Shown here in pieces: positions 1 through 64,000 of a stretch of 64,000 nucleotides of DNA. The translations under genes were made by a program, and so were the position numbers. The notes beneath the pieces are model-generated. The model worked only from the letters and a program-made list of their open reading frames with translations, made no database searches and was not told the DNA's origin. Source of the DNA: a phage. Each line of letters starts with the position of its first letter. Positions within the stretch are counted from its first letter, which is position 1. The stretch lies in sequence record OZ346212.1; one strand, 5' to 3'.

Positions 1-1
1 C

Positions 2-1462
2 TGTGGATGTGCAAACGCAGTAGATACTTTTGCAAACAATGAGAAATTTATCCGTAGCTACGGAACAGTGGTCCTTGCAATGGACAACGATGCGGCTAAC
101 GAGGTAGAGAAGCAAAAACACGTTATCAAAGGTGTTGAAGCCACACATAATATTGCAGCATTTTTGATGGCTGACAACGTTTACCACGTGGAATATCCTG
201 GCGAGGTAAACGACCCTGATGGTGTAAAAGATATCCGTGACATGCTGAAGGCTAAAAAGCTGGAAGATATTGTAAACATGTTCCGGCATCCTGTTAAGTA
301 TGTGCCTGATGCTGTGTCGGATTTAGAAGACTTCTCTATCGAATCTTTGCGGAAAAAGACTTCCAACGGGGTAGATATCAGCGCAGAGTTTCCAAAACTG
401 CAAAAAATGCTAAAAGGCTTGCACAAAGGGACACTCGTAATGCTTACAGGTCCATCAGGAGGTGGTAAAACAACTGTAGCCAAAAAACTGGAACACTGTA
501 TTGCAAGATACCTAATGGACCCGACATGTCCAAAGGCCGATGACTACGAAGAGGATGATCGTCTATGCATGATTCATCTTGAGGAGGACCCAGAGGAAGC
601 AATTAACTCCTTGTATGCAAACCAGTTAGGGTTTGATGTTAAAGAGTTTGTTGAAGATCCTAGCCAGTTTTTAACTGATCAAGAACATGCAGAGATTCAC
701 CAATCATGGGCAAAAGCTGGAAAAATCAAAGTGTTCAAACATTTCGGGTCTATTCCAGTGGACGAGTTGATTACCAAGCTTAAGCAAATGGTCTGCCTGT
801 ACCATTGTCGCTATATTGTGCTGGATCACCTGTCTATGGTAATTTCAGGGCTTAATGTTAAAGATGAGCGAAAAGAACTGGACATGGCTATGACTCAGCT
901 GGCTGCGTTTTGTAAGCAGTTTAACGTGTTTATCTTGGTGATCGCTCACCTCAAACGTACAGAGATTGTGCCTCCTAAGGACAAGGATGGTAACCCATTA
1001 CCTTTCTGGTATCCTGTGCGAAAAGAGAATTTGCGAGGATCGGCTGGGCTTGAACAGTTGAGTTGGGTAGTCATAGGTGTCGAGGCCGAAGAAATGGTGG
1101 ATCGTTCTCGTGGGCGTGTCCGTCTGGTAGGTCTTAAAAACCGTCCAGCAAAAACTTTAGGTATTGCTGACACTTTAGTTATGGACCCACATACAGGTAA
1201 GTTCCATGATGCCAGTAATTGGTACTGGGACAAAGAAATGCAGATGTTTACAGACGGAGAAGGTGGGGAGGTTGTTTGGAGACCTCAGGCCATGTTTGAG
1301 GACCAAGAGCATGCAGTTGTAGAAACACCTATGGGCAAGGTTGTAGCCGATAAGGTTGTAACTCCTACTATTAAGCCTGTTGACACGCAGGAAGACCTTC
1401 AGTACGATGATCCATCCTCTGATCCGGTCCCCGGTTTTGAGGATGATGAAACACCTTTTTAA
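2..1462 (+). CDS. DNA primase-helicase (T7 gp4-like), 5' end outside window
   Basis: Frame open to window edge; TOPRIM-like LAMDNDAANE; Walker A GPSGGGKTT; DnaB-type motifs IVLDHL, LVIAHLKR; acidic tail DDETPF. Confidence 0.85.
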   Translation, partial: CGCANAVDTFANNEKFIRSYGTVVLAMDNDAANEVEKQKHVIKGVEATHNIAAFLMADNVYHVEYPGEVNDPDGVKDIRDMLKAKKLEDIVNMFRHPVKYVPDAVSDLEDFSIESLRKKTSNGVDISAEFPKLQKMLKGLHKGTLVMLTGPSGGGKTTVAKKLEHCIARYLMDPTCPKADDYEEDDRLCMIHLEEDPEEAINSLYANQLGFDVKEFVEDPSQFLTDQEHAEIHQSWAKAGKIKVFKHFGSIPVDELITKLKQMVCLYHCRYIVLDHLSMVISGLNVKDERKELDMAMTQLAAFCKQFNVFILVIAHLKRTEIVPPKDKDGNPLPFWYPVRKENLRGSAGLEQLSWVVIGVEAEEMVDRSRGRVRLVGLKNRPAKTLGIADTLVMDPHTGKFHDASNWYWDKEMQMFTDGEGGEVVWRPQAMFEDQEHAVVETPMGKVVADKVVTPTIKPVDTQEDLQYDDPSSDPVPGFEDDETPF

Positions 1463-1520
1463 TGTTTAACAAAGAGTGGGAGGGGTAGTACAACCGCCTC
1501 CCCTTTAAGGAGAACTGTAT

Positions 1521-3944
1521 ATGAGCATGTGGTCGTTCGACTTTGAGTCATCCGGTTTGCTGGAAGACCCAGATCTTTATTATCACTGCGGCCTGTTTAA
1601 AGAGCTGAATAAGAACCGTTTTATGCTGTTCCTTCCTCTAAATGACCGCACACACTACTCCGAGGAGGATATAGAAAAGGCTAAGAACTTCATTCTGGCA
1701 AAGAAAACTCTTTATAAAGATTTTGAAGTTCGCATAGCAGATTTTTCAGAGTTGGAAGGTTGGCTTACAGGAAATTCTGACTGGTCACCAACAGCTTTGA
1801 ACTGCCATAACTGCTACAGTTATGACTTTATGCTGATGGAAAGATTATCTGGTATTCATTTTGATATGTTCCGTGATCCTAAGTGTATGGGGACTATCAA
1901 CGATCACCAGGTTAACCTGTTTGATACGTTGGCGATGAGCCGAATCTTGTGGCCTGATCGCCCTTTACCAAAAGGTTGTCCGGACTCTGTATTCAACCCG
2001 GTTACTAAGAAAATGCAGCCTGTTGGTCCTCACGGCCTTATGGCATGGGGCTACGCCCTTGGTAACCAGAAAGTTCAAATTGATGACTGGCGCGATCTTC
2101 CGTTATGGAAGTATGTGGATCGTGTATTTGAGGACGTTATCATCCAGGAGCTGCTCTGGAAAGAGCTGGTAGCGGAATCAAAAGGTGTATTCTACGGCAA
2201 ATCTGACATGCAGAACTTTATGTACGATCCTGCCAAAGAGAAGCCGAAAGGGTTCAAGAAGATCACCTGGAAGAACGCATTACGTCGAGGCATGTTGCAG
2301 CACTTCCTGATGGAGCTGCAGGCCCGTCAGGGTGTATACTTCGACATAGATGGGGCTATTGCTTTACGTGACCGCTGCGATGCGTGGATGAAAGAGATCG
2401 CTGATCGTGTTGAACCACAACTGCCTTTAAAAGAGCTGTCAATGTCTCAGCGGCCCAAGTTCCCTGAAAAGCCGTTTAACCAAGATGGGACAATCTCTAA
2501 TAATGGTTGGAAATGGTTAAAAGATAAGCTTGGCTATCCTGTGGACATGAGTGCTTTAGAGTTCAAAGCCCCACCTAAGCGAGCATTTACCTCTACAGGA
2601 GATGTCAGTAAGATGGGGATAAAATGGTGTGAAGAGATGGGCTGCAAAGACCACGATAAGATGGCTGATTTCTTGAGAGGTTATATTAAGGGCACCTCCA
2701 CACCACAACCTTTACCTAAAGAGCTGATGGATCAGGCAATAAGCGATCTGCAACAGAAGCGAATGCCTGACTGCAAGATACCTATGAAAATCAGCAATCA
2801 GGACGACATTAAGCGATACCTGATCAGTGCTGGTTGGCTTCCGACAATGTGGAGAACTAAGGATGTAACTAAGGACAGCAAGAAGAAAGCTCTACCTGAT
2901 GCAGATGTTGATGCACGAGTATATGCATACATGGACGAGCTTTTAGAGTCAGAGTATTGTGACCTAATTATCAACTTCTGGAACAAAACTGATGCTAAGT
3001 TTCAGACAACAGTGCACAAGTTCCGAAGCTTTCCTAACTCCGAAAGGATTAAAAAGGAAGTGTTCGGGAAAATACGCAGAAAAGCCAGGGCACTTATTAC
3101 TTCTCCGCAACTGAAAGATACGTTTGGACACCTATGTCCGAATCTTGAAAAATTGAACGGAGAGATGGCTAAAGATATCGTCTTGTGGTTATCATTGCGA
3201 AACCGCAGATCGGTCCTTGATCCAATCAAGGAGGATAAGGTTGATACTGGTCTTCTTAATCACCCACGTTTGAAGATTGACCATAAGCTTCCTGCTAAAA
3301 GCTCTGGATTAACAAACACTTCCCGACAGAAACACAGTATTTGTGCAAACATGCCTAAACCATCTCCTAAAGTGGTTATGGGTAAAGAGATGCGTAGCTT
3401 GTGGGGTGTTCCTCCTGGATACTTTGAGATCGGTATTGACGGGTCCAACTTAGAGCAGCTTATCGGGGCTTGGGGTGCCTTTGAGTTCGACAACGGCTTG
3501 TACTATGATGTTGTAAGTAACGGGGACGCACACCAAAACAATGCTGAGGCATATACAAAAGTAGCAGGCAGAGAGGTGTCTCGTAACGACGGTAAACCTA
3601 TCACGTATGGGGTTATGTACGGGGCACAAAAAGATAAAGTTGCAGATATGCTGGATATCTCCCCAGAGTTGGGGCAAAGGGTGATCGATGCACTTTGGGA
3701 TGCCAACCCAGGTCTTAAGGGGCGCAAAGAGGATCTGGAGAAATTCTGGGAAGCAACAGGTAAGAAGTTTATCTACTCTTTTGATGGTCATGCTATCTGG
3801 ACCCGATCTAAACACTCTTTACTTAATGCATACCAACAAAATGGCGGCGCATCGTTGTGTGACTTAGTTGGGATACTCATGCACCATCAAATGGTGAAGC
3901 GTGGGTGGTACGATGAAGGTGTTCGTCGTATTATCTATTACCAT
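1521..3944 (+). CDS. DNA polymerase family A, exon 1
   Basis: RBS AAGGAG before ATG 1521; Exo I FDFESSG; motif B KPITYGVMYGAQ; ORF ends at the His that should start motif C (HDE). Confidence 0.85.
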
Positions 3945-4786
3945 AAATAACATTGTGGCTTCGTGCAGTGATGCACGTCGAAAACCTCTTTAATTGACGG
4001 GAAGGCTAAGTTGACTTTTACACCTAAACATGGTAAAAGCTCAATATGCTAATCCGCAGCGAAGACTAAAGGGGTGTAGTTAAAATGGCTAGATCAGTTG
4101 AGTATCACGGATATACCGTGTTTGATGATGGAACAATACCTTTATCGAAACGTGATCATACAACAATGTTTTGTTTTGATAATGGTCGAGGTTACCTTTG
4201 CGTAACCATGTTCATCGAGGGGAAGCAGTGCACAAAAGGTGTCCACCACTTGGTTGCTGAATGCTTTGTATCAAACCCTGATCCTGAAAGGCTCACATGG
4301 GTGAACCATAAGGACGGAAACAAATACAACAATGCATACTGGAACCTTGAATGGACCACCCCTGGTGGAAATATCAAACACGCTTATGATAATGACCTCA
4401 GAGTAAGGCCAGTCGGTGAGTATAATGCCAACGCTGTACTGACCGAGGATGAGGTAACGGAGATTTGCGAACTGTTACAAAGTGGTTTACGACAATGCGA
4501 GATTAGGGATCTTGGGTATCCTTATGAGACGGTCAGAGCCATAAAGCAAAGAAGACAGTGGAAACATATCTCTAAAAACTACACCTGGTAGTAACGTTCA
4601 GAGACTATCGAAAGCATAGCGCCAACATAAATTGGTGCGAAGAAGCGAGTAGAGTAGACCAGCAAGTGCGGTCGAAATGGGAGGTGCCTTGGTAACAAGG
4701 TAGTGAGATAGTCCGATCCATACAGGAAACTGTATGGCTGTGCACGTAATGGTGCGGGGTAGCTTAACGACCTACCTGAACTATTG
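3945..4786 (+). mobile_element. group I intron interrupting DNA polymerase motif C
   Basis: Exon 1 ends in T3944, intron ends in G4786; P/Q/R/S-like elements at 3994, 4051-4060 (AATCCGCAGC), 4596-4610 (GTTCAGAGACTATCG), 4705-4714 (GAGATAGTCC); contains HNH ORF. Confidence 0.7.
4085..4591 (+). CDS. HNH homing endonuclease (intron-encoded)
   Basis: RBS AAAGGGG; HNH signature NHKDGNKYNNAYWNLEW; located inside intron. Confidence 0.8.
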   Translation: MARSVEYHGYTVFDDGTIPLSKRDHTTMFCFDNGRGYLCVTMFIEGKQCTKGVHHLVAECFVSNPDPERLTWVNHKDGNKYNNAYWNLEWTTPGGNIKHAYDNDLRVRPVGEYNANAVLTEDEVTEICELLQSGLRQCEIRDLGYPYETVRAIKQRRQWKHISKNYTW

Positions 4787-5140
4787 GATGAGTACCAACT
4801 TCAAGTCCCTGACACACCGAAGTATAAGACTGTGTACACCTTCGACACAATCGAAGAACTGGAAGCATTTAAGGCAGAGCAGGAGGCCAAACTTCATGTG
4901 TTCGACGGTCATAAGTACAAAAAGGCACGCAAGGATGAGGACGGAAACGAAGTGGTTGACAGAGACGGAAACACGGTGTACGATCCTATCCTGAACGATG
5001 ACGGAAAGCTTGAACTTATCTGGAGCCCTGTGGGTGAAATGGTGGTGCATTGCTTCTGGCAAGCTTCTAAAATGATGGGCGTCCCGTTCCAGATCACGGG
5101 TGAATACCTGTGTGGTCGTAATTGGGGTGATTGTCACTAA
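4787..5140 (+). CDS. DNA polymerase family A, exon 2
   Basis: Begins with DE completing motif C (IIYYH|DEYQLQV); C-terminus GRNWGDCH matches Pol I / T7 pol ends. Confidence 0.75.
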   Translation, partial: DEYQLQVPDTPKYKTVYTFDTIEELEAFKAEQEAKLHVFDGHKYKKARKDEDGNEVVDRDGNTVYDPILNDDGKLELIWSPVGEMVVHCFWQASKMMGVPFQITGEYLCGRNWGDCH

Positions 5141-5189
5141 TGTAAACTATCAACACATGGAAGTGTTGTTGAGCAAAGAGGAGACTTTT

Positions 5190-5474
5190 ATGGTAGTAGA
5201 ACCAACAAAAACATTTACATCCATGACTATCCCTGTTATTATGCAGGTGGAGTGTGTTCAGGTATCTCAAGTGTGGCCTGGCACCAAAATCCCGACAGGG
5301 CCTGATTTCTTTCAGGTTGGCAAAGTGTACAATGTCTGGAAGGCACCAGATTGTTACCCTTTCATCAAAGATGACCGTGGGATGCTGTGGTATCTTGGAA
5401 ATGATTTGACACTGCACCTTGGGAATGCTATTATTGCAGTATTCAGACTTAACAAGAAGGAGACTGATCAATGA
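5190..5474 (+). CDS. hypothetical protein
   Basis: ORF track; start moved to ATG 5190 with RBS AAGAGGAG. Confidence 0.45.
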   Translation: MVVEPTKTFTSMTIPVIMQVECVQVSQVWPGTKIPTGPDFFQVGKVYNVWKAPDCYPFIKDDRGMLWYLGNDLTLHLGNAIIAVFRLNKKETDQ

Positions 5475-5698
5475 CGACTTTGGTTAAAGCTACCTTTGTA
5501 GAAGAAAAGATGACAGACCTGTCATTCTTTAAAGAAGGAAAGACCTACGAGGTTTATTACGATAAAGCTCGTGCAAATAAAATGATTAAAGACGAGGAAG
5601 GGGTTGCCTGGTTTATCTCCCATCTGGCAAACGGTGAGTATCATATCTACGGAACCACCCTGCTTGCCAAGTTTGTAGCTGTTGAAGAGGACCTATGA
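5471..5698 (+). CDS. hypothetical protein
   Basis: ORF track; RBS AAGGAG; ATGA overlap with upstream gene. Confidence 0.5.
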   Translation: MTTLVKATFVEEKMTDLSFFKEGKTYEVYYDKARANKMIKDEEGVAWFISHLANGEYHIYGTTLLAKFVAVEEDL

Positions 5699-5889
5699 AA
5701 GTAAAGTATCTGGCTGAGGGTATGAGTAGGTATTTCACCCTTGGTGAAGAATATTGGCCATTTACAAGCAACGGCGATGTCTACGTGAAAGATAATTTCG
5801 GCACGCCATGGTTTTTGCACCCTAACGGGTTAGGGTATTCTATTTATCGCAGTGCAATGAGCGACACAACCCTTGCAGAGTTTGTATAG
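5695..5889 (+). CDS. hypothetical protein
   Basis: ORF track; RBS GAAGAGGA. Confidence 0.45.
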   Translation: MKVKYLAEGMSRYFTLGEEYWPFTSNGDVYVKDNFGTPWFLHPNGLGYSIYRSAMSDTTLAEFV

Positions 5890-5899
5890 AGGAGGTAGA

Positions 5900-6271
5900 A
5901 TGTTAGTAAAAGGTACTCACACAGTCAAACAACGTATCGAAGTTGAGATCGATGACTGCGAGCTGAAGCATATTTTACGGTCATGTTCCAACGTTTTGCT
6001 CCTTAGTATTCTCCAGGAGCGAGCGGAGAACGAGTTCTTAAATGCACTGGCAGGCCGCCCTGGTGATTTCTGTGTGCGTAAGCGTGGTGACAACAAGTCA
6101 TGGCTGTGGGAGATAGACGCAGAATGGGATTACCATAAAAATGAGGGTATAGATGAACCTATTCGTGAATTGACGGACAACGAGGTTCAGATGTACAATG
6201 AAGTTTGTCAGTGGGCAAAAAGTCAACAAACTTATCTTGATCCTTGGTGGATGATCGAAAATAGTCGTTGA
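5900..6271 (+). CDS. hypothetical protein
   Basis: ORF track; start moved to ATG 5900 after RBS AGAGGAGG. Confidence 0.5.
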   Translation: MLVKGTHTVKQRIEVEIDDCELKHILRSCSNVLLLSILQERAENEFLNALAGRPGDFCVRKRGDNKSWLWEIDAEWDYHKNEGIDEPIRELTDNEVQMYNEVCQWAKSQQTYLDPWWMIENSR

Positions 6272-6296
6272 CAGGAAGTAAGATTAGATATAAGAT
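6268..6296 (+). promoter_or_regulatory. sigma70-like promoter (TTGACA-N17-TAAGAT)
   Basis: Hexamers read directly from sequence. Confidence 0.5.
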
Positions 6297-6347
6297 GCTT
6301 CACACAAACAGAGCGTTGATTGTTTAACACTTAAGGAGACCGCTAAG

Positions 6348-6602
6348 ATGAAAATTACTCTGAAGCCAGAATGCGTTGAAAATGACCGAGCTTTTAAAGA
6401 TTGCACAATCGGTGCAATTTATGAAGCAGAGTTTTGTGAGAACCCTTTGGTAAAAGCCCTTCTGGAAGAAGGAGCTCCTCTATCACAGGAAGAGCTTGAT
6501 GAGTTGGAAAACTCAGCACAGTGCCTTACCTTTAAAGATGATGAAGGAGACTCTGTCTGGTGCACTGTTAATGAAGTAGTTTTTGTAAAACCTGAACATT
6601 AA
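6348..6602 (+). CDS. hypothetical protein (paralog of 6666..6938)
   Basis: RBS TAAGGAGA; shares KP-Y/CVE-D-AF-DCT pattern with next gene. Confidence 0.55.
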   Translation: MKITLKPECVENDRAFKDCTIGAIYEAEFCENPLVKALLEEGAPLSQEELDELENSAQCLTFKDDEGDSVWCTVNEVVFVKPEH

Positions 6603-6605
6603 TGC

Positions 6606-6634
6606 TTGACAACAGTCATAGGGCCTACTATAAT
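6606..6634 (+). promoter_or_regulatory. consensus sigma70 promoter (TTGACA-N17-TATAAT)
   Basis: Perfect -35 and -10 hexamers, 17-nt spacer. Confidence 0.65.
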
Positions 6635-6665
6635 GGCCCTATCAAAACGAAAGGGGACCACAGCA

Positions 6666-6938
6666 ATGACCAAACAATATCAACGAATTAAAGCCAAGGT
6701 TAAGCCAGACTATCTGGAGAAGGACTCTGCTTTTCGGGACTGCACAGCTGACAAAGTTTACACAGGGGCCGTCCTGTTGAACGATGAACTTGAAGTAGAT
6801 ATTCTGGGTAAAGAGGCCACTATTAAGGACGACCAAGGCGATTATGTTTGCTGCACCACACGTGAGCTAGAAATCTTAGAATACTTCGGTGAAATCTTCA
6901 CCTCTCTTGATGATTACTTAGATGATGAGGAAGCGTGA
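6666..6938 (+). CDS. hypothetical protein (paralog of 6348..6602)
   Basis: Track TTG start at 6606 is actually the promoter -35; ATG 6666 has RBS AAAGGGGA. Confidence 0.55.
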   Translation: MTKQYQRIKAKVKPDYLEKDSAFRDCTADKVYTGAVLLNDELEVDILGKEATIKDDQGDYVCCTTRELEILEYFGEIFTSLDDYLDDEEA

Positions 6939-7327
6939 TGAAAAATATTTGGGATATCGATATCTTTGAAGCCTCTAAGCTTGATGGTGCTGATGGAGTG
7001 ATTATGGTGTCTGATGGCAAAGCAACACTAACTTCCGGAGATATCATCTATGCCTTGGACGAGCTGGCGCTTCTGAAATCTACCGGTAACACTTTAGAGG
7101 AGCGTCTTCAAGGCTTCGCCTTCAAAGAAGGCACAAATACCGCCATGATGTGCACCACACGGACAGTTCAAGTTGGTAACGGTGTCTATATGATCATTGC
7201 TGTGTGTCCTAAATTCAGCAACGTCAACAAAGATGATGCTGACGCTGTCAACGATGTGGTTGTTCTCTTCGTGGGTGACGCTATGGCAGATCTGATGAAT
7301 GCAGGAGAAGCAGCAAATGAAGACTGA
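6938..7327 (+). CDS. hypothetical protein
   Basis: ORF track; ATG 6938 after RBS GAGGAAG. Confidence 0.5.
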   Translation: MKNIWDIDIFEASKLDGADGVIMVSDGKATLTSGDIIYALDELALLKSTGNTLEERLQGFAFKEGTNTAMMCTTRTVQVGNGVYMIIAVCPKFSNVNKDDADAVNDVVVLFVGDAMADLMNAGEAANED

Positions 7328-7619
7328 AAACATCACCCCCGCAGGGTTCTTAAAAGTATACCGTGAACTGCTATATACTACAGAGGACAGTGTTCTAGAG
7401 TATCCAGAATATCTTTTGCTGTATAAGTATCTGCAGGAGGCTGGTGAAAATCTGCCAGTTAGTGCAGAAGGTGGTCCGAACTGGATATACAGCGCATGGA
7501 GAAAGGTTGACATTCTCCCAGATCCGGGTAAAGATATGGTAGTTTGGCAGCTTATCAACAACATCGGGATTCCAATCTTTGATGAAGCTGTTAAAATCTA
7601 TTTTGAACTTGACGATTAA
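7317..7619 (+). CDS. hypothetical protein
   Basis: ORF track; internal ATG 7317 with RBS AGGAG chosen. Confidence 0.45.
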   Translation: MKTENITPAGFLKVYRELLYTTEDSVLEYPEYLLLYKYLQEAGENLPVSAEGGPNWIYSAWRKVDILPDPGKDMVVWQLINNIGIPIFDEAVKIYFELDD

Positions 7620-7636
7620 TATCAGGAGACCTTAAG

Positions 7637-7882
7637 ATGGCTGAAGTAGTTGCTCGCGCAGGACAGAAAGTACGTTGTGTGGAAGTAGGTTTTGGTGGCA
7701 AAGGGTGTCAAAACTTGACTCAAGGTAAGGAATACGCTGTTATTTCTGGTGGTGGCGACGAGAGTATTGTGTTCGAGGGCCACATCCTGGATGCTGAAAA
7801 CTTTGAAATCTTTGACGACGATGGAGATCCGATCACCTGCCTGCTGGACGGGAATTGGGGAACTTTCGAAGTGATTGGCTAA
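7637..7882 (+). CDS. hypothetical protein
   Basis: ORF track; RBS CAGGAGA. Confidence 0.5.
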   Translation: MAEVVARAGQKVRCVEVGFGGKGCQNLTQGKEYAVISGGGDESIVFEGHILDAENFEIFDDDGDPITCLLDGNWGTFEVIG

Positions 7883-7965
7883 CAAATACCTATTGTAATT
7901 TACAGAAGGGGATGCTAAAATAGTGTCTCCTTCTATGTTGTTCAAATAAAATCGGAGATTCCATA

Positions 7966-8331
7966 ATGGAACAAATGAACGATCAAGCGTCGGTTGCGAT
8001 GAACGAGCAAGAACAACCTCAAGAATTTTTCTTAGGGTTAAGTAAAGATCAAGTGTCTCTTCTGCTAGTGCTTTCTTCTTTCATGGGAAGACTTCAGGAG
8101 CTCACACAACAGCCAGAGGCTGAACAATTATTCCAAGCTTTGCGTGAAGAAGAAAAATATCGTCGTTTGGACTATGCCTTAGGTTGGGTAGCTCAACAAC
8201 GAGATATGCTGATGGCCCTCTCTGGGACCACAAGTTTTGCAATGGGGCTGTTGGCTCAAGTTCAGGACAAATTAATTCAAGCAGGGTTTGCACACACGGC
8301 AAACACTAACGAAGAACAAGGAGACAAATAA
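7966..8331 (+). CDS. hypothetical protein
   Basis: ORF track; RBS TCGGAGA. Confidence 0.5.
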   Translation: MEQMNDQASVAMNEQEQPQEFFLGLSKDQVSLLLVLSSFMGRLQELTQQPEAEQLFQALREEEKYRRLDYALGWVAQQRDMLMALSGTTSFAMGLLAQVQDKLIQAGFAHTANTNEEQGDK

Positions 8332-9557
8332 TGAGCGTTATTCAACAATTCGCTAACCCGATGAATCCGCGTGAAACTGTTTTACTGGCTCACGGCATGA
8401 TTAAACGTGTCAGCATCAAGCCTATCAAAGGTGCTGATCCTACAACAGGTATTAAAACCACTGTGTGGCAAGGTAAGAAAATTGAATCCAGCCACACCAT
8501 CTCTTTACTGATTTCTGAACTGGATTCCTCTGATAACCTGCTTCAAGGTGGTGAAGAAGTTTGGATCAGCATGGGTGATAAGCTGCTTAAACCTGGTCAT
8601 CAAGACTCTGTCTCTGTTAAAATTGATGACAAGTGGGAAACCGTAACGCCGGGATGGATCGTAAATATTCCTTTGAAGGCAAACGAGCATAACGGTAAGA
8701 CCTATTACAAAGGCTCACTGGCTAAGATGGTCAAGCTGGGTGCAGGAGAGGCTCCAGCAGCGACTCAGCAGCAAAAACAGCAACAAGGTGCACAATCACA
8801 AGGCCAGAAGCAGAAACCTCAGCAGAATGCCAATCAGGACGTTTTACGCATCTATGGTGATGTGACTCAGATTGTTGGCAACGTGGTTACTGTTAATGAC
8901 CACAAGATTGGCGAAGGTGCTATGGTTGTAACTGATGAGCAGCTTAAAGACCTGGTGGTAGGTGGTCGTGTTGCAGCCATTGTTGACAAAGACACCGGAA
9001 ACATTATCAGTGGTTTCAAGGCCTATCCTCCTAAGGCAGAGAACGGCACTCAAGGCTCTGGTGGCAAGCGTAAATCCTCTTACGACCCTATCGGTGTGGA
9101 AACGGGGCATAGCATCAATGCGTTGCAGATCATCCTGGATCGCGGGTTTAAGGTAGACGACCCACTGGGCGTGGCTAAAACACTGCACGTAGTCACCATT
9201 GAGCTTAAGAAAGAGTATGCTCAAGCCACCAACCGAGCTGAAGATGAAGTAGGTGCCAGTGTCGGTAATGCGGTGTTGAACGCTTGTCGCCGTATTGACA
9301 AGAAAACGAAAGTTGATGATTTTGCAGTGGCAATTACTGCAGAAGCAAAAGATGTCTTGACTAATCTAGCTGAGCCGTTGTACGATTGGATCAAGAACGG
9401 TGCTGAGTCCACTGACCATCAAGAACCTCAGGCTGCCAAACAGGAAGCAGCTCCACAGCAAAACACTGTAGACGCTCCTCCTGTAAATGATGCGGAAGAT
9501 GACCCAATGGATCAGAATCCAGCACAGTACGTCTTTGATGATGACATCCCATTTTAA
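8331..9557 (+). CDS. ssb: single-stranded DNA-binding protein
   Basis: C-terminal DDDIPF identical to the bacterial SSB acidic tip; Q/G-rich linker; RBS AAGGAGA. Confidence 0.75.
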   Translation: MSVIQQFANPMNPRETVLLAHGMIKRVSIKPIKGADPTTGIKTTVWQGKKIESSHTISLLISELDSSDNLLQGGEEVWISMGDKLLKPGHQDSVSVKIDDKWETVTPGWIVNIPLKANEHNGKTYYKGSLAKMVKLGAGEAPAATQQQKQQQGAQSQGQKQKPQQNANQDVLRIYGDVTQIVGNVVTVNDHKIGEGAMVVTDEQLKDLVVGGRVAAIVDKDTGNIISGFKAYPPKAENGTQGSGGKRKSSYDPIGVETGHSINALQIILDRGFKVDDPLGVAKTLHVVTIELKKEYAQATNRAEDEVGASVGNAVLNACRRIDKKTKVDDFAVAITAEAKDVLTNLAEPLYDWIKNGAESTDHQEPQAAKQEAAPQQNTVDAPPVNDAEDDPMDQNPAQYVFDDDIPF

Positions 9558-9619
9558 CATTTAGTTAACATAGCCCTGCCAGAAAGGGTGGGGTATTTTT
9601 GTATAAGGAGATCTAAAAA

Positions 9620-10036
9620 ATGACATTAGAAGATATCATTGTTAAACCTGAGAACTATGACCAATACAACCTGTCAACTCAATCTGTAGACCTTGGATGC
9701 GCCACGGTCAGTGCGTGGCTGGTTAACGGAAAAGAGCTGGATAAATGCTTAGAAGCTCACATGTCTATTAACAAGTTTCTGGATGAAAATACTCACTGGC
9801 TTGAGGGTGCAGGAGTATATGCTTCATGGTTGGAAAGTATGGGATTCGACTACCAATCTGAAGAAGGGTGGTGGAGCTATTTAGCTATCTGCCCAGAGAC
9901 GCTGCAATGCTTCATGAAATATTCTGAAGATTTGGAGTACCGGGCGGTGGTTGATAGTGCTATTGCCCGTTATAGCCGTAAACCTTTTTCCCACGACATT
10001 AAAACTGTGGAAGAGTTTGTTGAAGTTTTCTGTTGA
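9620..10036 (+). CDS. hypothetical protein
   Basis: ORF track; RBS TAAGGAGA. Confidence 0.5.
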   Translation: MTLEDIIVKPENYDQYNLSTQSVDLGCATVSAWLVNGKELDKCLEAHMSINKFLDENTHWLEGAGVYASWLESMGFDYQSEEGWWSYLAICPETLQCFMKYSEDLEYRAVVDSAIARYSRKPFSHDIKTVEEFVEVFC

Positions 10037-10132
10037 CACAGGTGGAAAGGTGTGCAATTATAACTTCATAGAACGGGAGGACGTGATGAACGAAGAAAAC
10101 TGGGATGTATAACTAACAGGAGGCCACTGCCC

Positions 10133-10330
10133 ATGATTTATCGAATCCGTGTAAGAGAAGATGCACCAGGCTGTTACTTTGACTGGCGTGGGTGGTGGTT
10201 TCTCCACCCAATGGATGGACTCACAGATAGAATGCTGGATGCTGCCCTTTATACAGATACCGACATAGAATATAATCTCTATCTGAAGGACGGTATAGAT
10301 AACGGCCTGTTTGAAGCAATTCCTGTGTAA
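10133..10330 (+). CDS. hypothetical protein
   Basis: ORF track; RBS ACAGGAGG. Confidence 0.45.
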   Translation: MIYRIRVREDAPGCYFDWRGWWFLHPMDGLTDRMLDAALYTDTDIEYNLYLKDGIDNGLFEAIPV

Positions 10331-10398
10331 GAGACTGTAATAGCTATGTTTTATGATCTTCCTGTAGCACCACCACCTGTTGAACCCGGAGAACTAAG

Positions 10399-10824
10399 AT
10401 GATCTATGAAATGCCAAAACTGATTCGTGACGATGCCCAAAACGCCCACACCTTTATCATGGGCAAGCGCATGGATATTATTTGTCATAAAGATTTCTGG
10501 GAAGGTAGTTACTTCACAGAATATTTTGGTAAACTGGATAATGGTCTGCTGATCCAGTTCTACACCGATGCGGAAAACAATATCTGCTGGGAGTTCGAAA
10601 CTGAAGATATCCATAAACTTTTCACCTTCCTAGGTATTAAGGTTGAGGCCAAGTTTGAAGAAGGCGAGTGCGACGATTGTGGATTCTACGAGGTAACAGA
10701 TTTCTATCTCCCAAGTGGTGAGAACCTTTACTATGAAAGCCACTTCGGCAACTCAAATATGCCACAAGGTTGGGATGAGTTTTTTGAAATTGCGGAAGAG
10801 GAGCTGACATACCGTGATTATTGA
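10399..10824 (+). CDS. hypothetical protein
   Basis: ORF track; RBS CCGGAGA. Confidence 0.5.
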   Translation: MIYEMPKLIRDDAQNAHTFIMGKRMDIICHKDFWEGSYFTEYFGKLDNGLLIQFYTDAENNICWEFETEDIHKLFTFLGIKVEAKFEEGECDDCGFYEVTDFYLPSGENLYYESHFGNSNMPQGWDEFFEIAEEELTYRDY

Positions 10825-11272
10825 TACTGTAGCGGGAGATTTAATCTCCCTTTTTAAGAGCGGTGCTGGTCACCTGATCCACGGTTGTAACTGCTTTCAT
10901 ACAATGGGTGCAGGCATAGCGAAAGATATTGCCCGTGAGTTCCCTCAAGCACTGGCAGCCGACAAAGAGACTGCCTATGGTAATCTGGACAAGCTGGGTA
11001 TGTTTTCTTGTTGGGAGCATTTTGCCAAGAACAGGGTCGTATATGGAATCAACCTGTATACCCAGTTCTACCCAGGGCCCAATGCTGAATACTTCTCAAT
11101 AATGAAAGGTTTTGAGCGAGTCAACGAGGTATTCAAAGGTGTGTCATTGCCGTTCTACATTCCTAAAATTGGATGCGGTATTGGCGGTCTAAAGTGGGAA
11201 CATGTAGAAGATGTAATTAATCTTGCAACCACAGATATTGATGTGGTTGTAGTAGAGTACAAAAAGTGTTGA
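10814..11272 (+). CDS. macrodomain (ADP-ribose binding/processing) protein
   Basis: HGCNCFHTMGAGIAKDI resembles the macro-domain N..N / GxG(V/I) ADP-ribose pocket; GTG start. Confidence 0.6.
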   Translation: MIIDTVAGDLISLFKSGAGHLIHGCNCFHTMGAGIAKDIAREFPQALAADKETAYGNLDKLGMFSCWEHFAKNRVVYGINLYTQFYPGPNAEYFSIMKGFERVNEVFKGVSLPFYIPKIGCGIGGLKWEHVEDVINLATTDIDVVVVEYKKC

Positions 11273-11296
11273 CGACCATCTTCTGAGGTGATATAG
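11268..11296 (+). promoter_or_regulatory. sigma70-like promoter (TTGACG-N17-TATAGT)
   Basis: Read from sequence. Confidence 0.5.
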
Positions 11297-11523
11297 TTTC
11301 CACAACAACTAAGAGAGGAGAGCACTGTGGAGACTAAAATCTTAATTCTTGCTGTGGTAGATACAACCGAAGGAGCTATATTCGAATCTGCAGGGGGGTA
11401 TTTCTACCTACCATACGGAAAAAGAACTTCCGAGCCAAGTAAAGATTCAATCCTCAAGGTGTTCCCGTGTGCTTTCTGGCTGGAGATTTTGGTATAAGAT
11501 TGCAGAGGATTTGGGAGAGAATT

Positions 11524-11718
11524 ATGAGAAACAAGAAAGAGCTTTACTCTGGTGAGTGGATCAACGATCAACAGGTGGGAGAGGTAACCTGCTTCCGATG
11601 TTTTACCAGGTACAATCTTAAAACTGCACCAAAAAGTGTTCCAAAGACTGACGGTTATTACATAAAAGAACCTCATTGCCCAAAATGTAAATGCCGATTA
11701 TACTGGAGTAACCTGTAA
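11524..11718 (+). CDS. zinc-ribbon protein
   Basis: CFRC...CPKC; start moved to ATG 11524 after RBS GGGAGAG. Confidence 0.45.
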   Translation: MRNKKELYSGEWINDQQVGEVTCFRCFTRYNLKTAPKSVPKTDGYYIKEPHCPKCKCRLYWSNL

Positions 11719-11723
11719 AAGAT

Positions 11724-11751
11724 TGACATCTGAAAACTGCAGTGTATAATA
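11724..11751 (+). promoter_or_regulatory. sigma70-like promoter (TTGACA-N16-TATAAT)
   Basis: Read from sequence. Confidence 0.55.
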
Positions 11752-11781
11752 TATGCATAAACTAACAGAGAGTGATGTATT

Positions 11782-11973
11782 ATGGTAATTTTTAACCGGG
11801 ATGGTATCATAGTTAGACAGCACCCGTTCCTTGAATACTATCAAATTGAGCAATGGTGCTACGGGGATTGCAGTCACTCCTATGGGCAAAGTTGGGGATA
11901 TCGTACAGTTTTTGAATCCACAGACCTTGACAAAGTAAAACAGAAAGTTTTAGAACTTCTTAACAACAAGTGA
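11782..11973 (+). CDS. hypothetical protein
   Basis: ORF track. Confidence 0.4.
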   Translation: MVIFNRDGIIVRQHPFLEYYQIEQWCYGDCSHSYGQSWGYRTVFESTDLDKVKQKVLELLNNK

Positions 11974-11983
11974 GTATCGTGCC

Positions 11984-12316
11984 ATGGTAACATTGGAAAG
12001 ACGTAAAGCTATTGCCGCCACACTGGCAGACATCTTTTGGGATTGTAATTTAAAATCTACCCGAAATTGTGGTGCATCTGTAGATGTATTATTCCCACGG
12101 CCTACTATTGTTGCAATGGGCAACCTGCTCGATGTGGTATATGGAGCATGGGACAAGGAAGGTGGATTCTATATCTGGCAACCTGACTACGGGACTTGGA
12201 AAGAGGTTAGTGGTTCTTCGGACTTCACTCCTGCAGTGGCTAAAATGGATGGCTGGAAAATCTATGTCGGTAACGACATGGAACTGAAAGGCGAAATTGT
12301 TTACTGGTTACCTTAA
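11984..12316 (+). CDS. hypothetical protein
   Basis: ORF track. Confidence 0.45.
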   Translation: MVTLERRKAIAATLADIFWDCNLKSTRNCGASVDVLFPRPTIVAMGNLLDVVYGAWDKEGGFYIWQPDYGTWKEVSGSSDFTPAVAKMDGWKIYVGNDMELKGEIVYWLP

Positions 12317-12337
12317 GAAAGTCCAGGAGATAAAGTT

Positions 12338-12583
12338 ATGAACAAAGGGTGGACATTTGTAGACGGCGTTAAAAACATGCCTCTAGGAAAGTATATTGTA
12401 GCCATGGCAGATGAGAATGGCAAGGTTGATTTCGGAGTTTGCGAGGTTGTTCTTGCAGGATCTGGTGACTATGCTCACAAAACTGGGATAATTAACGGTC
12501 ATTTCTACTTTGATTACAACCCTGTTGTGGCGTATATGGCTATGCCAGAGTTCGAGCTCCCAAAGGAAGGTGCAGATGTTTAA
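12338..12583 (+). CDS. hypothetical protein
   Basis: ORF track; RBS CAGGAGA. Confidence 0.45.
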   Translation: MNKGWTFVDGVKNMPLGKYIVAMADENGKVDFGVCEVVLAGSGDYAHKTGIINGHFYFDYNPVVAYMAMPEFELPKEGADV

Positions 12584-12773
12584 GCTTAAATCTGCATGGA
12601 ACATCGCTGTGGGGGACGAGATCCGTATCCCAGGTGGAAAGACCATTATGAAAATATCTCGTATCGAGTACGAAGGTGATCGTGTATTTCATATCTTTGC
12701 AGAAGATGGTCGAGAGATTTATATACAGGTAGGATCTCACATCTATATTCGTAAGAAAGGGGAGGACAAATGA
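12576..12773 (+). CDS. hypothetical protein
   Basis: Start moved to ATG 12576 after RBS AAGGAAGG. Confidence 0.4.
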   Translation: MFKLKSAWNIAVGDEIRIPGGKTIMKISRIEYEGDRVFHIFAEDGREIYIQVGSHIYIRKKGEDK

Positions 12774-13099
12774 CAGAGATCATCATTTCAACTGCAGGGT
12801 ATGTATTCCTGACAATCATTGCACTGGCTATTTTGGTGACAGTGTATGGGTTTGTTATCCTTCCTATCCTTGAGACATTTAGTTTGTGTCGGTGTTGGAG
12901 AAAAGCTTACGGTCCACAACCATGGAAGGACTGGCCCCACCTGGTGCGCTTAGCGTTCTCTTATGCTTACGATCACTCCAGTAGTGCATGCATAACCGGA
13001 TACCACGCCCACAACTGGAGCTGGGAAGGGTTGAGGAAATGGAATGTTACAAAGACCATACCTCTGCGCATGTACAAACCTAAAAACAAAGACAACTGA
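12770..13099 (+). CDS. membrane protein
   Basis: N-terminal hydrophobic helix; RBS GGGGAGGA. Confidence 0.45.
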   Translation: MTEIIISTAGYVFLTIIALAILVTVYGFVILPILETFSLCRCWRKAYGPQPWKDWPHLVRLAFSYAYDHSSSACITGYHAHNWSWEGLRKWNVTKTIPLRMYKPKNKDN

Positions 13100-13705
13100 T
13101 ACTTGAAAATTCCTGGCATATCAAGTATAAGGGGGATTTCTAAAATGGATTTCCTCCTTTTGATATTTCACCGGGCTGGATATTTTAAAATTCTTAGAAA
13201 ATCAGAAAATGGATCGAAAACTAAAATGGATTTTTCAGAGTAGGCGCGACAAGCTGAATAACTCATCCTATCGTTTGCACCATATTCCAGGCCACCATTA
13301 TAGATTTCCCACACATGCTAACCTCTCCCTACTAGAACTTCCTCCACTTACCCTTGACCTTCTATGGTAACAATCTAACCGCTATCTTGAAGTTGCGGTG
13401 CAGCTTTCCAGGTACTCGATCTACTTTTCATTTCAGGGCTTGGATTTTCTGAAAATTTTTCTCGATAAATTTCTCAGTACTCGATCTGTTTTTCGTTTTC
13501 TGAATCGGATTTTCTGGAAATCGTTCCGGCTCTCAACCTGAAATTTTTGGGGACGAAATCGATTTTTCGTTTTCAGAAATGGATTTTTAAAATTTCTATA
13601 TGGGAATATTTTAGTGGATACTGTTTTATAGGAAATTGTTACGGAGGGTAATTAGCATGCTAATTAAATTTATTAAATGCGAGGAGTTCTCATTTAGAAT
13701 TTTGA
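13100..13705. repeat. AT-rich non-coding region with reiterated TGGATTTT-type motifs and ~50-bp direct repeats
   Basis: No credible ORF; motif at ~13147, 13181, 13230, 13440, 13510, 13590; direct repeats at ~13407 and ~13475. Confidence 0.6.
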
Positions 13706-14280
13706 ATGATAATCATTCTCGTTTGCAGAATAACGGGCAGGCCCGGTGATTGTCTCCCGGCCCCTGTTGCCCCGGCTTGTTATTATAGTATCACACAGGA
13801 CAAAGAAAGCAAGGACTTTTTGCATAAATTTTTAAATGATAATGATAACCGTTCTCATTTTATGCAGCGCCCATCCCCGGTGGTTGTCTCCCCCGTCACC
13901 GGTGCCTGCCGTCCTTTCGATATGTATATTGTGCCACCTGGCGGGGCCGCTGTCAACACTTTTCAAAAAATTTTTCTAACCTGGTGCGCTAACCGTTGCA
14001 ACCTGGCGGGGCCAGCCTGGCAGGACCTAACTGACCAGGTAGGGGAGAATGAAGGCTTGTAAACCTGGTGGGCCTATGCTACAGGATAGGTAACAATTGA
14101 AGAGGAGGTACAAAAATGATATGATCCCCCTGGAAAATGTAGCTATTAATGACTCTGAGGCTATCGCCCTGGTTGAAAAGGCTATGGCGGGAGCGTTGGA
14201 ACATAAAGAAGAGTACGAAAATGGTGGTTAACCTGGCGGGGGCGGCAGGTGGATTCTATCATAAAAATAATTTAAAATAG
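13706..14280. repeat. GC-rich repeat family (AACCTGGCGGGGCC) and duplicated ~60-bp segments
   Basis: Motif at ~13936, 14000, 14229 (also 20056); segments 13700-13790 and 13830-13920 share TGATAAT...CCGGTG(A/G)TTGTCTCCC. Confidence 0.55.
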
Positions 14281-14283
14281 TAG

Positions 14284-14311
14284 TTGACAACAAGGTTAAT
14301 CATGGTATTAT
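14284..14311 (+). promoter_or_regulatory. sigma70-like promoter (TTGACA-N16-TATTAT)
   Basis: Read from sequence. Confidence 0.55.
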
Positions 14312-14361
14312 TACCCTACAAGGTGAACAACACCGCACTAACCAGTAAAGAGGATAAATTT

Positions 14362-14559
14362 ATGAACGCATACGGGATCAAAGTACGTCGCAACACTCGC
14401 CAGGTGGTCACCAATCAAGTGATTTGCCGGGTGGATGTAACCATCAACAACGGGCAAGGCCTTTATAAATTTCGTCGCGGTCATAGCTATACCCTGCAAC
14501 AGCTTAATCGTTGCGCCCTGACAAAAGGTCAGATCAACCACTGGTTTAATAAAAAATAA
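14362..14559 (+). CDS. hypothetical early protein
   Basis: ATG 14362 after RBS AAGAGGA. Confidence 0.5.
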   Translation: MNAYGIKVRRNTRQVVTNQVICRVDVTINNGQGLYKFRRGHSYTLQQLNRCALTKGQINHWFNKK

Positions 14560-14623
14560 GTATTGACATACAGTCAGACACCAAATACACTAAAAGCACA
14601 AAAGACACTAAGAGGATAAAATC

Positions 14624-14809
14624 ATGAAAACCACTACCTTTAATTTTGATAATGCAGACTTTTCTTTTTCTGATGTCAAGAACTGCCGCCGTGATCGTGG
14701 ATTTTACAAGGCTTATAATCTGGTGGGCCTGGACGATGACAATAATTTGCACGAAGTAGCTGAGATCCAGCTTGACAGATTGGACGGGAAAGTACTAAAA
14801 ACTTATTGA
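14624..14809 (+). CDS. hypothetical early protein
   Basis: RBS AAGAGGA; own promoter at 14563. Confidence 0.5.
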   Translation: MKTTTFNFDNADFSFSDVKNCRRDRGFYKAYNLVGLDDDNNLHEVAEIQLDRLDGKVLKTY

Positions 14810-14811
14810 GT

Positions 14812-14856
14812 TTATTTTTAGATGGCCTTGACACCAGGGCCATCAATAAAGTAAAC
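14812..14856 (+). repeat. conserved 45-bp promoter-associated element, copy 1
   Basis: TTATTTTTAGATGGCCTTGACACCAGGGCCATCAATAAAGTAAAC; TTGACA sits in the loop of the ATGGCC/GGCCAT inverted repeat. Confidence 0.6.
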
Positions 14857-14889
14857 TAACCACAGTTGAGCGGAAAAGGAGGCTTAAAG

Positions 14890-15012
14890 ATGAGCACTAC
14901 ACGCCAGCACACAAAGGTAACCATCATCGTTTGCATCATTGGGTACATCCTGGCGCAAATGTTGATGGGTAGCGCCAACGGTGTCGCAAAATTTTTCTTA
15001 AACTTTTAATTG
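14890..15012 (+). CDS. small hydrophobic peptide (40 aa)
   Basis: Not in ORF track (<60 aa); RBS AAAGGAGG; MSTTRQHTKVTIIVCIIGYILAQMLMGSANGVAKFFLTFN. Confidence 0.45.
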
Positions 15013-15036
15013 ACAAGCTAACTTAAATCGATATAA
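15009..15036 (+). promoter_or_regulatory. sigma70-like promoter (TTGACA-N16-TATAAT)
   Basis: Read from sequence. Confidence 0.6.
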
Positions 15037-15088
15037 TAAGCACATAAACGGGAAAACTTCCCAGAACACACAAAAGGAGAAAAACACC

Positions 15089-15430
15089 ATGACTACTATG
15101 ACCGCCTCAGAAAAAGCTATGCAGATCGCTGAACTGAAAAAACAGATCGCAGACCTTGAGAATAAGATCGATAACTTTGAAATCGACGAGGACAAGTACG
15201 ACGAAAACTATGATGAATGGTTAGACGAGATCTACGGCGAAATTATGATCGGAAACATTTCTTTTCTTCCGTCGCGTATCCTCAAGGAGCTAGATCCTAT
15301 CGCTTACCGCTGCGGATTTAGCGACTACATCGACAGCCTGGATATTGAGGACGATGAAGAATACCAGGAATTACAGACAGAGTTAGAAGAAGCAAAAGAA
15401 GAGCTTGCGGAGCTGGAAGAAAACGAGTAA
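15089..15430 (+). CDS. acidic coiled-coil protein
   Basis: RBS AAAGGAGA; E/D-rich. Confidence 0.55.
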   Translation: MTTMTASEKAMQIAELKKQIADLENKIDNFEIDEDKYDENYDEWLDEIYGEIMIGNISFLPSRILKELDPIAYRCGFSDYIDSLDIEDDEEYQELQTELEEAKEELAELEENE

Positions 15431-15432
15431 GC

Positions 15433-15477
15433 TTATTTTTAGATGGCCTTGACACCAGGGCCATCAATAAAGTAAAC
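15433..15477 (+). repeat. conserved 45-bp promoter-associated element, copy 2
   Basis: Identical to copy 1. Confidence 0.6.
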
Positions 15478-15519
15478 TTTATACTGTTAACACTGAACTA
15501 ATGCATAGGAGTTAAAACC

Positions 15520-15765
15520 ATGGCAGCACTAATCACCAAATATTATGCCCCTACCAACACCAAAAGCGCCCGTATCATGGTAAAAGGCTTCGGACGTAAA
15601 AAGGTGTACACCTGGGATTATGCCTTAGACACGGAAGACAACTACACCAACGCAATGACCGATTTTATTAATGAACTAAATAAGCAGATCTTGACAAGTT
15701 ATAAAGTGACCGATATTGCTTATATAGGTGAAGGCGGGATCTGTTTTGTAGGCATTGTGAAATAG
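15520..15765 (+). CDS. hypothetical early protein
   Basis: RBS TAGGAG. Confidence 0.5.
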   Translation: MAALITKYYAPTNTKSARIMVKGFGRKKVYTWDYALDTEDNYTNAMTDFINELNKQILTSYKVTDIAYIGEGGICFVGIVK

Positions 15766-15839
15766 TTATTTTTTCGGTGGTCCTGGTTGCAGGGCCATCT
15801 ATAAAGATAATTTATTAACACCATGAAAGGAGAAAGTAC

Positions 15840-16193
15840 ATGATCAGCGGGGCAAGTTTTATTATTGGCGCTATTGCTACGGCTTTAATTGTAAATAAGA
15901 TCCAGGATAAAAAGGAAAGAGGAAGTACCGCCCTTGCAGAATATCCATTTTGGGCATTCAACGATAACGAAGATTATATTATAAAGTATAAAAATAAAGA
16001 AGGTGACCAAGTAACACCGCGACCGATCCCGGCTTACAAAATGCAGGAAACACTATACCGCCTGGAGGCGGGTGGCGCAAAAATTGTAGACTTTTGGGGA
16101 TACGACCACACAGATCAGGAAGTTATAAAGCGCCGTATCCGGGCTATTCAGGCCAATATTGAAGTTAGCAAGGGGGGAATATATGAAAATTAA
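15840..16193 (+). CDS. membrane-anchored protein
   Basis: N-terminal TM helix; RBS AAAGGAGA. Confidence 0.5.
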   Translation: MISGASFIIGAIATALIVNKIQDKKERGSTALAEYPFWAFNDNEDYIIKYKNKEGDQVTPRPIPAYKMQETLYRLEAGGAKIVDFWGYDHTDQEVIKRRIRAIQANIEVSKGGIYEN

Positions 16194-16380
16194 TTTCGAG
16201 AAAATTGTAAAGCGCCCTCATGATTCCGAAGAGCTGCCAGAACGCCGCCAGCGTAACAATAAACTGAATAAGCCAAAAAGGTTTGGGAAGATCTGGCGTA
16301 ATCATTATGATCGTAAATTGCCCGGCCTACTTTTGGAACGTGAACGACAGGCAGAACGATACCGCCATAAAGACAAATAA
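16183..16380 (+). CDS. small basic protein
   Basis: Start moved to ATG 16183 after RBS AAGGGGGG; K/R-rich. Confidence 0.45.
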   Translation: MKINFEKIVKRPHDSEELPERRQRNNKLNKPKRFGKIWRNHYDRKLPGLLLERERQAERYRHKDK

Positions 16381-16388
16381 CAACCAAC

Positions 16389-16418
16389 GCCCCGCCATTG
16401 TGCGGGGCTTTTTATTTC
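16389..16418 (+). terminator. intrinsic terminator
   Basis: GCCCCGC-cattgt-GCGGGGC followed by TTTTTATTT. Confidence 0.75.
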
Positions 16419-16537
16419 TATCCTACGAATAGCGCCCCTGGTTGGCCCTGTAAGCGCCAAAAAGGCCCCCACCTATGCAATCGCCCCTTTAACCTGAAAA
16501 CATCGCCCAGGGCCGTTTCATGGCGTTAAAAATATCA

Positions 16538-16565
16538 TTGACATCGTCAACAGGTTAGCTATACT
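16538..16565 (+). promoter_or_regulatory. sigma70-like promoter (TTGACA-N16-TATACT)
   Basis: Read from sequence. Confidence 0.55.
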
Positions 16566-16597
16566 AACCACATCAAAGAGAGAAAGGAGTAAACGCC

Positions 16598-16858
16598 ATG
16601 CGTAAATTAAAAAATTTTGATAAAGTTGATGTTATCCTGAATAATTTTTACTACTGCAACAACAAGGCTATTTGGTGGCGTGATAGTTCCACCGATAAAG
16701 TCAGGGCGCGCTTTCTTCAGGGGCACTGGCAAGGCCGCCCAGTGATTAAAATCATGGGGCAATCGGTAGCGTTTAAAAATTGCCGCCGTGTTGATGACGT
16801 TGAGGAGATTTTAAACATTTTGCGCCACAATAATTTAAAAAATAGTGTTGACAAGTAA
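16598..16858 (+). CDS. hypothetical early protein
   Basis: RBS AAAGGAG. Confidence 0.5.
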   Translation: MRKLKNFDKVDVILNNFYYCNNKAIWWRDSSTDKVRARFLQGHWQGRPVIKIMGQSVAFKNCRRVDDVEEILNILRHNNLKNSVDK

Positions 16859-16875
16859 GCCTCAATAAGTATACT
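16848..16875 (+). promoter_or_regulatory. sigma70-like promoter (TTGACA-N16-TATACT)
   Basis: Read from sequence. Confidence 0.55.
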
Positions 16876-16932
16876 TAAACACACAGGCGGGAAAACTTCC
16901 CGCCACTAACAAAGAAAATAGGAGAAAATATC

Positions 16933-17556
16933 ATGACCACCGTTAACATTACCGCAGGTTACAATTTATCTTTCGACGTGCTGACCGACGAACAAAAAGA
17001 AAAAGCCGTTGAAATGGTCCGCGAAAGAGAAGAACACAGCGGGGATAACTTTTTTGCAGAAAGTGTAATTGAATACTATAAAGAATATGTTTTTCCAGAG
17101 TATGGCCTTGAAGATACCGAAGTACATTGGTCAGGCTTTTGGTGCCAGGGTGACGGCGCGTCAATCAGTGCTGAAAACGTGGATTTAGAAAAATTTTTAC
17201 GTAAAGTAAAGGCCCTGACCAAGTTCCGATCAATTCGTCACTTGTTCGGCACAATGCACGATGGCGAGTTATCAGCCAGTGTTGAACGCGACAAGTACAG
17301 CCATTACAGCCATGAAAACACTGTAAGCGGGTACATTGATACCACTTGGCTAGATCTGACCGCCAAACAAGAAAACAAAGTGGAAGACCTGGAAGAACTG
17401 ATCACCGAGACGGTACGGGAGCTATCCCGCAAGGTTTACGTAGACCTGGAGGAGGCCTATCTAGAACAGTTCACCGCAGAAAACCTGATCGGCCTTATCG
17501 AGGCCAATGATTGGCGGTTTGATGTCGATGAATATGGTGAGATGACTTTTTCATAA
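16933..17556 (+). CDS. hypothetical early protein (207 aa, acidic)
   Basis: RBS TAGGAGA; largest ORF of the early cluster. Confidence 0.6.
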   Translation: MTTVNITAGYNLSFDVLTDEQKEKAVEMVREREEHSGDNFFAESVIEYYKEYVFPEYGLEDTEVHWSGFWCQGDGASISAENVDLEKFLRKVKALTKFRSIRHLFGTMHDGELSASVERDKYSHYSHENTVSGYIDTTWLDLTAKQENKVEDLEELITETVRELSRKVYVDLEEAYLEQFTAENLIGLIEANDWRFDVDEYGEMTFS

Positions 17557-17564
17557 ATAAAGTG

Positions 17565-17592
17565 TTGCAATAACCTAAAAACCTGCTATATT
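17565..17592 (+). promoter_or_regulatory. sigma70-like promoter (TTGCAA-N16-TATATT)
   Basis: Read from sequence. Confidence 0.5.
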
Positions 17593-17646
17593 AAAACTCA
17601 AGGGGGCAAGACGTTTGCCCCAACACAAAACAAAGAGGATAACATC

Positions 17647-18027
17647 ATGAAAAACACTACCAAGGCTATTGACACCGTTATGTTTAACCTGGTTACATTC
17701 CGTGAAGATATGAAAGATCTTCCTCGTGAAACAGTGTGCGACCATATCGAAAACTATCGCAAACTAATCAAAGAGTTGCCTTTAAAACGTGATCAATATG
17801 CGGCTAACGCCATGCTTAATGCCATGATCAAAAAGATGATCCAGTGTGATTTAACCCTGGCCTATGATTATGCAGGCGGTCGTTTTGCAGTATACAATCA
17901 GCCCGTGCCCGGTATGAGCACCACCGAAGAATTGCACGCGCTCAATCTAAAACAAGACGTGTGGGATAGTATGCCTCGCGTGGTGGTATGGGTAGAAAGC
18001 GGAAAGATTTACGGCGATAATTTTTAA
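17647..18027 (+). CDS. hypothetical early protein
   Basis: RBS AAGAGGA. Confidence 0.55.
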   Translation: MKNTTKAIDTVMFNLVTFREDMKDLPRETVCDHIENYRKLIKELPLKRDQYAANAMLNAMIKKMIQCDLTLAYDYAGGRFAVYNQPVPGMSTTEELHALNLKQDVWDSMPRVVVWVESGKIYGDNF

Positions 18028-18037
18028 TCAGGTAGCA

Positions 18038-18063
18038 GGCGGCATATTTGCCGCCTTATTGTT
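18038..18063 (+). terminator. intrinsic terminator
   Basis: GGCGGCA-tattt-GCCGCC followed by TTATTGTT. Confidence 0.6.
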
Positions 18064-18091
18064 AATCAGAACTGTAAAAGAGGTACATAGA

Positions 18092-18463
18092 ATGGAATTT
18101 ATTATTTTGGCTGTATTGGTTGCCTTGTTTAACGCCTGGATCGCTGGCAAGATGGGAAGATCCGCCTTTTTATGGTTTATTATATCTATTTTCCTGGGGG
18201 TGGTTGCAACTATTGTATTGGTTATCCTTGCAATTGTTGACAAGGGGAATAATAGAAAGGGTAAAGTATTTTCAGACCTGTACGACGCTCAAACGTTTGT
18301 CAACGCCTATTATAGTGATCTTCCAGTCTCCCTACGTTGCAGCCTTGCACAACAGGTTTTCGATGAAGCTAAAACCAGAGATCACGCCCATGAGATTTGT
18401 TTAACTGAGGCGGATCGCCTATTTGAGAGGAATAGAAAATATGTGGACCAGCCGTTTAAATAA
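18092..18463 (+). CDS. membrane protein
   Basis: Start moved to ATG 18092 after RBS AAGAGG; two hydrophobic helices. Confidence 0.5.
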   Translation: MEFIILAVLVALFNAWIAGKMGRSAFLWFIISIFLGVVATIVLVILAIVDKGNNRKGKVFSDLYDAQTFVNAYYSDLPVSLRCSLAQQVFDEAKTRDHAHEICLTEADRLFERNRKYVDQPFK

Positions 18464-18682
18464 TGCCACGTTAATTAACCCCTTTAGTAAAGATTTGAAG
18501 CCAGCCGCCTGGCGGGATGGATTCAATAACGAACGCTTTATTTTCAGGCCTGATCTTGAGGAATTTTATAACAATGGATCGAACAACAGCGGAGATAATT
18601 TTTCTTGTGGTGTGTGTCGTGATAGGACTCCTGGGGGCCATTGTAGATCGCGTCACTACTACCAGAAGGAAAGGGGGAGACG

Positions 18683-18802
18683 ATGACAACCAAGGATAAG
18701 CCCCGCACCGATAAGGTGCGCCGTGTTATGGTATGGCTTGAGATCATCGCCCTTGAAATATTGTTAGGCGTAGGGATGTATTTTATCTCTGTAAGTAACT
18801 GA
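18683..18802 (+). CDS. small membrane peptide (39 aa)
   Basis: Not in ORF track; strong RBS AAGGGGGAGA; MTTKDKPRTDKVRRVMVWLEIIALEILLGVGMYFISVSN. Confidence 0.45.
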   Translation: MTTKDKPRTDKVRRVMVWLEIIALEILLGVGMYFISVSN

Positions 18803-18806
18803 TAAC

Positions 18807-18838
18807 GGCCCCCGATCCCTGGGGGGCCTAACTTTTTT
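18807..18838 (+). terminator. intrinsic terminator
   Basis: GGCCCCC...GGGGGGCC followed by TTTTTT. Confidence 0.7.
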
Positions 18839-18861
18839 CAAAAAATTTTTCTTCCGGGGTG

Positions 18862-18890
18862 TTGCAATCCGGTCCTGAATATGGATAATA
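18862..18890 (+). promoter_or_regulatory. sigma70-like promoter (TTGCAA-N17-ATAATA)
   Basis: Read from sequence. Confidence 0.5.
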
Positions 18891-18945
18891 ACAATCAACG
18901 GGGAAACATCCCCACCAACACAAAAACCAGAAAGGAGAAACAAAA

Positions 18946-19146
18946 ATGAGCAACAATATCCGCGTTATTAACTTCAAAAAAGAAGAAAAAATTGCCGTGC
19001 TGATTGACGGTCAAGAAATCTTCAAGGGCGACTATGAAGATCATCAAACGGCGATTAGTATCACTCGCGTGATTGGTTACCATAATTTTTACCCCCAAGG
19101 CGCTGAGGCGGCGGTTAAACGAATCAAAGAGATTGTAGGCCTGTAA
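18946..19146 (+). CDS. hypothetical early protein
   Basis: RBS AAAGGAGA. Confidence 0.5.
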   Translation: MSNNIRVINFKKEEKIAVLIDGQEIFKGDYEDHQTAISITRVIGYHNFYPQGAEAAVKRIKEIVGL

Positions 19147-19149
19147 AAT

Positions 19150-19194
19150 TTATTTTTAGATGGCCTTGACTCTAGGGCCATCAATAAAGTAAAT
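19150..19194 (+). repeat. conserved 45-bp promoter-associated element, copy 3
   Basis: Two substitutions relative to copies 1 and 2. Confidence 0.6.
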
Positions 19195-19233
19195 TTAAAC
19201 CCTGTTAAAATACCACGCAGTTAACAAGGAGTA

Positions 19234-19539
19234 ATGATCATGTTTATCCAGGCTAATAATCTTTATTTCTTTGATGGTCAGATCGTAGATGGTGTGGAAG
19301 TGGAGATCACTGGGTGCCCTGGTGGTCAGGCTATGACTTTTCGGAATAATGCCTTTGATGATTCTCATATCGTTATGAGAATGGAAGTTACAAAGCTGGA
19401 CGACAAGAAAACGCTCATTGACTATTCCGTGAAAGATCATCCAGACTACCACATGATCTATGGTGATTTGTGCATTGTTGACCGTGACAAGGTGGGCGGC
19501 ATTGTGATCGCTATTGTGAACGATGTTTTCTCTGTATAG
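19234..19539 (+). CDS. hypothetical early protein
   Basis: RBS CAAGGAG. Confidence 0.5.
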   Translation: MIMFIQANNLYFFDGQIVDGVEVEITGCPGGQAMTFRNNAFDDSHIVMRMEVTKLDDKKTLIDYSVKDHPDYHMIYGDLCIVDRDKVGGIVIAIVNDVFSV

Positions 19540-19600
19540 TTCCGGCAAATGATGCAAAATAAGGCCCCTAGCAGGGCCTACAGCGATATAATCACATAAA

Positions 19601-19630
19601 GGCCATGCAACCGCATGGCCTTTATTATTT
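19601..19630 (+). terminator. intrinsic terminator
   Basis: GGCCATGC-aacc-GCATGGCC followed by TTTATTATTT. Confidence 0.7.
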
Positions 19631-19678
19631 TGGCGTTACAGCGGCCCCAAGGCGCTTAAAAATTTTTTAAAGAAGTAC

Positions 19679-19706
19679 TTGCATCAAGCCCTACAATATG
19701 GATAAT
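19679..19706 (+). promoter_or_regulatory. sigma70-like promoter (TTGCAT-N16-GATAAT)
   Basis: Read from sequence. Confidence 0.5.
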
Positions 19707-19717
19707 AGGACGTGTCA

Positions 19718-19731
19718 GGGGGGGGGGGGGG
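19718..19731 (+). repeat. G14 homopolymeric tract in 5' leader
   Basis: 14 consecutive G between the -10 box and the RBS of gene 19771. Confidence 0.9.
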
Positions 19732-19770
19732 AGGCCCCAATCATTAACCGGATAGATAGGAGTTAAAACC

Positions 19771-20055
19771 ATGGCTATTGTTACCGCTGGCGATGTAGTA
19801 GAAATGGAAGCAAAATACTTAAAAGCGGGTATGCATATCCTACGCAACGATCTTGAACTGGTCCTGACAATGGTTGACTATAACCCAGGGCAAGATTATC
19901 CAAGTGTTGACTACTTTTTTGAGTATGTTGATGAAGAGTTGAAAGAGGATGAGGCCTATTGCGGTGAGTTCTGCAACTTCTTTTGTCCTGATGAGGTTGT
20001 AAAGGTTATCTATCAACCTGGCGTAGCTTTCCCGCTGCACGCTATCAATAAATAA
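19771..20055 (+). CDS. hypothetical early protein
   Basis: RBS TAGGAG. Confidence 0.5.
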   Translation: MAIVTAGDVVEMEAKYLKAGMHILRNDLELVLTMVDYNPGQDYPSVDYFFEYVDEELKEDEAYCGEFCNFFCPDEVVKVIYQPGVAFPLHAINK

Positions 20056-20117
20056 ACCTGGCGGGGCCGAAAAGGCCCCCGCCTGAAATTATGAAAAATA
20101 AAAAGAGGCAAACTATC

Positions 20118-20351
20118 ATGATGGAACAAATTAAACGCGCTGAGGCTATTAATGGCAATGTAATCTATTTTGTCAGCAAAAACGAAAAAGGCGTACCCTA
20201 TGCGGCGGTAATAGTACAGCCTGACGGCGATTATTGGTGCACTGTGTACGGCGCTTATTCTTTTGGGCGTCCAGTGCATGATAAAATTTTGAAAGTAGCG
20301 AACCCTACCGGGAAAAATATTACAGCAGAAAAATTTTTTGAAAAAAGTTGA
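20118..20351 (+). CDS. hypothetical early protein
   Basis: Start moved to ATG 20118 after RBS AAGAGG. Confidence 0.5.
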   Translation: MMEQIKRAEAINGNVIYFVSKNEKGVPYAAVIVQPDGDYWCTVYGAYSFGRPVHDKILKVANPTGKNITAEKFFEKS

Positions 20352-20375
20352 CATGACCATATAAAACTGTAGTAT
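20348..20375 (+). promoter_or_regulatory. sigma70-like promoter (TTGACA-N16-TAGTAT)
   Basis: Read from sequence. Confidence 0.5.
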
Positions 20376-20427
20376 ATAAATCAAAGGGGGCAACAAGCCC
20401 CACCAACCACAAAGAGGATAAAAAATC

Positions 20428-20607
20428 ATGGCTATTATTGCAAAGACCGAGATCGTAGGCTTAGATTCTATTCTCCTCGCATATGAGGAAGCTATAGAAA
20501 TGTATGTGGTTTCCTATGGTGAGTATATCCGTGAATATGAATCTATTGATCTAGCTTTTGAATGTTATATTCGCCAGGTTAATAAAGCGTACGATGATTA
20601 TCGTTAA
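20428..20607 (+). CDS. hypothetical early protein (59 aa)
   Basis: Not in ORF track; RBS AAGAGGA. Confidence 0.45.
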   Translation: MAIIAKTEIVGLDSILLAYEEAIEMYVVSYGEYIREYESIDLAFECYIRQVNKAYDDYR

Positions 20608-20698
20608 AATAGTTTGACAACAAACAACCATCTAACAAAGCATAATACATAAGGTGGTAGAATGATCCGCCACCCGGAACAAAGAAGAGGTAAACACC

Positions 20699-20944
20699 AT
20701 GAAAAGCAATAAAGGTTATAACGGTTACAAAAACAAAACTCATTGGAATGTAAGCCTTTGGATTAATAACGATGAGTCATTGTACCGGTTGGCCCAAGGA
20801 TTTATTAACGCTAATGCTAATCGTAATGATGCGGCGCGGGATATGATGCTTTTTCTGGAGCTAACCGGACAAGATAAGACCCCGGACGGCTTCAAGTACA
20901 GCACTACGGCGATCCGTGCCGCGATGGTTGGAATGAAACACTAA
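20699..20944 (+). CDS. hypothetical early protein
   Basis: RBS AGAAGAGG. Confidence 0.5.
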   Translation: MKSNKGYNGYKNKTHWNVSLWINNDESLYRLAQGFINANANRNDAARDMMLFLELTGQDKTPDGFKYSTTAIRAAMVGMKH

Positions 20945-21271
20945 AAGCACATAGCCGCCAGATCTCAGAATTTACGTACGCTCACCAGTCTATAGCCTGC
21001 TAAGTATTTATTCCAACCATAGAATAACGGAATAGTCAATACCTGCATAAAATAATTATTCGTGTAAACTGCATAACATAAATCGGCTAGGATGTCAACA
21101 TTTTTCGTAAACAGCTCGAAATTATAACGGTGAGTTATAATAAACAGAGAAATCTTTAGTCGTCTAATGTTTACTGTACATTACTATACTGACTGGAATC
21201 ATTAGATGACTAAGAGAAAGATAAGAAATCATTAACAATGCAATTGTTTTATTCGTAACAATAAGGCAACT

Positions 21272-21563
21272 ATGCAAACGGATGGCATGGCGCGACGGAG
21301 TCGCGACATAATATAAAAGCAGTAACCATCACCCCCGTGATAGTTTGTCTGCAAACTATTAATCAGATCATAGTTGCCTTGTATTTAGTTAATCATGACA
21401 TAACAAGCAAGGCAACTATAGATCTGCTAATAGTTGCCCTGCTTTTATATTATGTCATAGATTATTAGCCTGTTAATTGTTAGTCAGTCAAATCAACAAC
21501 GTTATCATTTCAGTCTTTATTGTTGTTGATCGTTATTGTTATCATGCAAACGAATGGCATGGC
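21272..21563. repeat. dyad-symmetry cluster bounded by 20-bp direct repeats
   Basis: ATGCAAACG(G/A)ATGGCATGGC at 21272 and 21544; between them AGGCAACTAT in both orientations, ATGACATAA/TTATGTCAT and CGCGAC/GTCGCG palindromes. Confidence 0.6.
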
Positions 21564-21936
21564 TTATCATTTTTGAGTAAACAATCTATACGTGAACAGT
21601 GAGGCAAGTTAGCAGCCGATAGATTAGATATTAACCTGCAGACTTCTGACCGTCTAGACGTCTAAACGCCCACACAACAAGGATTATACATACAATACTG
21701 AATGTAAACAGGGCCGCAAAAATGCTACCATACCACAGATTGTAAATTTTTCATGCAGCACTTGACAAAGAGGAGAACTTAATTTTATCAGGATAGGCAA
21801 GAATGTCAAGGCATGACTGCTCACTAAACAAGCAAACAGTCATGTGTGGGAGGTAAGTGATTGTGGTGGTAGGAAATTTAGTTGAAAGATGTGTTATAGG
21901 TGCTTCCAGCACTTTAGCCGGGCAGCTAATTGTGTG

Positions 21937-22152
21937 TCAGTCCAGCGGTTCATCCTCTACTTCACTGAAATCAATGTTCATGGTCTCTTCCCAACCATCG
22001 ATCTCAGCACAAGAGTGGAGTTCTTTAGGGTTTACTCCTAAAGCCTCAGCAACAGAGTCTATATTTAACACCTCTGGCAGGTATGATTCATCAAATTCAA
22101 GGTAAATCAGGCCACGAGTGTTGTCAGCTCCACCAAATATTTCTATCTTCAT
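21937..22152 (-). CDS. hypothetical acidic protein
   Basis: ORF track. Confidence 0.45.
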   Translation of the reverse strand: MKIEIFGGADNTRGLIYLEFDESYLPEVLNIDSVAEALGVNPKELHSCAEIDGWEETMNIDFSEVEDEPLD

Positions 22153-22273
22153 AAAATCTCCTCTGGAAATGAGAGTGTGAACAGGGTTTTATACGTCCCA
22201 ATGCACAGGAATTATGCACGTTTTCCTCTTCAGGCCATGCTTTAGCATGAGGAACCTGTGTGGGCTCGGTGCT

Positions 22274-22486
22274 TCATAGTCTACCACCTCTGAACTCTTC
22301 GTGCTCAGGCATAATAGAGAACCAGATATCTACGATGTCCTCCCACGTCAGGTCATCAGCCTCAGGATCTGTCTGGGACGAAGATGAAGAGTCCTCAGAA
22401 TCTAAGTTTTCCTCTTTAACTGGCTCATCCAAGGGACATATGGTCACTCCTTCGGATGTCTCTTCAGATGCATGTGTGTTGATCAT
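22274..22486 (-). CDS. hypothetical acidic protein
   Basis: ORF track. Confidence 0.45.
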   Translation of the reverse strand: MINTHASEETSEGVTICPLDEPVKEENLDSEDSSSSSQTDPEADDLTWEDIVDIWFSIMPEHEEFRGGRL

Positions 22487-22780
22487 GTTCCACCCGTGAG
22501 TATTCCGGCAACAGCTGCTATGGACGTAATGATCATCAGGATCACCACTAAAACTTCGGACAATGTTCTCATTGTGTACTCCATATTCTACAAACTATGT
22601 GTGGATACTATCACTGGATCGGTAATGTGTCAACAGAAACGCCGCGAGGGTTTGGTTAAAATCCGAGCGTATGGTGATTTGGGTCAAAACGGACGTGCGT
22701 TCTCGCTACGCTCGAAAGAGAGATTTGTTTGTAGGAAGCTCTTAAACGCTCTGTAATGAGATTATCTGTCCAAGGTATGC

Positions 22781-22812
22781 AATCGTGCACCAGATAAAGA
22801 AAAGGACGCCAC
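22781..22812 (-). terminator. intrinsic terminator (minus strand)
   Basis: AGGACGC-loop-GCGTCCT followed on minus strand by TTTCTTTAT. Confidence 0.55.
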
Positions 22813-22846
22813 AGAGCGTCCTAGGTGTCTTAAATTTGATATTTTG

Positions 22847-23158
22847 CTATACCCATGAGGGCTTATCAAGGTTGGAGTAGCTGAAAGGTGTCAAAAGGTG
22901 ACTGTCAAAATCTCTCAAACTATCTAAATCTTTTTCCTCGTCCTGACACCATCTGTGCCTACATTTATTGTTGTAGTGCATAGAATGCATAGCGTTCTGC
23001 AACTTAACAGGTACAAGTGATTCAGGAGTAGATAGTATTGTTGGGTATGCCAGAATCACCTCAAACAGTGGAAACACATCGAAACTAAAGTCTACCTCTG
23101 CAGAGGTTGATGGCATATAGGAGTATTTAGCCGCCTTTGTAGACATAATCCACCTCAC
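22847..23158 (-). CDS. hypothetical protein
   Basis: ORF track. Confidence 0.5.
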   Translation of the reverse strand: MRWIMSTKAAKYSYMPSTSAEVDFSFDVFPLFEVILAYPTILSTPESLVPVKLQNAMHSMHYNNKCRHRWCQDEEKDLDSLRDFDSHLLTPFSYSNLDKPSWV

Positions 23159-23481
23159 ACAGGTTTGATAATACCTTTACCGAATAATTCTTCGTATCTA
23201 ATCTTATCCGGATCCCACTCTTGGATAATTTCGAAGACAATATCCAACCCAGGGATAATCACTTCTCCAGTGTCAAGTTTGGCAAGAACAAAACCAGAAG
23301 GCTGAATGGTTTCCCAGTTGCGCCGATTGGAATAGAAGACCTCGAAAATATCGCCGACCTTTATCTGTTGATCAAGATGTTCAAGATTCTCTTTCATATA
23401 GACGCAGCGGATTTTTCGTGCAGGCCATAGACCACCTGCATCACGTTCATTTAGCTCTTTTACAGTAATCGGTATACCCAT
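23155..23481 (-). CDS. hypothetical protein
   Basis: ORF track; ATGA coupling. Confidence 0.5.
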   Translation of the reverse strand: MGIPITVKELNERDAGGLWPARKIRCVYMKENLEHLDQQIKVGDIFEVFYSNRRNWETIQPSGFVLAKLDTGEVIIPGLDIVFEIIQEWDPDKIRYEELFGKGIIKPV

Positions 23482-23534
23482 CTCAAATCTCCTTCATAGA
23501 TAGTAAAGAGGGGCCCAAGCCCCCCTCTTTGTCA

Positions 23535-23840
23535 TCATTCTACAGAGCGTTTGAACAGAATGTCTGCCTCAGACATGTGCTCAACCTCTTCTTCGATTTT
23601 AGCGCGACGTTTTTCAGCCTCATAGCGAATATCGAACTCGGTAGCCACCAGAGATTTGATGAATTTAGGAGAATACAGGTGATCCTGCTTCTCAACGAGA
23701 ATGATATCCTTAATGGCATCTTTCAGATCTTTAATCTGAAGTTGGAGTTCTACCAGTTCTTCGATTGTTTTGCGAAGGCGATCACGCTCTGCAGTGTCAG
23801 AAGGAAGAGAGGTGAACAGTTCAACTTTAGATTTAGCCAT
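23535..23840 (-). CDS. hypothetical protein
   Basis: ORF track. Confidence 0.5.
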   Translation of the reverse strand: MAKSKVELFTSLPSDTAERDRLRKTIEELVELQLQIKDLKDAIKDIILVEKQDHLYSPKFIKSLVATEFDIRYEAEKRRAKIEEEVEHMSEADILFKRSVE

Positions 23841-23868
23841 AGTAAGAGTCTCCTTATGTTGTTTTAAA

Positions 23869-24120
23869 TTAACGTTCTACAAAAATACCGTTCAGTTCAA
23901 TAACCAGGAATTTCTGGTCTTCACTATCGTCTCGTGCCAGCACCTCACAGACGTATCGGTCATCCCCATCATCATCGCAGTCAAATACAAGACTGAGGAC
24001 TTTATCATGGTAAACCTTCGCCACTACCGCCTCGTAAGTATTGCCGATTGTGAATCCAAGATAATCTCCGATGCATTTGACAACAACATGGTCTCCAGCA
24101 TTTAAGTCAATCTTCGTCAT
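23869..24120 (-). CDS. hypothetical protein
   Basis: Start moved to ATG at 24120 after RBS AAGGAG. Confidence 0.5.
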   Translation of the reverse strand: MTKIDLNAGDHVVVKCIGDYLGFTIGNTYEAVVAKVYHDKVLSLVFDCDDDGDDRYVCEVLARDDSEDQKFLVIELNGIFVER

Positions 24121-24247
24121 TACTGCGCTCCTTGGGTAATAATACTGTATGTAAAACTTTAACCAGAGATGTGAATAACGCCCCAAAACACACCGATAGC
24201 GCTAAAACAGACAAGGCCATCATTAAAGCTTCAGTAAAATCAGTCAT
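24107..24247 (-). CDS. small membrane protein (46 aa)
   Basis: Not in ORF track; RBS AGAGGTGAG; hydrophobic core. Confidence 0.4.
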   Translation of the reverse strand: MTDFTEALMMALSVLALSVCFGALFTSLVKVLHTVLLPKERSNDED

Positions 24248-24275
24248 TCCTCACCTCTTGTTAGCCACTATACTA

Positions 24276-24539
24276 TCATTTATCCTTTTCGTCAAGAACT
24301 TTTTTAAATCTTTCAGGGATATCTCCCGTTCTTAGATAGTTCATGACCTCGCAAGGTTCCCACTTGAATTTCTTACAGAGCAGGGCGGCTGAGATTGTTT
24401 CATTGCGAAAAGAAAGGATATTAATATCCCACTCTGAGAACCCCAACTTCCGAAGGGTAGCTACAGAAATCCTCACCGCAACCCAGCAGCAAAAACATGC
24501 AACAAACGCCACTGCTACAACCCACATCAGGATGTTCAT
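24276..24539 (-). CDS. membrane-anchored protein
   Basis: N-terminal TM helix. Confidence 0.5.
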   Translation of the reverse strand: MNILMWVVAVAFVACFCCWVAVRISVATLRKLGFSEWDINILSFRNETISAALLCKKFKWEPCEVMNYLRTGDIPERFKKVLDEKDK

Positions 24540-24628
24540 ATAAGCACCTTACTGAAATACAAGACACAGTGTTAAGGTTACTGACCAGCAAATAATTAGC
24601 AGGACCATTGCAACCTTGGCAAGATTTA

Positions 24629-24916
24629 TCATAGTGCCTCTAAGATTTCATATCCTTCAGGTCGAAATACAAGCCACTCCGTGGCTCCGTTTGGTCGATA
24701 CGCTTTATACAGAACAACCTGATCTCGGCACATGCACATGGCTACATAGTTTTCATCCACACCTGCAGCCTGCATTGCATCTTCTTCTCCGGCAACTGCT
24801 TTGCTTACAACTTCCTTGGTAGGTAGGTGTGCGATCAGCTCGTCACCATCATTAATTCCAAAATGACTGAGTTCTCCATTGGTATCTTTAATCTTAATCT
24901 TAACCAGATCTTTCAT
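24629..24916 (-). CDS. hypothetical protein (small acidic family)
   Basis: ORF track. Confidence 0.5.
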   Translation of the reverse strand: MKDLVKIKIKDTNGELSHFGINDGDELIAHLPTKEVVSKAVAGEEDAMQAAGVDENYVAMCMCRDQVVLYKAYRPNGATEWLVFRPEGYEILEAL

Positions 24917-25245
24917 TAGTCTTTCTCCAGGTTCAAAGGTCCTAAGATTTCATATGCCAGATTAGAAGTTACCAGAGGGTCTTCTGCATCTTTAGTATTG
25001 TACCACCCGTGAATAACCAGAGTCCCACTTTGTTTCATATCCAACTGGAACTGTTCTGCAGTTTCCTCATCCAGCTCCAAGATTTCCATAAGGTATTTGA
25101 TGTTAGGAAGGTATGCAGCTGTTACAGTTCCCTCCACCAAACCTTCGGGCCAACCTACATCCGGATGACAAGTAGGAACCAGGTTGGTCAACTTAATGGT
25201 GTACGCTTTTTCTGCACGAGCCTTCAGTAACGGGTCAATCTTCAT
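24916..25245 (-). CDS. hypothetical protein
   Basis: ORF track. Confidence 0.5.
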   Translation of the reverse strand: MKIDPLLKARAEKAYTIKLTNLVPTCHPDVGWPEGLVEGTVTAAYLPNIKYLMEILELDEETAEQFQLDMKQSGTLVIHGWYNTKDAEDPLVTSNLAYEILGPLNLEKD

Positions 25246-25595
25246 TATTCGTCCTCCTCTTCGGTGCCTGCTTCCAGTAATAAGTTAAGAATATCTTCTG
25301 CACAAGGCTCATAGAACTCTTGGCCTTCATTATCGATGATTTTGTAGTCATCTCCACGAATAATCAGGGGATCACTCTCAAAATTATCGAGACCTTTAAC
25401 AACGACAACACGATCGATTGCCATCATTGTAAGAACTTTATCGACATCTTCCTCTGCTACACCATACTGCAGCAGAATGTCTTTGGTAGGAGGAACAGCA
25501 TCCACCACAACGCCGTTACCAAAACCTTCTGGAAGTTTAGCTAAAATATCTTCCGGAACCACATTCACATCAAAACCGGTAATTTCTACTTTCAT
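25245..25595 (-). CDS. hypothetical protein (MK(V/I)(E/K)I family)
   Basis: ORF track. Confidence 0.5.
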   Translation of the reverse strand: MKVEITGFDVNVVPEDILAKLPEGFGNGVVVDAVPPTKDILLQYGVAEEDVDKVLTMMAIDRVVVVKGLDNFESDPLIIRGDDYKIIDNEGQEFYEPCAEDILNLLLEAGTEEEDE

Positions 25596-25856
25596 TTACA
25601 GCACCTCTTCGTCAACTACTTCATAAAAATGGCCTGGGATTGCAATAGCGTTCTCACCTTCACCTGCAAACACAGTTCCGTCAAGAATCAACATCATAAG
25701 AATTTCTGTAATATCCTCTTCCGGAACGTTGCCAAAACCTTTAATCAGCTCGTAGGTTGGAATATTTACATCTAAGATGTCACCATCTTTAGAACGGAAA
25801 TCAACACCGTCCTGAATCTCTGCCGTTTCAAGGTTTTTCAATTTAATCTTCATCAA
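25596..25856 (-). CDS. hypothetical protein (MK(V/I)K family)
   Basis: ORF track. Confidence 0.5.
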   Translation of the reverse strand: MMKIKLKNLETAEIQDGVDFRSKDGDILDVNIPTYELIKGFGNVPEEDITEILMMLILDGTVFAGEGENAIAIPGHFYEVVDEEVL

Positions 25857-25932
25857 TCGGTCTCCTGTCTTGTTAAGATGAAGGTATTATTTCACACAGG
25901 GTTGGCGTTGTCAACACCTGTGTGCAAGAAAA

Positions 25933-26328
25933 TTACTGAAACAGTGCGGATAAATTACCTTCTGGTGGGAACTTATCTGCCAAAAACGGTGTTAGCACAG
26001 TAGCCTTCTGAAGATCTGGGGTCCACTCGTTGTTCAGAACATCCCAGTAGTACGCAATGTTGCTGTGTGGGTGCCGCATTACGAACTTTTTCCCTTCGTA
26101 GTCGTCTGAAACCTCTACAGAAGAAATAACAACAGAATCTTCAAGGGTTTCTTCATAGAAAGATCCCCCTTCAAATTTCCAACGAGATGCAAGAGCCCCT
26201 GCCTTGAACGCTGCAGATAACGGACTGTCGGCAAGAACATACATTTCTTGCACTCTGTCGCTGCGATCTTTGCTTCTTACGTTGTATACAGTATCTGAGC
26301 TATACTCAACACGGTATAGGCTTACCAT
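25933..26328 (-). CDS. hypothetical protein, paralog of 28140..28538
   Basis: Shared FV(M/I)(R/V)HP.S...YW.....(E/T)WTP block. Confidence 0.55.
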   Translation of the reverse strand: MVSLYRVEYSSDTVYNVRSKDRSDRVQEMYVLADSPLSAAFKAGALASRWKFEGGSFYEETLEDSVVISSVEVSDDYEGKKFVMRHPHSNIAYYWDVLNNEWTPDLQKATVLTPFLADKFPPEGNLSALFQ

Positions 26329-26660
26329 TACCGCACCTCCTCAATAACTTCCACATCTGAACCTACCACAAATGCAAAAGGACAGGTTTCATGAAAGACA
26401 TCTGGATCGCCGCCAAGCTTGCTAACAATCTCTCCACCACTAATAAACACAAGCTCACCGATATTCATCAGATTGCTGAAATAGTAACCATAATGATTAA
26501 AGAATGCAGCAGGGTCAGGTAGACTGGTAGCCTCAAGCACTACATCGGTTGAGGTTACTTTCTTATCATAACCTCTCGCCTTTTGAGATGCAAGATCTGC
26601 AGAATCCTCAGGAGACCGGAGATGCACAGGAATTGTTTCACCAATAAAGCGTACTTTCAT
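26328..26660 (-). CDS. hypothetical protein
   Basis: ORF track; start uncertain (26660 or 26687). Confidence 0.45.
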   Translation of the reverse strand: MKVRFIGETIPVHLRSPEDSADLASQKARGYDKKVTSTDVVLEATSLPDPAAFFNHYGYYFSNLMNIGELVFISGGEIVSKLGGDPDVFHETCPFAFVVGSDVEVIEEVR

Positions 26661-26664
26661 ATTA

Positions 26665-26928
26665 TCACCCAACAACCATAGCTTCAAAAGGAGTCATGAA
26701 CGAATAAACGGCATCATCATCTGCTTCAGGGAATGCTCCCAAAGACTTCATATCTGAACCCTTGACAAATACAAGGTTTTGATCAAAGGCTTCTTGGGGG
26801 TCAATCCGATACATATTTCGTAGAATATCGCTTACCTCCTCATCAAGAGGTGAGTATGCTGTGCACGTTTTTCCGATCAAGCTTTGAGAATCAGGGTATC
26901 CACCTGAAGTTTTAAAATAAACAATCAT
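26665..26928 (-). CDS. hypothetical protein
   Basis: ORF track. Confidence 0.5.
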   Translation of the reverse strand: MIVYFKTSGGYPDSQSLIGKTCTAYSPLDEEVSDILRNMYRIDPQEAFDQNLVFVKGSDMKSLGAFPEADDDAVYSFMTPFEAMVVG

Positions 26929-27019
26929 ATAGTATCACCTCTGGTAAGAGATTGGGATTCCTTTCCCACAAATAATTACAAATCTTCCTTATCGAGGAAG
27001 TATGCTAATCCAAGCAGGA

Positions 27020-27289
27020 TTATTCCTCTACAATCTCATACACATCAGGAGTTACAATCAACTCTTCTCCGTTACCCGGTGCAACAAACACCACCAAACC
27101 TTCAGGTGTGTGCTTTTTAGCCATCTCGATAACATCTTCTCGCAGAGCTGGCTCCATCAGATCAAAACCTTCACCCAGGGCATCACGAACCACCTTCATA
27201 TAGTCAACTGGTTGTGCTTCAACAATCATGCCTTCAACCAGTCCACAGTTTTTGTCTGCCAGCTCAGTTTTGAATAATTTAATTTTCAT
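27020..27289 (-). CDS. hypothetical protein (MKIK family)
   Basis: ORF track. Confidence 0.5.
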   Translation of the reverse strand: MKIKLFKTELADKNCGLVEGMIVEAQPVDYMKVVRDALGEGFDLMEPALREDVIEMAKKHTPEGLVVFVAPGNGEELIVTPDVYEIVEE

Positions 27290-27315
27290 TTAGAGGTCTC
27301 CTCAATTATTTGATA

Positions 27316-27417
27316 TTAATAGCCGTAACCTAACACATTAACTACAACTGCGATTGCAAACATAATTTCAAAGCATGCAATCTCTACATTTGGGACTAAT
27401 TTCTTAATCACACCCAT
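27316..27417 (-). CDS. small membrane peptide (33 aa)
   Basis: Not in ORF track; RBS GGAGAATGAGG; hydrophobic. Confidence 0.4.
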   Translation of the reverse strand: MGVIKKLVPNVEIACFEIMFAIAVVVNVLGYGY

Positions 27418-27426
27418 TGTAGCACC

Positions 27427-27747
27427 TCATTCTCCAAAGTCAATCTTTACTTTGCCTTTCCCCTTACCTTTCTTTCCACCGCATTTAGCCAGCTGACGTG
27501 CTGCAACATCTACCATACGGTCAGTTGCCTCGTAAGCATCACTGCCTTTAGCCTTGGCAATAACTTCTTTTCCAGAATTGTCAAAAATGAACGCCATAAC
27601 TTCCTGGTGATCATTTTCAACTTTTACACTTACACGTGCATAGTTAACAGAGGGATGTAAACGCTCCAGCTTGGACATTTTGCGGGAAATAAAAGATACC
27701 ATACCTTCTGTGATTTCTACATTGTTGCCAGTGATTTCAATTTGCAT
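27427..27747 (-). CDS. hpf: ribosome hibernation promoting factor (HPF/RaiA family)
   Basis: MQIEITGNNVEITEGM...KLER...YEATDRMVDVAARQLAK aligns along its length with E. coli HPF as I recall it (MQLNITGNNVEITEAL...KLEQ...YAAIDGLIDKLARQLTK). Confidence 0.8.
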   Translation of the reverse strand: MQIEITGNNVEITEGMVSFISRKMSKLERLHPSVNYARVSVKVENDHQEVMAFIFDNSGKEVIAKAKGSDAYEATDRMVDVAARQLAKCGGKKGKGKGKVKIDFGE

Positions 27748-27796
27748 AACGTGTTCCTTTTAAGGAAGAGGGAATAACTATCTCTCTTTGAAAACA

Positions 27797-27825
27797 ATGA
27801 TACTAAATCTGAAGCGTTGTGTCAA
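27797..27825 (-). promoter_or_regulatory. sigma70-like promoter for hpf (TTGACA-N17-TATCAT)
   Basis: Read on minus strand. Confidence 0.5.
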
Positions 27826-27831
27826 CAGTTT

Positions 27832-28122
27832 TTACAGCTTGTTGTCGATAGTTTTTAAAATATCCACAGCAAGATCTGCCATTTTTCGAACATACTCTGC
27901 AAACTCAACAGGATCCTTGATCAAAGAATTCACAGGGTCGTACCCTAGAGCGTTTAAAATGGCTGCAGCATCTACAACCTTCTCATCATTTGCGAAGATC
28001 TCTCCGTCAAACTTGTAGGTCTATTTTGAGTCAACCTTAGCAGAGCAGGGTTTGTCCATGCTTGTTACACCATCGTCTTTAAACTCTCCTGCGTTATCAA
28101 TATTTAGAATTAAATCCATCAT
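27832..28122 (-). pseudogene. ORF interrupted by in-frame TAG (33 aa + amber + 62 aa)
   Basis: ATG 28122..28120; TAG at 28023..28021 in frame; same frame stays open to TAA at 27834..27832. Confidence 0.4.
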
Positions 28123-28139
28123 GGTGACACCTCACTGTT

Positions 28140-28538
28140 TCAGTTTAGCTTTTCTTCAACAACCCCATAACTTGGGGCAGAGTCAAGAGCTTTCTGGTTT
28201 AAAAGTGGCGTAGCAGAATCTGCAAACGGTGTCCAAGTTTTTGTTCTGGAATTCCAGTAATGCTTCACTCTGGAATCTGGATGCACTATAACAAAAACTT
28301 TTTCACTTGTCAACACATTAATTTCTTCTACACCCTTGCTGATAATTTCTCCGTCATAGCCCCCAGTCTGGTATCCTTCGTACCAGGTTCTTGCATAGGC
28401 ATAGCCAGCCTGCCAGCATGCAGCCTCCTCCGAGGTGGAGACTACGTAGAAGTCTTTCTCAAATTCCGGAATACGCCCTTGCTTTACGCTCCAAGCTCCG
28501 CGAATTTTCATTGTTACTTTGAAAAGCTTGTTCTTCAT
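28140..28538 (-). CDS. hypothetical protein, paralog of 25933..26328
   Basis: Shared motif block. Confidence 0.55.
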   Translation of the reverse strand: MKNKLFKVTMKIRGAWSVKQGRIPEFEKDFYVVSTSEEAACWQAGYAYARTWYEGYQTGGYDGEIISKGVEEINVLTSEKVFVIVHPDSRVKHYWNSRTKTWTPFADSATPLLNQKALDSAPSYGVVEEKLN

Positions 28539-28539
28539 A

Positions 28540-28794
28540 CTACCGCTCTACAATCTCTACGTCTGTTCCTACACCGAAGGCATAGTAATGTTCTTCCCCA
28601 AAGTAATACTTGGGGACACCCGCTTTGATCAGATCTAACCCGCGAATAAATACCACACCGTGTGATACAGTGGAATGCTTCTGACGCACAGGATCGTTGT
28701 CAGGCAACCATTCAAAGTACACCGCAGGTACAACCTTTCCCTTCAGGAAGGATTGTCCCAAGTAGACGTTAGAATCAAGAATTTTAACCTTCAT
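28540..28794 (-). CDS. hypothetical protein (MKVK family)
   Basis: Paralog of 28784..29011 and 32434..32667. Confidence 0.5.
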   Translation of the reverse strand: MKVKILDSNVYLGQSFLKGKVVPAVYFEWLPDNDPVRQKHSTVSHGVVFIRGLDLIKAGVPKYYFGEEHYYAFGVGTDVEIVER

Positions 28795-29011
28795 TCTCGT
28801 CCTCCACTATCTCTGCATCCTCACCAAGGGCAAAGTTGTAGGTCCACTGGCTGTCAAAGCAGTCCTGAGATGCACCAGCGGCAATAAGATCTGCACCTTT
28901 TATTTTTAAAAGGTCAGGATAATCTTCGTTAGGGATAGCGGTAAACACTTTCCCCACTAAGGGCTCCTGACCAATATAGAAGCTTGAATCTAAAACTTTA
29001 ACTTTCATCAA
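28784..29011 (-). CDS. hypothetical protein (MKVK family)
   Basis: ORF track. Confidence 0.5.
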   Translation of the reverse strand: MMKVKVLDSSFYIGQEPLVGKVFTAIPNEDYPDLLKIKGADLIAAGASQDCFDSQWTYNFALGEDAEIVEDENEG

Positions 29012-29295
29012 CGGTCTCCCTCAGGCGGTTGTGGGACGTAAACACTGTTACGAATATCGTCAGCAGTGTAGTAATAAGTGGTTCCAACCCTATCTCGGGC
29101 TGCAATGTACTCTGCTATACCAACAAGTGCCATTGATTTGGTGGCGTATCTTCCCCACTCGTTAGCTCCCCAGTAGAATTTAGACCAGTAGGGAATAAGA
29201 CCGAACAAATATACCTTTTGACGAACTTCCCAGTAAGTGCCTTTTCCGACAAGTTTAAACTCTACTTCACTACTGTTAATCTTTTTCATTATCAA
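29008..29295 (-). CDS. hypothetical protein
   Basis: ORF track; ATGA coupling. Confidence 0.5.
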   Translation of the reverse strand: MIMKKINSSEVEFKLVGKGTYWEVRQKVYLFGLIPYWSKFYWGANEWGRYATKSMALVGIAEYIAARDRVGTTYYYTADDIRNSVYVPQPPEGDR

Positions 29296-29588
29296 TCTCC
29301 CTCTACCGTGGTCGGATTGTCAGTAAGAAATTGAGCATTGGCTGGAGGCACGCCTGACATTTTCCACACAACCATAAGTTTATAACCAGGCACTCTATTA
29401 AGTGCAGATCGAGTAGAGTTTGTGCACGTATACTTTCGCTTTCCAAACCCGTTCTCCATCATAATCCAGTACCCAGTATCTTTGTCACCAGGTATCGGTA
29501 GACCACCTTCATCAACCCACTGAATTGACCACGGCACGATGGCTACAGCTTTATATTTAAACTTTTTAAACCACTCAAAAAGTTTCAT
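29292..29588 (-). CDS. hypothetical protein
   Basis: ORF track. Confidence 0.5.
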   Translation of the reverse strand: MKLFEWFKKFKYKAVAIVPWSIQWVDEGGLPIPGDKDTGYWIMMENGFGKRKYTCTNSTRSALNRVPGYKLMVVWKMSGVPPANAQFLTDNPTTVEGD

Positions 29589-29888
29589 AATTCAGCCCCG
29601 CATAGACATAATCACTATAAATAGGCAAACAATGAATCCGAATGCCACGCCACCCATAAACGTTAATATTGATGCAATCATAGTCAATCAGCCTCGCCTG
29701 GCAACTCTTCTACCTTAACATGCCGAAAAGTGTTACCGTAATGGTTGATCCATGACATCAGCTCACTTTCTTGCTCTTCCTCTGGGATGAACTCTCGAAT
29801 ACTGACAAGTTTTAAGAAAACCTAATCACAATCTGCACCCATTCTACCAGACAGACAATAGTGCTTCATAAAAACCCTCCCGCCCGGT

Positions 29889-30083
29889 TTAGAATATTGC
29901 TTCTTCCATTGCGCCTGAGAGCAACAAAGAGGTGATCTGGCTAACATTCATCTCAGACTCTACTTCCTCCCCTTTGAAAGGTTCGCGGCAGAATAGGACT
30001 GTTTCAGGACTTTTACTTCGAACAATATAATACAAATCATTCAATGTGTTGTAGTAATAAGTGTTAAAACGTAAGTTTTTCAT
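29889..30083 (-). CDS. hypothetical protein
   Basis: ORF track. Confidence 0.45.
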   Translation of the reverse strand: MKNLRFNTYYYNTLNDLYYIVRSKSPETVLFCREPFKGEEVESEMNVSQITSLLLSGAMEEAIF

Positions 30084-30367
30084 TTTCTAGTCCTCTTCTT
30101 AGATTTTTGGGGAGAAACGCTTTCTGCAATACGAGACAGACGTTCTTCTGAAGCCTTACCTACTCCAGGTTTTTTGAGTGGATTATCTTTATGACCACAA
30201 TCCAACTGGATATTGGATACCTCTCCAACTTTGTAAGTCAATTCTAGCAAAAGGTTGTCGTCCTTGTCAAATGTTTTTACGATAAATTTTTTATCGTTCT
30301 CCTGAACTTCATATCTGGTACCTGCAGTATACAGCATGGTGCCATCAGCATAGGATATCCAGATCAT
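30080..30367 (-). CDS. hypothetical protein
   Basis: ORF track. Confidence 0.5.
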   Translation of the reverse strand: MIWISYADGTMLYTAGTRYEVQENDKKFIVKTFDKDDNLLLELTYKVGEVSNIQLDCGHKDNPLKKPGVGKASEERLSRIAESVSPQKSKKRTRK

Positions 30368-30711
30368 TGAGCCTCCTTTTGCTGCAACAGCATTAACTCT
30401 TTGTTAGAGATCTTTACTGCTGTTTTTATTGTTCCATCTTCACGAAACCACGACCAGAACTCTACAGTGTCACCACTATCAAGTAAAGCATGCCCATGGT
30501 AAAAATCTTTGTCCTTAGACAGTTTCTCATCTATATCTGCATCAACACATTCGTGATCCAGAGCATTTTGCCTGAACGCATCGGTTATGCCAATGCACGC
30601 CTTGCTCTCAAGACTGGTATATCCGATATCTTTTAATTCAGTTTCCCAAGTCCAGTACCCTATAAAAGCTAAAACAGCTACCCACAGTAATAACGTTTTA
30701 ATCTTTGGCAT
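30364..30711 (-). CDS. secreted/membrane-anchored protein
   Basis: N-terminal signal-like hydrophobic segment. Confidence 0.5.
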   Translation of the reverse strand: MPKIKTLLLWVAVLAFIGYWTWETELKDIGYTSLESKACIGITDAFRQNALDHECVDADIDEKLSKDKDFYHGHALLDSGDTVEFWSWFREDGTIKTAVKISNKELMLLQQKEAQ

Positions 30712-30773
30712 TCTCTCTACCTCTTTCTTAGTTTATTTCACTATGGCACATCCTTTGTGCCATATCTCAACTA

Positions 30774-31244
30774 CTACTTAAATAGTAGTTCAAAATAGTG
30801 CAAAATTAACAGAAGTTGAACTACACCTAGTGCAACGGCGAGTATGTTAATCTTAGAATCGAAAAACTTCTTAACTTTTACTCTAAAAGGTTCCTTAATG
30901 TCCTTTACGATCCTATCTATAGATGACCTCATATCTCTGATTACCATCCTGAACATTAAAGACGGATGCTCCCCCATCTCCGTAACGGAATCGAAAACAT
31001 ACTCTCTTCGGTCATAAGGGCCGCCAGCTCTGCGTATTAACCTCTCCACAGAGACCTCGAACGTCACACCTGTAACGTAATCATCTATAACAAGTCGTGA
31101 CGGGTCTTTACCTTTACTATCAAGAGGTATCAAAGTTATCTTTCCAGATTTTGTTAAAATTTCCCCTTTTTCAAGCAAGGTGTACCAATGCTCTCTGCCA
31201 AGACTGTTGAGGCACGTTTTTACATATTTAACAAACATCGTCAC
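30774..31244 (-). CDS. hypothetical protein with C-terminal TM helix
   Basis: ORF track. Confidence 0.5.
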   Translation of the reverse strand: MTMFVKYVKTCLNSLGREHWYTLLEKGEILTKSGKITLIPLDSKGKDPSRLVIDDYVTGVTFEVSVERLIRRAGGPYDRREYVFDSVTEMGEHPSLMFRMVIRDMRSSIDRIVKDIKEPFRVKVKKFFDSKINILAVALGVVQLLLILHYFELLFK

Positions 31245-31444
31245 CCCTCATCGCACGTCTGATATAACCACTCTATAAAATCTTGATACCATTCGCCCTC
31301 TGAGCGCTCCGTAGGCCAATAATCTTCACCCTCTCGTGCATTAAAATCTGAGTATTCAACTTTCCACTCCTTTACCAGCTCGTGGAGAAGGTTTTCAGCC
31401 TGCTCTAAAGATTTATTTTTTACCATTGCTGTCTCCTTTTTCAA
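31241..31444 (-). CDS. hypothetical protein
   Basis: ORF track. Confidence 0.5.
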   Translation of the reverse strand: MKKETAMVKNKSLEQAENLLHELVKEWKVEYSDFNAREGEDYWPTERSEGEWYQDFIEWLYQTCDEG

Positions 31445-31509
31445 GATAGTTATACATCAGAACTGCACCACCTAAGATGGCTACCAGTAACAATATCCCA
31501 GATAGCATC

Positions 31510-31662
31510 TCAATAAACATGGCTTGAAACACTGGAAGGTCTCCCTAAATTAACGCACCATTTTAAATACATGCTCTTTTCCCATAAAGGTGCCTGGCTA
31601 AGATCTGCGTAGAACGCAATCTCTTTAAGAACAGTATAGATAGTTTTAGGTGCGGTCTCCAT
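31510..31662 (-). CDS. hypothetical protein
   Basis: Start moved to ATG at 31662 after RBS AGGAAGGAGA. Confidence 0.35.
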   Translation of the reverse strand: METAPKTIYTVLKEIAFYADLSQAPLWEKSMYLKWCVNLGRPSSVSSHVY

Positions 31663-31873
31663 CCCTACTCTCCTTCCTGATATTCTTGTAGTAATCAACT
31701 AGGCACATTATTACGATGAAGATAACAACAGGCCAAAAAGGTGCAGCAGTGATGATGGTGATAAAATCATCAAACTTCACCCTTCGTCTGGACACGATGC
31801 ATACACCTGTCAAGAATACCGCTGTTATAACGGACATTACCAGGTAACCTATTAGCACAACATTTATACTCAT
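31646..31873 (-). CDS. two-TM membrane protein
   Basis: Two hydrophobic helices, charged C-terminus; holin-like topology but no adjacent lysin. Confidence 0.5.
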   Translation of the reverse strand: MSINVVLIGYLVMSVITAVFLTGVCIVSRRRVKFDDFITIITAAPFWPVVIFIVIMCLVDYYKNIRKESRDGDRT

Positions 31874-31903
31874 TGGTCCTCCCTTTGTAGGTTAAATTGT
31901 ATA

Positions 31904-32437
31904 CTACAAATGGTCGCTGAGGGTGTCAAGAAAATTATCCCGTTCTTTCTCAGAGTTTTCATGTGTGTAGCTGAAAAACATATCGAGAATAACCTTATTG
32001 ATATATTCCAGCTCCTCTGTGTTCAGATGCTTAGCAGGATCTACAATGACATCCCAAATATCATACAGACCGCACTCATGATACCCATAACGCCACTCAA
32101 TTGTCAAGCTGAGCGGCAAATCTTTACCTTCACAAACAACCTTCCATCTACATATGTTGGTATCTGGTCGTACCTGTGCACGGTACACCTGCACAAAATC
32201 CAATTTGAATTTGAGGTACTCGTCATACAATTTAAGCACAAAGCTCTCGATTTGTGGAGACACTTTTGCAGCAAACTGTGCGTATTCGTACTTGCACTGG
32301 ATGATCTTTCTGCGTTTTGCAGTTAAATTTTTTGCCGCCAGTTGTTCTTCAGTGTATCTCCACCTACGATCAACAAACGCAACAGGGTCTTTGTCCCCAT
32401 AGAGGTCTTCCCAGTTAATCAGAAGCATACCTGTCAC
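31904..32437 (-). CDS. hypothetical protein
   Basis: ORF track. Confidence 0.55.
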   Translation of the reverse strand: MTGMLLINWEDLYGDKDPVAFVDRRWRYTEEQLAAKNLTAKRRKIIQCKYEYAQFAAKVSPQIESFVLKLYDEYLKFKLDFVQVYRAQVRPDTNICRWKVVCEGKDLPLSLTIEWRYGYHECGLYDIWDVIVDPAKHLNTEELEYINKVILDMFFSYTHENSEKERDNFLDTLSDHL

Positions 32438-32667
32438 TCCTCCACAACTTCAAGGCCTTTACCGCCTCGCTCTGGCAGATTACTTAAAGATAGGTAATAC
32501 ATATAATCAGGAGAGATCCTGCCAGACTCTGCACCTGCAGCTAGTAAATCCTTCCCTTTAACCAGGACAACATTCTCGTTTGCAGATAGCCGTTTTGCTT
32601 CCACAATTTTACCAACACAGTCAACCAAGGAAGGGTACCCTAAATCTGTAAGAAATTTAACTTTCAT
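32434..32667 (-). CDS. hypothetical protein (MKVK family)
   Basis: ORF track. Confidence 0.5.
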   Translation of the reverse strand: MKVKFLTDLGYPSLVDCVGKIVEAKRLSANENVVLVKGKDLLAAGAESGRISPDYMYYLSLSNLPERGGKGLEVVEE

Positions 32668-32704
32668 GCTACCTCCTACCTACCGTCCCTGGTAAGATAA
32701 ATTA

Positions 32705-33103
32705 TTACTGAACAGAGCGCGGTGCTGGGAAGGATAACTCTTCTAAAGAGAAGATTTCATTTCCTACCACCCAAGTTGCTGGGTCATCTGGATCAACAGG
32801 TTGGATAATCATTACCTCATCCGCCTCGCACACACGTTTCCCACCCATAGTAGCGTCAGCCACTAACATACGCGGCTCTTCAGAAATGCACAGGTAGCCA
32901 CCTCGGCCCACTGTTCCTTCCACGGGATCCTGCCCTTTGACCACAATGAATACCTTCTCTCCTGTGGCGATATTACTTTTCACACTAACAGTTTGACCAA
33001 CTTTAGATGTACCGATCTTGGTGGCTTCAAACATTAAATCCCGAATTACTGTTGCATAGTTGCCGGACACTTTCTTACCTTCTTTAGTAATCTCAATCTT
33101 CAT
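32705..33103 (-). CDS. hypothetical protein
   Basis: ORF track. Confidence 0.5.
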   Translation of the reverse strand: MKIEITKEGKKVSGNYATVIRDLMFEATKIGTSKVGQTVSVKSNIATGEKVFIVVKGQDPVEGTVGRGGYLCISEEPRMLVADATMGGKRVCEADEVMIIQPVDPDDPATWVVGNEIFSLEELSFPAPRSVQ

Positions 33104-33339
33104 AACCTAGGCTCCTTAAATGAATCTATGTAATCAATTAAATCCCAAGCATCGCGATGGGCTGTCAGAGGGTATACTTCTCCGAGAGGGATCATAGCAA
33201 TAAGTCTATCAAAAACCCAGTCTGGACGCAACATTTTATGGTGATATTCCCACTCACCTTCCACAGATTTTTTCTGAGTGATCAGGATCTCTGTGTAGTG
33301 TTTCGCCTGTCTTGAGTAGATTGAAAATGACTTGTACAT
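33100..33339 (-). CDS. hypothetical protein
   Basis: Start moved to ATG at 33339. Confidence 0.45.
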   Translation of the reverse strand: MYKSFSIYSRQAKHYTEILITQKKSVEGEWEYHHKMLRPDWVFDRLIAMIPLGEVYPLTAHRDAWDLIDYIDSFKEPRL

Positions 33340-33374
33340 AAAGACCCCCTCTTGTTGAAAACAACAATACACAA

Positions 33375-33659
33375 CTACCAGGTTACTGTCAAGTAGGCAA
33401 CCGTATTATTTTTCTCTGGGGAGATGCCAACAACATCTACCTGCAGACCTCCTGCCCTTAAATCTCCAACAATGTGCGGGAAGTAATCTGAGAGATGCGA
33501 GGGTAGATTTATCGAAAATCCGCACCCCAGAAAGCCTGCTAACGCTTTATTTTGTATCTCCCCTACAATCGCATCATAAATGGAGTTAAGCTCGTCAGGG
33601 AGCGTTACAGGACGTTTTAGCGCTAACTGGTGTAATTTGTCCTTAGCACTCATTTTCAT
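33375..33659 (-). CDS. hypothetical protein
   Basis: Start ATG 33659 overlaps upstream TGA (ATGA). Confidence 0.5.
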   Translation of the reverse strand: MKMSAKDKLHQLALKRPVTLPDELNSIYDAIVGEIQNKALAGFLGCGFSINLPSHLSDYFPHIVGDLRAGGLQVDVVGISPEKNNTVAYLTVTW

Positions 33660-34189
33660 TTCAGGTCTACCTCTGGTGGTGCCAACCACATAAATGGCGG
33701 CAAGCCTAAACGGTTTTTCTTATCCCACACAAAATATGCATATGCTTGCCCGTCAGTTCTGCCATTTGATTGAAAAGATGGACGCTTAGATATTGTGATC
33801 ACAGTGGTAGGTGCATTATCAAGCCACCATTCAAATCTGGCTTTGCTTTCCAGAAAATTAAGACGCAAAAGCATAATAACTACGTCAGCATCTTTCAACG
33901 CCTTGTCTACAAACTCACGAGCCAAACTGTATGGTGGGTTGGTGATAATACAGTCAACATGGTTGTATTCTGTATTCAGATAGTCAACACCTTCTTGGAT
34001 TTCTCCCCATGCAGATCCTAACGGCATACGGGAGTAGAACACACCTGAGGCACTATTCCTGCAAGGCTCTAAGTAGGTCCAGTCTTCTGGGAACGGAATA
34101 AGGTCATACAGCCCTTCTGCACACCACTCCGGTGTCACATACTCATCGTAGGCGTTACGTTGTTCATCAGGTTTTCGAGCACAAGTCAT
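33656..34189 (-). CDS. DNA N6-adenine (or N4-cytosine) methyltransferase, small phage type
   Basis: Catalytic motif IV in VDCIITNPPYSLA. Confidence 0.6.
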   Translation of the reverse strand: MTCARKPDEQRNAYDEYVTPEWCAEGLYDLIPFPEDWTYLEPCRNSASGVFYSRMPLGSAWGEIQEGVDYLNTEYNHVDCIITNPPYSLAREFVDKALKDADVVIMLLRLNFLESKARFEWWLDNAPTTVITISKRPSFQSNGRTDGQAYAYFVWDKKNRLGLPPFMWLAPPEVDLK

Positions 34190-34240
34190 GCAAATCTCCA
34201 GATCATAAAAGCCCTCCGAAGAGGGCTTTAGAATTAATGT

Positions 34241-35290
34241 TTAAGCTTCTTCGACAATTCCTGCACCCAGGATTTTTTCATTGAGCTCTTTTGCTGTTTT
34301 AATAATATTGTCCACCAGACGCTTGCGAGTCTTATCTTTTACCTTAACCTCTTCACCGCCGTTCAGGGTTGTCTTCAATTGGGACAGAATGTCTTGAAGT
34401 TCAACGACAGAGAATCGCTGCAGATCTTCTGAGGTAATCTCGCCTAAGGCAATCTTAACGGTCTCACCACTTTCCATCTGCAGGTTCAGGAACACAGTGT
34501 GAACATCACCTTTCGAACCACCCGCTTTTGCAGATTCAACAGCATGAACTAGCTCATCTAAAGAGGTGCACTGGTGAATCTCCGGAAGACCTGCTTCACC
34601 TAGCACACCTTCTTCATCACCTTTTGCCAAAAGCTTTTTAGGTTTTTGTCCGTTCTGGATGCGTTGTATGTTGCCTTCATCCAGAATGATAGCTCCAGTT
34701 CGAGCTGCCAGCTCCTCTCCGTCCAACCACACTTCGCCACCCGCTGTGATGGATGCGATCTCATCTTCTGTCAGCACCCAACCGTAGTATTTTTCGATCA
34801 GGCGTTCGAAACGTTTTTTCCAGTAGCTGACCTGAGTATTCATGTTCACACCATTGCCATAAGTGCCGCCTTGATAGTAGTGGAACATAAACTCTGTGTC
34901 CGGAGCCACAGTGCGTTCTTTGCAACCCAGCCATAGGATTGTTCCAGCAGAGCAGCACATCCCTTCAGCATGTGCAACAACGCTTGCCTGAGACTCGCGG
35001 AATGCCTGTAGATAAGCCATTGCAATGTGCACGCAACCCCCAGGGCTATTGATGATCACACGAATGCTTTCTTCCGGCTGAGCCATACGGATCGTCTGCA
35101 GACGAGACATATGATCCTGCAGGTCCTCCAAATCGTCGATATAAAGAACGTGGTCAACAACAGGTGTTGGGTAGCTGTATGTTTCCATAATACCACCCGG
35201 CATACCAAACATTTTATTACTCATAGGTTCGAAACCGTTCTGTTTTTCTTTCATGCCGTGTACCATGGTTCTGCGAGGTGTTAAATTCAT
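34241..35290 (-). CDS. ClpP-family serine peptidase with C-terminal extension
   Basis: IINSPGG, GMCCSAG (Ser), MFHYYQGG (His) parallel ClpP INSPGG / GQAASMG / MIHQPLGG; ~130 extra C-terminal residues. Confidence 0.7.
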   Translation of the reverse strand: MNLTPRRTMVHGMKEKQNGFEPMSNKMFGMPGGIMETYSYPTPVVDHVLYIDDLEDLQDHMSRLQTIRMAQPEESIRVIINSPGGCVHIAMAYLQAFRESQASVVAHAEGMCCSAGTILWLGCKERTVAPDTEFMFHYYQGGTYGNGVNMNTQVSYWKKRFERLIEKYYGWVLTEDEIASITAGGEVWLDGEELAARTGAIILDEGNIQRIQNGQKPKKLLAKGDEEGVLGEAGLPEIHQCTSLDELVHAVESAKAGGSKGDVHTVFLNLQMESGETVKIALGEITSEDLQRFSVVELQDILSQLKTTLNGGEEVKVKDKTRKRLVDNIIKTAKELNEKILGAGIVEEA

Positions 35291-35350
35291 GAGAAATCCT
35301 TAATATTGGAAGTTGAAAGCTATTTATTTAAACCTGATTCACATTTACCT

Positions 35351-35662
35351 TTATTTAGCAATCACTATGGAATACTTACGATTGTCAGAAGCATCACAAC
35401 TCAATGATTGCCAGTCTACCACATACCACGTATCATTGTCAACAATTACTTTATCGCCTGTTCTGTAGCAAGTGCTGCTTTCAATAATTCGAGACTCGAT
35501 AAAGAATCTGTGTCGGCGCTCACGTAGCAACGCTAAGTTAATTATATTACCACCGCTGTCCTTGGTCCACACATTCTTGGATCCCTTATTTGCCAAAATT
35601 GTCTCGCCGTTATAGACAAACAGGCAGTATATTTTATTCAGTTTCTCTTGTATTGTAGCCAT
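35351..35662 (-). CDS. hypothetical protein
   Basis: ORF track. Confidence 0.5.
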   Translation of the reverse strand: MATIQEKLNKIYCLFVYNGETILANKGSKNVWTKDSGGNIINLALLRERRHRFFIESRIIESSTCYRTGDKVIVDNDTWYVVDWQSLSCDASDNRKYSIVIAK

Positions 35663-35763
35663 ACTGTCCTTCTCTCTGTTTTGTCCGATAATAATATCTA
35701 AAGCTTACCTATTTGTCAACAACTGTTTTAGATATTTAAGGGTGGAATAACCACCCTTCTGTA

Positions 35764-36552
35764 TTACTCGGAAACAGGGGTCCAAATATGATTTGCACGA
35801 TCCTCAATAAGATTGAGTGCGATCTGACGACCCAACCCAGAACGAACGACATCGTCTGGACTATCAAAGCTGATCATTCCAACCTCAGGATCTGGATGAC
35901 GAGTAAAGAAATCCGTCACCCATGCAAGGCCAGATTTACCAGGGATGTCACGTTGGCTATTATCACCCATAATTACAAGGGTGGCTTGATCAGAGATCCT
36001 TGTGATAATTGACAACATTTCTTCAGGGTTAGTTTGCTGTGCCTCGTCAATCAGGACAAAGCATCGCTCATCGAAACTACGACCACGAATGCTTTCAACT
36101 TCACAAATCTCGATACGGCTGTTCTGACCGTCTCCCAGCATTGCGGCAAAAGCACCTTTGCCAACACGACGACAAATCGTGTCCATCATGCTTCGAAGAT
36201 AGGGCCACAGTTTCTGCATTGCATTTCCAGGTTTAAATCCTGAAGTCTTTCCTGTCTGAACGTAAGGACGTGCAACAATAATCTTATCAATCTCGTTCTT
36301 ACGCAGAAGATCACCTGCATATGCAGATGCCATGAATGTCTTACCGGATCCAAACACACCGTTTACAATAATAATCTTACGTGACCCTAGATAATCAAGA
36401 TACTTTTGCTGCTTCTTATTCATTGGTCTGAGAGCTGGAGCGGTGTGCTCTCTTTCGTCAGCAAATTTCTCAGCAGCCTTACGCAGGCGATCAGATTTGC
36501 GAGCCTCTCTAGCTTCATCACGCATGCGTTTTGTTTCTTTAGCTCGACCCAT
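35764..36552 (-). CDS. phoH: PhoH-like ATPase
   Basis: Walker A GVFGSGKTFMA; Walker B VLIDEAQ; basic N-terminus. Confidence 0.75.
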   Translation of the reverse strand: MGRAKETKRMRDEAREARKSDRLRKAAEKFADEREHTAPALRPMNKKQQKYLDYLGSRKIIIVNGVFGSGKTFMASAYAGDLLRKNEIDKIIVARPYVQTGKTSGFKPGNAMQKLWPYLRSMMDTICRRVGKGAFAAMLGDGQNSRIEICEVESIRGRSFDERCFVLIDEAQQTNPEEMLSIITRISDQATLVIMGDNSQRDIPGKSGLAWVTDFFTRHPDPEVGMISFDSPDDVVRSGLGRQIALNLIEDRANHIWTPVSE

Positions 36553-36590
36553 GTTGGGACTCCTTTCAGATTGAGATGTGCCAAGTACTT

Positions 36591-36941
36591 TTACTGCAAC
36601 AGTTTTTCAATAGCCGCTTCCATGCTGCTTGCAACAGCCTGAACTCGGATATTCATCTCTTCTTGGTGGATCAGCTCCTTAAGCTCTTTAATGGTAAATT
36701 CTTTAGAGAAACCTTCCACCATAATCTTGTGCAAGGCTTCTTGCGTGTCTACTTGCAAGAACTTTTCCAGTTTGTTGGCAGAGGCTTCTAAATCAGCCCG
36801 AATACGAGGGTCATCTGTGCGATTCAGCATTAGGCGTAAGCCATCAAGATTAGTAGAAATAGCATCTGCATGTTGAGTAACTAACCGTGGCAAAATGAGA
36901 TCTACAAACTTATTAGCCAAATCGATACGTTCTTGTGTCAC
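36591..36941 (-). CDS. hypothetical protein
   Basis: ORF track; GTG start. Confidence 0.5.
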   Translation of the reverse strand: MTQERIDLANKFVDLILPRLVTQHADAISTNLDGLRLMLNRTDDPRIRADLEASANKLEKFLQVDTQEALHKIMVEGFSKEFTIKELKELIHQEEMNIRVQAVASSMEAAIEKLLQ

Positions 36942-37051
36942 TGTTGCACCCCCTCTTCATCTTCATGATGTTTCTTTTCACGCTTGTGTTTTTTCTTAAG
37001 CTCAAGCGCAATCTCTTTCTTGTACGCCTTCTTCAAGGCTTTTTTAGCCAT
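36938..37051 (-). CDS. small basic protein (37 aa)
   Basis: Not in ORF track; strong RBS AGAGGAGG; MAKKALKKAYKKEIALELKKKHKREKKHHEDEEGVQQ. Confidence 0.45.
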   Translation of the reverse strand: MAKKALKKAYKKEIALELKKKHKREKKHHEDEEGVQQ

Positions 37052-37113
37052 TTGGCACCTCCTCTGCTTTCATTACGGCAATTATAACCAACTCAACAAA
37101 GCTTTGTCAACAA

Positions 37114-37587
37114 CTAGTCTACCTGAACCCAACCGCCTGATACTTTTTTAAACATTCTTTGGTTATCACTGCCTCGGAACGGTTTCTTGGTTGGTAAATC
37201 TTTTACATACTTACCGTCAATGATGATATCAGCCAGTTTAATAACATCACTAGAGATATGGTCAAATGTGAACCCAGTATATACAAGAATAGTTTTCTTG
37301 TCACCAAATTTTTCCTTAATTTTCTCCATCAGGCTAATAATATCTGGCTCATTATAGTATGCTAAGGGTTCTCCACCCAGTAGAGAGATACCGCACACAG
37401 ACGGGTTATCTAAATCTGACAAGATTTTTTGCAAGTCTTCTTCAGTGAACTTCCTCCCCTTATCTTTTGACCAAAATGCCTGATTAAAGCAACCAGGGCA
37501 AGCGTGTGGGCACCCAGATACCCACAAGGCAGTTCTAATACCTGGTCCTTCGGTGTAAGATATTTCTGTGTATCCAGCAATGTTCAT
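37114..37587 (-). CDS. nrdG: anaerobic ribonucleotide reductase activating protein
   Basis: Radical-SAM cluster motif CPHACPGC. Confidence 0.8.
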   Translation of the reverse strand: MNIAGYTEISYTEGPGIRTALWVSGCPHACPGCFNQAFWSKDKGRKFTEEDLQKILSDLDNPSVCGISLLGGEPLAYYNEPDIISLMEKIKEKFGDKKTILVYTGFTFDHISSDVIKLADIIIDGKYVKDLPTKKPFRGSDNQRMFKKVSGGWVQVD

Positions 37588-37700
37588 AGATACTCCGCAT
37601 CACATTTAGGGCAATGCCAAATAAAATCGTCTAGTGCCTTGCACCAACGAAGATTACAACTACAGCCGCACTTGCAAATTTTATAAATACCTGATGACAT
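37584..37700 (-). CDS. small Cys-rich zinc-ribbon protein (38 aa)
   Basis: Not in ORF track; RBS AGGAGG; CxCxCxC...CxxC; stop overlaps nrdG start (ATGA). Confidence 0.5.
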   Translation of the reverse strand: MSSGIYKICKCGCSCNLRWCKALDDFIWHCPKCDAEYL

Positions 37701-37763
37701 ACTGCACCTCCTAGCTCACTGTGTGTCAATAATATGCCACATCCTTGTGGCTTTTGTCAAGAA

Positions 37764-39035
37764 TCAGCAACCACAACTTCCGTAGTGCTTAACTCGCTCG
37801 ATAACTTCCGCTTGCTTACCTTTATTGTAAGGACGGGAGTTAGGACTGGAAAGGTATCCAGACACACGTCGAATTACACTGATCGTTCCCTCTTCATGGT
37901 TTCCACACTCTGGGCATACAAAGCCTTTAGCTGTTGCACTGAACTCACCAGAGAAACCACACTTGAGACATTTATCCACAGGTTGGTTAATACCAAAATA
38001 CATAATGTGTTTATACCCGAAGTCAACAAGAGCCTCTAAAGCATCCAGGTTGTTTTTCAGGTTAGGTGTTTCTACGTATCCGATGTTGCCACCAGAGGAT
38101 ATCATAGCAAAACCTTCTTCATACTCCCACTTATCAAAAGGAGAGCTATTGATCCATACTGGCTGATGGAAACTGTTGGTGAGATATTCATGCTCGTGCT
38201 TCAACACTTCAGGATATTCACGATCCAGACAGGTTGCAGCTTTATAGCATAGACTCTCAGAAGGGGTGCCGTACAAACTAAACGCTAGTCTACTTTTCTT
38301 CTTGTATCGCTCACAAGCATCTCTCATGTGCTGAAGTATTCCAAGAGCTAAAGCCTTGTCACCCTCTCTGCCCAAAATCTGACAGGTTTCATACACACCA
38401 ATATACCCAATACTGATGGAAGCGTACCCGTCATAGAAGAGTTTATCAATACTCTCTTCAGGATCCAGGCGAGCAAGAGCGCCTTCACACCACATGATAG
38501 GGTTCTGCCCTGCCTTAGTGCCTTTCAGACGGTTAACCCTTACAAGGTGAGCTTCATATGCCAAATCCAGATACTCGTCAAGAACGGAAAAGAAATCAAC
38601 ACCTTCCGTCTTAGCTTTTGCCGCAATCATTGGCAGGTTAAGACTAACAACACCCAAGTTGAATCTGCCGAGGTATTTCTCCTCACCTGTTTCCAAGTCA
38701 TTGTATTTGCTAAGAAAACTCCGGCAACCCATGCTCGTTACTTTACCATCTGTCGAGCCTGTCACTTTACGATTTAGTGGAACAGAAACAAAGTCAGGAT
38801 AAATCCGCTCTGCAGAGCATTCCAGAGCTAATCGTTTCAAATCATAGTTAGGATCTCCAGGGTTCATGTTGACACCCTCTTCTAGGAAGAACAACACTTT
38901 AGGGAACACAGGTGTGATACGTTCTTCACCAAGACCCATTTTGTGGACTTTCAAGTAGTTTTTGGTAATCATTCTACCAAAGACTGAGGTGTCCAGACCT
39001 AAACTTAATGTGATGAATGGAGTCTGCTGTCTCCT
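37764..39035 (-). CDS. nrdD: anaerobic ribonucleotide reductase NrdD, exon 2
   Basis: Glycyl-radical motif RRVSGYL near C-terminus; frame open upstream of the track start to 39065. Confidence 0.8.
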   Translation of the reverse strand, partial: RRQQTPFITLSLGLDTSVFGRMITKNYLKVHKMGLGEERITPVFPKVLFFLEEGVNMNPGDPNYDLKRLALECSAERIYPDFVSVPLNRKVTGSTDGKVTSMGCRSFLSKYNDLETGEEKYLGRFNLGVVSLNLPMIAAKAKTEGVDFFSVLDEYLDLAYEAHLVRVNRLKGTKAGQNPIMWCEGALARLDPEESIDKLFYDGYASISIGYIGVYETCQILGREGDKALALGILQHMRDACERYKKKSRLAFSLYGTPSESLCYKAATCLDREYPEVLKHEHEYLTNSFHQPVWINSSPFDKWEYEEGFAMISSGGNIGYVETPNLKNNLDALEALVDFGYKHIMYFGINQPVDKCLKCGFSGEFSATAKGFVCPECGNHEEGTISVIRRVSGYLSSPNSRPYNKGKQAEVIERVKHYGSCGC

Positions 39036-39832
39036 CCCTGTGTTTCCACAGGGCCAGACTATCTCTTACTCTACTTCAATAAGATAATAACCCTTTATTG
39101 TGAGATGCTTACCTTCGGCATTTCCTTCGATAGCCCTATGAACGTTACCTACGTTCAAATTTAAGGCTTTTGCACAGGCATAGAGTGAAGGATATTCACC
39201 CACCAAGGTTTTACCTTTGTATGCCTGCACTTTCCTATAGCACTTACCTGGACAAAGTCCTGTTCGGAAAGCATGTCTCTTATTATCTTCCGGCAAAACC
39301 CACTCTAGGTTAGACGGATGATCATTCAATGTATTGCCATCTTTATGATTCACTTCCCAGTTTTCAGGGTCTTCTGGGACATCCGGCAAACAATACAAGG
39401 CAACAATCCTTGAGGTTTGGATTCGAATCTTTTTACCTTTGTGGTTGAAAGAGTACATATAACGGCGTTTAACATGCTTGTTACCTTTTCCATAACCTCC
39501 CCACAATATTGGGTGTAGCATTCCACGTTTTCCGTATACGTTTCCAACCTCATCAATCACATAGTTTGATTCTTCACCATTAAGAATGATCTTTTTCATA
39601 GAGCCTCTCCATTTCGAAGTTAGTATTTCAACTAACCCCTACACTACTTGGTTCAGAAATGTTTGTCAAGCATTTCTGCCTTTCGTTAGTCGTTACAACC
39701 GTTCCAACTCCTGTAAGAACTAGTCACGGGATTGGCATAGCTTTCGCCTTAGCGTTCCCCGTTAGCCGGATTTACCGACCCCTCTTATGAGGTTAGGAGA
39801 GTTTTACAACGGCCAGTTTGTTAACCGTTGAC
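39036..39832 (-). mobile_element. group I intron in nrdD
   Basis: 5' intron core contains ACGGGGAAC...CAATCCCGTG as in T4 td/nrdB/nrdD introns; ends in G before exon 2; HNH ORF inside. Confidence 0.7.
39066..39599 (-). CDS. HNH homing endonuclease (intron-encoded)
   Basis: NHKDGNTLNDHPSNLEWV; paralog of the HNH at 4085..4591. Confidence 0.8.
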   Translation of the reverse strand: MKKIILNGEESNYVIDEVGNVYGKRGMLHPILWGGYGKGNKHVKRRYMYSFNHKGKKIRIQTSRIVALYCLPDVPEDPENWEVNHKDGNTLNDHPSNLEWVLPEDNKRHAFRTGLCPGKCYRKVQAYKGKTLVGEYPSLYACAKALNLNVGNVHRAIEGNAEGKHLTIKGYYLIEVE

Positions 39833-40684
39833 AGAAGTTAACGTGTTGATTTGATAGAGCAAAGTCTGCATGCTGTCAAATACGTCTTTATCTGTCATTT
39901 GCATTGCAACAGTTTCAGCATCCGGCAACCAATGTTCCTGGCAAAATTTAAGGTTCTTCTCATAGGTTGCTTCAGCATACTGTGCCAGATAATGATCAAT
40001 ATGGCTCATAGTCTGACCACCATATTGAGCACTAGCTACCGCACTAGAGATTTGGCTAAGGATTGTTGTTGCAACCCCTATTGACTTCGGCTTACTGACA
40101 TGGGCGTTACCAATGTTGAATCCGTTTTCCAACATATCTGGATAATTTACCAAACAACAGTTTGTTAACGGACTGATCAAGTAGTCAAGATCATGCACAT
40201 GGATGAATCCTTTATTGTGCTCTTCGGAGACACGGTCTGGCAGGATCTGTGTTGATGCAAGGTGTTTGCTAAGAATACCTGCAAGCAGGTCGCGATGAGT
40301 GTGTACATGATTAGTAGGCTTATTTGCGTTTTCTTTTGTAAATTCATCACAAGTTCGATCCAAGAAGCCACTAATATCTGCAAGCAGTTTTCCACCTGCC
40401 TCTCTGTTATTATCTCTTGTCTGTCTATACTGGATGTATTCTCTGGCTGCACATTTTAAACCCATATCCATAAGAGCATCTTCAACAAGGATATGGATAT
40501 TTTTTACAGAGATCGTGCACTGGTCGGTTGGTAGATTGTTAGCAACAACTTCATTAACCGCGCAGGCGATCCGGTAAGCTTCTTCTTCAGTATGTCCAGA
40601 CTCAAGTAAGGCGGACTCTGCCGCCTTGATCACCTTAATTCCGTTATAGAACTCTTCTCTACCGTCCCGTTTTACAACTTTCAC
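39833..40684 (-). CDS. nrdD: anaerobic ribonucleotide reductase NrdD, exon 1
   Basis: N-terminal ATP-cone MKVVKRDGREEFYNGIKVIKA; exon end placed at TCT (Ser), boundary +/- a few codons. Confidence 0.8.
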
Positions 40685-40959
40685 TTTTTCTCTCCAAAAC
40701 CATTCTTAACAAAAGAGATGAAATCGTCGGCACCGCCTATATGGACACTGTCAAGATCGCTTTCTAAGAAGATCTGCGGCAACGTTCTGGGGACAATTGG
40801 ACTGCACTTCTCAATAAGCTCTTCTTTTGTGTAGCCCTCGCCAAGTGTCTTATATACAAAAGGCAGACCTTTGCTGATTGCAAATTCTTTTGCTCTGACA
40901 CAATGTGGGCAGTTATCATTACCGTAAATGATGATGAAAAAAGATTTTTCGCAGCTCAT
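40681..40959 (-). CDS. glutaredoxin / NrdH-like redoxin
   Basis: CPHC active site and TLPQIF motif. Confidence 0.65.
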   Translation of the reverse strand: MSCEKSFFIIIYGNDNCPHCVRAKEFAISKGLPFVYKTLGEGYTKEELIEKCSPIVPRTLPQIFLESDLDSVHIGGADDFISFVKNGFGEKK

Positions 40960-40962
40960 ATA

Positions 40963-42051
40963 TTAAAACTCCCAAATTTCTTCTTCAGCGTCGTTAACAG
41001 TTGTGTTGACGCGGTAGTCAGTGTTCGACATTTCTTGGTTCGCCGTCTGTTGTAATGAAGGTTTCATCCACACCTGCATAAACGGTAGCGGGTCCTTTGT
41101 TGGCGGCACAAAGTCTTTGTCGATGTCGTAGTAATCATAAATCGGTGAGCAGTTATAGTCAACCCACTCTTTAAGCAACGGTGAGTTAAGACCTATAATC
41201 GCTCTTCCTTCGCTGAAAATATAGTCACTCCAACCGTACTCTTTGGTTCGTACTTCATCAAGAATCTCTTTTAACTCCCCCTTTATCTCAAGGAAGCTTT
41301 TCTCCCATGCGGGATCATTAAGCAAGATATCAATGATGGCAAAATCACCTTTCGAATGTAGCATTTCGTCAAGCATGATTTTTTGAACAAGCTGCGCCAC
41401 CTGAACAAAGATACCCTGTTCAGCTACTGCGAAAGTGCATGCAAAACTTGCAATAAACTCAATACTTTCCAGAGCTAAAAGTGCAAAAAGCGCTCTAAGA
41501 ATGCATTTCCGCACAACATCTTCTTCAACACTAGAAGGATCCAGTCGGTATTTTGCACCAATAACCTCAAGCTCTTGCATGTATTTGACAATAACGCCAG
41601 ATCTGCTCAGAACGTTTTGGTTTTCCTGAATCTCTTCTATAATCTCACGGGCATTGGGGAGGCATTGTCTAACAATCTCTGAGTAAGTTAGTGCGTGAAG
41701 AACTTCAATCTCTGACTGTTTCATCAATAGAGTGAAAAGCTCACTATTAGTGATGAATGGTGAAAAGAGGCAGATGATCGATCTTGCCGCAACGCTATCA
41801 GCCTCCCATTGCCACATCAAGGTCTGCACCATCACGTCATAAGTTGACTTTGAGCATGTTACAAAATCTGAAATAGATTGCGACAAATCCACTTCATCCT
41901 CTGCCCAATCTTGCTCTTTTTGTTTTTTGTATAGTTCAAACAGTTGTGGATATTTTTTGTTGATAGAGTCGTACATACCCATTTGCTGTCCCAGAAACAG
42001 CGGATAGTCACCAGTTTTATGAGCGGTGTTCTCAGCATTAAATACAGCCAT
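40963..42051 (-). CDS. nrdB: ribonucleotide reductase small subunit
   Basis: Ferritin-like diiron residues; start moved to ATG at 42051 after RBS GAGGTAG. Confidence 0.85.
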   Translation of the reverse strand: MAVFNAENTAHKTGDYPLFLGQQMGMYDSINKKYPQLFELYKKQKEQDWAEDEVDLSQSISDFVTCSKSTYDVMVQTLMWQWEADSVAARSIICLFSPFITNSELFTLLMKQSEIEVLHALTYSEIVRQCLPNAREIIEEIQENQNVLSRSGVIVKYMQELEVIGAKYRLDPSSVEEDVVRKCILRALFALLALESIEFIASFACTFAVAEQGIFVQVAQLVQKIMLDEMLHSKGDFAIIDILLNDPAWEKSFLEIKGELKEILDEVRTKEYGWSDYIFSEGRAIIGLNSPLLKEWVDYNCSPIYDYYDIDKDFVPPTKDPLPFMQVWMKPSLQQTANQEMSNTDYRVNTTVNDAEEEIWEF

Positions 42052-42089
42052 TATTCTACCTCTAAAATGGGGCCGAAGCCCCTTTAAAA

Positions 42090-44405
42090 TTATAGTGCAC
42101 AGCTTTCGCAATACGGATCTTCAACTGAACTATCTGCAATCAAAGGATAGTTCTTTCTGGTTTCATCTTCAGCCTGTTTCTTGGCATGGAGTTCCTCTGC
42201 CAAGGAGTCACCAGCACCAACCCTAGAGTTTAAATAATACCATGTCTTCATCCCGAATTTAGTGGCACGGATAAGGTACCCTAGCTGCTCCTTCATTGAA
42301 ATTTTACCATCTTTCAACTTGGTGTAGTCTATGTATAAATCCGCGCTGATTGCCTGACCTGTGAATTTTTGAATCACAGCATACATATCGATCATGTCGT
42401 TAGTATCAACGTCCCAAGCCGAAGTGTAATACTCTTTCAACTCATCGTATTCAGGAACGATAAACAGCACCTGCCCTTGTGGCGACTTTTTAAAGATAAT
42501 GTGCTCACGGACAGGATAAACCCCGTTAGTGGTGTTTGTTGCCAGCGAAGAGCTTTCATTAGGCATATATGCTTCAAGAACGCTATTACGTAGCCCACCA
42601 TTTTCAATGATTTCTTTACGTAACCCTTCCCAATCCTGTTTAAGAGAAGGATCTTTCACCACACTATCGACCTCTTTGTTATAAGTGTCGATTGGTAACC
42701 AACCTTCTGGATATTTTGTTTTATACATCCACTCGCAGACACCACGCTCTTTTGCCAACCGTAAACTTGCCTTATGCAAGCTGTAGCTGTGAAGTTCTGC
42801 AAGATCGTGAACAAGCTGTTTACTTTCAGGAGATCCGTAAGTAACCTTGTGGCTGGCAATAAAATGTGCAACATTGGTAAGGCCAACCCCGATGGATCTG
42901 CGTTTTTTAACAGTACTCTCCATGTTTTCATACGGATATGCCATGATTTCCATAACATTGTCAATCATAAGCACCGTGTAGTATGCAACATCCTCATACT
43001 CCTCTGGGGTAACCCTTCCAGCTACAAGAGATGACAGGAAGCACAATGCAACCTCACCATCATCAACATCGTACTTGAAGATATTACGCATATCTGAATA
43101 GCCTTTTGTCGGGAGGGCTATTTCTGCACACAGGTTGCTTGAATAGATCACATCTTTAAAAGGTGTATGTCTATTCATCTCATCTGTCCAGTATACGTAC
43201 AGCCTTCCCACCTCAGTACGCTGCGTGATCAGCTCAACAGCAAGATCTCTAGCCCGGATCCATGTCTTAGGAATACTGTCATCTTTAGCAATACGCTCAA
43301 CCTCTGCATCGAACTCCTCCATAGACATGGTGAAGATACCCTCATACAGTTGAGGAGCGTGCTTATAAGAAACAAGCATCCAATCTAAATTCTTAGCCAC
43401 ACGGTTGATAAACGACCTATTAATACCGATGGAGTAGTCCATGGTGTTGATTCTTTTTGAAGCAACAGTCATAGGGTTTCTCAAACGGATTAGCTCATCA
43501 ATCTGCGGGTCCAGTGCAAGGAATGATACTGTTGCAGAACCGCCACGTGATTGTTGTCTGTTCTCCTTAACACCAGCATCAATACCTCGATAATATGGAA
43601 TCTTACCCATGTGTTTAATAGTGTTACCGCGAACACCATCACCTGCAGATCTTGATGATAAATAGTAGCCGATACCTGCTTGGTTAACCGTCATTGTGTA
43701 CGCAACTTCACGTGCCACACCAATAGATTTTGCTGTATCGTCAGCTTTTATTACACAACAAGATGCATACCCTGTCTTACCTGTGCGCAGCCCGTTTAAG
43801 TACGGTGTCGGGGCATTGATCTTTAAGTCGGACAGATAAGTGTATAATTTTACAACATCGTTGATACGACGTTCTTTCGGCATATTCTTCATGACAGCCA
43901 TTGCTATCCCCATAAACATCATCTGGGGAGATTCAAACAAGGTGTCTTTAAGAGTATCCTTGATCCCGTATTTGTCGCGAAACTGTTTAAGGACTGCATA
44001 GCCATAGCCGAGATCTTTACTGTGGTCAATAACAGCGTCTAAAGTGTTTAGCTCGGTAAAGCTATATCCCATATCCTCCCAATACCCTTTCTCAACCATG
44101 TCGTTGTAAAATGATGGTAAGGAAGGGATCTTTGTAAACCCTCCAAAAGCCTCTTTATAAATCTGACCAATAAGAACACGACCAGCCATACGGGAATGTG
44201 CTTCGTCTTTACGGCTAACACAGGAGTCTATGATAGCTTGGTTAACTTCTTTGGTTGTACATCCATCATACAGTCGTTTGTATGCATCCAGTGCAATATG
44301 TGACCAATTGCCGTTACCGTCGTCACCGAAAATAGCTGCCTTATTTAAACGTTCTGGATCGAATGCCACTTCACATCCGTTGCTTTTAATTACCTTGGTG
44401 ATCAA
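42090..44405 (-). CDS. nrdA: ribonucleotide reductase large subunit
   Basis: 771 aa; ATP-cone VIKSNGCEVAFDPERL; class I RNR catalytic region. Confidence 0.9.
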   Translation of the reverse strand: MITKVIKSNGCEVAFDPERLNKAAIFGDDGNGNWSHIALDAYKRLYDGCTTKEVNQAIIDSCVSRKDEAHSRMAGRVLIGQIYKEAFGGFTKIPSLPSFYNDMVEKGYWEDMGYSFTELNTLDAVIDHSKDLGYGYAVLKQFRDKYGIKDTLKDTLFESPQMMFMGIAMAVMKNMPKERRINDVVKLYTYLSDLKINAPTPYLNGLRTGKTGYASCCVIKADDTAKSIGVAREVAYTMTVNQAGIGYYLSSRSAGDGVRGNTIKHMGKIPYYRGIDAGVKENRQQSRGGSATVSFLALDPQIDELIRLRNPMTVASKRINTMDYSIGINRSFINRVAKNLDWMLVSYKHAPQLYEGIFTMSMEEFDAEVERIAKDDSIPKTWIRARDLAVELITQRTEVGRLYVYWTDEMNRHTPFKDVIYSSNLCAEIALPTKGYSDMRNIFKYDVDDGEVALCFLSSLVAGRVTPEEYEDVAYYTVLMIDNVMEIMAYPYENMESTVKKRRSIGVGLTNVAHFIASHKVTYGSPESKQLVHDLAELHSYSLHKASLRLAKERGVCEWMYKTKYPEGWLPIDTYNKEVDSVVKDPSLKQDWEGLRKEIIENGGLRNSVLEAYMPNESSSLATNTTNGVYPVREHIIFKKSPQGQVLFIVPEYDELKEYYTSAWDVDTNDMIDMYAVIQKFTGQAISADLYIDYTKLKDGKISMKEQLGYLIRATKFGMKTWYYLNSRVGAGDSLAEELHAKKQAEDETRKNYPLIADSSVEDPYCESCAL

Positions 44406-44632
44406 TTTGCTTCCTCCACTTCATCAACGTATTTATCAAGGCAGGTATCAGTATCTTGCTGGATAAAGGTATCCTCTTCTACAGAGATATTTATAATTTT
44501 GCCTGTATACTCGTCATAATAAACATCATCATACATTTTAATATCGTTTGTCAGGCCGTTGAACCAAAGCCAACCAACATACTCTGACCGACTTGCAAAA
44601 CCAAGATCCTTCCACTTGGAGTTATGACTCAT
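44402..44632 (-). CDS. hypothetical protein
   Basis: Start moved to ATG at 44632 after RBS AAGGTGG. Confidence 0.45.
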   Translation of the reverse strand: MSHNSKWKDLGFASRSEYVGWLWFNGLTNDIKMYDDVYYDEYTGKIINISVEEDTFIQQDTDTCLDKYVDEVEEAN

Positions 44633-44642
44633 CTTCACCACC

Positions 44643-45143
44643 TTAGCTTTCAATACCGAATAATTTTTCCAGGCGATGCAGATCTTCAAAATTGAAAGGT
44701 TCATCAACAATATGAATATCTTCAGCCTTTTCAGATTGTTTTGTATACTTTCTTACATTAACACGATCCTCTACAGGAATATCATACGGAAGATCTTGAA
44801 CAAGCATTGCCTCACCAGGTGCTTTATCCACATCTAAAATATCTACACCGTTATACATTTGCGGGTATCTAAAGTCTGCACGCATGACACCAGCAAATAC
44901 ATCTGCCTTTCGATAATGTGTTGGCTTATTTTTGCATCGAACGTTTTTTCCACGAAGAACATCAATACTTTTTAAATCAAACCCTACGGCAAAGAGTGCA
45001 GCTCGGAGACCGTTTCGTGTGCGAACGTTAAACCCGGGAACGGTAGATAGGAAATCCAAAGTAACTGAAATAAATGTCTTTTTAGGAATCATAACATTAC
45101 TCATATCTGTCTCCATTTCTGGCTCACCAACAAAGTGAGCCAT
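44643..45143 (-). CDS. hypothetical protein
   Basis: ORF track; start uncertain. Confidence 0.5.
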   Translation of the reverse strand: MAHFVGEPEMETDMSNVMIPKKTFISVTLDFLSTVPGFNVRTRNGLRAALFAVGFDLKSIDVLRGKNVRCKNKPTHYRKADVFAGVMRADFRYPQMYNGVDILDVDKAPGEAMLVQDLPYDIPVEDRVNVRKYTKQSEKAEDIHIVDEPFNFEDLHRLEKLFGIES

Positions 45144-45202
45144 TATTATAGATTATCTAATACTATTAGTCAACACAAAAGTTACCTATCGCTGTGATAG
45201 GA

Positions 45203-46186
45203 TTAACCTTTCACGAAGTGGTTATTAAGCAGTTGTCTGTGCTGAACCCACCCACAAAAGTTGGCAGACCAGAATTTACCATCACGGTCTTGATGGGTTA
45301 CACCTTCCTGCCAAGTACTGATGTCTTGTGTGATTTCACATGAAGACAGGTAGTAGTTTAAACGTTCCATTGCGTTATCGTGATCCATAGGTGTTGCCTG
45401 GTGCTCGTAAGGGCTTGCATGAATACGATCCCCACCAATCAATTTTTTAGCCACACTGTCTGCCTTTTCAAACGTGCTGTCAATATTTCGATAAGATACT
45501 TGTGCACAGCAACTAGCACTGATAGACAGAGCTTCTTTAGTATCGAGAATGCAGAGCTTTCCTTCTGTGTCACGTACAGCGTAGTTAAACTCCCCGTCCA
45601 AATAAACGTGCTCTACATATGGAGTGTGCCATTGACCCGGTTTAAGGATTTCAGGAGTGCTATTCACAAGAGCCTCCCACATACAATTAGCTAACATCTG
45701 AATCGTAGGATCCGCATCGTGCCAGCAACGGAGGTGGAAAAAATTATTCCACTCGGTGCTTGTTACAACTGTTTTCATGCGCTGAAAAGGCTCCACTAAG
45801 CGGTTACATACTTGCTTATGGTAACCAGCAAGGGCAAACTTCTCTGCATGCCAAGCGGCGTTTTTTGCAGCTTCTTTCCAAAACTCTTCCGGAGTTAGCT
45901 CCATATCAGTGTACTCTACACGGATCTTTTGATCGTGTTCCCCACCATCTTCCATTCCTCGCTTATTTACACCGAAGCGAACTGGCATTGCCGGATTCTC
46001 CACAATCTGTTGCAGCATCTTTCCGACAGGCACTGCACGGGAAGACATGGCGTTTCGGCTGAACACTCGGTGCGTCATAAGCTCTGAGTGAATAATTCGA
46101 GGATACTCTAGCTCAAAAGTGGTGATGCGCTTACCTTTCTCGGAAATGCTGTCAGCAATGATCTTTGCAGTGCACAGTTTTAGCAT
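45203..46186 (-). CDS. thyX: flavin-dependent thymidylate synthase
   Basis: ThyX-type motif THRVFSRNAMSSR (H-R-X7-S). Confidence 0.65.
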   Translation of the reverse strand: MLKLCTAKIIADSISEKGKRITTFELEYPRIIHSELMTHRVFSRNAMSSRAVPVGKMLQQIVENPAMPVRFGVNKRGMEDGGEHDQKIRVEYTDMELTPEEFWKEAAKNAAWHAEKFALAGYHKQVCNRLVEPFQRMKTVVTSTEWNNFFHLRCWHDADPTIQMLANCMWEALVNSTPEILKPGQWHTPYVEHVYLDGEFNYAVRDTEGKLCILDTKEALSISASCCAQVSYRNIDSTFEKADSVAKKLIGGDRIHASPYEHQATPMDHDNAMERLNYYLSSCEITQDISTWQEGVTHQDRDGKFWSANFCGWVQHRQLLNNHFVKG

Positions 46187-46386
46187 TATTTAGCTCTCCT
46201 TGTTTTAATTTTGGAAATTTCGTCTGGGTTTATGTTGGCCTTAAATGCAAGGTATCTGTTGAACATATCGGAGCACATGTCTTGGGTGATCCTGGAGGCA
46301 TACACCAGCTTACCTCCCAGATCATACACCTCTAGCCAGTCACCGTATCTGACTACAGGATCGCCACCTTTAGAACATCTGCCCAT
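46186..46386 (-). CDS. hypothetical protein
   Basis: ORF track. Confidence 0.45.
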   Translation of the reverse strand: MGRCSKGGDPVVRYGDWLEVYDLGGKLVYASRITQDMCSDMFNRYLAFKANINPDEISKIKTRRAK

Positions 46387-46387
46387 T

Positions 46388-46981
46388 TCAAATACCTTCT
46401 AAAAACTTTCCTATTTTATACCAGCTATTAGCGGTATAGTCAACACTGACCTTTAACTCCTCAAATTGCTCATAAGGCGTATCTTTTAGGATTTTAATAA
46501 CTTCAGGGCGTGAAGCGAATTGGTTCAGGTATTCATGCCTGTCGTCAATTATAACATCTACAGCCACATTTCCCTTGAAATGCGTGGCGTAGAAGCCGTG
46601 ACCCTGGGTGTGATCGTCCAGATCCATAAAATCACTAGTCCAACGCTTTAAGAACCTTGATTTAGATGCAAGGTGACCTTTCTTGCATACCGAGATAAAT
46701 GCAAGCTTGTGACCACGAGCCACCAAATCTTTCATAACCTCAATAGCCCCCTCTTCAGGCTTAAGAAAGTCGTAGAGGAACGGGTCACTCCAGAAATCAA
46801 AAGGCCCTATGATGTTTTCTTTGGGGCGATCAGGCCAATACTTTGACAGATCGTAATACATTAACCCATTAGAAGGTTTAGTGACTGTCTTACTGGCTGG
46901 ACCATATAAACGCTCCAACCACTCCCACCATGCTGTTCCTGAATCTACCAGTGTCAAATCTACATCAATACCGATTAACAT
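46388..46981 (-). CDS. HAD-family 5'-nucleotidase / deoxyribonucleotidase
   Basis: HAD motif I DVDLT at N-terminus. Confidence 0.55.
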   Translation of the reverse strand: MLIGIDVDLTLVDSGTAWWEWLERLYGPASKTVTKPSNGLMYYDLSKYWPDRPKENIIGPFDFWSDPFLYDFLKPEEGAIEVMKDLVARGHKLAFISVCKKGHLASKSRFLKRWTSDFMDLDDHTQGHGFYATHFKGNVAVDVIIDDRHEYLNQFASRPEVIKILKDTPYEQFEELKVSVDYTANSWYKIGKFLEGI

Positions 46982-47592
46982 TCTTCTTGGGCCTCTTTAG
47001 CATCAATATACTTGCACACAATCTCCGATGCACATTCCCAAGGTGCACCTTCAGGGTTTACAACATCGAACTCAATTCCTTTTATTCCGTTCTTTTCCAG
47101 ACTTAGATAGGTTCTGGAATCATTTCCCCAGTCATATCCGACACGGTGAATACGGAACAACAACAGATCTCCACCTGTGCTGTACGCGTACTCGCTAAGG
47201 CATGCCAGCTCCTCTTTGAATCCACCATCGGAGTAAACAACAACCCCTTTACCTTTAGGGAAATCTTTCTTCAAAGATGCGACTGCGGCTTTACCGAAAG
47301 CATCTTCACCAAAGATAGGTTTAATCAGATTTTCACTACAATGGATCATCCATTCTCGCGGAGAAACATGCTTGCCGTCTATCATTAAGAAAGGGCAAGG
47401 CTCTTCTTTGTAGTGGCGGTCATAAAGTGCATTCCAGAGTTGAGGAGTTACACCAGCTGCCTTAATTGCCACACTGAAGAGCATCTCCTTAACCTCACGG
47501 TGGTGTGAGTTAGGAATAGCTTCCAACAAGAGATCTGCAATGTGATCCTTACCACTGCTGGGTGGGGCGTTAAGAACAATAATATCCATCAA
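46975..47592 (-). CDS. deoxynucleoside monophosphate kinase
   Basis: P-loop NAPPSSGKD like T4 gp1 SGKD. Confidence 0.6.
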   Translation of the reverse strand: MMDIIVLNAPPSSGKDHIADLLLEAIPNSHHREVKEMLFSVAIKAAGVTPQLWNALYDRHYKEEPCPFLMIDGKHVSPREWMIHCSENLIKPIFGEDAFGKAAVASLKKDFPKGKGVVVYSDGGFKEELACLSEYAYSTGGDLLLFRIHRVGYDWGNDSRTYLSLEKNGIKGIEFDVVNPEGAPWECASEIVCKYIDAKEAQEEC

Positions 47593-47792
47593 AAACCTCC
47601 GTGGTATTCTTCAACTGCATCAATAATACTTTTACACTTATCTACCAGCTCGTTAGCCACTACAGCATCGTCTTCCCAAACAGCTTCCTCGATCTGATCA
47701 AGCAATGATCGCATCTTACCCATCATTTCTGGGATAAAGTCTTCTGAAAAGCTGTCTGGAATTGTTAACTTTAGTGTCATTGCGTTCTCCAA
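47589..47792 (-). CDS. hypothetical protein
   Basis: ORF track. Confidence 0.45.
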   Translation of the reverse strand: MENAMTLKLTIPDSFSEDFIPEMMGKMRSLLDQIEEAVWEDDAVVANELVDKCKSIIDAVEEYHGGF

Positions 47793-47807
47793 TCATACTA
47801 TGCGTTA

Positions 47808-48266
47808 TTAGAAGTTTGTTTTTACACGTCCCTTTTCATCAACCTCGTTGTTGGCTAGAAGCGTTACAAAGTCTGTGAAACGGACATGAAGAACTCTTTT
47901 CTTATCAAGGTATCCTAAAGCCACCCCTGAGAAATTTAGCATCAAAGGGGCTAAAGAAGCTCTGGCACTGAAATGCTGTTGTTCTACCCTTCCAACACCC
48001 TTAGTGTAGGATGGGTTAAGATTGTAAGTTCTGAATCCCAGTTTTGTTGGAGCTTTAGAATTAAAAACAACTTTATAGCGTTTCTTACTCAACTTATGCT
48101 CCAGGATAAGCATTCCCTTATCACCCTTGATAAGTTGAAAATCTGTAAAGTGCTCTTTTAATACGAAAGGTAGTGCCAGTCCCATCGCCTGCCCCCTTTG
48201 TACCGCTGTCTCACCAAAAGCTTTTGCATCAGTAAGTTCTTTGGTCAAGTCTATGCTTTTGATCAT
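47808..48266 (-). CDS. hypothetical protein; possible 2H-phosphoesterase fold
   Basis: Two H-x-T/S motifs (EHFTDF near residue 39, QHFSAR near residue 98); weak. Confidence 0.5.
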   Translation of the reverse strand: MIKSIDLTKELTDAKAFGETAVQRGQAMGLALPFVLKEHFTDFQLIKGDKGMLILEHKLSKKRYKVVFNSKAPTKLGFRTYNLNPSYTKGVGRVEQQHFSARASLAPLMLNFSGVALGYLDKKRVLHVRFTDFVTLLANNEVDEKGRVKTNF

Positions 48267-49047
48267 ACCTAGTCTCCAAAATGTATTGTAGTTCTTTCTT
48301 ACCTATACTCTTCATTCCGGCAGTCTTACCTGCTTCTTCTTGAAAAGAAGAATAGCATTCAGCAAACACTCTGTCAACACCGTCAACTAAAGATTTTATG
48401 AAATATGTTGATTCTTCAGATTTTGGGTCATCCTCCCCCAATACTTTTCCAGCATTATACCCAACACGTCTTACACAGAAGTCGTAGTCATCTGGAGTGC
48501 TAAAAGAAAATAACTTATTCTCCCCAATCTCTACAGGATCCCTGTTGCACGCCTTTTTCTCCCAAATTTGGAAAACACACGGCACGTCATAAGGTTTGCC
48601 ATTAAGTAGAAACGAGTTCTTAGGGCACCTTTCACTGTAGACAAGGTGCATCGACATGTCCAGTTTGTTTGCAAAAAATATTTTTTCAAATGTCCGTGGC
48701 AAGATGAAGGCTATAGCCCCTCCAAGCTCTAGCAATGATGCACAATGGTTAAAGAATTTGCAAGCTAAAGATGAATTCTTGCCAAATGGTGGGTTACCTA
48801 TGAAGACATCTGCCTTGGGATGCACCTCCAAGAAGTTTGCCTGAATGCACGGTGTTGGTCCTTCAAATTCAGGATCTGGTACTAGATCGTAAGACAGTAT
48901 CTCTGAAAATAGTTTTGAAAAAGAACCCCTTCCAGCAGAAGGCTCAACGTATGCACAATTTCCATACTTATCTTTTACTTTACCAACAAGATATTCTGCA
49001 TACTCAGGGTTTGTGTAATATTTGTCGTTGGACTCTTTCTTGCTCAA
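48229..49047 (-). CDS. DNA N6-adenine methyltransferase
   Basis: Motif I VEPSAGRGSF, motif IV FIGNPPFG; TTG start after RBS GGAGG. Confidence 0.7.
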   Translation of the reverse strand: MSKKESNDKYYTNPEYAEYLVGKVKDKYGNCAYVEPSAGRGSFSKLFSEILSYDLVPDPEFEGPTPCIQANFLEVHPKADVFIGNPPFGKNSSLACKFFNHCASLLELGGAIAFILPRTFEKIFFANKLDMSMHLVYSERCPKNSFLLNGKPYDVPCVFQIWEKKACNRDPVEIGENKLFSFSTPDDYDFCVRRVGYNAGKVLGEDDPKSEESTYFIKSLVDGVDRVFAECYSSFQEEAGKTAGMKSIGKKELQYILETRYDQKHRLDQRTY

Positions 49048-49056
49048 AGTGCCTCC

Positions 49057-49084
49057 AAAAGGAAAAGGGAGGCGCAAGCCTCCC
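49057..49084 (-). terminator. intrinsic terminator (minus strand)
   Basis: GGGAGGC-loop-GCCTCCC followed on minus strand by TTTTCCTTTT. Confidence 0.55.
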
Positions 49085-49093
49085 TATACTTGA

Positions 49094-50083
49094 TTAGATT
49101 ATCTGAATCAGGGTGTTTTTCATTTCTTCTCTGGTACGGATGTTGTTACGGTCACGAACAACAGATCCACAACCTTCGCAGCGATATGTTTTAAATGCAC
49201 TCAGTTGAGTATACGCCAAAGCTTCTTCCTCGTGAAGGTGTTCTCCACCGCAGCGTGGGCAACGAACTTTTGGCTCCTCATCCTGGTAGTACAATGACAT
49301 ATTGGGGTGCTGCTTAGCAAACGGGCGTGCCAGCAAATACAGGCCTTCCAGAGATAGGATATCACCAACATTGTACTCCCGCATCTGTTTAAACGCCTCA
49401 AGATCACCATGAACACACTTGATCCACATTTCAAATGTGTGGTCAATCAGTTTCTGTCGGGCAAGTTGGAAGTATTTGCATGCATACTCCAAAGTGTTTG
49501 CATTCAAACGGAATGCCTTCTTGATCATTTTAAGGGTGTCAACCTCTTTGTATGGGCTTGTTGGAGGCAACCCGTGAAATGCAAATCGTTGGTTTGCCCA
49601 CCCACAGTCAAAACCTGAATTGTGGGCTACTGCGACATCACATTTATCCAGATAATACCACAAGTCCTGAATCAATTCGAGGTCATTGTGAATATCCTCA
49701 TCCCACATTTTGTAATCGGGAAGAGCGCAGTCAACCACACTAGGACTGTCTAACCACTTACCTGCGAAAGTTAGCATATAGGGCATAATTTCAATACCGC
49801 AGGTTTGAATGTTGGTCTTATAGTGCCCAAAGAACCAGCCGTTTGTTGGTGATGTTTCTGTATCATACACCCAAACTTTAGCTCCTTTGTGTTCTTCAAG
49901 GAAGCGCTCAGTTGCTTCTCCTACAATCTCTGACATATTCTCTTGTGCACGTTTAAGCTGTAGTCGGATCCAACTCTCACGTGACTCACGGCCTAAAAAT
50001 TCACGAGCAATTTGTCTATTAGTGTATCCCTGCTGCTTTAGTGTTAAAATTTGCTCAAGAGTTAACTTTGTCATCATCGTCAA
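49094..50083 (-). CDS. DEDD-type 3'-5' exonuclease with N-terminal HTH and C-terminal zinc ribbon
   Basis: Exo I VYDTETS; Exo III VAHNSGFD; CPRCGG...CEGCG. Confidence 0.7.
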   Translation of the reverse strand: MTMMTKLTLEQILTLKQQGYTNRQIAREFLGRESRESWIRLQLKRAQENMSEIVGEATERFLEEHKGAKVWVYDTETSPTNGWFFGHYKTNIQTCGIEIMPYMLTFAGKWLDSPSVVDCALPDYKMWDEDIHNDLELIQDLWYYLDKCDVAVAHNSGFDCGWANQRFAFHGLPPTSPYKEVDTLKMIKKAFRLNANTLEYACKYFQLARQKLIDHTFEMWIKCVHGDLEAFKQMREYNVGDILSLEGLYLLARPFAKQHPNMSLYYQDEEPKVRCPRCGGEHLHEEEALAYTQLSAFKTYRCEGCGSVVRDRNNIRTREEMKNTLIQII

Positions 50084-50089
50084 AATTCC

Positions 50090-50311
50090 TTAGTAAAACT
50101 GAAGAATGTCTTTTAAAGCGAAGTCACGATATTCGCCCTTGTCTACATCAAAGGCATGCATCAACCACTGCTCTTCTTTATGATACTCTGTAGAGCCAAA
50201 CCATAAATTAGGCTCAGTAACGCAGCGATCTGCAACAACACCTTTCCAGTTACGGTATTTCATCCTGATCAGGACTGAGTCGCAAGGATTGAATACCTTT
50301 TTCATCCCCAT
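50090..50311 (-). CDS. hypothetical protein
   Basis: ORF track. Confidence 0.4.
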   Translation of the reverse strand: MGMKKVFNPCDSVLIRMKYRNWKGVVADRCVTEPNLWFGSTEYHKEEQWLMHAFDVDKGEYRDFALKDILQFY

Positions 50312-50855
50312 AGAAATCTCTCTCCTCAGTTTTCTTTATAAACTCCTGCATGTAGGACTCAATAGCCTCATGCTTGGTGCACTCTGGATTAATGACAAGA
50401 TTGAGATCTGATTCTGCTCGTGCAATAATCGTAGCTTTAGAGCATCTCCTCAAGAACTTTGTCATATCATCTCTGTAGTTTTTGTGGAGCGGGAAGTCGC
50501 TGTAGTCTTTCTCCAGATAGTCAGCCATCCGGCGCAACGCCTCTGATAAACTGCAATCTGTATACTCGTTACAGTATTTCATCCAGTATTTAAGCACATA
50601 CCCCTCAAAGGTATTAGTGCACTGAGACAAAACACCCCTGCAACGACCAGTCAGATGATCATGATCTAAACAAGGCTTACGAAGTGGCTCGCACAAGATC
50701 GGATCAAGACCATCCTGCTCCTCTGACAATTCTTTTCGAAAGTTGGCTATGTCCTTAGAATCTTTTAGCCACCCGCTATGAACGGGGGCTTTGACAGCTT
50801 TCTTTCTTATTTTACGCTTTGCGATAACCCCTCCAGATGCGCCCTGCCTATCCAA
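50250..50855 (-). CDS. HNH endonuclease (free-standing)
   Basis: CLDHDHLTGRCRGVLSQCTN; overlaps both neighbours, start uncertain. Confidence 0.6.
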   Translation of the reverse strand: MDRQGASGGVIAKRKIRKKAVKAPVHSGWLKDSKDIANFRKELSEEQDGLDPILCEPLRKPCLDHDHLTGRCRGVLSQCTNTFEGYVLKYWMKYCNEYTDCSLSEALRRMADYLEKDYSDFPLHKNYRDDMTKFLRRCSKATIIARAESDLNLVINPECTKHEAIESYMQEFIKKTEERDFYGDEKGIQSLRLSPDQDEIP

Positions 50856-51436
50856 TAAGCATCTGCGAGATCGGCCTTACCTTGTACCAAATTGATCCCA
50901 TCTAGGAACCCAGGTTCAGATACTTCGCAGGCCTTAACCATCAACTTTTTATCCATCGTAACAGGTTTCTTCACAGTATGCTCTTTACCTGTCTTTTTGT
51001 CAAGCTTTTTCTTCTCCTCAAAAGCAAGTTCCTCAGGAAGATGACTACGAGCAAACTTTTTGGCAGTTGTTGGTGTCACAGTGTGGACCTTAAACAGGCC
51101 GTCATTTTCACAATCAGCTAAAGCATCCCAAAGCATAACTTCAAGACCGTAAAACAACCCAGCCAGTTCGCGTGTGGCATCCCCGCGTGATCCAAAGGAA
51201 AGCCCTTCCATAACCACGGTGTCAACGCCGTGCGTGTGGATGTAATATCTGACCTGTTTGCAGATCCAGTCAATACGCTCAGCAGCTGTTGCAAAAGAAA
51301 CCGTCCCTGGTTTCTTCTCTTTTGCAGATGAGCTTTGAGTTCGTAACACAACCTTATGAACAGGCTTTCCATCGTCCCATACAACGCAAGCTGTGTGTGT
51401 CAACGACTGGTCTATGGATAATAGACGCTCTCTCAT
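50807..51436 (-). CDS. RuvC-like Holliday junction resolvase
   Basis: LSIDQSLTHTACVV (cf. RuvC GIDPG), VVMEG, DLADAYWIG. Confidence 0.65.
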   Translation of the reverse strand: MRERLLSIDQSLTHTACVVWDDGKPVHKVVLRTQSSSAKEKKPGTVSFATAAERIDWICKQVRYYIHTHGVDTVVMEGLSFGSRGDATRELAGLFYGLEVMLWDALADCENDGLFKVHTVTPTTAKKFARSHLPEELAFEEKKKLDKKTGKEHTVKKPVTMDKKLMVKACEVSEPGFLDGINLVQGKADLADAYWIGRAHLEGLSQSVK

Positions 51437-51765
51437 GCTTCCTCGTCCTCCTCTCCTTCATCAGGAGCATAAGCCTTATCTTTGAACAAGACGAGAGAGC
51501 AAAGCTTAACATCTGTTTCCACACTGGTGAACATGCATAACCGCTCGCCCTCAATCAGCTCACAATCCTCTTTTAAAACAGCAGACCATACACGGTCATC
51601 TGCGTAATCATCCGTGTACAGGATGTATGAAATGGTGTCATCTTCATACAACCGCCACATACCTGTGGCAACAACGAATGTATTTTTTGTTTTAAGTGTC
51701 CCTGTTGTGTGATCATCCTCAAAAACAGCTTCCATAATTGCGTTATCTACAGCATTTTTAGTCAT
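51433..51765 (-). CDS. hypothetical protein
   Basis: ORF track. Confidence 0.5.
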   Translation of the reverse strand: MTKNAVDNAIMEAVFEDDHTTGTLKTKNTFVVATGMWRLYEDDTISYILYTDDYADDRVWSAVLKEDCELIEGERLCMFTSVETDVKLCSLVLFKDKAYAPDEGEEDEEA

Positions 51766-52904
51766 CAGATTGCTCCAACATTTCTAAGAACGTTAACAAG
51801 TTTTGTCTGGTCATTAAATGTCCGCTTCATATACAAACAGTCAAAAATTATACTCATCCATTGACCTACGGAAATTCTACGATCAATACCATTGAAGTCA
51901 GTATACTTAACAACACCTTTCGGGAACCACTTCTTGTACTGATCAATAATAGCCACCCACATCTCCTTTGGAGTGCTGCACTGAGACAGTAGGTAGAATG
52001 CTGAGGCATCCCCGAACTTACCCTTACCGATAAGTCCTTGATACGGCTTGATGTTGTCAGCAGAGTCACCACACAGCATTTGGTATCCGAAGAACAGCAT
52101 CCCGTAACCGCCAACCTCTCCATTGGGCTTCATGAAGATGTTCCCCATACCGTTATCGATCAGCATAGGGGTTTCCCTTACAAAATCTCCCTTATCGTTT
52201 CGCATGGGATCGAACACAAGCCCCGGTAGTGTTCTTTGGTCCTTATCAATAGAGATAATAAACTTGTTGAACTTACCTGTTTTTTGGTAGTGGTTCCAAC
52301 CTTCAAATTGCTGGATAGCTAACCAGTCGTCAGCCTCGATACCGTTGATCACTTGAGCATTATACTGCTTTTGGAGATACTGTCTTGCATCTCCAAGCAG
52401 CAGTGGTCGAAGAGTATTGTTACGGTTGGCTTTATATCTTTCCGGCATGGGAAGATCTAGTCTGAAATTACCTGTGCCTCCAAGTACCCCCACGCACCGA
52501 TCTTCCGGAATACCGAGATAATTAAGGACTGCATTAGCTTTACACTTAATTGTGTGCAAGCAGTTCTCTACAGGATCAGGGGTTTGGATATCCAAGACAT
52601 CGAAATCTTCTCGTGTCCACGGAATAAACTCCTTGCCAGCCTTTTTACATGCAGCTTCACGGTTGGTATTCTCAGCTTTTAACCAACCACCAACGGTGTT
52701 CTTCTGCCGCCCCCAGAACTCTGTTCGTGTTTTAAACATCTTCTTACGTCCGGAGGCTTTGTGTGTTACCTCAATTGTCCTTTTTTCACAACTTGCTGCA
52801 GCTTGATATGCAACCTGATCGAAGTCATAATAAACTATAGCGTCAGGTTCAAGAAGATCAGCCAGACAATCTATGGACTCAATAAGTGGATATTCTCTAC
52901 TCAA
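51765..52904 (-). CDS. 5'-3' exonuclease / flap endonuclease
   Basis: GIEADDWLA and LCGDSADNIKPYQGLIGKGK match the Pol I 5'-nuclease / T4 RNase H family. Confidence 0.7.
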   Translation of the reverse strand: MSREYPLIESIDCLADLLEPDAIVYYDFDQVAYQAAASCEKRTIEVTHKASGRKKMFKTRTEFWGRQKNTVGGWLKAENTNREAACKKAGKEFIPWTREDFDVLDIQTPDPVENCLHTIKCKANAVLNYLGIPEDRCVGVLGGTGNFRLDLPMPERYKANRNNTLRPLLLGDARQYLQKQYNAQVINGIEADDWLAIQQFEGWNHYQKTGKFNKFIISIDKDQRTLPGLVFDPMRNDKGDFVRETPMLIDNGMGNIFMKPNGEVGGYGMLFFGYQMLCGDSADNIKPYQGLIGKGKFGDASAFYLLSQCSTPKEMWVAIIDQYKKWFPKGVVKYTDFNGIDRRISVGQWMSIIFDCLYMKRTFNDQTKLVNVLRNVGAI

Positions 52905-53205
52905 AGACCCTCCTGTTAGTTATTCTGCAAGATGGTTGGATGCTGTAATGGAATGCATCATCACTCTCTGCAATAAGTGACTCAACATCCCAATACTTTT
53001 CAAAAAGGAACGGATTAGACCCCCAGTGGTGGGTTATTTTCATCAAGGAGTCTGGTATCATATAACCACAGATCTTAATTACATCGCCAGGTTGAATTGT
53101 GTTTTCATGAAGGTTGCTTGCCTTCTTCAGAATCATACCTTTATGATTCTCGTTTGCATACAACTGGACAATATCTTTATCTTCAACAATAAAAATTTTA
53201 AGCAT
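52897..53205 (-). CDS. hypothetical protein
   Basis: ORF track. Confidence 0.5.
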   Translation of the reverse strand: MLKIFIVEDKDIVQLYANENHKGMILKKASNLHENTIQPGDVIKICGYMIPDSLMKITHHWGSNPFLFEKYWDVESLIAESDDAFHYSIQPSCRITNRRVFE

Positions 53206-53264
53206 ATCTAGTTCTCCTAGTTTATAGATATCTGACCGATAATATCAGATTAATAACACTTTTG

Positions 53265-53558
53265 TCAAGACTTTTTAGTCTTTCTTGGAGAGCTTTTTGT
53301 TGATCTTTTCCTTTTGTGGTAGATTCCAAGTGCAGCGTTTTCTTGGGCGCACGTTTTAACAGTTCTCAGAGAAGAACTTTCAGCTTTAGGCAGGTTTAAC
53401 TCCCACCAACCGAGCCAGTAAAGTTCTGATTCCGACAGCTGCTCAGATTCAGCCTTCCGATACAATGATTGCATACCTCTAATGATGTCGTCCAGAGGTG
53501 TATCGAATACAAAAGCTGTCTTATCGAATTTCTCTTTTACAGGTCTCTTAGCCATCAA
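53265..53558 (-). CDS. hypothetical protein with basic C-terminus
   Basis: ORF track. Confidence 0.45.
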   Translation of the reverse strand: MMAKRPVKEKFDKTAFVFDTPLDDIIRGMQSLYRKAESEQLSESELYWLGWWELNLPKAESSSLRTVKTCAQENAALGIYHKRKRSTKSSPRKTKKS

Positions 53559-54063
53559 GGTAACCCTCTATCCACGAAAAGTCAGTCTTCCATTCTGGAA
53601 CTTTACTAAGCTCACGCCACTCTGCAAAGCAGTCTCGGTAATACGCCTCTGCCATACTCTTGGTGATCTTATTCACCTTAGCCAACTGATTAACTGCCTG
53701 AGCATACTTTCCACGGATATTTGCTAACCCAGGATGCACCGATGTGTGACAATCCGGGCACAGTGCTATCAGTCCGACAAGCCGGATCACTCCCTCTTCG
53801 AAAGTGTAAAGTTCATGACACTCCACTGGGTGTTTGCTGCCTTTACCGCCGCACACCTCACAAGTGTAGTTGGCTTCTCTATAGCACTTCTTACGTATCT
53901 TATCCCACTCACTCTTCTTCACAGCGTTTCGGAGGTTATTATACCAAGCTGTTTCTGGGATCAGTTGCACAATAAGCCTGCGTTCAGACTTCATTAAACG
54001 TCCGTCTTCCACGTGTTCTCCCTCATTCAAAGAAATGGGTGCGAGGGCAGGAACCTGCCTCAC
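53548..54063 (-). CDS. zinc-finger protein, possible HNH-like nuclease
   Basis: CEVCGG...ECHELY...CPDCH. Confidence 0.4.
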   Translation of the reverse strand: MRQVPALAPISLNEGEHVEDGRLMKSERRLIVQLIPETAWYNNLRNAVKKSEWDKIRKKCYREANYTCEVCGGKGSKHPVECHELYTFEEGVIRLVGLIALCPDCHTSVHPGLANIRGKYAQAVNQLAKVNKITKSMAEAYYRDCFAEWRELSKVPEWKTDFSWIEGYLDG

Positions 54064-54229
54064 CTTGTTTCACAAGCTCGTAGAGCTCACCTTGACTTGT
54101 CTCATAAAGGCAAATACGTTTACCATTGTCCCGATATACATCGACAAGATACGCTGTTTCACCTGCAAACACGACACCACAGGCCAGACATGCTACCATG
54201 AACAAAATTGCCAATAGAAAATCTTTCAT
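54023..54229 (-). CDS. small signal-peptide protein, possible lipoprotein
   Basis: MKDFLLAILFMVACLACG; directly downstream of endolysin. Confidence 0.45.
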   Translation of the reverse strand: MKDFLLAILFMVACLACGVVFAGETAYLVDVYRDNGKRICLYETSQGELYELVKQGEAGSCPRTHFFE

Positions 54230-54292
54230 GGTTAAGCCCTCCTAAACATTTTATGAGGTAACAATACCACGTCCGTGTGGTTATGTCAATGA

Positions 54293-54763
54293 TCAATCAA
54301 GGACAACACCGCCTGCCTTTTTAAACACCTCGATCAACTTCTCGATCTTCTGTTCATGCTGACCATATCCAGCACCAGGTAACGAAGCCCAGCGGGAACG
54401 GCATTTATGGATAGCCTCGTGGATACGCCCTTCGTCAATGTCGGCGAGAGCCTTGCACTCACGGATCAGTTGCAACGCAATCTTGTCCTGACTGGCGGGG
54501 CCAAAATCTGGCAATCCTAACTGTTCCATGTAGTGTTTAGCAAACTTCTCCAAAACCTGGTAACGACCAGCAGCGGAGGAGGTAAGTTTAGCATTTAGCT
54601 TAACGTACACACCTGGATGCTTGCTGTAATCGCTAAACAGCTTGCCACCAACTATGACATCGTATCCCCGATCCTTAGTGGGTTGCCTACCATTATCTGT
54701 GCCTTCCGAATATGCGATCATGTCCAAGAAAGCTTTTCGTTGAACATTTTTATCAAGTTTCAT
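54293..54763 (-). CDS. endolysin (lambda R-type lytic transglycosylase)
   Basis: NVQRKAFLDMIAYSEGTDNGRQ...DVIVGG...SAAGRYQ...WASLPGAGYGQ closely parallels lambda R as I recall it. Confidence 0.9.
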   Translation of the reverse strand: MKLDKNVQRKAFLDMIAYSEGTDNGRQPTKDRGYDVIVGGKLFSDYSKHPGVYVKLNAKLTSSAAGRYQVLEKFAKHYMEQLGLPDFGPASQDKIALQLIRECKALADIDEGRIHEAIHKCRSRWASLPGAGYGQHEQKIEKLIEVFKKAGGVVLD

Positions 54764-54886
54764 TTTTCATACTCTCCAGTTTACTCATAACTAACACGAT
54801 CAACAACACTACACAGTGTGGTTATGTAGGTGCCGATTGAAAACCATCATTCAATTGGCTACCGTTACCTACTGAACCTTCCTACA

Positions 54887-56170
54887 TCATTCAAGCACCT
54901 CCCAAGTGTCTGGGTTAACATTTCGGACGCAGATACCGACAGGGAATTGGTAATTGTTGTCTTCTGTCCTTGCTTGGTATTTGAAGGTGACAAACTTGCC
55001 GATCATTTCCTGCATCCTGTCATAGCTACGCTCCTCGTGCGTGCCTTTCATCTTCATTTTAACAACAACACCTTCCTTGTCAACACAGATAAGAACACCT
55101 TCATCATTCTTATCTTTCTCAACGTCAATAACTTTCACCTCTGCGTCGTTGAACTTTTTCCATTTCAATGCTTCAGATGTTCGCTGACCATACTCATATT
55201 TACCGCAGAAATTACGCATGATAGTACCTTCATATCCTTCGGACATGAATATACCAACAGATTCTTCGCAATGATCAACTGTGTACGCAAGCTCTGCGTC
55301 AACAACCTTGATATGATCAAGCATCAGAGTGGTAACGGTATCCTCTGCATCCATAAGATCCTTGCAGCGTCCAGACTCTGTTTCTGGATCCCACCACACC
55401 TTGTCGCTAGGAATATCAAAAATGTGATACTCCAGATCGTAGCTACAGTATCCACCGTAACGCAAATCATCACGAACAGGCTCAACATCGACAGGAATAT
55501 CTACCTTGTTGAAGTTTTTGTATGTTGATAAGCCTGCCTTAATTGCTGCATGACGGCGTTTTTTATCTGCCTCATAGTCTTTATCGATCTCGGCCTGAAT
55601 CTCTTCCTGTGTGCGCCACCGTTTAGCAAGAGACACTATTTTCTGCAAAGGAAGACCATGAATGTATAGTTCCCCATCAAGTTGTTTAATCCCAGTGGTA
55701 GAATGGAAAGAACGAAGTTGCTCTAAAAGCTTTCCTTGAATAGGGTAGGACTTATTACCACGGGAAATAAATTTAGGCTCACCATTTTGGAAAACAACAA
55801 GCAGACGAAGGCCATCTAACTTACGCAAGATCCAGCAAGGTAATTTAAGTGCCTTGCCACGCTTCAGGTAGTCATGCACCAGCATAGGTAAAAGATCAAC
55901 ACCCTGCTCGCAATCTTCCATGTTTTCAACATACCCCAGACGGACTTGTTTTTCCCACTTGCTGATAGCCTCAAGCTCGGCCTGTTGCTCAGCTGTAGTC
56001 TCGTTGGCACGACCTACGTTTTTAGGTGTACATACCGTCTCTTTGTACTGCAATTTACCGTCAAGCTTGCCAAACTCTACGATAACCTTTTCGCCATCAG
56101 TGAATACTTTCCACTGTTGGTAGCTGCCATCTTTGTTCAGTGCGTACAGTGTTGTTTTGATTTGATGCAT
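54887..56170 (-). CDS. ATP-dependent DNA ligase
   Basis: Motif I RKLDGLR, motif IV EGTIMR, motif V LKWKKF. Confidence 0.8.
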   Translation of the reverse strand: MHQIKTTLYALNKDGSYQQWKVFTDGEKVIVEFGKLDGKLQYKETVCTPKNVGRANETTAEQQAELEAISKWEKQVRLGYVENMEDCEQGVDLLPMLVHDYLKRGKALKLPCWILRKLDGLRLLVVFQNGEPKFISRGNKSYPIQGKLLEQLRSFHSTTGIKQLDGELYIHGLPLQKIVSLAKRWRTQEEIQAEIDKDYEADKKRRHAAIKAGLSTYKNFNKVDIPVDVEPVRDDLRYGGYCSYDLEYHIFDIPSDKVWWDPETESGRCKDLMDAEDTVTTLMLDHIKVVDAELAYTVDHCEESVGIFMSEGYEGTIMRNFCGKYEYGQRTSEALKWKKFNDAEVKVIDVEKDKNDEGVLICVDKEGVVVKMKMKGTHEERSYDRMQEMIGKFVTFKYQARTEDNNYQFPVGICVRNVNPDTWEVLE

Positions 56171-56439
56171 TACTCGGCCTCTTCCTTAAAAATTTTAAAC
56201 ATCTCTTCTTTACTCATTACCAACCAGTCTCCCATAAAGTCAACTAACCAATCTCCCTGGTACAAAACCAAGTTGCCAAACGGCTCAACAAGCTCACACA
56301 TGCGACGAATATCTCTGGTCCGAACAGGTGACGATGTAAACACACCTGTATCAATCCACCGTTGCAGATCAGATACTGATGAAGAGCTTCCATCAAACTG
56401 GTGTGCTTCTACAGGTTTAGCAAGATTAAATAACGGCAT
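56170..56439 (-). CDS. hypothetical protein
   Basis: ORF track. Confidence 0.45.
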   Translation of the reverse strand: MPLFNLAKPVEAHQFDGSSSSVSDLQRWIDTGVFTSSPVRTRDIRRMCELVEPFGNLVLYQGDWLVDFMGDWLVMSKEEMFKIFKEEAE

Positions 56440-56734
56440 TGCAGTCCTCCTTCTGTAGTAGGTCTTTTATAGGATAAACAAGTAAGTGTGGATCGGAATA
56501 ACGTATAGTCCTATTCTGCCACACTATGAACTTTATTACAACCAAATTTACAATATCTTTATCACCATGTAGCCCAACACACACATTTGTCCATATTTTG
56601 TGGTTGAAGATCTTGCTATCGATGTAGATTTTAGTGTCAAACTTATCTTCCATTCTACCTATAAGTTTGATCAGCTCCTTCATCTGGTCGCCAAACACAG
56701 CATCTTTTTCAAGATCTCTGGAATGCTTGTACAT
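56426..56734 (-). CDS. hypothetical protein
   Basis: ORF track. Confidence 0.45.
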   Translation of the reverse strand: MYKHSRDLEKDAVFGDQMKELIKLIGRMEDKFDTKIYIDSKIFNHKIWTNVCVGLHGDKDIVNLVVIKFIVWQNRTIRYSDPHLLVYPIKDLLQKEDCNAVI

Positions 56735-56796
56735 AACTAACTACCTCACTGCATACTTTCCATAATAAGTAAAGCCGGGTAATCCCGGCTATGTTG

Positions 56797-57510
56797 TTAA
56801 ATATACTCTGTTACATCCTTGAAGCTCGAAGGCTTCATAATCTTACCTTTACTGTCAAGGAATATAATAACTTTATTACCGTTGTAGAACTCCTCTTTAG
56901 CAACGAAACCTTCGTAGCGACCACCAAAACGACGCTCAAGATCTTCAATCTCTAACTCTATGAGCAATTCAGTAGACATATCTGCACTGGCACCGTGAGA
57001 ATATCGTAGATGGTTGATCCGTGCAAACTTGCTGTCATTAGATTTGAGAACCTTCCGCATCATCCCACACACATCGCCGCGAAGCTGGAACAGCAAAGCT
57101 GTTGACAACTCCGCTAAGCGGTAAGCTGACGCTCTTTGCTTGGATGTGTTTTTCGCAGCGATCAGTGTATCATAGAACTCACCGATCTTGAACTTAAGAC
57201 CTCGTGGATTATCAAACAGGTTTGACCACTTTTCGTGATTATCATTAACAAGATAAGCGGCATAACTTGTGACAACGTGAAGATCGCAGGCCTCTTTTAG
57301 CAGGTGATCTCCACCATCACCTTTCTCCAGCTCTTCCAAAACCTCATTGAACTCTTCCTCAATGAAGCTAAGCTGTAATTCGAATGGTGTGTATGATTTT
57401 TTCACTTTAGCTGCCACACGGTTCCAGTTTTCCACCCAGTTGGCAGACCAAAGGTAGTTTTCAGGCTGAGACAGTTTTTCCAGGTTGTCGATCAGTTTAG
57501 TATTCAGCAT
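56797..57510 (-). CDS. hypothetical protein, possible MazG-like NTP pyrophosphohydrolase
   Basis: EEEFNEVLEELEKGD...LLKEACD; weak. Confidence 0.5.
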   Translation of the reverse strand: MLNTKLIDNLEKLSQPENYLWSANWVENWNRVAAKVKKSYTPFELQLSFIEEEFNEVLEELEKGDGGDHLLKEACDLHVVTSYAAYLVNDNHEKWSNLFDNPRGLKFKIGEFYDTLIAAKNTSKQRASAYRLAELSTALLFQLRGDVCGMMRKVLKSNDSKFARINHLRYSHGASADMSTELLIELEIEDLERRFGGRYEGFVAKEEFYNGNKVIIFLDSKGKIMKPSSFKDVTEYI

Positions 57511-57523
57511 TAAAGGTCTCCTT

Positions 57524-58285
57524 TTAAAGTTCCATAAAGTTTTCTACAGTTTCAATAAATGCTTTATCAGAGAAAGCGTCAACAGCACCGTTAAACCATA
57601 CAGGGATCCCGCGATCCTCATATTGATAAAGGTCGCTACGTGAAATGCCACTCCCATCTGCACTCTGCGAGTCATACTTGTTTACAATCAGCAGTTTTGT
57701 GCCTTTACAAGTAGCAGGAAACAATTCCCAGTTAAAATTAATAACTGTGTTAGAACAACCTACTAGGATCACCATATCATTGCTTGTGAGAGATGTCAAC
57801 AGGTCATACATGTCTGTATACTTAGGAGCAACCTCACCGAAGAACACTACATTGGGCTTAACCCAGGTATACTTGCCTGTATCTACCTCCGTGTATCCGA
57901 TATTTTTAATTACATCATTACCTTCAGCATCTTCGTAGGTGATTTCAGGCAAATACCCGTGGACATGTAAAATATCTTCATGTTTTACACCAGCACGCTC
58001 CAGCAAATCATCTACATTGGTGGTAAGGTTGATCACACGACCAGACCAGCGGGAATACCACTCAGCGATCCGAAGATGTGCAAGGTTAGGATCAACACTG
58101 CCCAGAGCTACACGACGTGCATTGTAAAAGTCATGCACCTTATAGTAGTTCTTGGCAAAGGTGTGGATGTTGCACACCTCATCGATGCTGAAATTCTCCC
58201 ACATTGCAGTGCTACCAGATCGGAAAGTGGGAATACCAGATTCAGCGCTCAAACCAGCACCGGAGATAATAATCAGTCGTCGCAT
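57524..58285 (-). CDS. Sir2-family (sirtuin-like) NAD-dependent protein
   Basis: N-terminal GAGLSAESGIPTFRSGSTAMW matches sirtuin GAGIS..SGIP.FR. Confidence 0.75.
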   Translation of the reverse strand: MRRLIIISGAGLSAESGIPTFRSGSTAMWENFSIDEVCNIHTFAKNYYKVHDFYNARRVALGSVDPNLAHLRIAEWYSRWSGRVINLTTNVDDLLERAGVKHEDILHVHGYLPEITYEDAEGNDVIKNIGYTEVDTGKYTWVKPNVVFFGEVAPKYTDMYDLLTSLTSNDMVILVGCSNTVINFNWELFPATCKGTKLLIVNKYDSQSADGSGISRSDLYQYEDRGIPVWFNGAVDAFSDKAFIETVENFMEL

Positions 58286-58293
58286 AAGTGTCC

Positions 58294-58644
58294 TCAGTAG
58301 ATGTTTTGTTTAATCTCTATTCCAAACTTCTTGAATGAGTCAGCAGCAAGCATAAATTTACGAGCTGCCGATGGATTAGAAGTATGCACGAAAATAATCA
58401 CGTTGTCAATAAGTGGTGGCTTTCCGAATACAAGTTTCTCCTCTAGCGCAGAGAAGCAGTCGTACCCTTCAAGCACTTCACCTAGATCATTGTCAAAATA
58501 CCACTCAGATACGCGTCTGTAGAGCTTTCTCTTATCATTAAGAAAATCCATAAACTCAGAAGAATTCTTTAGCCACAGAGCGTCTGGGAGTCCATAATCT
58601 GACGGATCTCTAAAATCATCAAGCCACACAATCCACTTCTTCAT
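58294..58644 (-). CDS. hypothetical protein
   Basis: ORF track. Confidence 0.5.
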   Translation of the reverse strand: MKKWIVWLDDFRDPSDYGLPDALWLKNSSEFMDFLNDKRKLYRRVSEWYFDNDLGEVLEGYDCFSALEEKLVFGKPPLIDNVIIFVHTSNPSAARKFMLAADSFKKFGIEIKQNIY

Positions 58645-59576
58645 TGCATATAGTCCTCGTTGTGGAAATAGTAGTCCAGTATCTCACGACGCTCCTGCTC
58701 TAATAAGCAATTCCACACATCTTCTGTATAGTTGCTACGAATAAATTTTACCATACCGTAAAACTCTTCGTCAACACGTTTAAAGATATCATCATCCCAA
58801 ATCTTCCAAGCTTTACCCCTCATTACTGCCTTCCGTGCCAGATAGTATGGAGACTTGATCTTCAGCTGCAGATCATAAGGGTAGTAAGGCTTACGAATCA
58901 TATACCCTTCACCTCTTGTTTCTGCAGCTAATTCTTTTGCATAGCTGAACGGAATTTCACGCACAGTGTTAGGACGTTTTGCACCAAGGTATTTGGCAAT
59001 CCCATCTAAAGCTGCTTCTGGTAGCATTATTCCAGAATCATTATATCTGCAACCTATCAAATATGCGCCATGGTCTTCTTGAACAATATGCGGATCTGAA
59101 GGGTGACAAATTTCAAACATGAATGTCATGTTTTCATTGCCCATAACCTTCTTGATAAGATCTAAATTACCACATTGCTCTTGGATGGTTTCCTTTGCAA
59201 GGTTACAATATGGAGAATCAAGAGACCCGGTTGTTGAGAACAATAGGTCACCTTTATGAGATGATACCACACCAAGGAATCCGTTCTTTTTCTCTACCGC
59301 AGTCACAAGCTTATTGTCAGGCAGGTTGGTGGAGTTTTCTCCCAAGTTAAACACTTTTGTGAAGGGCCATGCCACAACATTTCCTTCATTACCTACAACA
59401 ATGCCTCGGCACTCCAGTAAACGAGGGGACAAATGCCATAAATTGTTGTAAAATACTTTTCTAGCATATTTATAGATCTTTAACCCGAGATCTGGGTAAT
59501 ACCTACTGGTTACAAGACCTTTGTCAACTAGGTCGTCTGCATTAAAATACTTCATTATATGTTCCTCATTTGTCAT
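58641..59576 (-). CDS. RNA ligase (nucleotidyltransferase superfamily)
   Basis: Motif I VEKKNGF (KxNG), motif IV EGYMIRK, motif V LKIKSPYY; alternative start at 59555 has the better RBS. Confidence 0.6.
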   Translation of the reverse strand: MTNEEHIMKYFNADDLVDKGLVTSRYYPDLGLKIYKYARKVFYNNLWHLSPRLLECRGIVVGNEGNVVAWPFTKVFNLGENSTNLPDNKLVTAVEKKNGFLGVVSSHKGDLLFSTTGSLDSPYCNLAKETIQEQCGNLDLIKKVMGNENMTFMFEICHPSDPHIVQEDHGAYLIGCRYNDSGIMLPEAALDGIAKYLGAKRPNTVREIPFSYAKELAAETRGEGYMIRKPYYPYDLQLKIKSPYYLARKAVMRGKAWKIWDDDIFKRVDEEFYGMVKFIRSNYTEDVWNCLLEQERREILDYYFHNEDYMQ

Positions 59577-59619
59577 TTTGTCAGTCTATCCTGCCACACA
59601 AATAACCTAGTGTCAACAC

Positions 59620-59648
59620 TTGAAATTAACAAAACAGTTAGGTATACT
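59620..59648 (+). promoter_or_regulatory. sigma70-like promoter (TTGAAA-N17-TATACT)
   Basis: In the divergent intergenic region. Confidence 0.5.
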
Positions 59649-59676
59649 ACCGTTGAAATTAAAACGGAGGGTCGCT

Positions 59677-60087
59677 ATGTCTAAAATGCTATATATCGTG
59701 CGTGGTCTACCAGGGTCTGGCAAATCAACACTGGCAAATGAGCTATCTTTAGAGGGTCTGTATCCACATTTTGAGAACGACATGTTCTGGTATGACGATG
59801 ACGGCAATTACAACTGGGATGCAAGTAAAGTAACACTCGCAGCAAAATGGTGCAAAGATAACGTAGAAGATATGATGCGTATGGGATACGACCGTATCGT
59901 GGTAAGTAATACGTTTACAAAAGAAAAACATGTGCAGGAATATGTTGACATGGCAATCACTCACGGGTATAGTTATACCGTGATCGTGGTTGAAAACCGC
60001 CACGGTAATAAAAGCATTCATGATGTTCCAGACAAGGTTGTGGATCGTATGGAACGCCAGCTTAAAAACTGCATTAAACTTAAATGA
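59677..60087 (+). CDS. polynucleotide kinase-like P-loop kinase
   Basis: MLYIVRGLPGSGKSTLA (cf. T4 Pnk GCPGSGKST); start moved to ATG 59677 after RBS ACGGAGGG. Confidence 0.65.
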   Translation: MSKMLYIVRGLPGSGKSTLANELSLEGLYPHFENDMFWYDDDGNYNWDASKVTLAAKWCKDNVEDMMRMGYDRIVVSNTFTKEKHVQEYVDMAITHGYSYTVIVVENRHGNKSIHDVPDKVVDRMERQLKNCIKLK

Positions 60088-60094
60088 GGAATGT

Positions 60095-60649
60095 ATGAAA
60101 TACTTTGTAACAAGCGACACACACTTTCTCCACCAGCGGGTCATGGAGTTTGATTCATGTCAAAAACACAGATCTCAGTATGATCACAATCTTGACAGTA
60201 TGAATGCAGGAATCATCGCCGAGTGGAACTCTGTTGTGTCACCTGCAGACACTGTGTTCCACTTGGGAGATATTGCGTGCACTAATGATAAGAATATCAA
60301 CAACTTACTTCCAGATATTCTAAATATGTTGAACGGACATATTATTCTTGTTCGTGGCAACCATGACACAAGGACGACTGTCAGAATTATGAAAGAGTTC
60401 GGTCATGAGGTTGTAGATTATTACGAGCTTCGCCACAACAAGAATTTGATCTGTATGAGCCATTACCAGTTTGCAAAGTGGAACAGAAAGCCTCACGGAT
60501 CAGTCCAACTGTTCGGTCATGCTCACGGAACCACACAACAGTTGTTTGGCAGGCAGCTTGATGTCGGTTGGGATGTGTGGGGGAGACTCTTACCATTAGA
60601 AGAGGCATACCGTATTGCAATGAGTTTTGATATTGACAGCAGGGAGTAA
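60095..60649 (+). CDS. calcineurin-like metallophosphoesterase
   Basis: DTHF, GDIACT, VRGNHD, GHAHG motifs; start moved to ATG 60095. Confidence 0.8.
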   Translation: MKYFVTSDTHFLHQRVMEFDSCQKHRSQYDHNLDSMNAGIIAEWNSVVSPADTVFHLGDIACTNDKNINNLLPDILNMLNGHIILVRGNHDTRTTVRIMKEFGHEVVDYYELRHNKNLICMSHYQFAKWNRKPHGSVQLFGHAHGTTQQLFGRQLDVGWDVWGRLLPLEEAYRIAMSFDIDSRE

Positions 60650-60696
60650 TCCCTGCTATTTTAAAGAAAATTGCCACACAAGGAGAATCAGGAGAT

Positions 60697-61047
60697 ATGA
60701 AAGATGGGGATAAGCTGCTATATCTTAAAGTCCCCCTTGAAATACTATCTATGTCAAAAGTTTTGAATGACACAACTGGGGAGGTTGTTGTTCTTGACTT
60801 GTATGACAAGATCGTATACTGCTACCTGCACAACTGGTATAAGCTTGGAGGAAATTCACGCTTCACACCAAGCACAAGGAAAATTGCAGCAGATGTTGGG
60901 ATAAAGAAAACAAAAGCAGCAGCGTGCGTTAAAACTTTAGAATGTGCAGGAGTGGTTGAAACATCCACACAAGGGAGAGGTAAAAGATGCACATTTTCCA
61001 AAGTTTTGCCACCAGAAGAAGTTATTCGGATGTCAACAACTGGTTAG
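60697..61047 (+). CDS. HTH DNA-binding protein (possible initiator/regulator)
   Basis: RBS AAGGAGA; helix-turn-helix-like STRKIAADVGIKKTKAAACVKTLECAGVVE. Confidence 0.5.
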   Translation: MKDGDKLLYLKVPLEILSMSKVLNDTTGEVVVLDLYDKIVYCYLHNWYKLGGNSRFTPSTRKIAADVGIKKTKAAACVKTLECAGVVETSTQGRGKRCTFSKVLPPEEVIRMSTTG

Positions 61048-61122
61048 ACCAGTAAAAACTTAAATATCTGTACTATAAGGATTCGTATGTTTTATGTTCG
61101 CCATGGAACGGATACTATTAAC

Positions 61123-61203
61123 TGTCCGTGATACGGACACTACTGTCCGTCACGCGGACACATCTGCCCGTAATACGGACACTAACTGTCCGTGATACGG
61201 ACA
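61123..61203. promoter_or_regulatory. array of four 17-bp palindromic sites (TGTCCGTgatACGGACA) at 21-22 bp phasing
   Basis: Sites at 61123, 61144, 61165, 61187; followed by a ~120-bp AT-rich tract. Confidence 0.65.
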
Positions 61204-61329
61204 CATAAAGAATATAACTAAAATAACTAAATAATAAAAAATAAAAGATCTAGTACTTATGGTACTAAGTACATATACTTAACTTATGTAGAATATACTA
61301 GATCCTAAGTACCATGTTTTAAATTTATT

Positions 61330-61600
61330 ACTTACTATGGGCAGTGTCGGCCCTTCATTGGCACTCGCCTACGAGGGGGCGAGATGCCGGGCCTCCTTGG
61401 CGCACACAATAACAGAAGTTCATACATGCAGGTCTGTTAACATGTGTGGGAGCGAAGCGATAGCGCAGGCCAAAGGCCGAGCACTGATGTGGACCACCGA
61501 CGAAAGCTTGCCAGCGCCGTAAGGAGTCGGTTGAGAGTCTCCCGCGCGAGCTTGGATGAAGTTTATGTGTGGAAACTGACAAGAAGGCCCCTAAATCGCT
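61330..61600. ncRNA. GC-rich island, candidate structured RNA
   Basis: Local GC jump; only overlapping both-strand ORFs without RBS; several short hairpins. Confidence 0.25.
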
Positions 61601-61708
61601 CCACAGCTATATAAACTATACCAGGTAATGCAATCGCACCAGTTTGATAGAAAAGCTCGTTACAAAGCGATACAGTGAGTTTTTCTATAACTTGAAGAGG
61701 AGGCAGCT

Positions 61709-62287
61709 ATGGGTTCACGCAAAGATGACCGTGAAAAGATTGCAAAACGTTATCAGAATGAAGAACAGATGGAGAAAACTTTCAAGTGGAAGCCAGGTTT
61801 CCAGCGTAATCATTCTAACGCTCGTGATCGTAAGCATCCGGATAAGTGGCTAACACCGCCAAATGATGGCATGCAGGTTGGGGATGAGAAGGAGATGTCG
61901 CCTGGAAAAGATGGCAACTACATTCGCACTAAGGACGCTGGTCCAAAGGATGACAGCTATCTTGTAGATAAGGTTCTTGATGGTATCAATGTAGATGTTG
62001 ACACTGCACGAAACCTTTTTCTTGGGTGGTATCGCACAGGTTTTTTCGACATCAAGGCTATTCGTCGTGTTTGTGATATTAAAAAGTCTGCATATGATGA
62101 CGACTCGTTACATCGCACCCTGAGACAATATTCAGAAAGATATGGTCATCCGGTTATCACTCTTGACGATGTTAACGAAGTGATGTATCATGCAGAGGTT
62201 GTTGCAGGAAGATTCGGTGATGCATATCTTGATATCCTTTCTGCAAAGGATGAGGTAATGTTAAATAAGATTTACTATGAACGCTGA
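61709..62287 (+). CDS. hypothetical protein
   Basis: Strong RBS AGAGGAGG. Confidence 0.55.
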   Translation: MGSRKDDREKIAKRYQNEEQMEKTFKWKPGFQRNHSNARDRKHPDKWLTPPNDGMQVGDEKEMSPGKDGNYIRTKDAGPKDDSYLVDKVLDGINVDVDTARNLFLGWYRTGFFDIKAIRRVCDIKKSAYDDDSLHRTLRQYSERYGHPVITLDDVNEVMYHAEVVAGRFGDAYLDILSAKDEVMLNKIYYER

Positions 62288-62297
62288 GGAGCGCTTA

Positions 62298-62486
62298 ATG
62301 AACAACCCGGTAGCAAAGAACTGTAATAAGTTCAACAAGTCTGCAATTCACACTGACAGGAAAAAGAGCTGGTCTCCTGACATTGACGAGGAGCTTGAGA
62401 GTTACTTTGAAGACCTGGTCACTAATGCAGATGAGGTTGCGATTAAAGAATACGCAGACAGGAAGGATAAGGCCGGAATCTGTTGA
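62298..62486 (+). CDS. hypothetical protein
   Basis: Start moved to ATG 62298 after RBS GAGGAG. Confidence 0.45.
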   Translation: MNNPVAKNCNKFNKSAIHTDRKKSWSPDIDEELESYFEDLVTNADEVAIKEYADRKDKAGIC

Positions 62487-62511
62487 CAAAAATAGTGTTA
62501 CCTGATAAGAT
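62483..62511 (+). promoter_or_regulatory. sigma70-like promoter (TTGACA-N17-TAAGAT)
   Basis: Read from sequence. Confidence 0.5.
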
Positions 62512-62562
62512 CTGCAATATGATGTGATGCAATTTTAACTTACGAGGTCTACAGGTAATGCT

Positions 62563-62805
62563 ATGTTTAAGGTTAAGCTCGTTTTTCGTTCCATGAATGA
62601 GGATTATTTAGAAGATGAAGGTGAATTTCGTGCACTGGATGATGCAATAGATTTTGCCAACGACTTAGCTTGTATGAATACGGGTTATGGGCTATGCTGT
62701 TGGGATGGTGGTGTTCAGATCGGTGATAGCAAGATCTTCTACTTCTACCCTGAGCCTGATAACAAACAAATTAAGTATGTTTTATTTATTTGTGCTTTAC
62801 AATGA
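62563..62805 (+). CDS. hypothetical protein
   Basis: ORF track. Confidence 0.45.
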   Translation: MFKVKLVFRSMNEDYLEDEGEFRALDDAIDFANDLACMNTGYGLCCWDGGVQIGDSKIFYFYPEPDNKQIKYVLFICALQ

Positions 62806-62829
62806 GGTTGTTTTCGTGTATCATGATGA

Positions 62830-63092
62830 ATATCCAATTTAAAGATGAATTTGATGGCTTTATCTCCGGATGCTTTGAAACAGGGTTCGGAGAAGGCTGA
62901 GTTCCCCTTAGAGGGCTTGATAGTGCACCACACTTAAAATGGTAGGGGCAGCCAGCACATGACGATGTGACCCCAGCCAACCTGTAATAAGGTCGAGCCA
63001 AAGTGCGGTAATGGGCTCTGGTAACCCACTTGTTGGGTCTTGCTGGTCCAGGACGCTGGACAAGTCGCAGGGAATACCACCCTGCGGCGAAC
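62830..63092. ncRNA. GC-rich island, candidate structured RNA
   Basis: GC-rich, overlapping short ORFs on both strands, no RBS. Confidence 0.2.
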
Positions 63093-63121
63093 TTGACAAT
63101 CAGTATTTGCTATGATAAAAT
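63093..63121 (+). promoter_or_regulatory. sigma70-like promoter (TTGACA-N17-TAAAAT)
   Basis: Read from sequence. Confidence 0.55.
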
Positions 63122-63149
63122 CCACCTATCACGTGATAATGGAGGAAAC

Positions 63150-63488
63150 ATGGCGGATACAACTAAAAAGCGTCGCCGTAGAGGCAGACCTCTGAAAGAG
63201 GAGTCCAACGCCATTCAGCTAGAGAAGAACATCCTTGATATGAAGGAATCTTTTATAGCGATGGTTCCAGAAGCTCACAAAGTTTTAAGAGAGCTGATGT
63301 TGGACCCGAAAACCAAACAAAATATTCGTCAAAGCATTGCAGAGTATGTTCTTGATAAGGCAGACCGAATGCAGGAAGAATATGATGAGATGTTTGGTGA
63401 AGAGGAAGAGGTGGTAGTAGAAGAGGCTGAAAAACCAGCACCTTTTATGCCATTCACCACAGAAATACAGCCTGTTGGCAATAGTTAA
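63150..63488 (+). CDS. hypothetical protein with basic N-terminus
   Basis: Start moved to ATG 63150 after RBS GGAGGA; KKRRRRGRP then acidic tail. Confidence 0.5.
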   Translation: MADTTKKRRRRGRPLKEESNAIQLEKNILDMKESFIAMVPEAHKVLRELMLDPKTKQNIRQSIAEYVLDKADRMQEEYDEMFGEEEEVVVEEAEKPAPFMPFTTEIQPVGNS

Positions 63489-63497
63489 AATATTTTC

Positions 63498-63526
63498 TTG
63501 ACAAACTTTGCTTAACAGTGTAATAT
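63498..63526 (+). promoter_or_regulatory. sigma70-like promoter for tRNA cluster (TTGACA-N17-TAATAT)
   Basis: Read from sequence. Confidence 0.55.
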
Positions 63527-63584
63527 TGTAAACATGGTCTCCCACCTTTTCTGGCGGCTAAGGTGTAAAAGAAAGCCACCCAGT

Positions 63585-63659
63585 GCCCTGTTAGCTTAGT
63601 GGATAAAGCAGCGGCCTTCTAAGCCGTTGACACTGGTTCGAGTCCAGTACGGGGTGCCA
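63585..63659 (+). tRNA. tRNA-Arg (anticodon TCT)
   Basis: Cloverleaf folded by hand: acceptor GCCCTGT/ACGGGGT, D-stem GCTT/AAGC, anticodon loop CTTCTAA, T-loop TTCGAGT, encoded CCA. Confidence 0.8.
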
Positions 63660-63663
63660 AATT

Positions 63664-63750
63664 GGGGAGTTATCCCGTAGAGGTAGCGGTGTAGACTGTA
63701 AATCTATTGTCATTGCGACTCGGGTGGTTCGACTCCACCACTCCCCACCA
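63664..63750 (+). tRNA. tRNA-Tyr (anticodon GTA)
   Basis: Acceptor GGGGAGT/ACTCCCC, anticodon loop CTGTAAA, long variable arm, T-loop TTCGACT, encoded CCA. Confidence 0.8.
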
Positions 63751-63864
63751 AATTTATATTTTTAGATGCATAAATAATACAGATAATGGCATTGATATTT
63801 ATCGTCGTTTATACTAGTCACTAACTGCTCGAAAATCAGTGTCATTATCAGTATTATTTATAAA

Positions 63865-63955
63865 GGAGGGTAGGGAGCAATGGTGCTCAATCGGTCTTGA
63901 AAACCGTCCCGTTGAGGATGACTCGATGATGGTTCGATTCCATTACTCTCCGCCA
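63865..63955 (+). tRNA. tRNA-Ser (anticodon TGA)
   Basis: Acceptor GGAGGGT/ACTCTCC, anticodon loop CTTGAAA, long variable arm, T-loop TTCGATT, encoded CCA. Confidence 0.7.
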
Positions 63956-64000
63956 CATTGTTGACCTTGTAATTAAGCGAAAGTCGGAAGCAGAACCGGA

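Follow-up and report, generated by a model that had tools for sequence, protein, structure and literature searches.

Origin transcripts and primer RNAs are represented by RNA II of ColE1 and by the R-loop RNAs of T4 oriF and oriG, and Kreuzer and Alberts are said to have found in 1985-86 that plasmids with a T4 origin are replicated once T4 has infected the cell and are packaged in concatemeric form. Single-stranded DNA (ssDNA) initiation signals include the G4-type ssi sequences and, in plasmid R1, the G site that follows oriR. P2 and P4 have a cos site in common. The rV5-like phages, which are commonly isolated, form part of phage cocktails against E. coli. A literature search on rV5 satellites, non-coding RNA or a replication origin returned nothing relevant besides the rV5 genome paper (2013), in which skew analysis gave only switches in transcription direction and no origin at the locus described here. 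The rV5 genome encodes its own primase-helicase and is circularly permuted, which implies headful packaging.

The locus lies in a 64,000-nt window (the whole stretch of sequence record OZ346212.1 that was analysed), the source of which is an rV5-like phage (Vequintavirus). As a folded non-coding transcript beside an unwinding region and needed in cis, as proposed here, the element would be similar to ColE1 RNA II and the T4 origin RNAs, and the replication and packaging of T4-origin plasmids by the infecting phage would parallel the behavior proposed for satellite-like plasmids. However, it has no sequence or Rfam similarity to these RNAs, no promoter was found for it, and ColE1 lacks an iteron/initiator module whereas the rV5 element lies behind one. 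The element would also resemble ssi signals and the G site as a one-strand hairpin cluster of up to a few hundred nucleotides, located downstream of an initiator-dependent origin and recognized independently of the initiator, but it differs in its conserved G.U pairs and its folding favored in plus-strand RNA. What the locus shares with lambda-type and iteron-plasmid origins is a set of 4-5 repeats, 20-22 bp each, beside an AT-rich block and a winged-helix (wHTH) initiator-like gene, although those origins have no counterpart to the GC-rich structured element and the candidate initiator here is only 116 aa. A further likeness is the P2/P4 cos site, where the DNA homology between a phage and an element without packaging genes is confined to a short non-coding stretch; by contrast, the rV5 element conserves stem complementarity and not duplex sequence, is modular, and varies by plasmid type. 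The original prediction of a possible stable RNA referred to the small stable RNAs of phage tRNA regions. A non-coding RNA candidate of a few hundred nucleotides in a tRNA-carrying phage does recall T4 species 1 and 2, but the element lies 2 kb from the tRNA cluster, to which its link is not obvious, and has no tRNA-like fold. Its setting, with iterons, an AT-rich block and satellite-like plasmids, ties it to an origin-like module and favors a cis-acting origin or helper-satellite element over a T4-style small stable RNA.

The GC-rich island and its neighborhood

GC content is 0.561 in the stretch 61330-61600 and averages 0.428 over the window, which places the stretch at z = 4.05 (271-nt windows, sd 0.033). 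Nowhere else in the 64 kb do 271 nt reach this value, and the flanks of the stretch are AT-rich (GC 0.33 at 61050-61329 and 0.40 at 61601-61708). The island sits inside a 660-bp intergenic region (61048-61708) that most annotators have left empty. The original prediction described a segment richer in GC than its surroundings, with only overlapping open reading frames (ORFs) on both strands and no credible gene, and all three points hold. The segment contains three mutually overlapping ORFs, which are not conserved as genes across 17 distinct phage variants:

61337-61522, plus strand: ORF interrupted by stops or frameshifts in most of the 17 variants
61355-61582, minus strand: ORF interrupted by stops or frameshifts in most of the 17 variants
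61444-61614, plus strand: ORF annotated as ORF78 in rV5, open in 14 of the 17 variants

The last of these was rejected as a gene: variable columns lack codon periodicity (18, 19, and 16 by position modulo 3), those differences that are visible in the translations are amino acid changes, and the ORF is absent from the plasmid homolog. No ribosome-binding sites were evident by eye upstream of the plus-strand ORF starts. Derivation of the island from the host was also rejected, with matches at 0 chromosomal places on E. coli chromosomes. The GC island is the core (61342-61576, plus strand) of a conserved non-coding element, which is folded, hairpin-rich, approximately 240-300 nt long, possibly pseudoknotted, and read on the plus (gene-sense) strand. 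The following features flank it:

60697-61047, plus strand: 116-aa winged-helix, initiator-like protein (rV5 gp075), from PHROG and Pfam matches
61119-61204, unstranded: four direct repeats of 21-22 bp that resemble iterons or operators and each contain a dyad (CTGTCCGTnnTACGGACA)
61205-61247, unstranded: AT-rich tract, read from the sequence
61248-61316, unstranded: AT-rich nested palindromes leading into the element (block 61205-61340)
61709-62287, plus strand: 192-aa gene (rV5 gp073) directly downstream, phrog_12226 (unknown function)

The protein gp075 matches phrog_12838, “replication initiation protein” (E = 5e-80), and more weakly phrog_8102 and phrog_428, and its match to Pfam HTH_36 falls just below the Pfam cut-off. 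It is annotated as a replication initiation protein in RefSeq, a label that reflects remote homology; gp075 could equally be a transcription regulator, and the repeats could alternatively be operators of such a regulator. The repeats are spaced by 21, 21, and 22 bp and are nearly invariant among phages, so that four helically spaced repeats stand by an AT-rich block, the arrangement expected of an iteron-type origin (at least 3-4 repeats). On the downstream side, gp073 had no Pfam or PDB match. A homolog of gp073 with 50% identity lies elsewhere, in DNA ligase/DNA-metabolism surroundings where the element is absent, and gp073 is therefore not tied to the element. The gene was considered as a small terminase and rejected on the lack of a family or PDB match, the few homologs, and the position of the distant homolog among DNA-metabolism genes. 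The terL gene is located ~4 kb from the element.

Searches for known RNA families agree with the original prediction, which could not recognize one by eye and named an Rfam scan as a check. Rfam 15 at the gathering score detected only two tRNAs (63585-63745) in the whole window and assigned the element to no family; the best match in a permissive scan of 60900-61900 was rli43, whose 22.5 bits fall short of the gathering score of 100 and are read as chance. Plasmid and divergent-phage versions of the element matched nothing in Rfam, and ARAGORN identified only Arg, Tyr, and Ser tRNAs (63585-63955), with no tRNA or tmRNA in the element. As a lead, the element represents a new structured non-coding family without an Rfam counterpart. 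Neither a sigma70-like promoter nor an intrinsic terminator was found within 60900-61800 of the phage, and the published promoter list of rV5 has no promoter annotated between gp075 and gp073; a plus-strand transcript may possibly arise by read-through from the upstream operon. In the plasmids that carry the element, clear sigma70 promoters lie on its downstream side, and its 5' edge has terminator-like hairpins on the minus strand.

Architecture and base-pairing

The element and the leader that follows it are organized on the plus strand as follows:

61342-61576, plus strand: structured core, corresponding to the GC island, from RNA fold, pair counts, and conservation
61342-61486, plus strand: 5' domain with P0, P1b/c, and P2, and with alternative local helices P1a and P3
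61342-61352 with 61475-61486, plus strand: long-range helix P0, enclosing hairpins P1b/c and P2
61360-61388, plus strand: hairpin P1b/c, within P0
61421-61448, plus strand: hairpin P2, within P0
61349-61353 with 61389-61393, plus strand: alternative local helix P1a
61468-61478, plus strand: alternative local helix P3
61487-61493, plus strand: AUGUGGA motif, the most widely kept (phages, type-A and type-B plasmids)
61496-61531, plus strand: hairpin P4 (ACCGAC/GUCGGU) with a 24-nt loop, GAAAGCUUGCCAGCGCCGNAAGGA, invariant except at position N
61535-61572, plus strand: 3' motif GAGNCUCCCGCGCG and hairpin P5 (61542-61553 with 61559-61572, G.U-rich)
61577-61640, plus strand: 3' extension of greater variability (phage identity 83-94%), containing CCCCUAAAUCGC and a near-palindrome, GGTAATGCAATCGCACC
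61641-61708, plus strand: leader and Shine-Dalgarno sequence of the downstream gene, 93-100% identity even in the most divergent phage

The AUGUGGA motif is one copy of a recurring UGUGUGG(G/A) motif that punctuates the element. The heptamer UGUGUGG is enriched across the whole window (26 versus 9.3 expected) with no strand polarity in the phage, and it was rejected as a DnaA box, Chi site or primase site, with only partial matches by eye. The sole difference in the P4 loop, GUAA to GGAA, preserves the GNRA form. GNRA loops are also kept as GAAA, and the plasmid modules have CCCUUCGGG loops. In type-B plasmids, a different hairpin, GUCCGGAU...AUCCGGAC, takes the place of P4. Within 61535-61572, CUCC and GCGC may alternatively pair with the P4 loop in a pseudoknot-type arrangement, and RNAalifold likewise pairs GGAG and GCGC of the loop with the downstream CUCC and GCGC. 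A third arrangement is a closing helix of 61494-61497 with 61569-61572. P5, the pseudoknot-type pairing, and the closing helix are possible alternative folds in these models. The 3' extension has plasmid counterparts, CCCCUAAAUGGCC and, in inverted orientation, GGTGCAATTGCATTACC; in its small AU-rich hairpin (61609-61619), A-U is replaced by G-C and U-A by C-G (read by eye). The leader contains a stem, AGAAAAGCUC/GAGUUUUUCU, also read by eye. Within the 5' domain, Murica and rV5 have lost 18 nt, and a perfect CACACAUG/CAUGUGUG stem remains. The sequence GCGAAGC occurs at 61452-61458 and recurs in plasmid L015.

The original prediction named covariation in relatives as a further check, and compensatory changes were found in several helices. 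In pair counts between phage and plasmid and between phages, 97.7% of cells were paired. Seven pairs were changed on both sides, whereas shuffles gave 0.6 (0 of 500) and slid controls 0-3. Most of this covariation rests on few independent events, namely one phage-plasmid split and two divergent phages. Compensatory substitutions thus exceed the controls, as looked for in a structured RNA. P1b and P1c each have one G-C to U-A double change between the phage and plasmid L008, P2 has a U.G to C-G change in IMGVR, and three of the six P4 pairs are doubly changed in plasmids (GCUGCC/GGCAGC). The P5 pair 61551:61561 occurs among phages as C-G, U.G, and U-A. Two further doubly changed pairs were detected. 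One, from a check of P0, is its terminal pair 61342:61486, which is C-G in three variants, U-A in twelve, and U.G in one; the other, from RNAalifold, is 61496:61570, with an A-U to G-C double change in Aya and IMGVR. Modules found only in plasmids keep three small hairpins with differing stems (e.g., GUGCC/GGCAC, GUGCU/AGCAC, and GUCAC/GUGAC). These substitution patterns support selection for base-pairing in the element.

The strand and the type of molecule can be approached from the folds. As RNA, the core has a minimum free energy of -91.6 kcal/mol on the plus strand (z = -2.40; one of 200 shuffles was as good) and -79.7 kcal/mol on the minus strand, so that the plus strand is better by 12 kcal/mol; in three of four plasmids, plus-strand RNA is better by 13-21 kcal/mol. 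Folded as DNA, the strands are equal (z ~ -1.9 and -2.5). The series from wobble to Watson-Crick pairs (C-G, U.G, U-A) works on the plus strand only. In the short well-defined hairpins, 168 of 169 pairs are Watson-Crick, a figure that is biased because these hairpins were picked by eye. RNA is more likely than ssDNA as the functional molecule, with ssDNA keeping a clearly smaller share of the probability.

Phages and plasmids with the element

The element was found in all 119 matching phage records, which are rV5-like, and gp075 has an identical distribution among them. In other genera of Vequintavirinae, neither the element nor the 116-aa protein was detected beyond these 119 records, whereas tail-protein homologs were detected in 376 records. 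The 18-19-nt core pattern occurs in IMG/VR and metagenomes only on rV5-like and 13-kb plasmid-type contigs, apart from chance matches in GC-rich genes, and a looser gapped pattern gave ~99 matches in the genome collection, equal to the chance expectation, and two chance matches in IMG/VR. In the distant relatives Aya and IMGVR, the core is ~3-fold below the divergence of 4-fold sites; among very close phages, the rate of change in the element equals or exceeds that of synonymous sites.

A mosaic homolog of the element is found in about ten circular 13-kb plasmids or contigs of E. coli, NZ_CP020521.1 being an example of the plasmids. The plasmids are 13.2-13.7 kb in size, occur in 7 of 5426 E. 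coli genomes, and the homolog is always plasmid-borne. Among their products are a major capsid protein of the HK97 type, a tape-measure protein, Neck1, and a Dit-like/tail-tube initiator, and three of these are homologous to rV5 proteins (50% identity to gp048, 45% to gp056, and 26% to gp049). No gene for a terminase, portal, sheath or tube was detected on the plasmids. Outside the genes, plasmid and phage resemble each other only in the element, which reaches 84-89% at the DNA level, compared to 70-76% for the homologous genes. Its module content differs greatly between plasmids; type-B plasmids are without the 24-nt loop and the P1 hairpin, and a G-rich tract that might favor R-loops is present in some plasmids only. 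From their gene content, the 13-kb plasmids look like satellites of rV5-like phages, and no description of them was found in the literature that could be searched.

A module of 4-7 iterons and an AT-rich block, joined in the phages by an initiator-like wHTH gene, precedes the element in phages and in most plasmids examined, and its sequence is lineage-specific. In the divergent phage L118, another wHTH gene and five unrelated repeats with an AT-rich block are followed by an element that is 84% identical. The plasmids have a weakly Rep/O-like wHTH protein and iteron families of their own sequences, in 5-7 copies upstream of the element, and homology between the phage and plasmid initiators was rejected, as it is not detectable pairwise (E = 0.58). 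The AT-rich tract directly before the element also occurs in L118 and L014-type plasmids, and in plasmid L008 several hundred bp lie between the iterons and the element.

Possible roles of the element

We infer that the element belongs to the replication-origin region, for which the candidate location is 61.1-61.6 kb in the window and about 64.7-65.3 kb in rV5. The best explanation, tentative and somewhat short of an even chance, is an origin-associated structured element, likelier to be a transcript than ssDNA, that satellites have kept to exploit a helper. The initiator would open the AT-rich block, and read-through from the upstream operon would yield a folded plus-strand RNA, or the exposed plus strand would fold itself. 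The phage replication machinery might then prime or load on the conserved fold, whichever initiator and iterons lie upstream, and plasmids keeping the element would be replicated by the helper machinery after infection and then enter headful packaging. A shared “handle” for replication or for helper-satellite interaction is probable because the element lies beside a probable origin and occurs in satellite-like plasmids. The more specific proposal, in which it is the cis “handle” of an undescribed helper-satellite system and lytic rV5-like helpers replicate and thereby package satellites by recognizing structure and not duplex, is possible but doubtful.

The stable RNA of the original prediction stands in part: the base-pairing is under selection and the gene-sense strand folds better as RNA, but the phage has no flanking sigma70-type promoter or intrinsic terminator, and a discrete stable transcript is a prediction. 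A trans-acting stable RNA, processed from a polycistronic plus-strand transcript and serving as a decoy, a sponge, in anti-defense or in helper-satellite cross-talk, with the adjacency to the origin-like module being coincidental, is unlikely. Covariation, the G.U states, and the folding advantage of plus-strand RNA would suit it, as would the GNRA/UUCG-type loops and the invariant single-stranded AUGUGGA, 24-nt P4 loop, and CCCGCGCG as possible binding sites; UGUGUGG(G/A) between hairpin modules resembles repeated recognition or processing sites, and tRNAs are located 2 kb downstream in the phage region. However, the missing promoter, terminator, and Rfam relative are joined by plasmid module content too variable to be usual for an RNA with one defined partner, and the iteron and AT-rich module ahead of the element in phages and most plasmids is left unexplained. 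That position, immediately downstream of iterons and an AT-rich block, is what an ssDNA initiation signal of the ssi/G-site type would predict, in which hairpins on the opened plus strand are recognized by a phage or host primase or primosome for the first primer. The sequence d(GCGAAGC), present in the phage and in plasmid L015, is an unusually stable DNA mini-hairpin; both strands fold as DNA with z ~ -2, the short hairpins (chosen by eye) are almost exclusively Watson-Crick with tri- and tetraloops, and rV5 has its own primase-helicase. Several helices, on the other hand, need conserved G.U pairs or changed through G.U intermediates, whereas G.T is weak in DNA; the plus-strand advantage is present as RNA and absent as DNA, the possible pseudoknot-type pairing is more typical of RNA, and short recognition sites suffice for T7-type primases. 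An ssDNA signal is therefore also unlikely, slightly more so than the trans-acting RNA.

The remaining explanations concern packaging and gene control. A packaging (pac-type) region of the helper terminase, copied by satellites lacking a terminase, would account for the element being the sole non-coding DNA common to phage and plasmid, for the lack of a detected terminase or portal on the plasmids, and for its position ~4 kb from terL in a circularly permuted genome with implied headful packaging. It is nevertheless improbable, as the stems change sequence yet keep pairing; a pac or cos site is recognized in double-stranded form, so that its sequence and not stem complementarity is conserved. 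Moreover, no terminase small subunit was identified nearby, the distant homolog of the 192-aa gene is in a DNA-metabolism context, and type-B plasmids entirely lack the 24-nt loop and the P1 hairpin. Most improbable is control of the 192-aa gene or operon by a 5' leader acting in cis, in the manner of a riboswitch, attenuator or antiterminator. The element is co-oriented with and directly upstream of that gene, followed by an almost invariant 68-nt leader, and the alternative helices (P0 versus P1a/P3; P4/P5 versus a long hairpin) could form a switch. In plasmids, however, the element lies outside the mRNA leader because strong sigma70 promoters stand between it and the first gene. The homolog of the 192-aa gene also occurs without the element, and neither a terminator-like hairpin with a U-run nor a match to a riboswitch family was found.

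The origin-associated structured element, as the preferred explanation, provides a concrete candidate origin region for rV5-like phages, consisting of an initiator-like gene, iterons, an AT-rich block, and a folded element, and it points to small E. coli plasmids that resemble satellites of a virulent myovirus. If the element is indeed a shared recognition module, a satellite would parasitize the replication or packaging of a lytic phage via a folded nucleic-acid signal, and practical uses would include origin plasmids, rV5-type transduction vectors, and a marker for satellite contamination of therapeutic lysates.

Coding status of the GC-rich island and known RNA families

The segment at 61330-61600 had been singled out for its base composition, and it is indeed GC-rich (GC 0.561; window mean 0.428; z = 4.05), with AT-rich flanks and no other 271-nt stretch in the 64 kb reaching its GC content. 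It lies within a 660-bp intergenic gap (61048-61708), and a database search returned 119 phage records for the region (87-100% identity), every one of them rV5-like (Vequintavirus). The flanking genes and the overlapping ORFs, which are the only ones present, are as follows.

5' of the gap 61048-61708, + strand: 116-aa winged-helix gene
3' of the gap, + strand: 192-aa gene
61337-61522, + strand: ORF disrupted (stops or frameshifts) in most of 17 phage variants
61355-61582, - strand: ORF disrupted (stops or frameshifts) in most of the 17 variants
61444-61614, + strand: ORF annotated as ORF78 in rV5, open in 14 of the 17 variants

The original prediction of an island without a credible gene was upheld by comparison of these 17 distinct phage variants. 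In ORF 61444-61614, variable columns are spread 18/19/16 across the codon positions, the differences visible in the translations are amino-acid changes, and the plasmid homolog of the element has no counterpart of the ORF. The island is not a protein gene. Nor is the structured element within it (61342-61576, + strand) a known RNA, as no Rfam family fits: the proposed Rfam scan returned only two tRNAs at gathering thresholds, 2 kb downstream of the island, and under permissive settings gave nothing in the island beyond sub-threshold chance matches. The plasmid and divergent-phage versions also had no Rfam match, and ARAGORN found three tRNAs, none inside the island.

A second GC-rich, ORF-poor island (62880-63100, intergenic 62806-63149, GC about 0.55) has no Rfam match and an unremarkable RNA fold (z = -1.05), and has no counterpart in the plasmids. 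On its 3' side are a sigma70-like TTGACA-17-TAAAAT and a 112-aa gene, the product of which has an Arg-rich, AT-hook-like N-terminus (MADTTKKRRRRGRP...). The rV5 genome paper describes a 2.6-kb stretch (rV5 104013-106618) with 'no observable ORFs'; by our own coordinate mapping it corresponds to about 18.8-21.4 kb of the window, where the ORFs, on both strands, are all short and overlap one another and there are no tandem repeats. Eighteen 'Campylobacter phage' records (MG0656xx) share 95-99% identity with E. coli rV5-like phages across the element region, the probable cause being either mislabelling or contaminated lysates.

Plasmid relatives and conserved base pairing

A sensitive blastn search of 5,426 complete E. 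coli genomes gave no chromosomal match to the element. The matches were small circular plasmids (13.2-13.7 kb) and one 39.6-kb record matching at three places, which may be a trimer. This family, present in 7 of the 5,426 genomes and plasmid-borne in every case, also includes two contigs from metagenomes (13.9 and 15.5 kb).

Plasmid records: NZ_CP020521.1 (L010), CP148565.1, NZ_CP035869.1, NZ_CP178698.1, CP134895.1, NZ_CP043822.1, NZ_AP045055.1, NZ_JBUCKS010000006.1, NZ_CP074841.1
Metagenome contigs: L125, L130

The virion-type genes of the plasmids are those for an HK97-type major capsid protein, a tape-measure protein, a Neck1/tail-completion protein and a Dit-like/tail-tube initiator; there are also genes for several HTH proteins and for one wHTH protein that is weakly Rep/O-like, but neither terminase nor portal was found. 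Some 2.9 kb of each plasmid is repeat-rich non-coding DNA. Three plasmid proteins have rV5 homologs, namely gp048 (50% identity), gp056 (45%) and the tape-measure protein gp049 (26%). Given these homologs, and capsid and tail genes without terminase or portal, the 13-kb plasmids look like satellites of rV5-like phages, a candidate status drawn from gene content. Outside the genes, phage and plasmid resemble each other in the element alone (61343-61397 and 61487-61554, 84-89% identity), and its conservation exceeds that of the homologous genes at the DNA level.

Across the two shared blocks we counted 15 differences between the phage and plasmid L008: 10 make up five compensated pairs, 5 are loop positions, and no pair is broken. 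Helix P1 changes from GGCA-CUCGCC/GGCGAG-UGCC to GUCA-CUCUCC/GGAGAG-UGAC, and P4 (61496-61531) from ACCGAC/GUCGGU to GCUGCC/GGCAGC. The covariation check in relatives gave a positive result: under our own nine-helix model of an 18-sequence alignment, 97.7% of cells are paired and both sides changed in 7 pairs, compared with 0.6 in column shuffles (0/500) and 0-3 for sliding partners, the covariation coming from few independent lineages. Within the phages alone, pair 61342:61486 of the long-range helix P0 is C-G (3 variants), U-A (12) or U.G (1); at 61496:61570, 14 variants have A-U and the two most divergent phages have G-C; and pair 61551:61561 shows the series C-G, U.G, U-A. In Murica and rV5, what remains after an 18-nt deletion is a perfect CACACAUG/CAUGUGUG stem, and three adjacent plasmid-specific mini-hairpins stay paired with stem sequences that differ among L008, L015 and L016.

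The P4 loop, GAAAGCUUGCCAGCGCCGNAAGGA, is invariant except at position N, which switches GUAA to GGAA. Downstream of P4, the motif GAGNCUCCCGCGCG is kept in phages and type-A plasmids, with slight variation in IMGVR, phiWec196 and two type-B plasmids. In the RNAalifold result, parts of the loop pair with this motif (GGAG with CUCC; GCGC with GCGC), and in combination with P4 this would make a pseudoknot. The models also allow more than one fold for two parts of the element: either P0 or P1a/P3 in one, and either P4+P5 or else the pseudoknot or a long hairpin in the other.

Plasmid elements are mosaics of distinct hairpin modules, present, absent or reordered from plasmid to plasmid and separated by UGUGUGG(G/A), the G-run of which is often the 5' strand of the following stem. 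The second plasmid type (L015, L159-L161) has another hairpin in place of P4 and retains AUAAUGUGGA, the ...CGCGCG motif, the 3' extension and a hairpin related to phage segment 61450-61466. TGTGTGG occurs 26 times in the window (9.3 expected; 26 reached in 0/100 shuffles), with no strand polarity seen there. In plasmid L010, TGTGTGGG with up to one mismatch occurs 30 times (8.9 expected), and exact copies change strand across the iteron region. The phage 17-mer GGTAATGCAATCGCACC (61624-61640) is, with one mismatch, the reverse complement of GGTGCAATTGCATTACC (L008 1383-1399), which is built round the palindrome TGCAATTGCA; the pair may be a putative dimeric-protein site in opposite orientation in phage and plasmid.

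Origin-like setting and the nature of the active molecule

The sequence upstream of the element is arranged as follows.

58641-60649: RNA-repair-type gene set, with a T4 Rnl1-like RNA ligase (- strand), a P-loop kinase/PNK-like protein and a metallophosphoesterase
60697-61340 (L118 819-1610): wHTH 'replication initiation' protein, 4-5 iterons, AT-rich block
61119-61204: four dyad repeats of 21-22 bp, directly upstream of the element
Between these repeats and the element: AT-rich tract, then AT-rich palindromes

Families matched by the 116-aa protein are HTH_36 and those that PHROG labels 'replication initiation protein', and its distribution is that of the element (the same 119 records). In the divergent rV5-like contig L118 (IMGVR_UViG_3300010279_000001), the same position is taken by another wHTH protein (143 aa), five repeats unrelated to those of the window and an AT-rich tract; next comes an element 84% identical to that of the window. 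The initiator and iteron regions of the two cannot be aligned. Both layouts resemble that of lambda ori. Upstream of the plasmid elements lie iteron families peculiar to the plasmids, of at least two types. A lineage-specific recognition module joined to a conserved folded module is as expected for an origin, in which the initiator would be exchangeable and the downstream folded part would work with conserved machinery. Core divergence is 8.5% in Aya against 25-29% at 4-fold sites, and 16% in L118 against 38%; among very close phages, the core evolves no slower than synonymous sites.

Predicted folding energies of the core 61342-61576
RNA, + strand: -91.6 kcal/mol, z = -2.4
RNA, - strand: -79.7 kcal/mol, z = -1.6
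DNA, + strand: -43.2 kcal/mol
DNA, - strand: -41.7 kcal/mol

The active molecule is probably RNA; single-stranded DNA is a considerably smaller possibility, and other readings are smaller still. Wobble intermediates occur on the + strand only, and in L008, L014 and L015 the RNA of this strand is 13-21 kcal/mol more stable than that of the other (z -3 to -7). The 'possible stable RNA' first proposed is supported in part: the element is structured and non-coding, with RNA favoured, and a discrete stable transcript is still putative. No sigma70 promoter or terminator was found flanking the element in the phage. This argues against RNA, as do the short hairpins, 168 of whose 169 pairs are Watson-Crick in a set delineated by eye and hence biased. 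A trans-acting, processed stable RNA is a rather unlikely explanation, and a single-stranded DNA priming signal is slightly less likely again. In the plasmids, terminator-like hairpins at the 5' edge of the element lie on the - strand, and clear promoters sit downstream of it. A 5' leader of the downstream gene, here the 192-aa gene on the same strand, is the least probable reading, and a pac-type signal is also highly doubtful.

In L014, terminator-like hairpins with U-runs (1483-1511 and 1398-1420, - strand, opposite the folded strand) mark the boundary from the AT-rich/G-tract region to the hairpin array. Just upstream of this boundary, several plasmids have a G-tract (GGGGGAAUGGGGAGGG...GGGG) with the potential for G-quadruplex or R-loop formation.

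The kinds considered for the element were an origin-linked or helper-satellite cis element and a phage non-coding RNA; the searchable literature mentions neither the element, an rV5 origin nor rV5-linked satellite plasmids. The best-supported reading, which we hold tentatively, is that the element may be an origin-associated, structure-dependent cis element kept by satellites to exploit their helper.

Follow-up and report, generated by a model that had tools for sequence, protein, structure and literature searches.

ROOL and GOLLD are large ornate structured RNAs, without an established role, that are often found beside tRNA genes in phages and prophages. They measure 500-800 nt, come mainly from Firmicutes and the prophages of these bacteria, and are represented by families in Rfam. 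Small ribozymes are also known from phages. In phage T4, two small stable RNAs, rnaC (species 1) and rnaD (species 2), are encoded in the tRNA gene region; they are ∼120-140 nt long, are co-transcribed and processed with the tRNAs, and have no established role (PMC3014915; PMC9697503). T4 belongs to the best-studied of all viruses; even so, a review of its post-transcriptional control, published in 2010, recorded that no riboswitch or trans-acting small RNA had been functionally characterised in this phage, and considered that related genomes might suggest candidates (PMC3014915).

The element described here is such a candidate RNA for T4. We analysed it in an rV5-like Vequintavirus, within a 64-kb stretch of DNA (OZ346212.1) that is referred to as the window, where it lies in a GC-rich island at 62830-63092. 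A core of 57 nt within this island folds as a three-way junction, which is preserved by compensatory changes in more than 10 lineages. With a probability that we put at roughly 0.9, the island represents a functional structured RNA whose family Rfam 15 lacks.

The GC-rich island and its setting

The 1 kb around the island is 95-100% identical to 121 phage records, rV5 included. In the rV5 GenBank record the island is placed between ORF75 (62563-62805) and promoter P74, and it is followed by ORF74 (63150-63488) and then a tRNA cluster, all on the + strand. Three tRNAs (Arg, Tyr, and Ser) are identified by ARAGORN at 63585-63955 on the + strand, 560 nt 3' of the core. The rV5 record has no annotation inside the island, and a few other records put short hypothetical CDSs there. 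In a sensitive blastn search, matches to the entire island were confined to Vequintavirus (119 records).

An earlier note on this DNA had described a GC-rich island, with ORFs on both strands, that ends at a TTGACA-N17-TAAAAT promoter, and all of these observations are borne out. The island has 51.3% GC, rising to 55.8% in 62903-63092, against 42.8% for the whole window; this is the 99th percentile among 263-nt windows, and only island 1 (61330-61600) is richer. The ORFs are of 30-71 aa, and the promoter (63093-63121) is the one annotated as P74 in rV5. The note also gave the island the same signature as 61330-61600. The likeness extends to composition and stops short of paralogy, which was rejected because the covariance model described below has only one match in the window, outside island 1, and because island 1 is found in Vequintavirus alone.

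A conserved core that folds as a three-way junction

Frequent G.U pairs, the bulge, and a constant co-orientation with neighbouring genes point to an RNA that is read from the + strand, and not to a DNA element. The features of the locus are listed here in window coordinates.

62796-62824, + strand: candidate sigma-70 promoter TTTACA-N17-TATCAT (10/12 match)
62856-62898, + strand: 5' hairpin UCUCCGGAU / GUUCGGAGA, closed by GGCUU/AGGCU (MFE fold; Vequintavirus-specific)
62904-62944, + strand: module M, CCCCUUAGAGGGCUUGAUAGUGCACCACACUUAAAAUGGUA, a lineage-specific 5' domain with a small hairpin AGUG/CACU
62945-62974, + strand: hairpin H1, outer stem GGGG/CCCC (62945-48 with 62971-74)
62956-60 with 62965-69, + strand: inner stem of H1, CACAU/AUGUG, with a 5' internal loop at 62949-62955
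62969-63025, + strand: conserved 57-nt core, three-way junction (model R1; covariance model and covariation)
62976-79 with 63012 and 63014-16, + strand: helix PJ, with G63013 bulged
62980-83 with 62990-93, + strand: helix P2, with hexaloop GUAAUA at 62984-89
62994-96, + strand: J2/3, CGA
62997-98 with 63005-06, + strand: helix P3, GC with GC
63003-63011, + strand: GTGCGGTAA, comprising the 3' side of the P3 region (63003-63006) and then GGUAA (63007-63011)
63007-11, + strand: junction strand GGUAA
63018-63022, + strand: putative 3' strand of a pseudoknot, CUGGU, pairing with GCCAG (62951-55) in the internal loop of H1
63024-63038, + strand: peripheral hairpin ACCC/GGGU
63039-63064, + strand: hairpin CUU..GUCCA-GGACGC-UGGAC..AAG, with GGA in the loop
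63065-63087, + strand: terminal 8-bp hairpin UCGCAGGG-AAUACCA-CCCUGCGG, without a U-tract
63093-63121, + strand: promoter P74, TTGACA-N17-TAAAAT with extended -10 (11/12), serving ORF74 and the tRNA cluster; 3' boundary of the island

The core is described by a covariance model, R1. When built from other phage lineages and compared with the window, R1 matched 62969-63025 with 73.1 bits (E 9e-21); this was the single match in 64 kb, and all 10 pairs of the model form in the window. In the model, PJ is stacked directly on P2 (4 bp; ACCU/AGGU), which carries a GNRA-like hexaloop, GURRNA. On the 3' side of P2 there follow C-R-R, the short P3, and then the conserved junction strand GGUAA. PJ is a long-range helix, in which the partners of the four nucleotides immediately before P2 are the nucleotide following GGUAA and, beyond the bulged G, the next three.

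Covariation was assessed in an ungapped alignment of 35 distinct 57-nt cores that is independent of the model (A3), and in an alignment fitted to the model (A4); R1 realigned 82 matches, of which 56 are distinct. In A3 one register of long-range pairing, that of PJ, is found in all lineages. Here 97.1% of cells are paired and the covariation score is 0.339, compared with 0.076 for shuffled alignments, none of which reached 0.339 in 500 shuffles; when the register was slid, only 23-39% of cells were paired. The 56 distinct sequences behave similarly, with 96.4% of cells paired (22-40% in slid registers), compensatory double changes in 7 of the 10 pairs, and 0/500 shuffles reaching any of five measures. 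Two pairs of PJ, a helix with strong covariation, illustrate the range of exchanges, with five pair types each: pair 11-44 occurs as AU (29), UA (8), CG (6), GC (6), and UG (6), and pair 10-46 as CG (36), GC (9), UA (6), AU (2), and GU (1), with no mismatches in either. Further covariation, in P2, comes from divergent members, namely GCCA/UGGU in lineage L042 and GCCU/AGGC in the tandem second copy of contig L038, which also provides the P3 variant GU/AC. Covariation of this kind is comparable to the support behind curated RNA families, and it upholds the suspicion in the earlier note that a structured RNA is present, now across many phage lineages. The segment that the note had singled out, GTGCGGTAA, has a single occurrence in the window and lies inside the most conserved strand of the element; the resemblance to RNase P RNA is not borne out (see below). 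Natural variants of the segment are GCUGGUAA, GCGGGUAA, GCGGAUAA, and GCGAUAA. The patterns used to collect homologues prescribe part of the core, and for some core positions the apparent invariance is therefore in part built in; half-pattern scans and BLAST revealed limited natural variation only.

Other pairings were considered and set aside. In a first model, a helix GAGCC/GGCUC closed a GUGCGGUAA loop; its register was inconsistent between lineages, and PJ was adopted in its place. A long-range helix between GGCUUG of module M and CGAGCC, given by RNAalifold, is invariant in 8/8 sequences and does not form part of the model; module M is absent from other lineages that retain CGAGCC. Single-sequence MFE z-scores of -1.3 to -2.5 are unremarkable, and were excluded as evidence because they are weak.

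Distribution among phages

Searches with blastn identified a 43-nt block (62973-63015) that is mostly ∼88-97% identical in ∼870 phage records other than Vequintavirus, chiefly T4-like phages of Escherichia, Shigella, Klebsiella, Yersinia, Salmonella, and Serratia; nothing in the island outside this block aligns with those records. Over the 57-nt core, identity in roughly 870 T4-like genomes is ∼90-95%. Pattern scans of IMG/VR and metagenomes located the core in T4-like phages of types A, B, and C, with a tandem second copy in three type C contigs (L038, L040, and L080). It is also present in rV5-like phages and in a diverged rV5-like lineage (L034, L061, and L067) found in metagenomes only, in Klebsiella siphophages of 46 kb (relatives of KP591P1, DP01, and ZCKP8), in EcoPhCCP1-like coliphages of 44 kb, and in uncultured phages of 39-96 kb (L035, L042, L048, L050, L082, L084, L093, L096, and L097). 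For the L067-type lineage, the phage collection yielded no relative at E<=1e-10, and sequences flanking the core have no detectable similarity between lineages.

Altogether almost 1,000 sequenced phage genomes, drawn from unrelated lineages, carry the element, and the bacterial genomes searched are without it. The core pattern gave 0 matches in 185,579 bacterial and archaeal species (one genome each), and blastn of the island gave 0 matches in 5,426 complete E. coli genomes. The only plasmid match is a 137.6-kb non-mobilizable 'plasmid' record that is rV5-like in size and contains the whole island at 96.5%. Mimicry of a host sequence was rejected on these results. Because bacterial genomes give no matches, we conclude that the element is carried by phages of Enterobacterales, which are apparently virulent.

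Peripheral structure and variation among isolates

Around the core the structures differ from one lineage to another. In the window, H1 is directly 5' of PJ; almost all lineages have a hairpin adjoining the core, and its sequence differs in each of them. Stems in this position elsewhere include GGAAC/GUUCC, GGGAA/UUCCC versus GGGAG/CUCCC, GAAUG/CAUUC versus GAGUG/CACUC, and GAGGG/CCCUC versus GCGGG/CCCGC. Further upstream, module M is nearly invariant between the rV5 type and the L034 type despite complete divergence of the adjoining H1, and the L034 type has a second, diverged copy of module M 3' of the core. The pairs of the 5' hairpin (62856-98) survive all three substitutions found among Vequintavirus isolates; in L034-type phages a promoter occupies the position of this hairpin.

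The rV5-type RNA has a potential pseudoknot, in which GCCAG in H1 is complementary to CUGGU just 3' of PJ. Complementarity is seen with other sequences in L034 (GUGAGGG/CCCUUAC), L067 (UGAGG/CCUCA), and the EcoPhCCP1 type (CUCCGG/CCGGAG and UUCCGG/CCGGAA). In the rV5-type, diverged rV5-like, and EcoPhCCP1-like phages, the cognate duplex of loop and tail exceeds every, or almost every, non-cognate combination in stability. The Klebsiella phages and L084 show less of this advantage. T4-like types A and B show none of it, and for these two types a pseudoknot was rejected. On the basis of these duplex stabilities, we take the pseudoknot to be supported in the rV5 form and not to be universal.

Among Vequintavirus isolates, 17 of 26 distinct substitutions are at unpaired positions and 6 are at paired positions where the pair is retained; the other three look like breaks because an indel displaces the aligned pseudoknot strand. 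Structures assigned to module M and to the 3' hairpins (63024-87) draw on few, closely related sequences. The hairpin at 63024-38 is probably dispensable, since it has been deleted in the natural isolate L077. The next hairpin (63039-64) is the positional counterpart of the hairpin GCCA-AGGAA-UGGC in T4-like phages, and the substitution A63060G within it retains the pair as U.G. The terminal hairpin (63065-87) is possibly a protective 3' end after processing.

Genomic context and linkage to tRNA genes

In at least nine lineages the element and tRNA genes are on the same strand, 34-1200 nt apart. This is the arrangement in the rV5 type, the L034 type, and the Klebsiella phages, as well as in L084, L035, L050, L042, L096, and L097, and the element is inside the tRNA cluster in L042, L063, and L084. 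The exceptions are the T4-like and EcoPhCCP1-like loci. Comparison of flanking proteins with Pfam and PHROGs returned only unknown families that are unrelated between lineages, and a functional link through neighbouring proteins was therefore rejected.

Some lineages appear to provide the element with boundaries of its own. The promoter at 62796-62824, with a predicted start at ∼62831, would provide the 5' end of the RNA in rV5-type phages. The diverged L034/L061/L067 lineage has a promoter TTGACA-N17-TATACT, 8-10 nt upstream of module M, which is stronger than the TTTACA-N17-TATCAT of rV5, and in the L034 type the next promoter comes directly after the element. An intrinsic terminator ends the element in L035, L082, and L096. 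In the Klebsiella siphophages the element is bracketed by complementary arms of ∼19 bp that look like processing stems.

The T4-like loci have a different setting. Here the core is flanked by vs.8 and by denV or an internal-protein gene. The element always ends 60-100 nt before the start codon of vs.8, and neither a promoter nor a terminator separates the two; in T4 the core corresponds to NC_000866 64850-64906 (minus strand) and is 6 kb from the tRNA cluster. The T4 RefSeq record annotates vs.8 with a 40-codon N-terminal extension that covers the core. Across T4-like phages, core and vs.8 ATG are separated by distances of 0, 1, or 2 mod 3, and the frame is mostly closed within a few codons, so the extension is not real. 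With filters off, R1 found only the match upstream of vs.8 in T4 61-75 kb (71.7 bits); there was nothing else at E<0.5 in this region, and hence no sign of homology to rnaC or rnaD.

Comparison with known RNA families

Rfam searches at the gathering threshold and at E<=10, covering the 64 kb, 3 kb, 341 nt, and four T4-like loci, gave 0 matches in the element. A resemblance of a short segment to RNase P RNA had been proposed in the earlier note, with a check against RNase P and tmRNA models. At neither threshold did Rfam produce an RNase P match, and on the 341 nt the models including RNase P and tmRNA gave zero matches even at E<=10. ARAGORN found no tRNA or tmRNA in the island, the three tRNAs being all outside it. 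The RNase P and tmRNA lead was dropped because neither program gives anything in the island. A tRNA or tRNA-like identity was also rejected, as neither ARAGORN nor Rfam RF00005 recognised a cloverleaf. Self-cleaving ribozymes of known classes (hammerhead, twister, twister-sister, pistol, hatchet, and HDV) were absent at E<=10 from the rV5 and T4-like loci, and known riboswitch aptamer models gave 0 matches (Rfam, E<=10). Full-text searches of literature other than PMC10690425, which catalogues 10,006 candidate structured RNAs from viruses, covered the core sequence, vs.8/denV, non-coding RNAs of Vequintavirus, and non-coding RNAs of tRNA clusters, and found no description of the element.

Proposed role and alternative explanations

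We propose that 62830-63092 (+ strand) would be a gene for a small structured non-coding RNA of ∼190-260 nt. The RNA may be made early, from sigma-70 promoters within a phage module of tRNAs and small RNAs, and released by the processing that matures the neighbouring tRNAs or, in other lineages, by flanking stems or terminators. Its folded core may bind a conserved host component, perhaps a protein or an RNA that belongs to the machinery of translation or tRNA, or to a defence system. The fold would be stabilised by lineage-specific peripheral domains, which are module M, H1, the pseudoknot, and the 3' hairpins. Binding to a host component appears the most likely activity because the core is near-constant in unrelated phages that share only a host group, and this part of the proposal, which draws on distribution, is speculative. 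Given a functional RNA, we infer that a free-standing, stable phage RNA is the somewhat favoured form. Since rV5 has no terminator after the island, the RNA might just as well form the 5' portion of a longer transcript; no intrinsic terminator-like site was found on the + strand in 61000-64000.

If the element were a cis-acting leader or riboswitch-like sensor, its folded core would bind a metabolite, ion, or protein and control the gene downstream, that is vs.8 in T4-like phages and ORF74 with the tRNAs in rV5. The uninterrupted 60-100 nt between element and vs.8 agree with this, as do the tandem copies in three T4-like contigs, which recall some riboswitches, the order of element, terminator, and RBS with gene in L035, and the combination of a conserved junction core with a variable periphery that is typical of aptamers. 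However, the downstream genes are unrelated between lineages, several lineages have tRNAs and not ORFs as neighbours, and a strong promoter separates the element from the next gene in the rV5, L034, and EcoPhCCP1 types; alternative pairing with an RBS or terminator was not seen, and no riboswitch family matches. We give a leader a low but appreciable probability. We regard as more doubtful a new self-cleaving ribozyme, or a dedicated signal for cleavage of the polycistronic transcript, whether early or tRNA. In favour of such an RNA, the element is small and pseudoknotted with a conserved junction core, and phage tRNA and early operons, where it sits, produce transcripts that need cutting. Against this, the six ribozyme classes named above are not matched at E<=10, and the junction strands of 0-1, 3, and 5-7 nt have a cyclic order opposite to that of the hammerhead and different sequences; furthermore, the flanking processing stems or tRNAs, where present, already explain release. 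The idea that the island holds part of an RNase P RNA or tmRNA, or a diverged version of one, has a negligible probability. Its attraction was the 9-mer GUGCGGUAA, which we take to occur also in E. coli RNase P RNA, together with the tRNA genes near the island, but no such model (RF00010, RF00011, and relatives) matches at any threshold, nor does any tRNA-like model. The island is 263 nt, against ∼300-400 nt for RNase P RNA, with a conserved core of 57 nt that has no equivalents of P4 or CR-I to CR-V, and there is no similarity to the E. coli chromosome.

That a short ORF on either strand is real, as annotated in LL12 and slur16 and in the long vs.8 of T4, is highly improbable: ORFs of 30-71 aa do exist on both strands and some GenBank records call CDSs here, but these ORFs are broken or absent in related lineages and none is conserved in frame. 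For example, the 30-aa + strand ORF at 62845 is cut to 6 codons in L061 and L067, and in T4-like phages the frame relative to vs.8 varies and is mostly closed. The variation follows the covariation of RNA helices and not third codon positions. A DNA-level element, such as a protein site, an UP-like element for P74, or a recombination or homing signal, or else an accident of composition, is very improbable. The element abuts the -35 box of a strong promoter in three lineages, and near-identity over 43 nt across unrelated phages could reflect horizontal transfer, yet no promoter follows the element in T4-like phages and tRNA clusters. In addition, its G.U pairs would be A.C mismatches on the other strand, and a bulged G and a pseudoknot are meaningless in duplex DNA. 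Since peripheral helices have diverged with compensation, long-term selection is indicated rather than recent transfer.

Significance and relation to known systems

The element is found inside a mis-extended ORF in the T4 reference, and elsewhere it is unannotated or lies under short hypothetical ORFs. These results call for corrections to the annotation of T4 vs.8 and of small hypothetical ORFs in Vequintavirus and EcoPhCCP1-like records. Because it is placed repeatedly in phage tRNA clusters, a link to the contest between phage and host over tRNAs and translation is suggested. A more tentative idea, to which we give limited credence, is that nearly all T-even phages including T4, rV5-like phages, and other enterobacterial phages share a new functional class of RNA. 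This RNA might act as a new ribozyme, as a ligand sensor, or as a decoy by which a conserved host factor is neutralised, such as a defence that targets tRNAs or translation. If such a decoy or new class were real, it would explain why unrelated phages retain the element beside tRNA genes, and T4 would have its first small RNA with a defined function.

Comparison with described systems helps to place the element. T4 rnaC and rnaD are likewise phage-encoded and non-coding, but they are not homologous to the R1 family, whose distribution is much broader and takes in T4-like, rV5-like, siphophage, and uncultured genomes. In contrast to ROOL and GOLLD, the RNA described here has a 57-nt core within 100-260 nt, belongs to enterobacterial phages, and has no Rfam match. 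With RNase P RNA it would share the 9-mer and a link to tRNA genes, whereas size, helices, and conserved regions differ and no model matches. An analogy, in concept only, may be drawn with pseudo-ToxI of phage phiTE (presumably a relative of the rV5-like phages), a small folded phage RNA that neutralises a host factor; unlike pseudo-ToxI, the element has no repeat array and no similarity to a bacterial or plasmid sequence that it might mimic. In its architecture the element is like riboswitch aptamers and small ribozymes, and differs from them in that no match to a curated class, expression platform, cleavage site, or consistent downstream gene was found; the features held in common are a compact junction with near-invariant unpaired nucleotides, covarying helices, a GNRA-like loop, and a pseudoknot.

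Sequences around the element in the window

The GC-rich stretch at 61330-61600 (island 1), flagged in the earlier note, has the highest GC content (56%) of all 263-nt stretches of the window, and its conservation is confined to Vequintavirus, where 119 records match at about 89-99.7% identity. It is unrelated to the 57-nt core of the structured RNA element at 62969-63025, and comparison with Rfam gave no convincing match. The MFE z-score is -2.0, and ORF78, of 56 aa, is annotated over the stretch in rV5. Island 1 may be a second non-coding RNA, restricted to this lineage. Two features lie close to it:

60697-61047, putative GntR-like regulator gene
61124-61202, directly downstream of that gene, array of 15-bp palindromes (GTCCGTGATACGGAC twice and GTCCGTCACGCGGAC)

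These palindromes are probably operator sites of the putative regulator.

Annotation in related records

In T4 RefSeq, the vs.8 coding sequence (219 aa; NC_000866 64253-64912, equivalent to 3254-3913 of locus L088) starts with an N-terminal extension of 40 codons, within which the RNA core lies, and vs.8 of RB18 is annotated as a 179-aa form. Because the frame of the extension is not kept among T4-like phages, it is, on sequence comparison, an annotation artefact. The whole island that holds the core (62830-63092) is matched at 96.5% identity in an E. coli plasmid record, CP057073.1 (100737-100995), predicted to be non-mobilizable; given this match and its length of 137.6 kb, the entry probably represents the genome of an rV5-like phage that was deposited as a plasmid. 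Just outside the window, annotation of the rV5 large terminase gene as a join of three pieces (DQ832317 58027-60872; locus L001 6002-7001) suggests intervening sequences, either introns or inteins.

Predicted RNA features adjoining the element in other phages

Several homologous loci carry further predicted RNA features beside the element:

L051 (EcoPhCCP1, PQ384582), about 1550-1680, and likewise L052, L066 and L074: predicted TTGACA...TACTTA promoter immediately 3' of the element
L029, 6270-6580, reverse strand, and likewise related loci in Klebsiella siphophages: long arms of complementary sequence, CACAACAGGTAATGRCAYT ... AGTGYYATTTCCGTTGTG
L031, 9535-9610; L059, 4505-4594; L084, 3587-3669: phage tRNAs in clusters next to the element

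The transcript predicted from the promoter in the EcoPhCCP1-type loci is roughly 70 nt long and C/U-rich, is closed by a strong predicted intrinsic terminator, and contains CACCUCCU, which matches the anti-Shine-Dalgarno tail of 16S rRNA exactly. This unit is possibly a further gene for a small RNA. In the Klebsiella siphophages, the arms enclose consecutive modules adjoining tRNA genes, the element among them, and look like double-strand-specific processing stems. The tRNA clusters of L031, L059 and L084 hold one tRNA whose anticodon, CUA, reads amber and two to which ARAGORN assigns the four-base anticodons gtac and ctgg; suppressor or frameshift functions are possible.

Hairpins of the 3' domain

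The 3' domain is predicted to form hairpins with GGA in or at the loop in the rV5, T4-like and diverged rV5-like (L034) forms:

rV5, 63046-63061: GUCCA-GGACGC-UGGAC
rV5, 63069-63075: CAGGG-AAUACCA
T4-like, for example L002 1571-1583: GCCA-AGGAA-UGGC
L034: GCUGG-GGACGGA-CCAGC

In a likeness that could be due to chance, these GGA-loop hairpins resemble those bound by CsrA.
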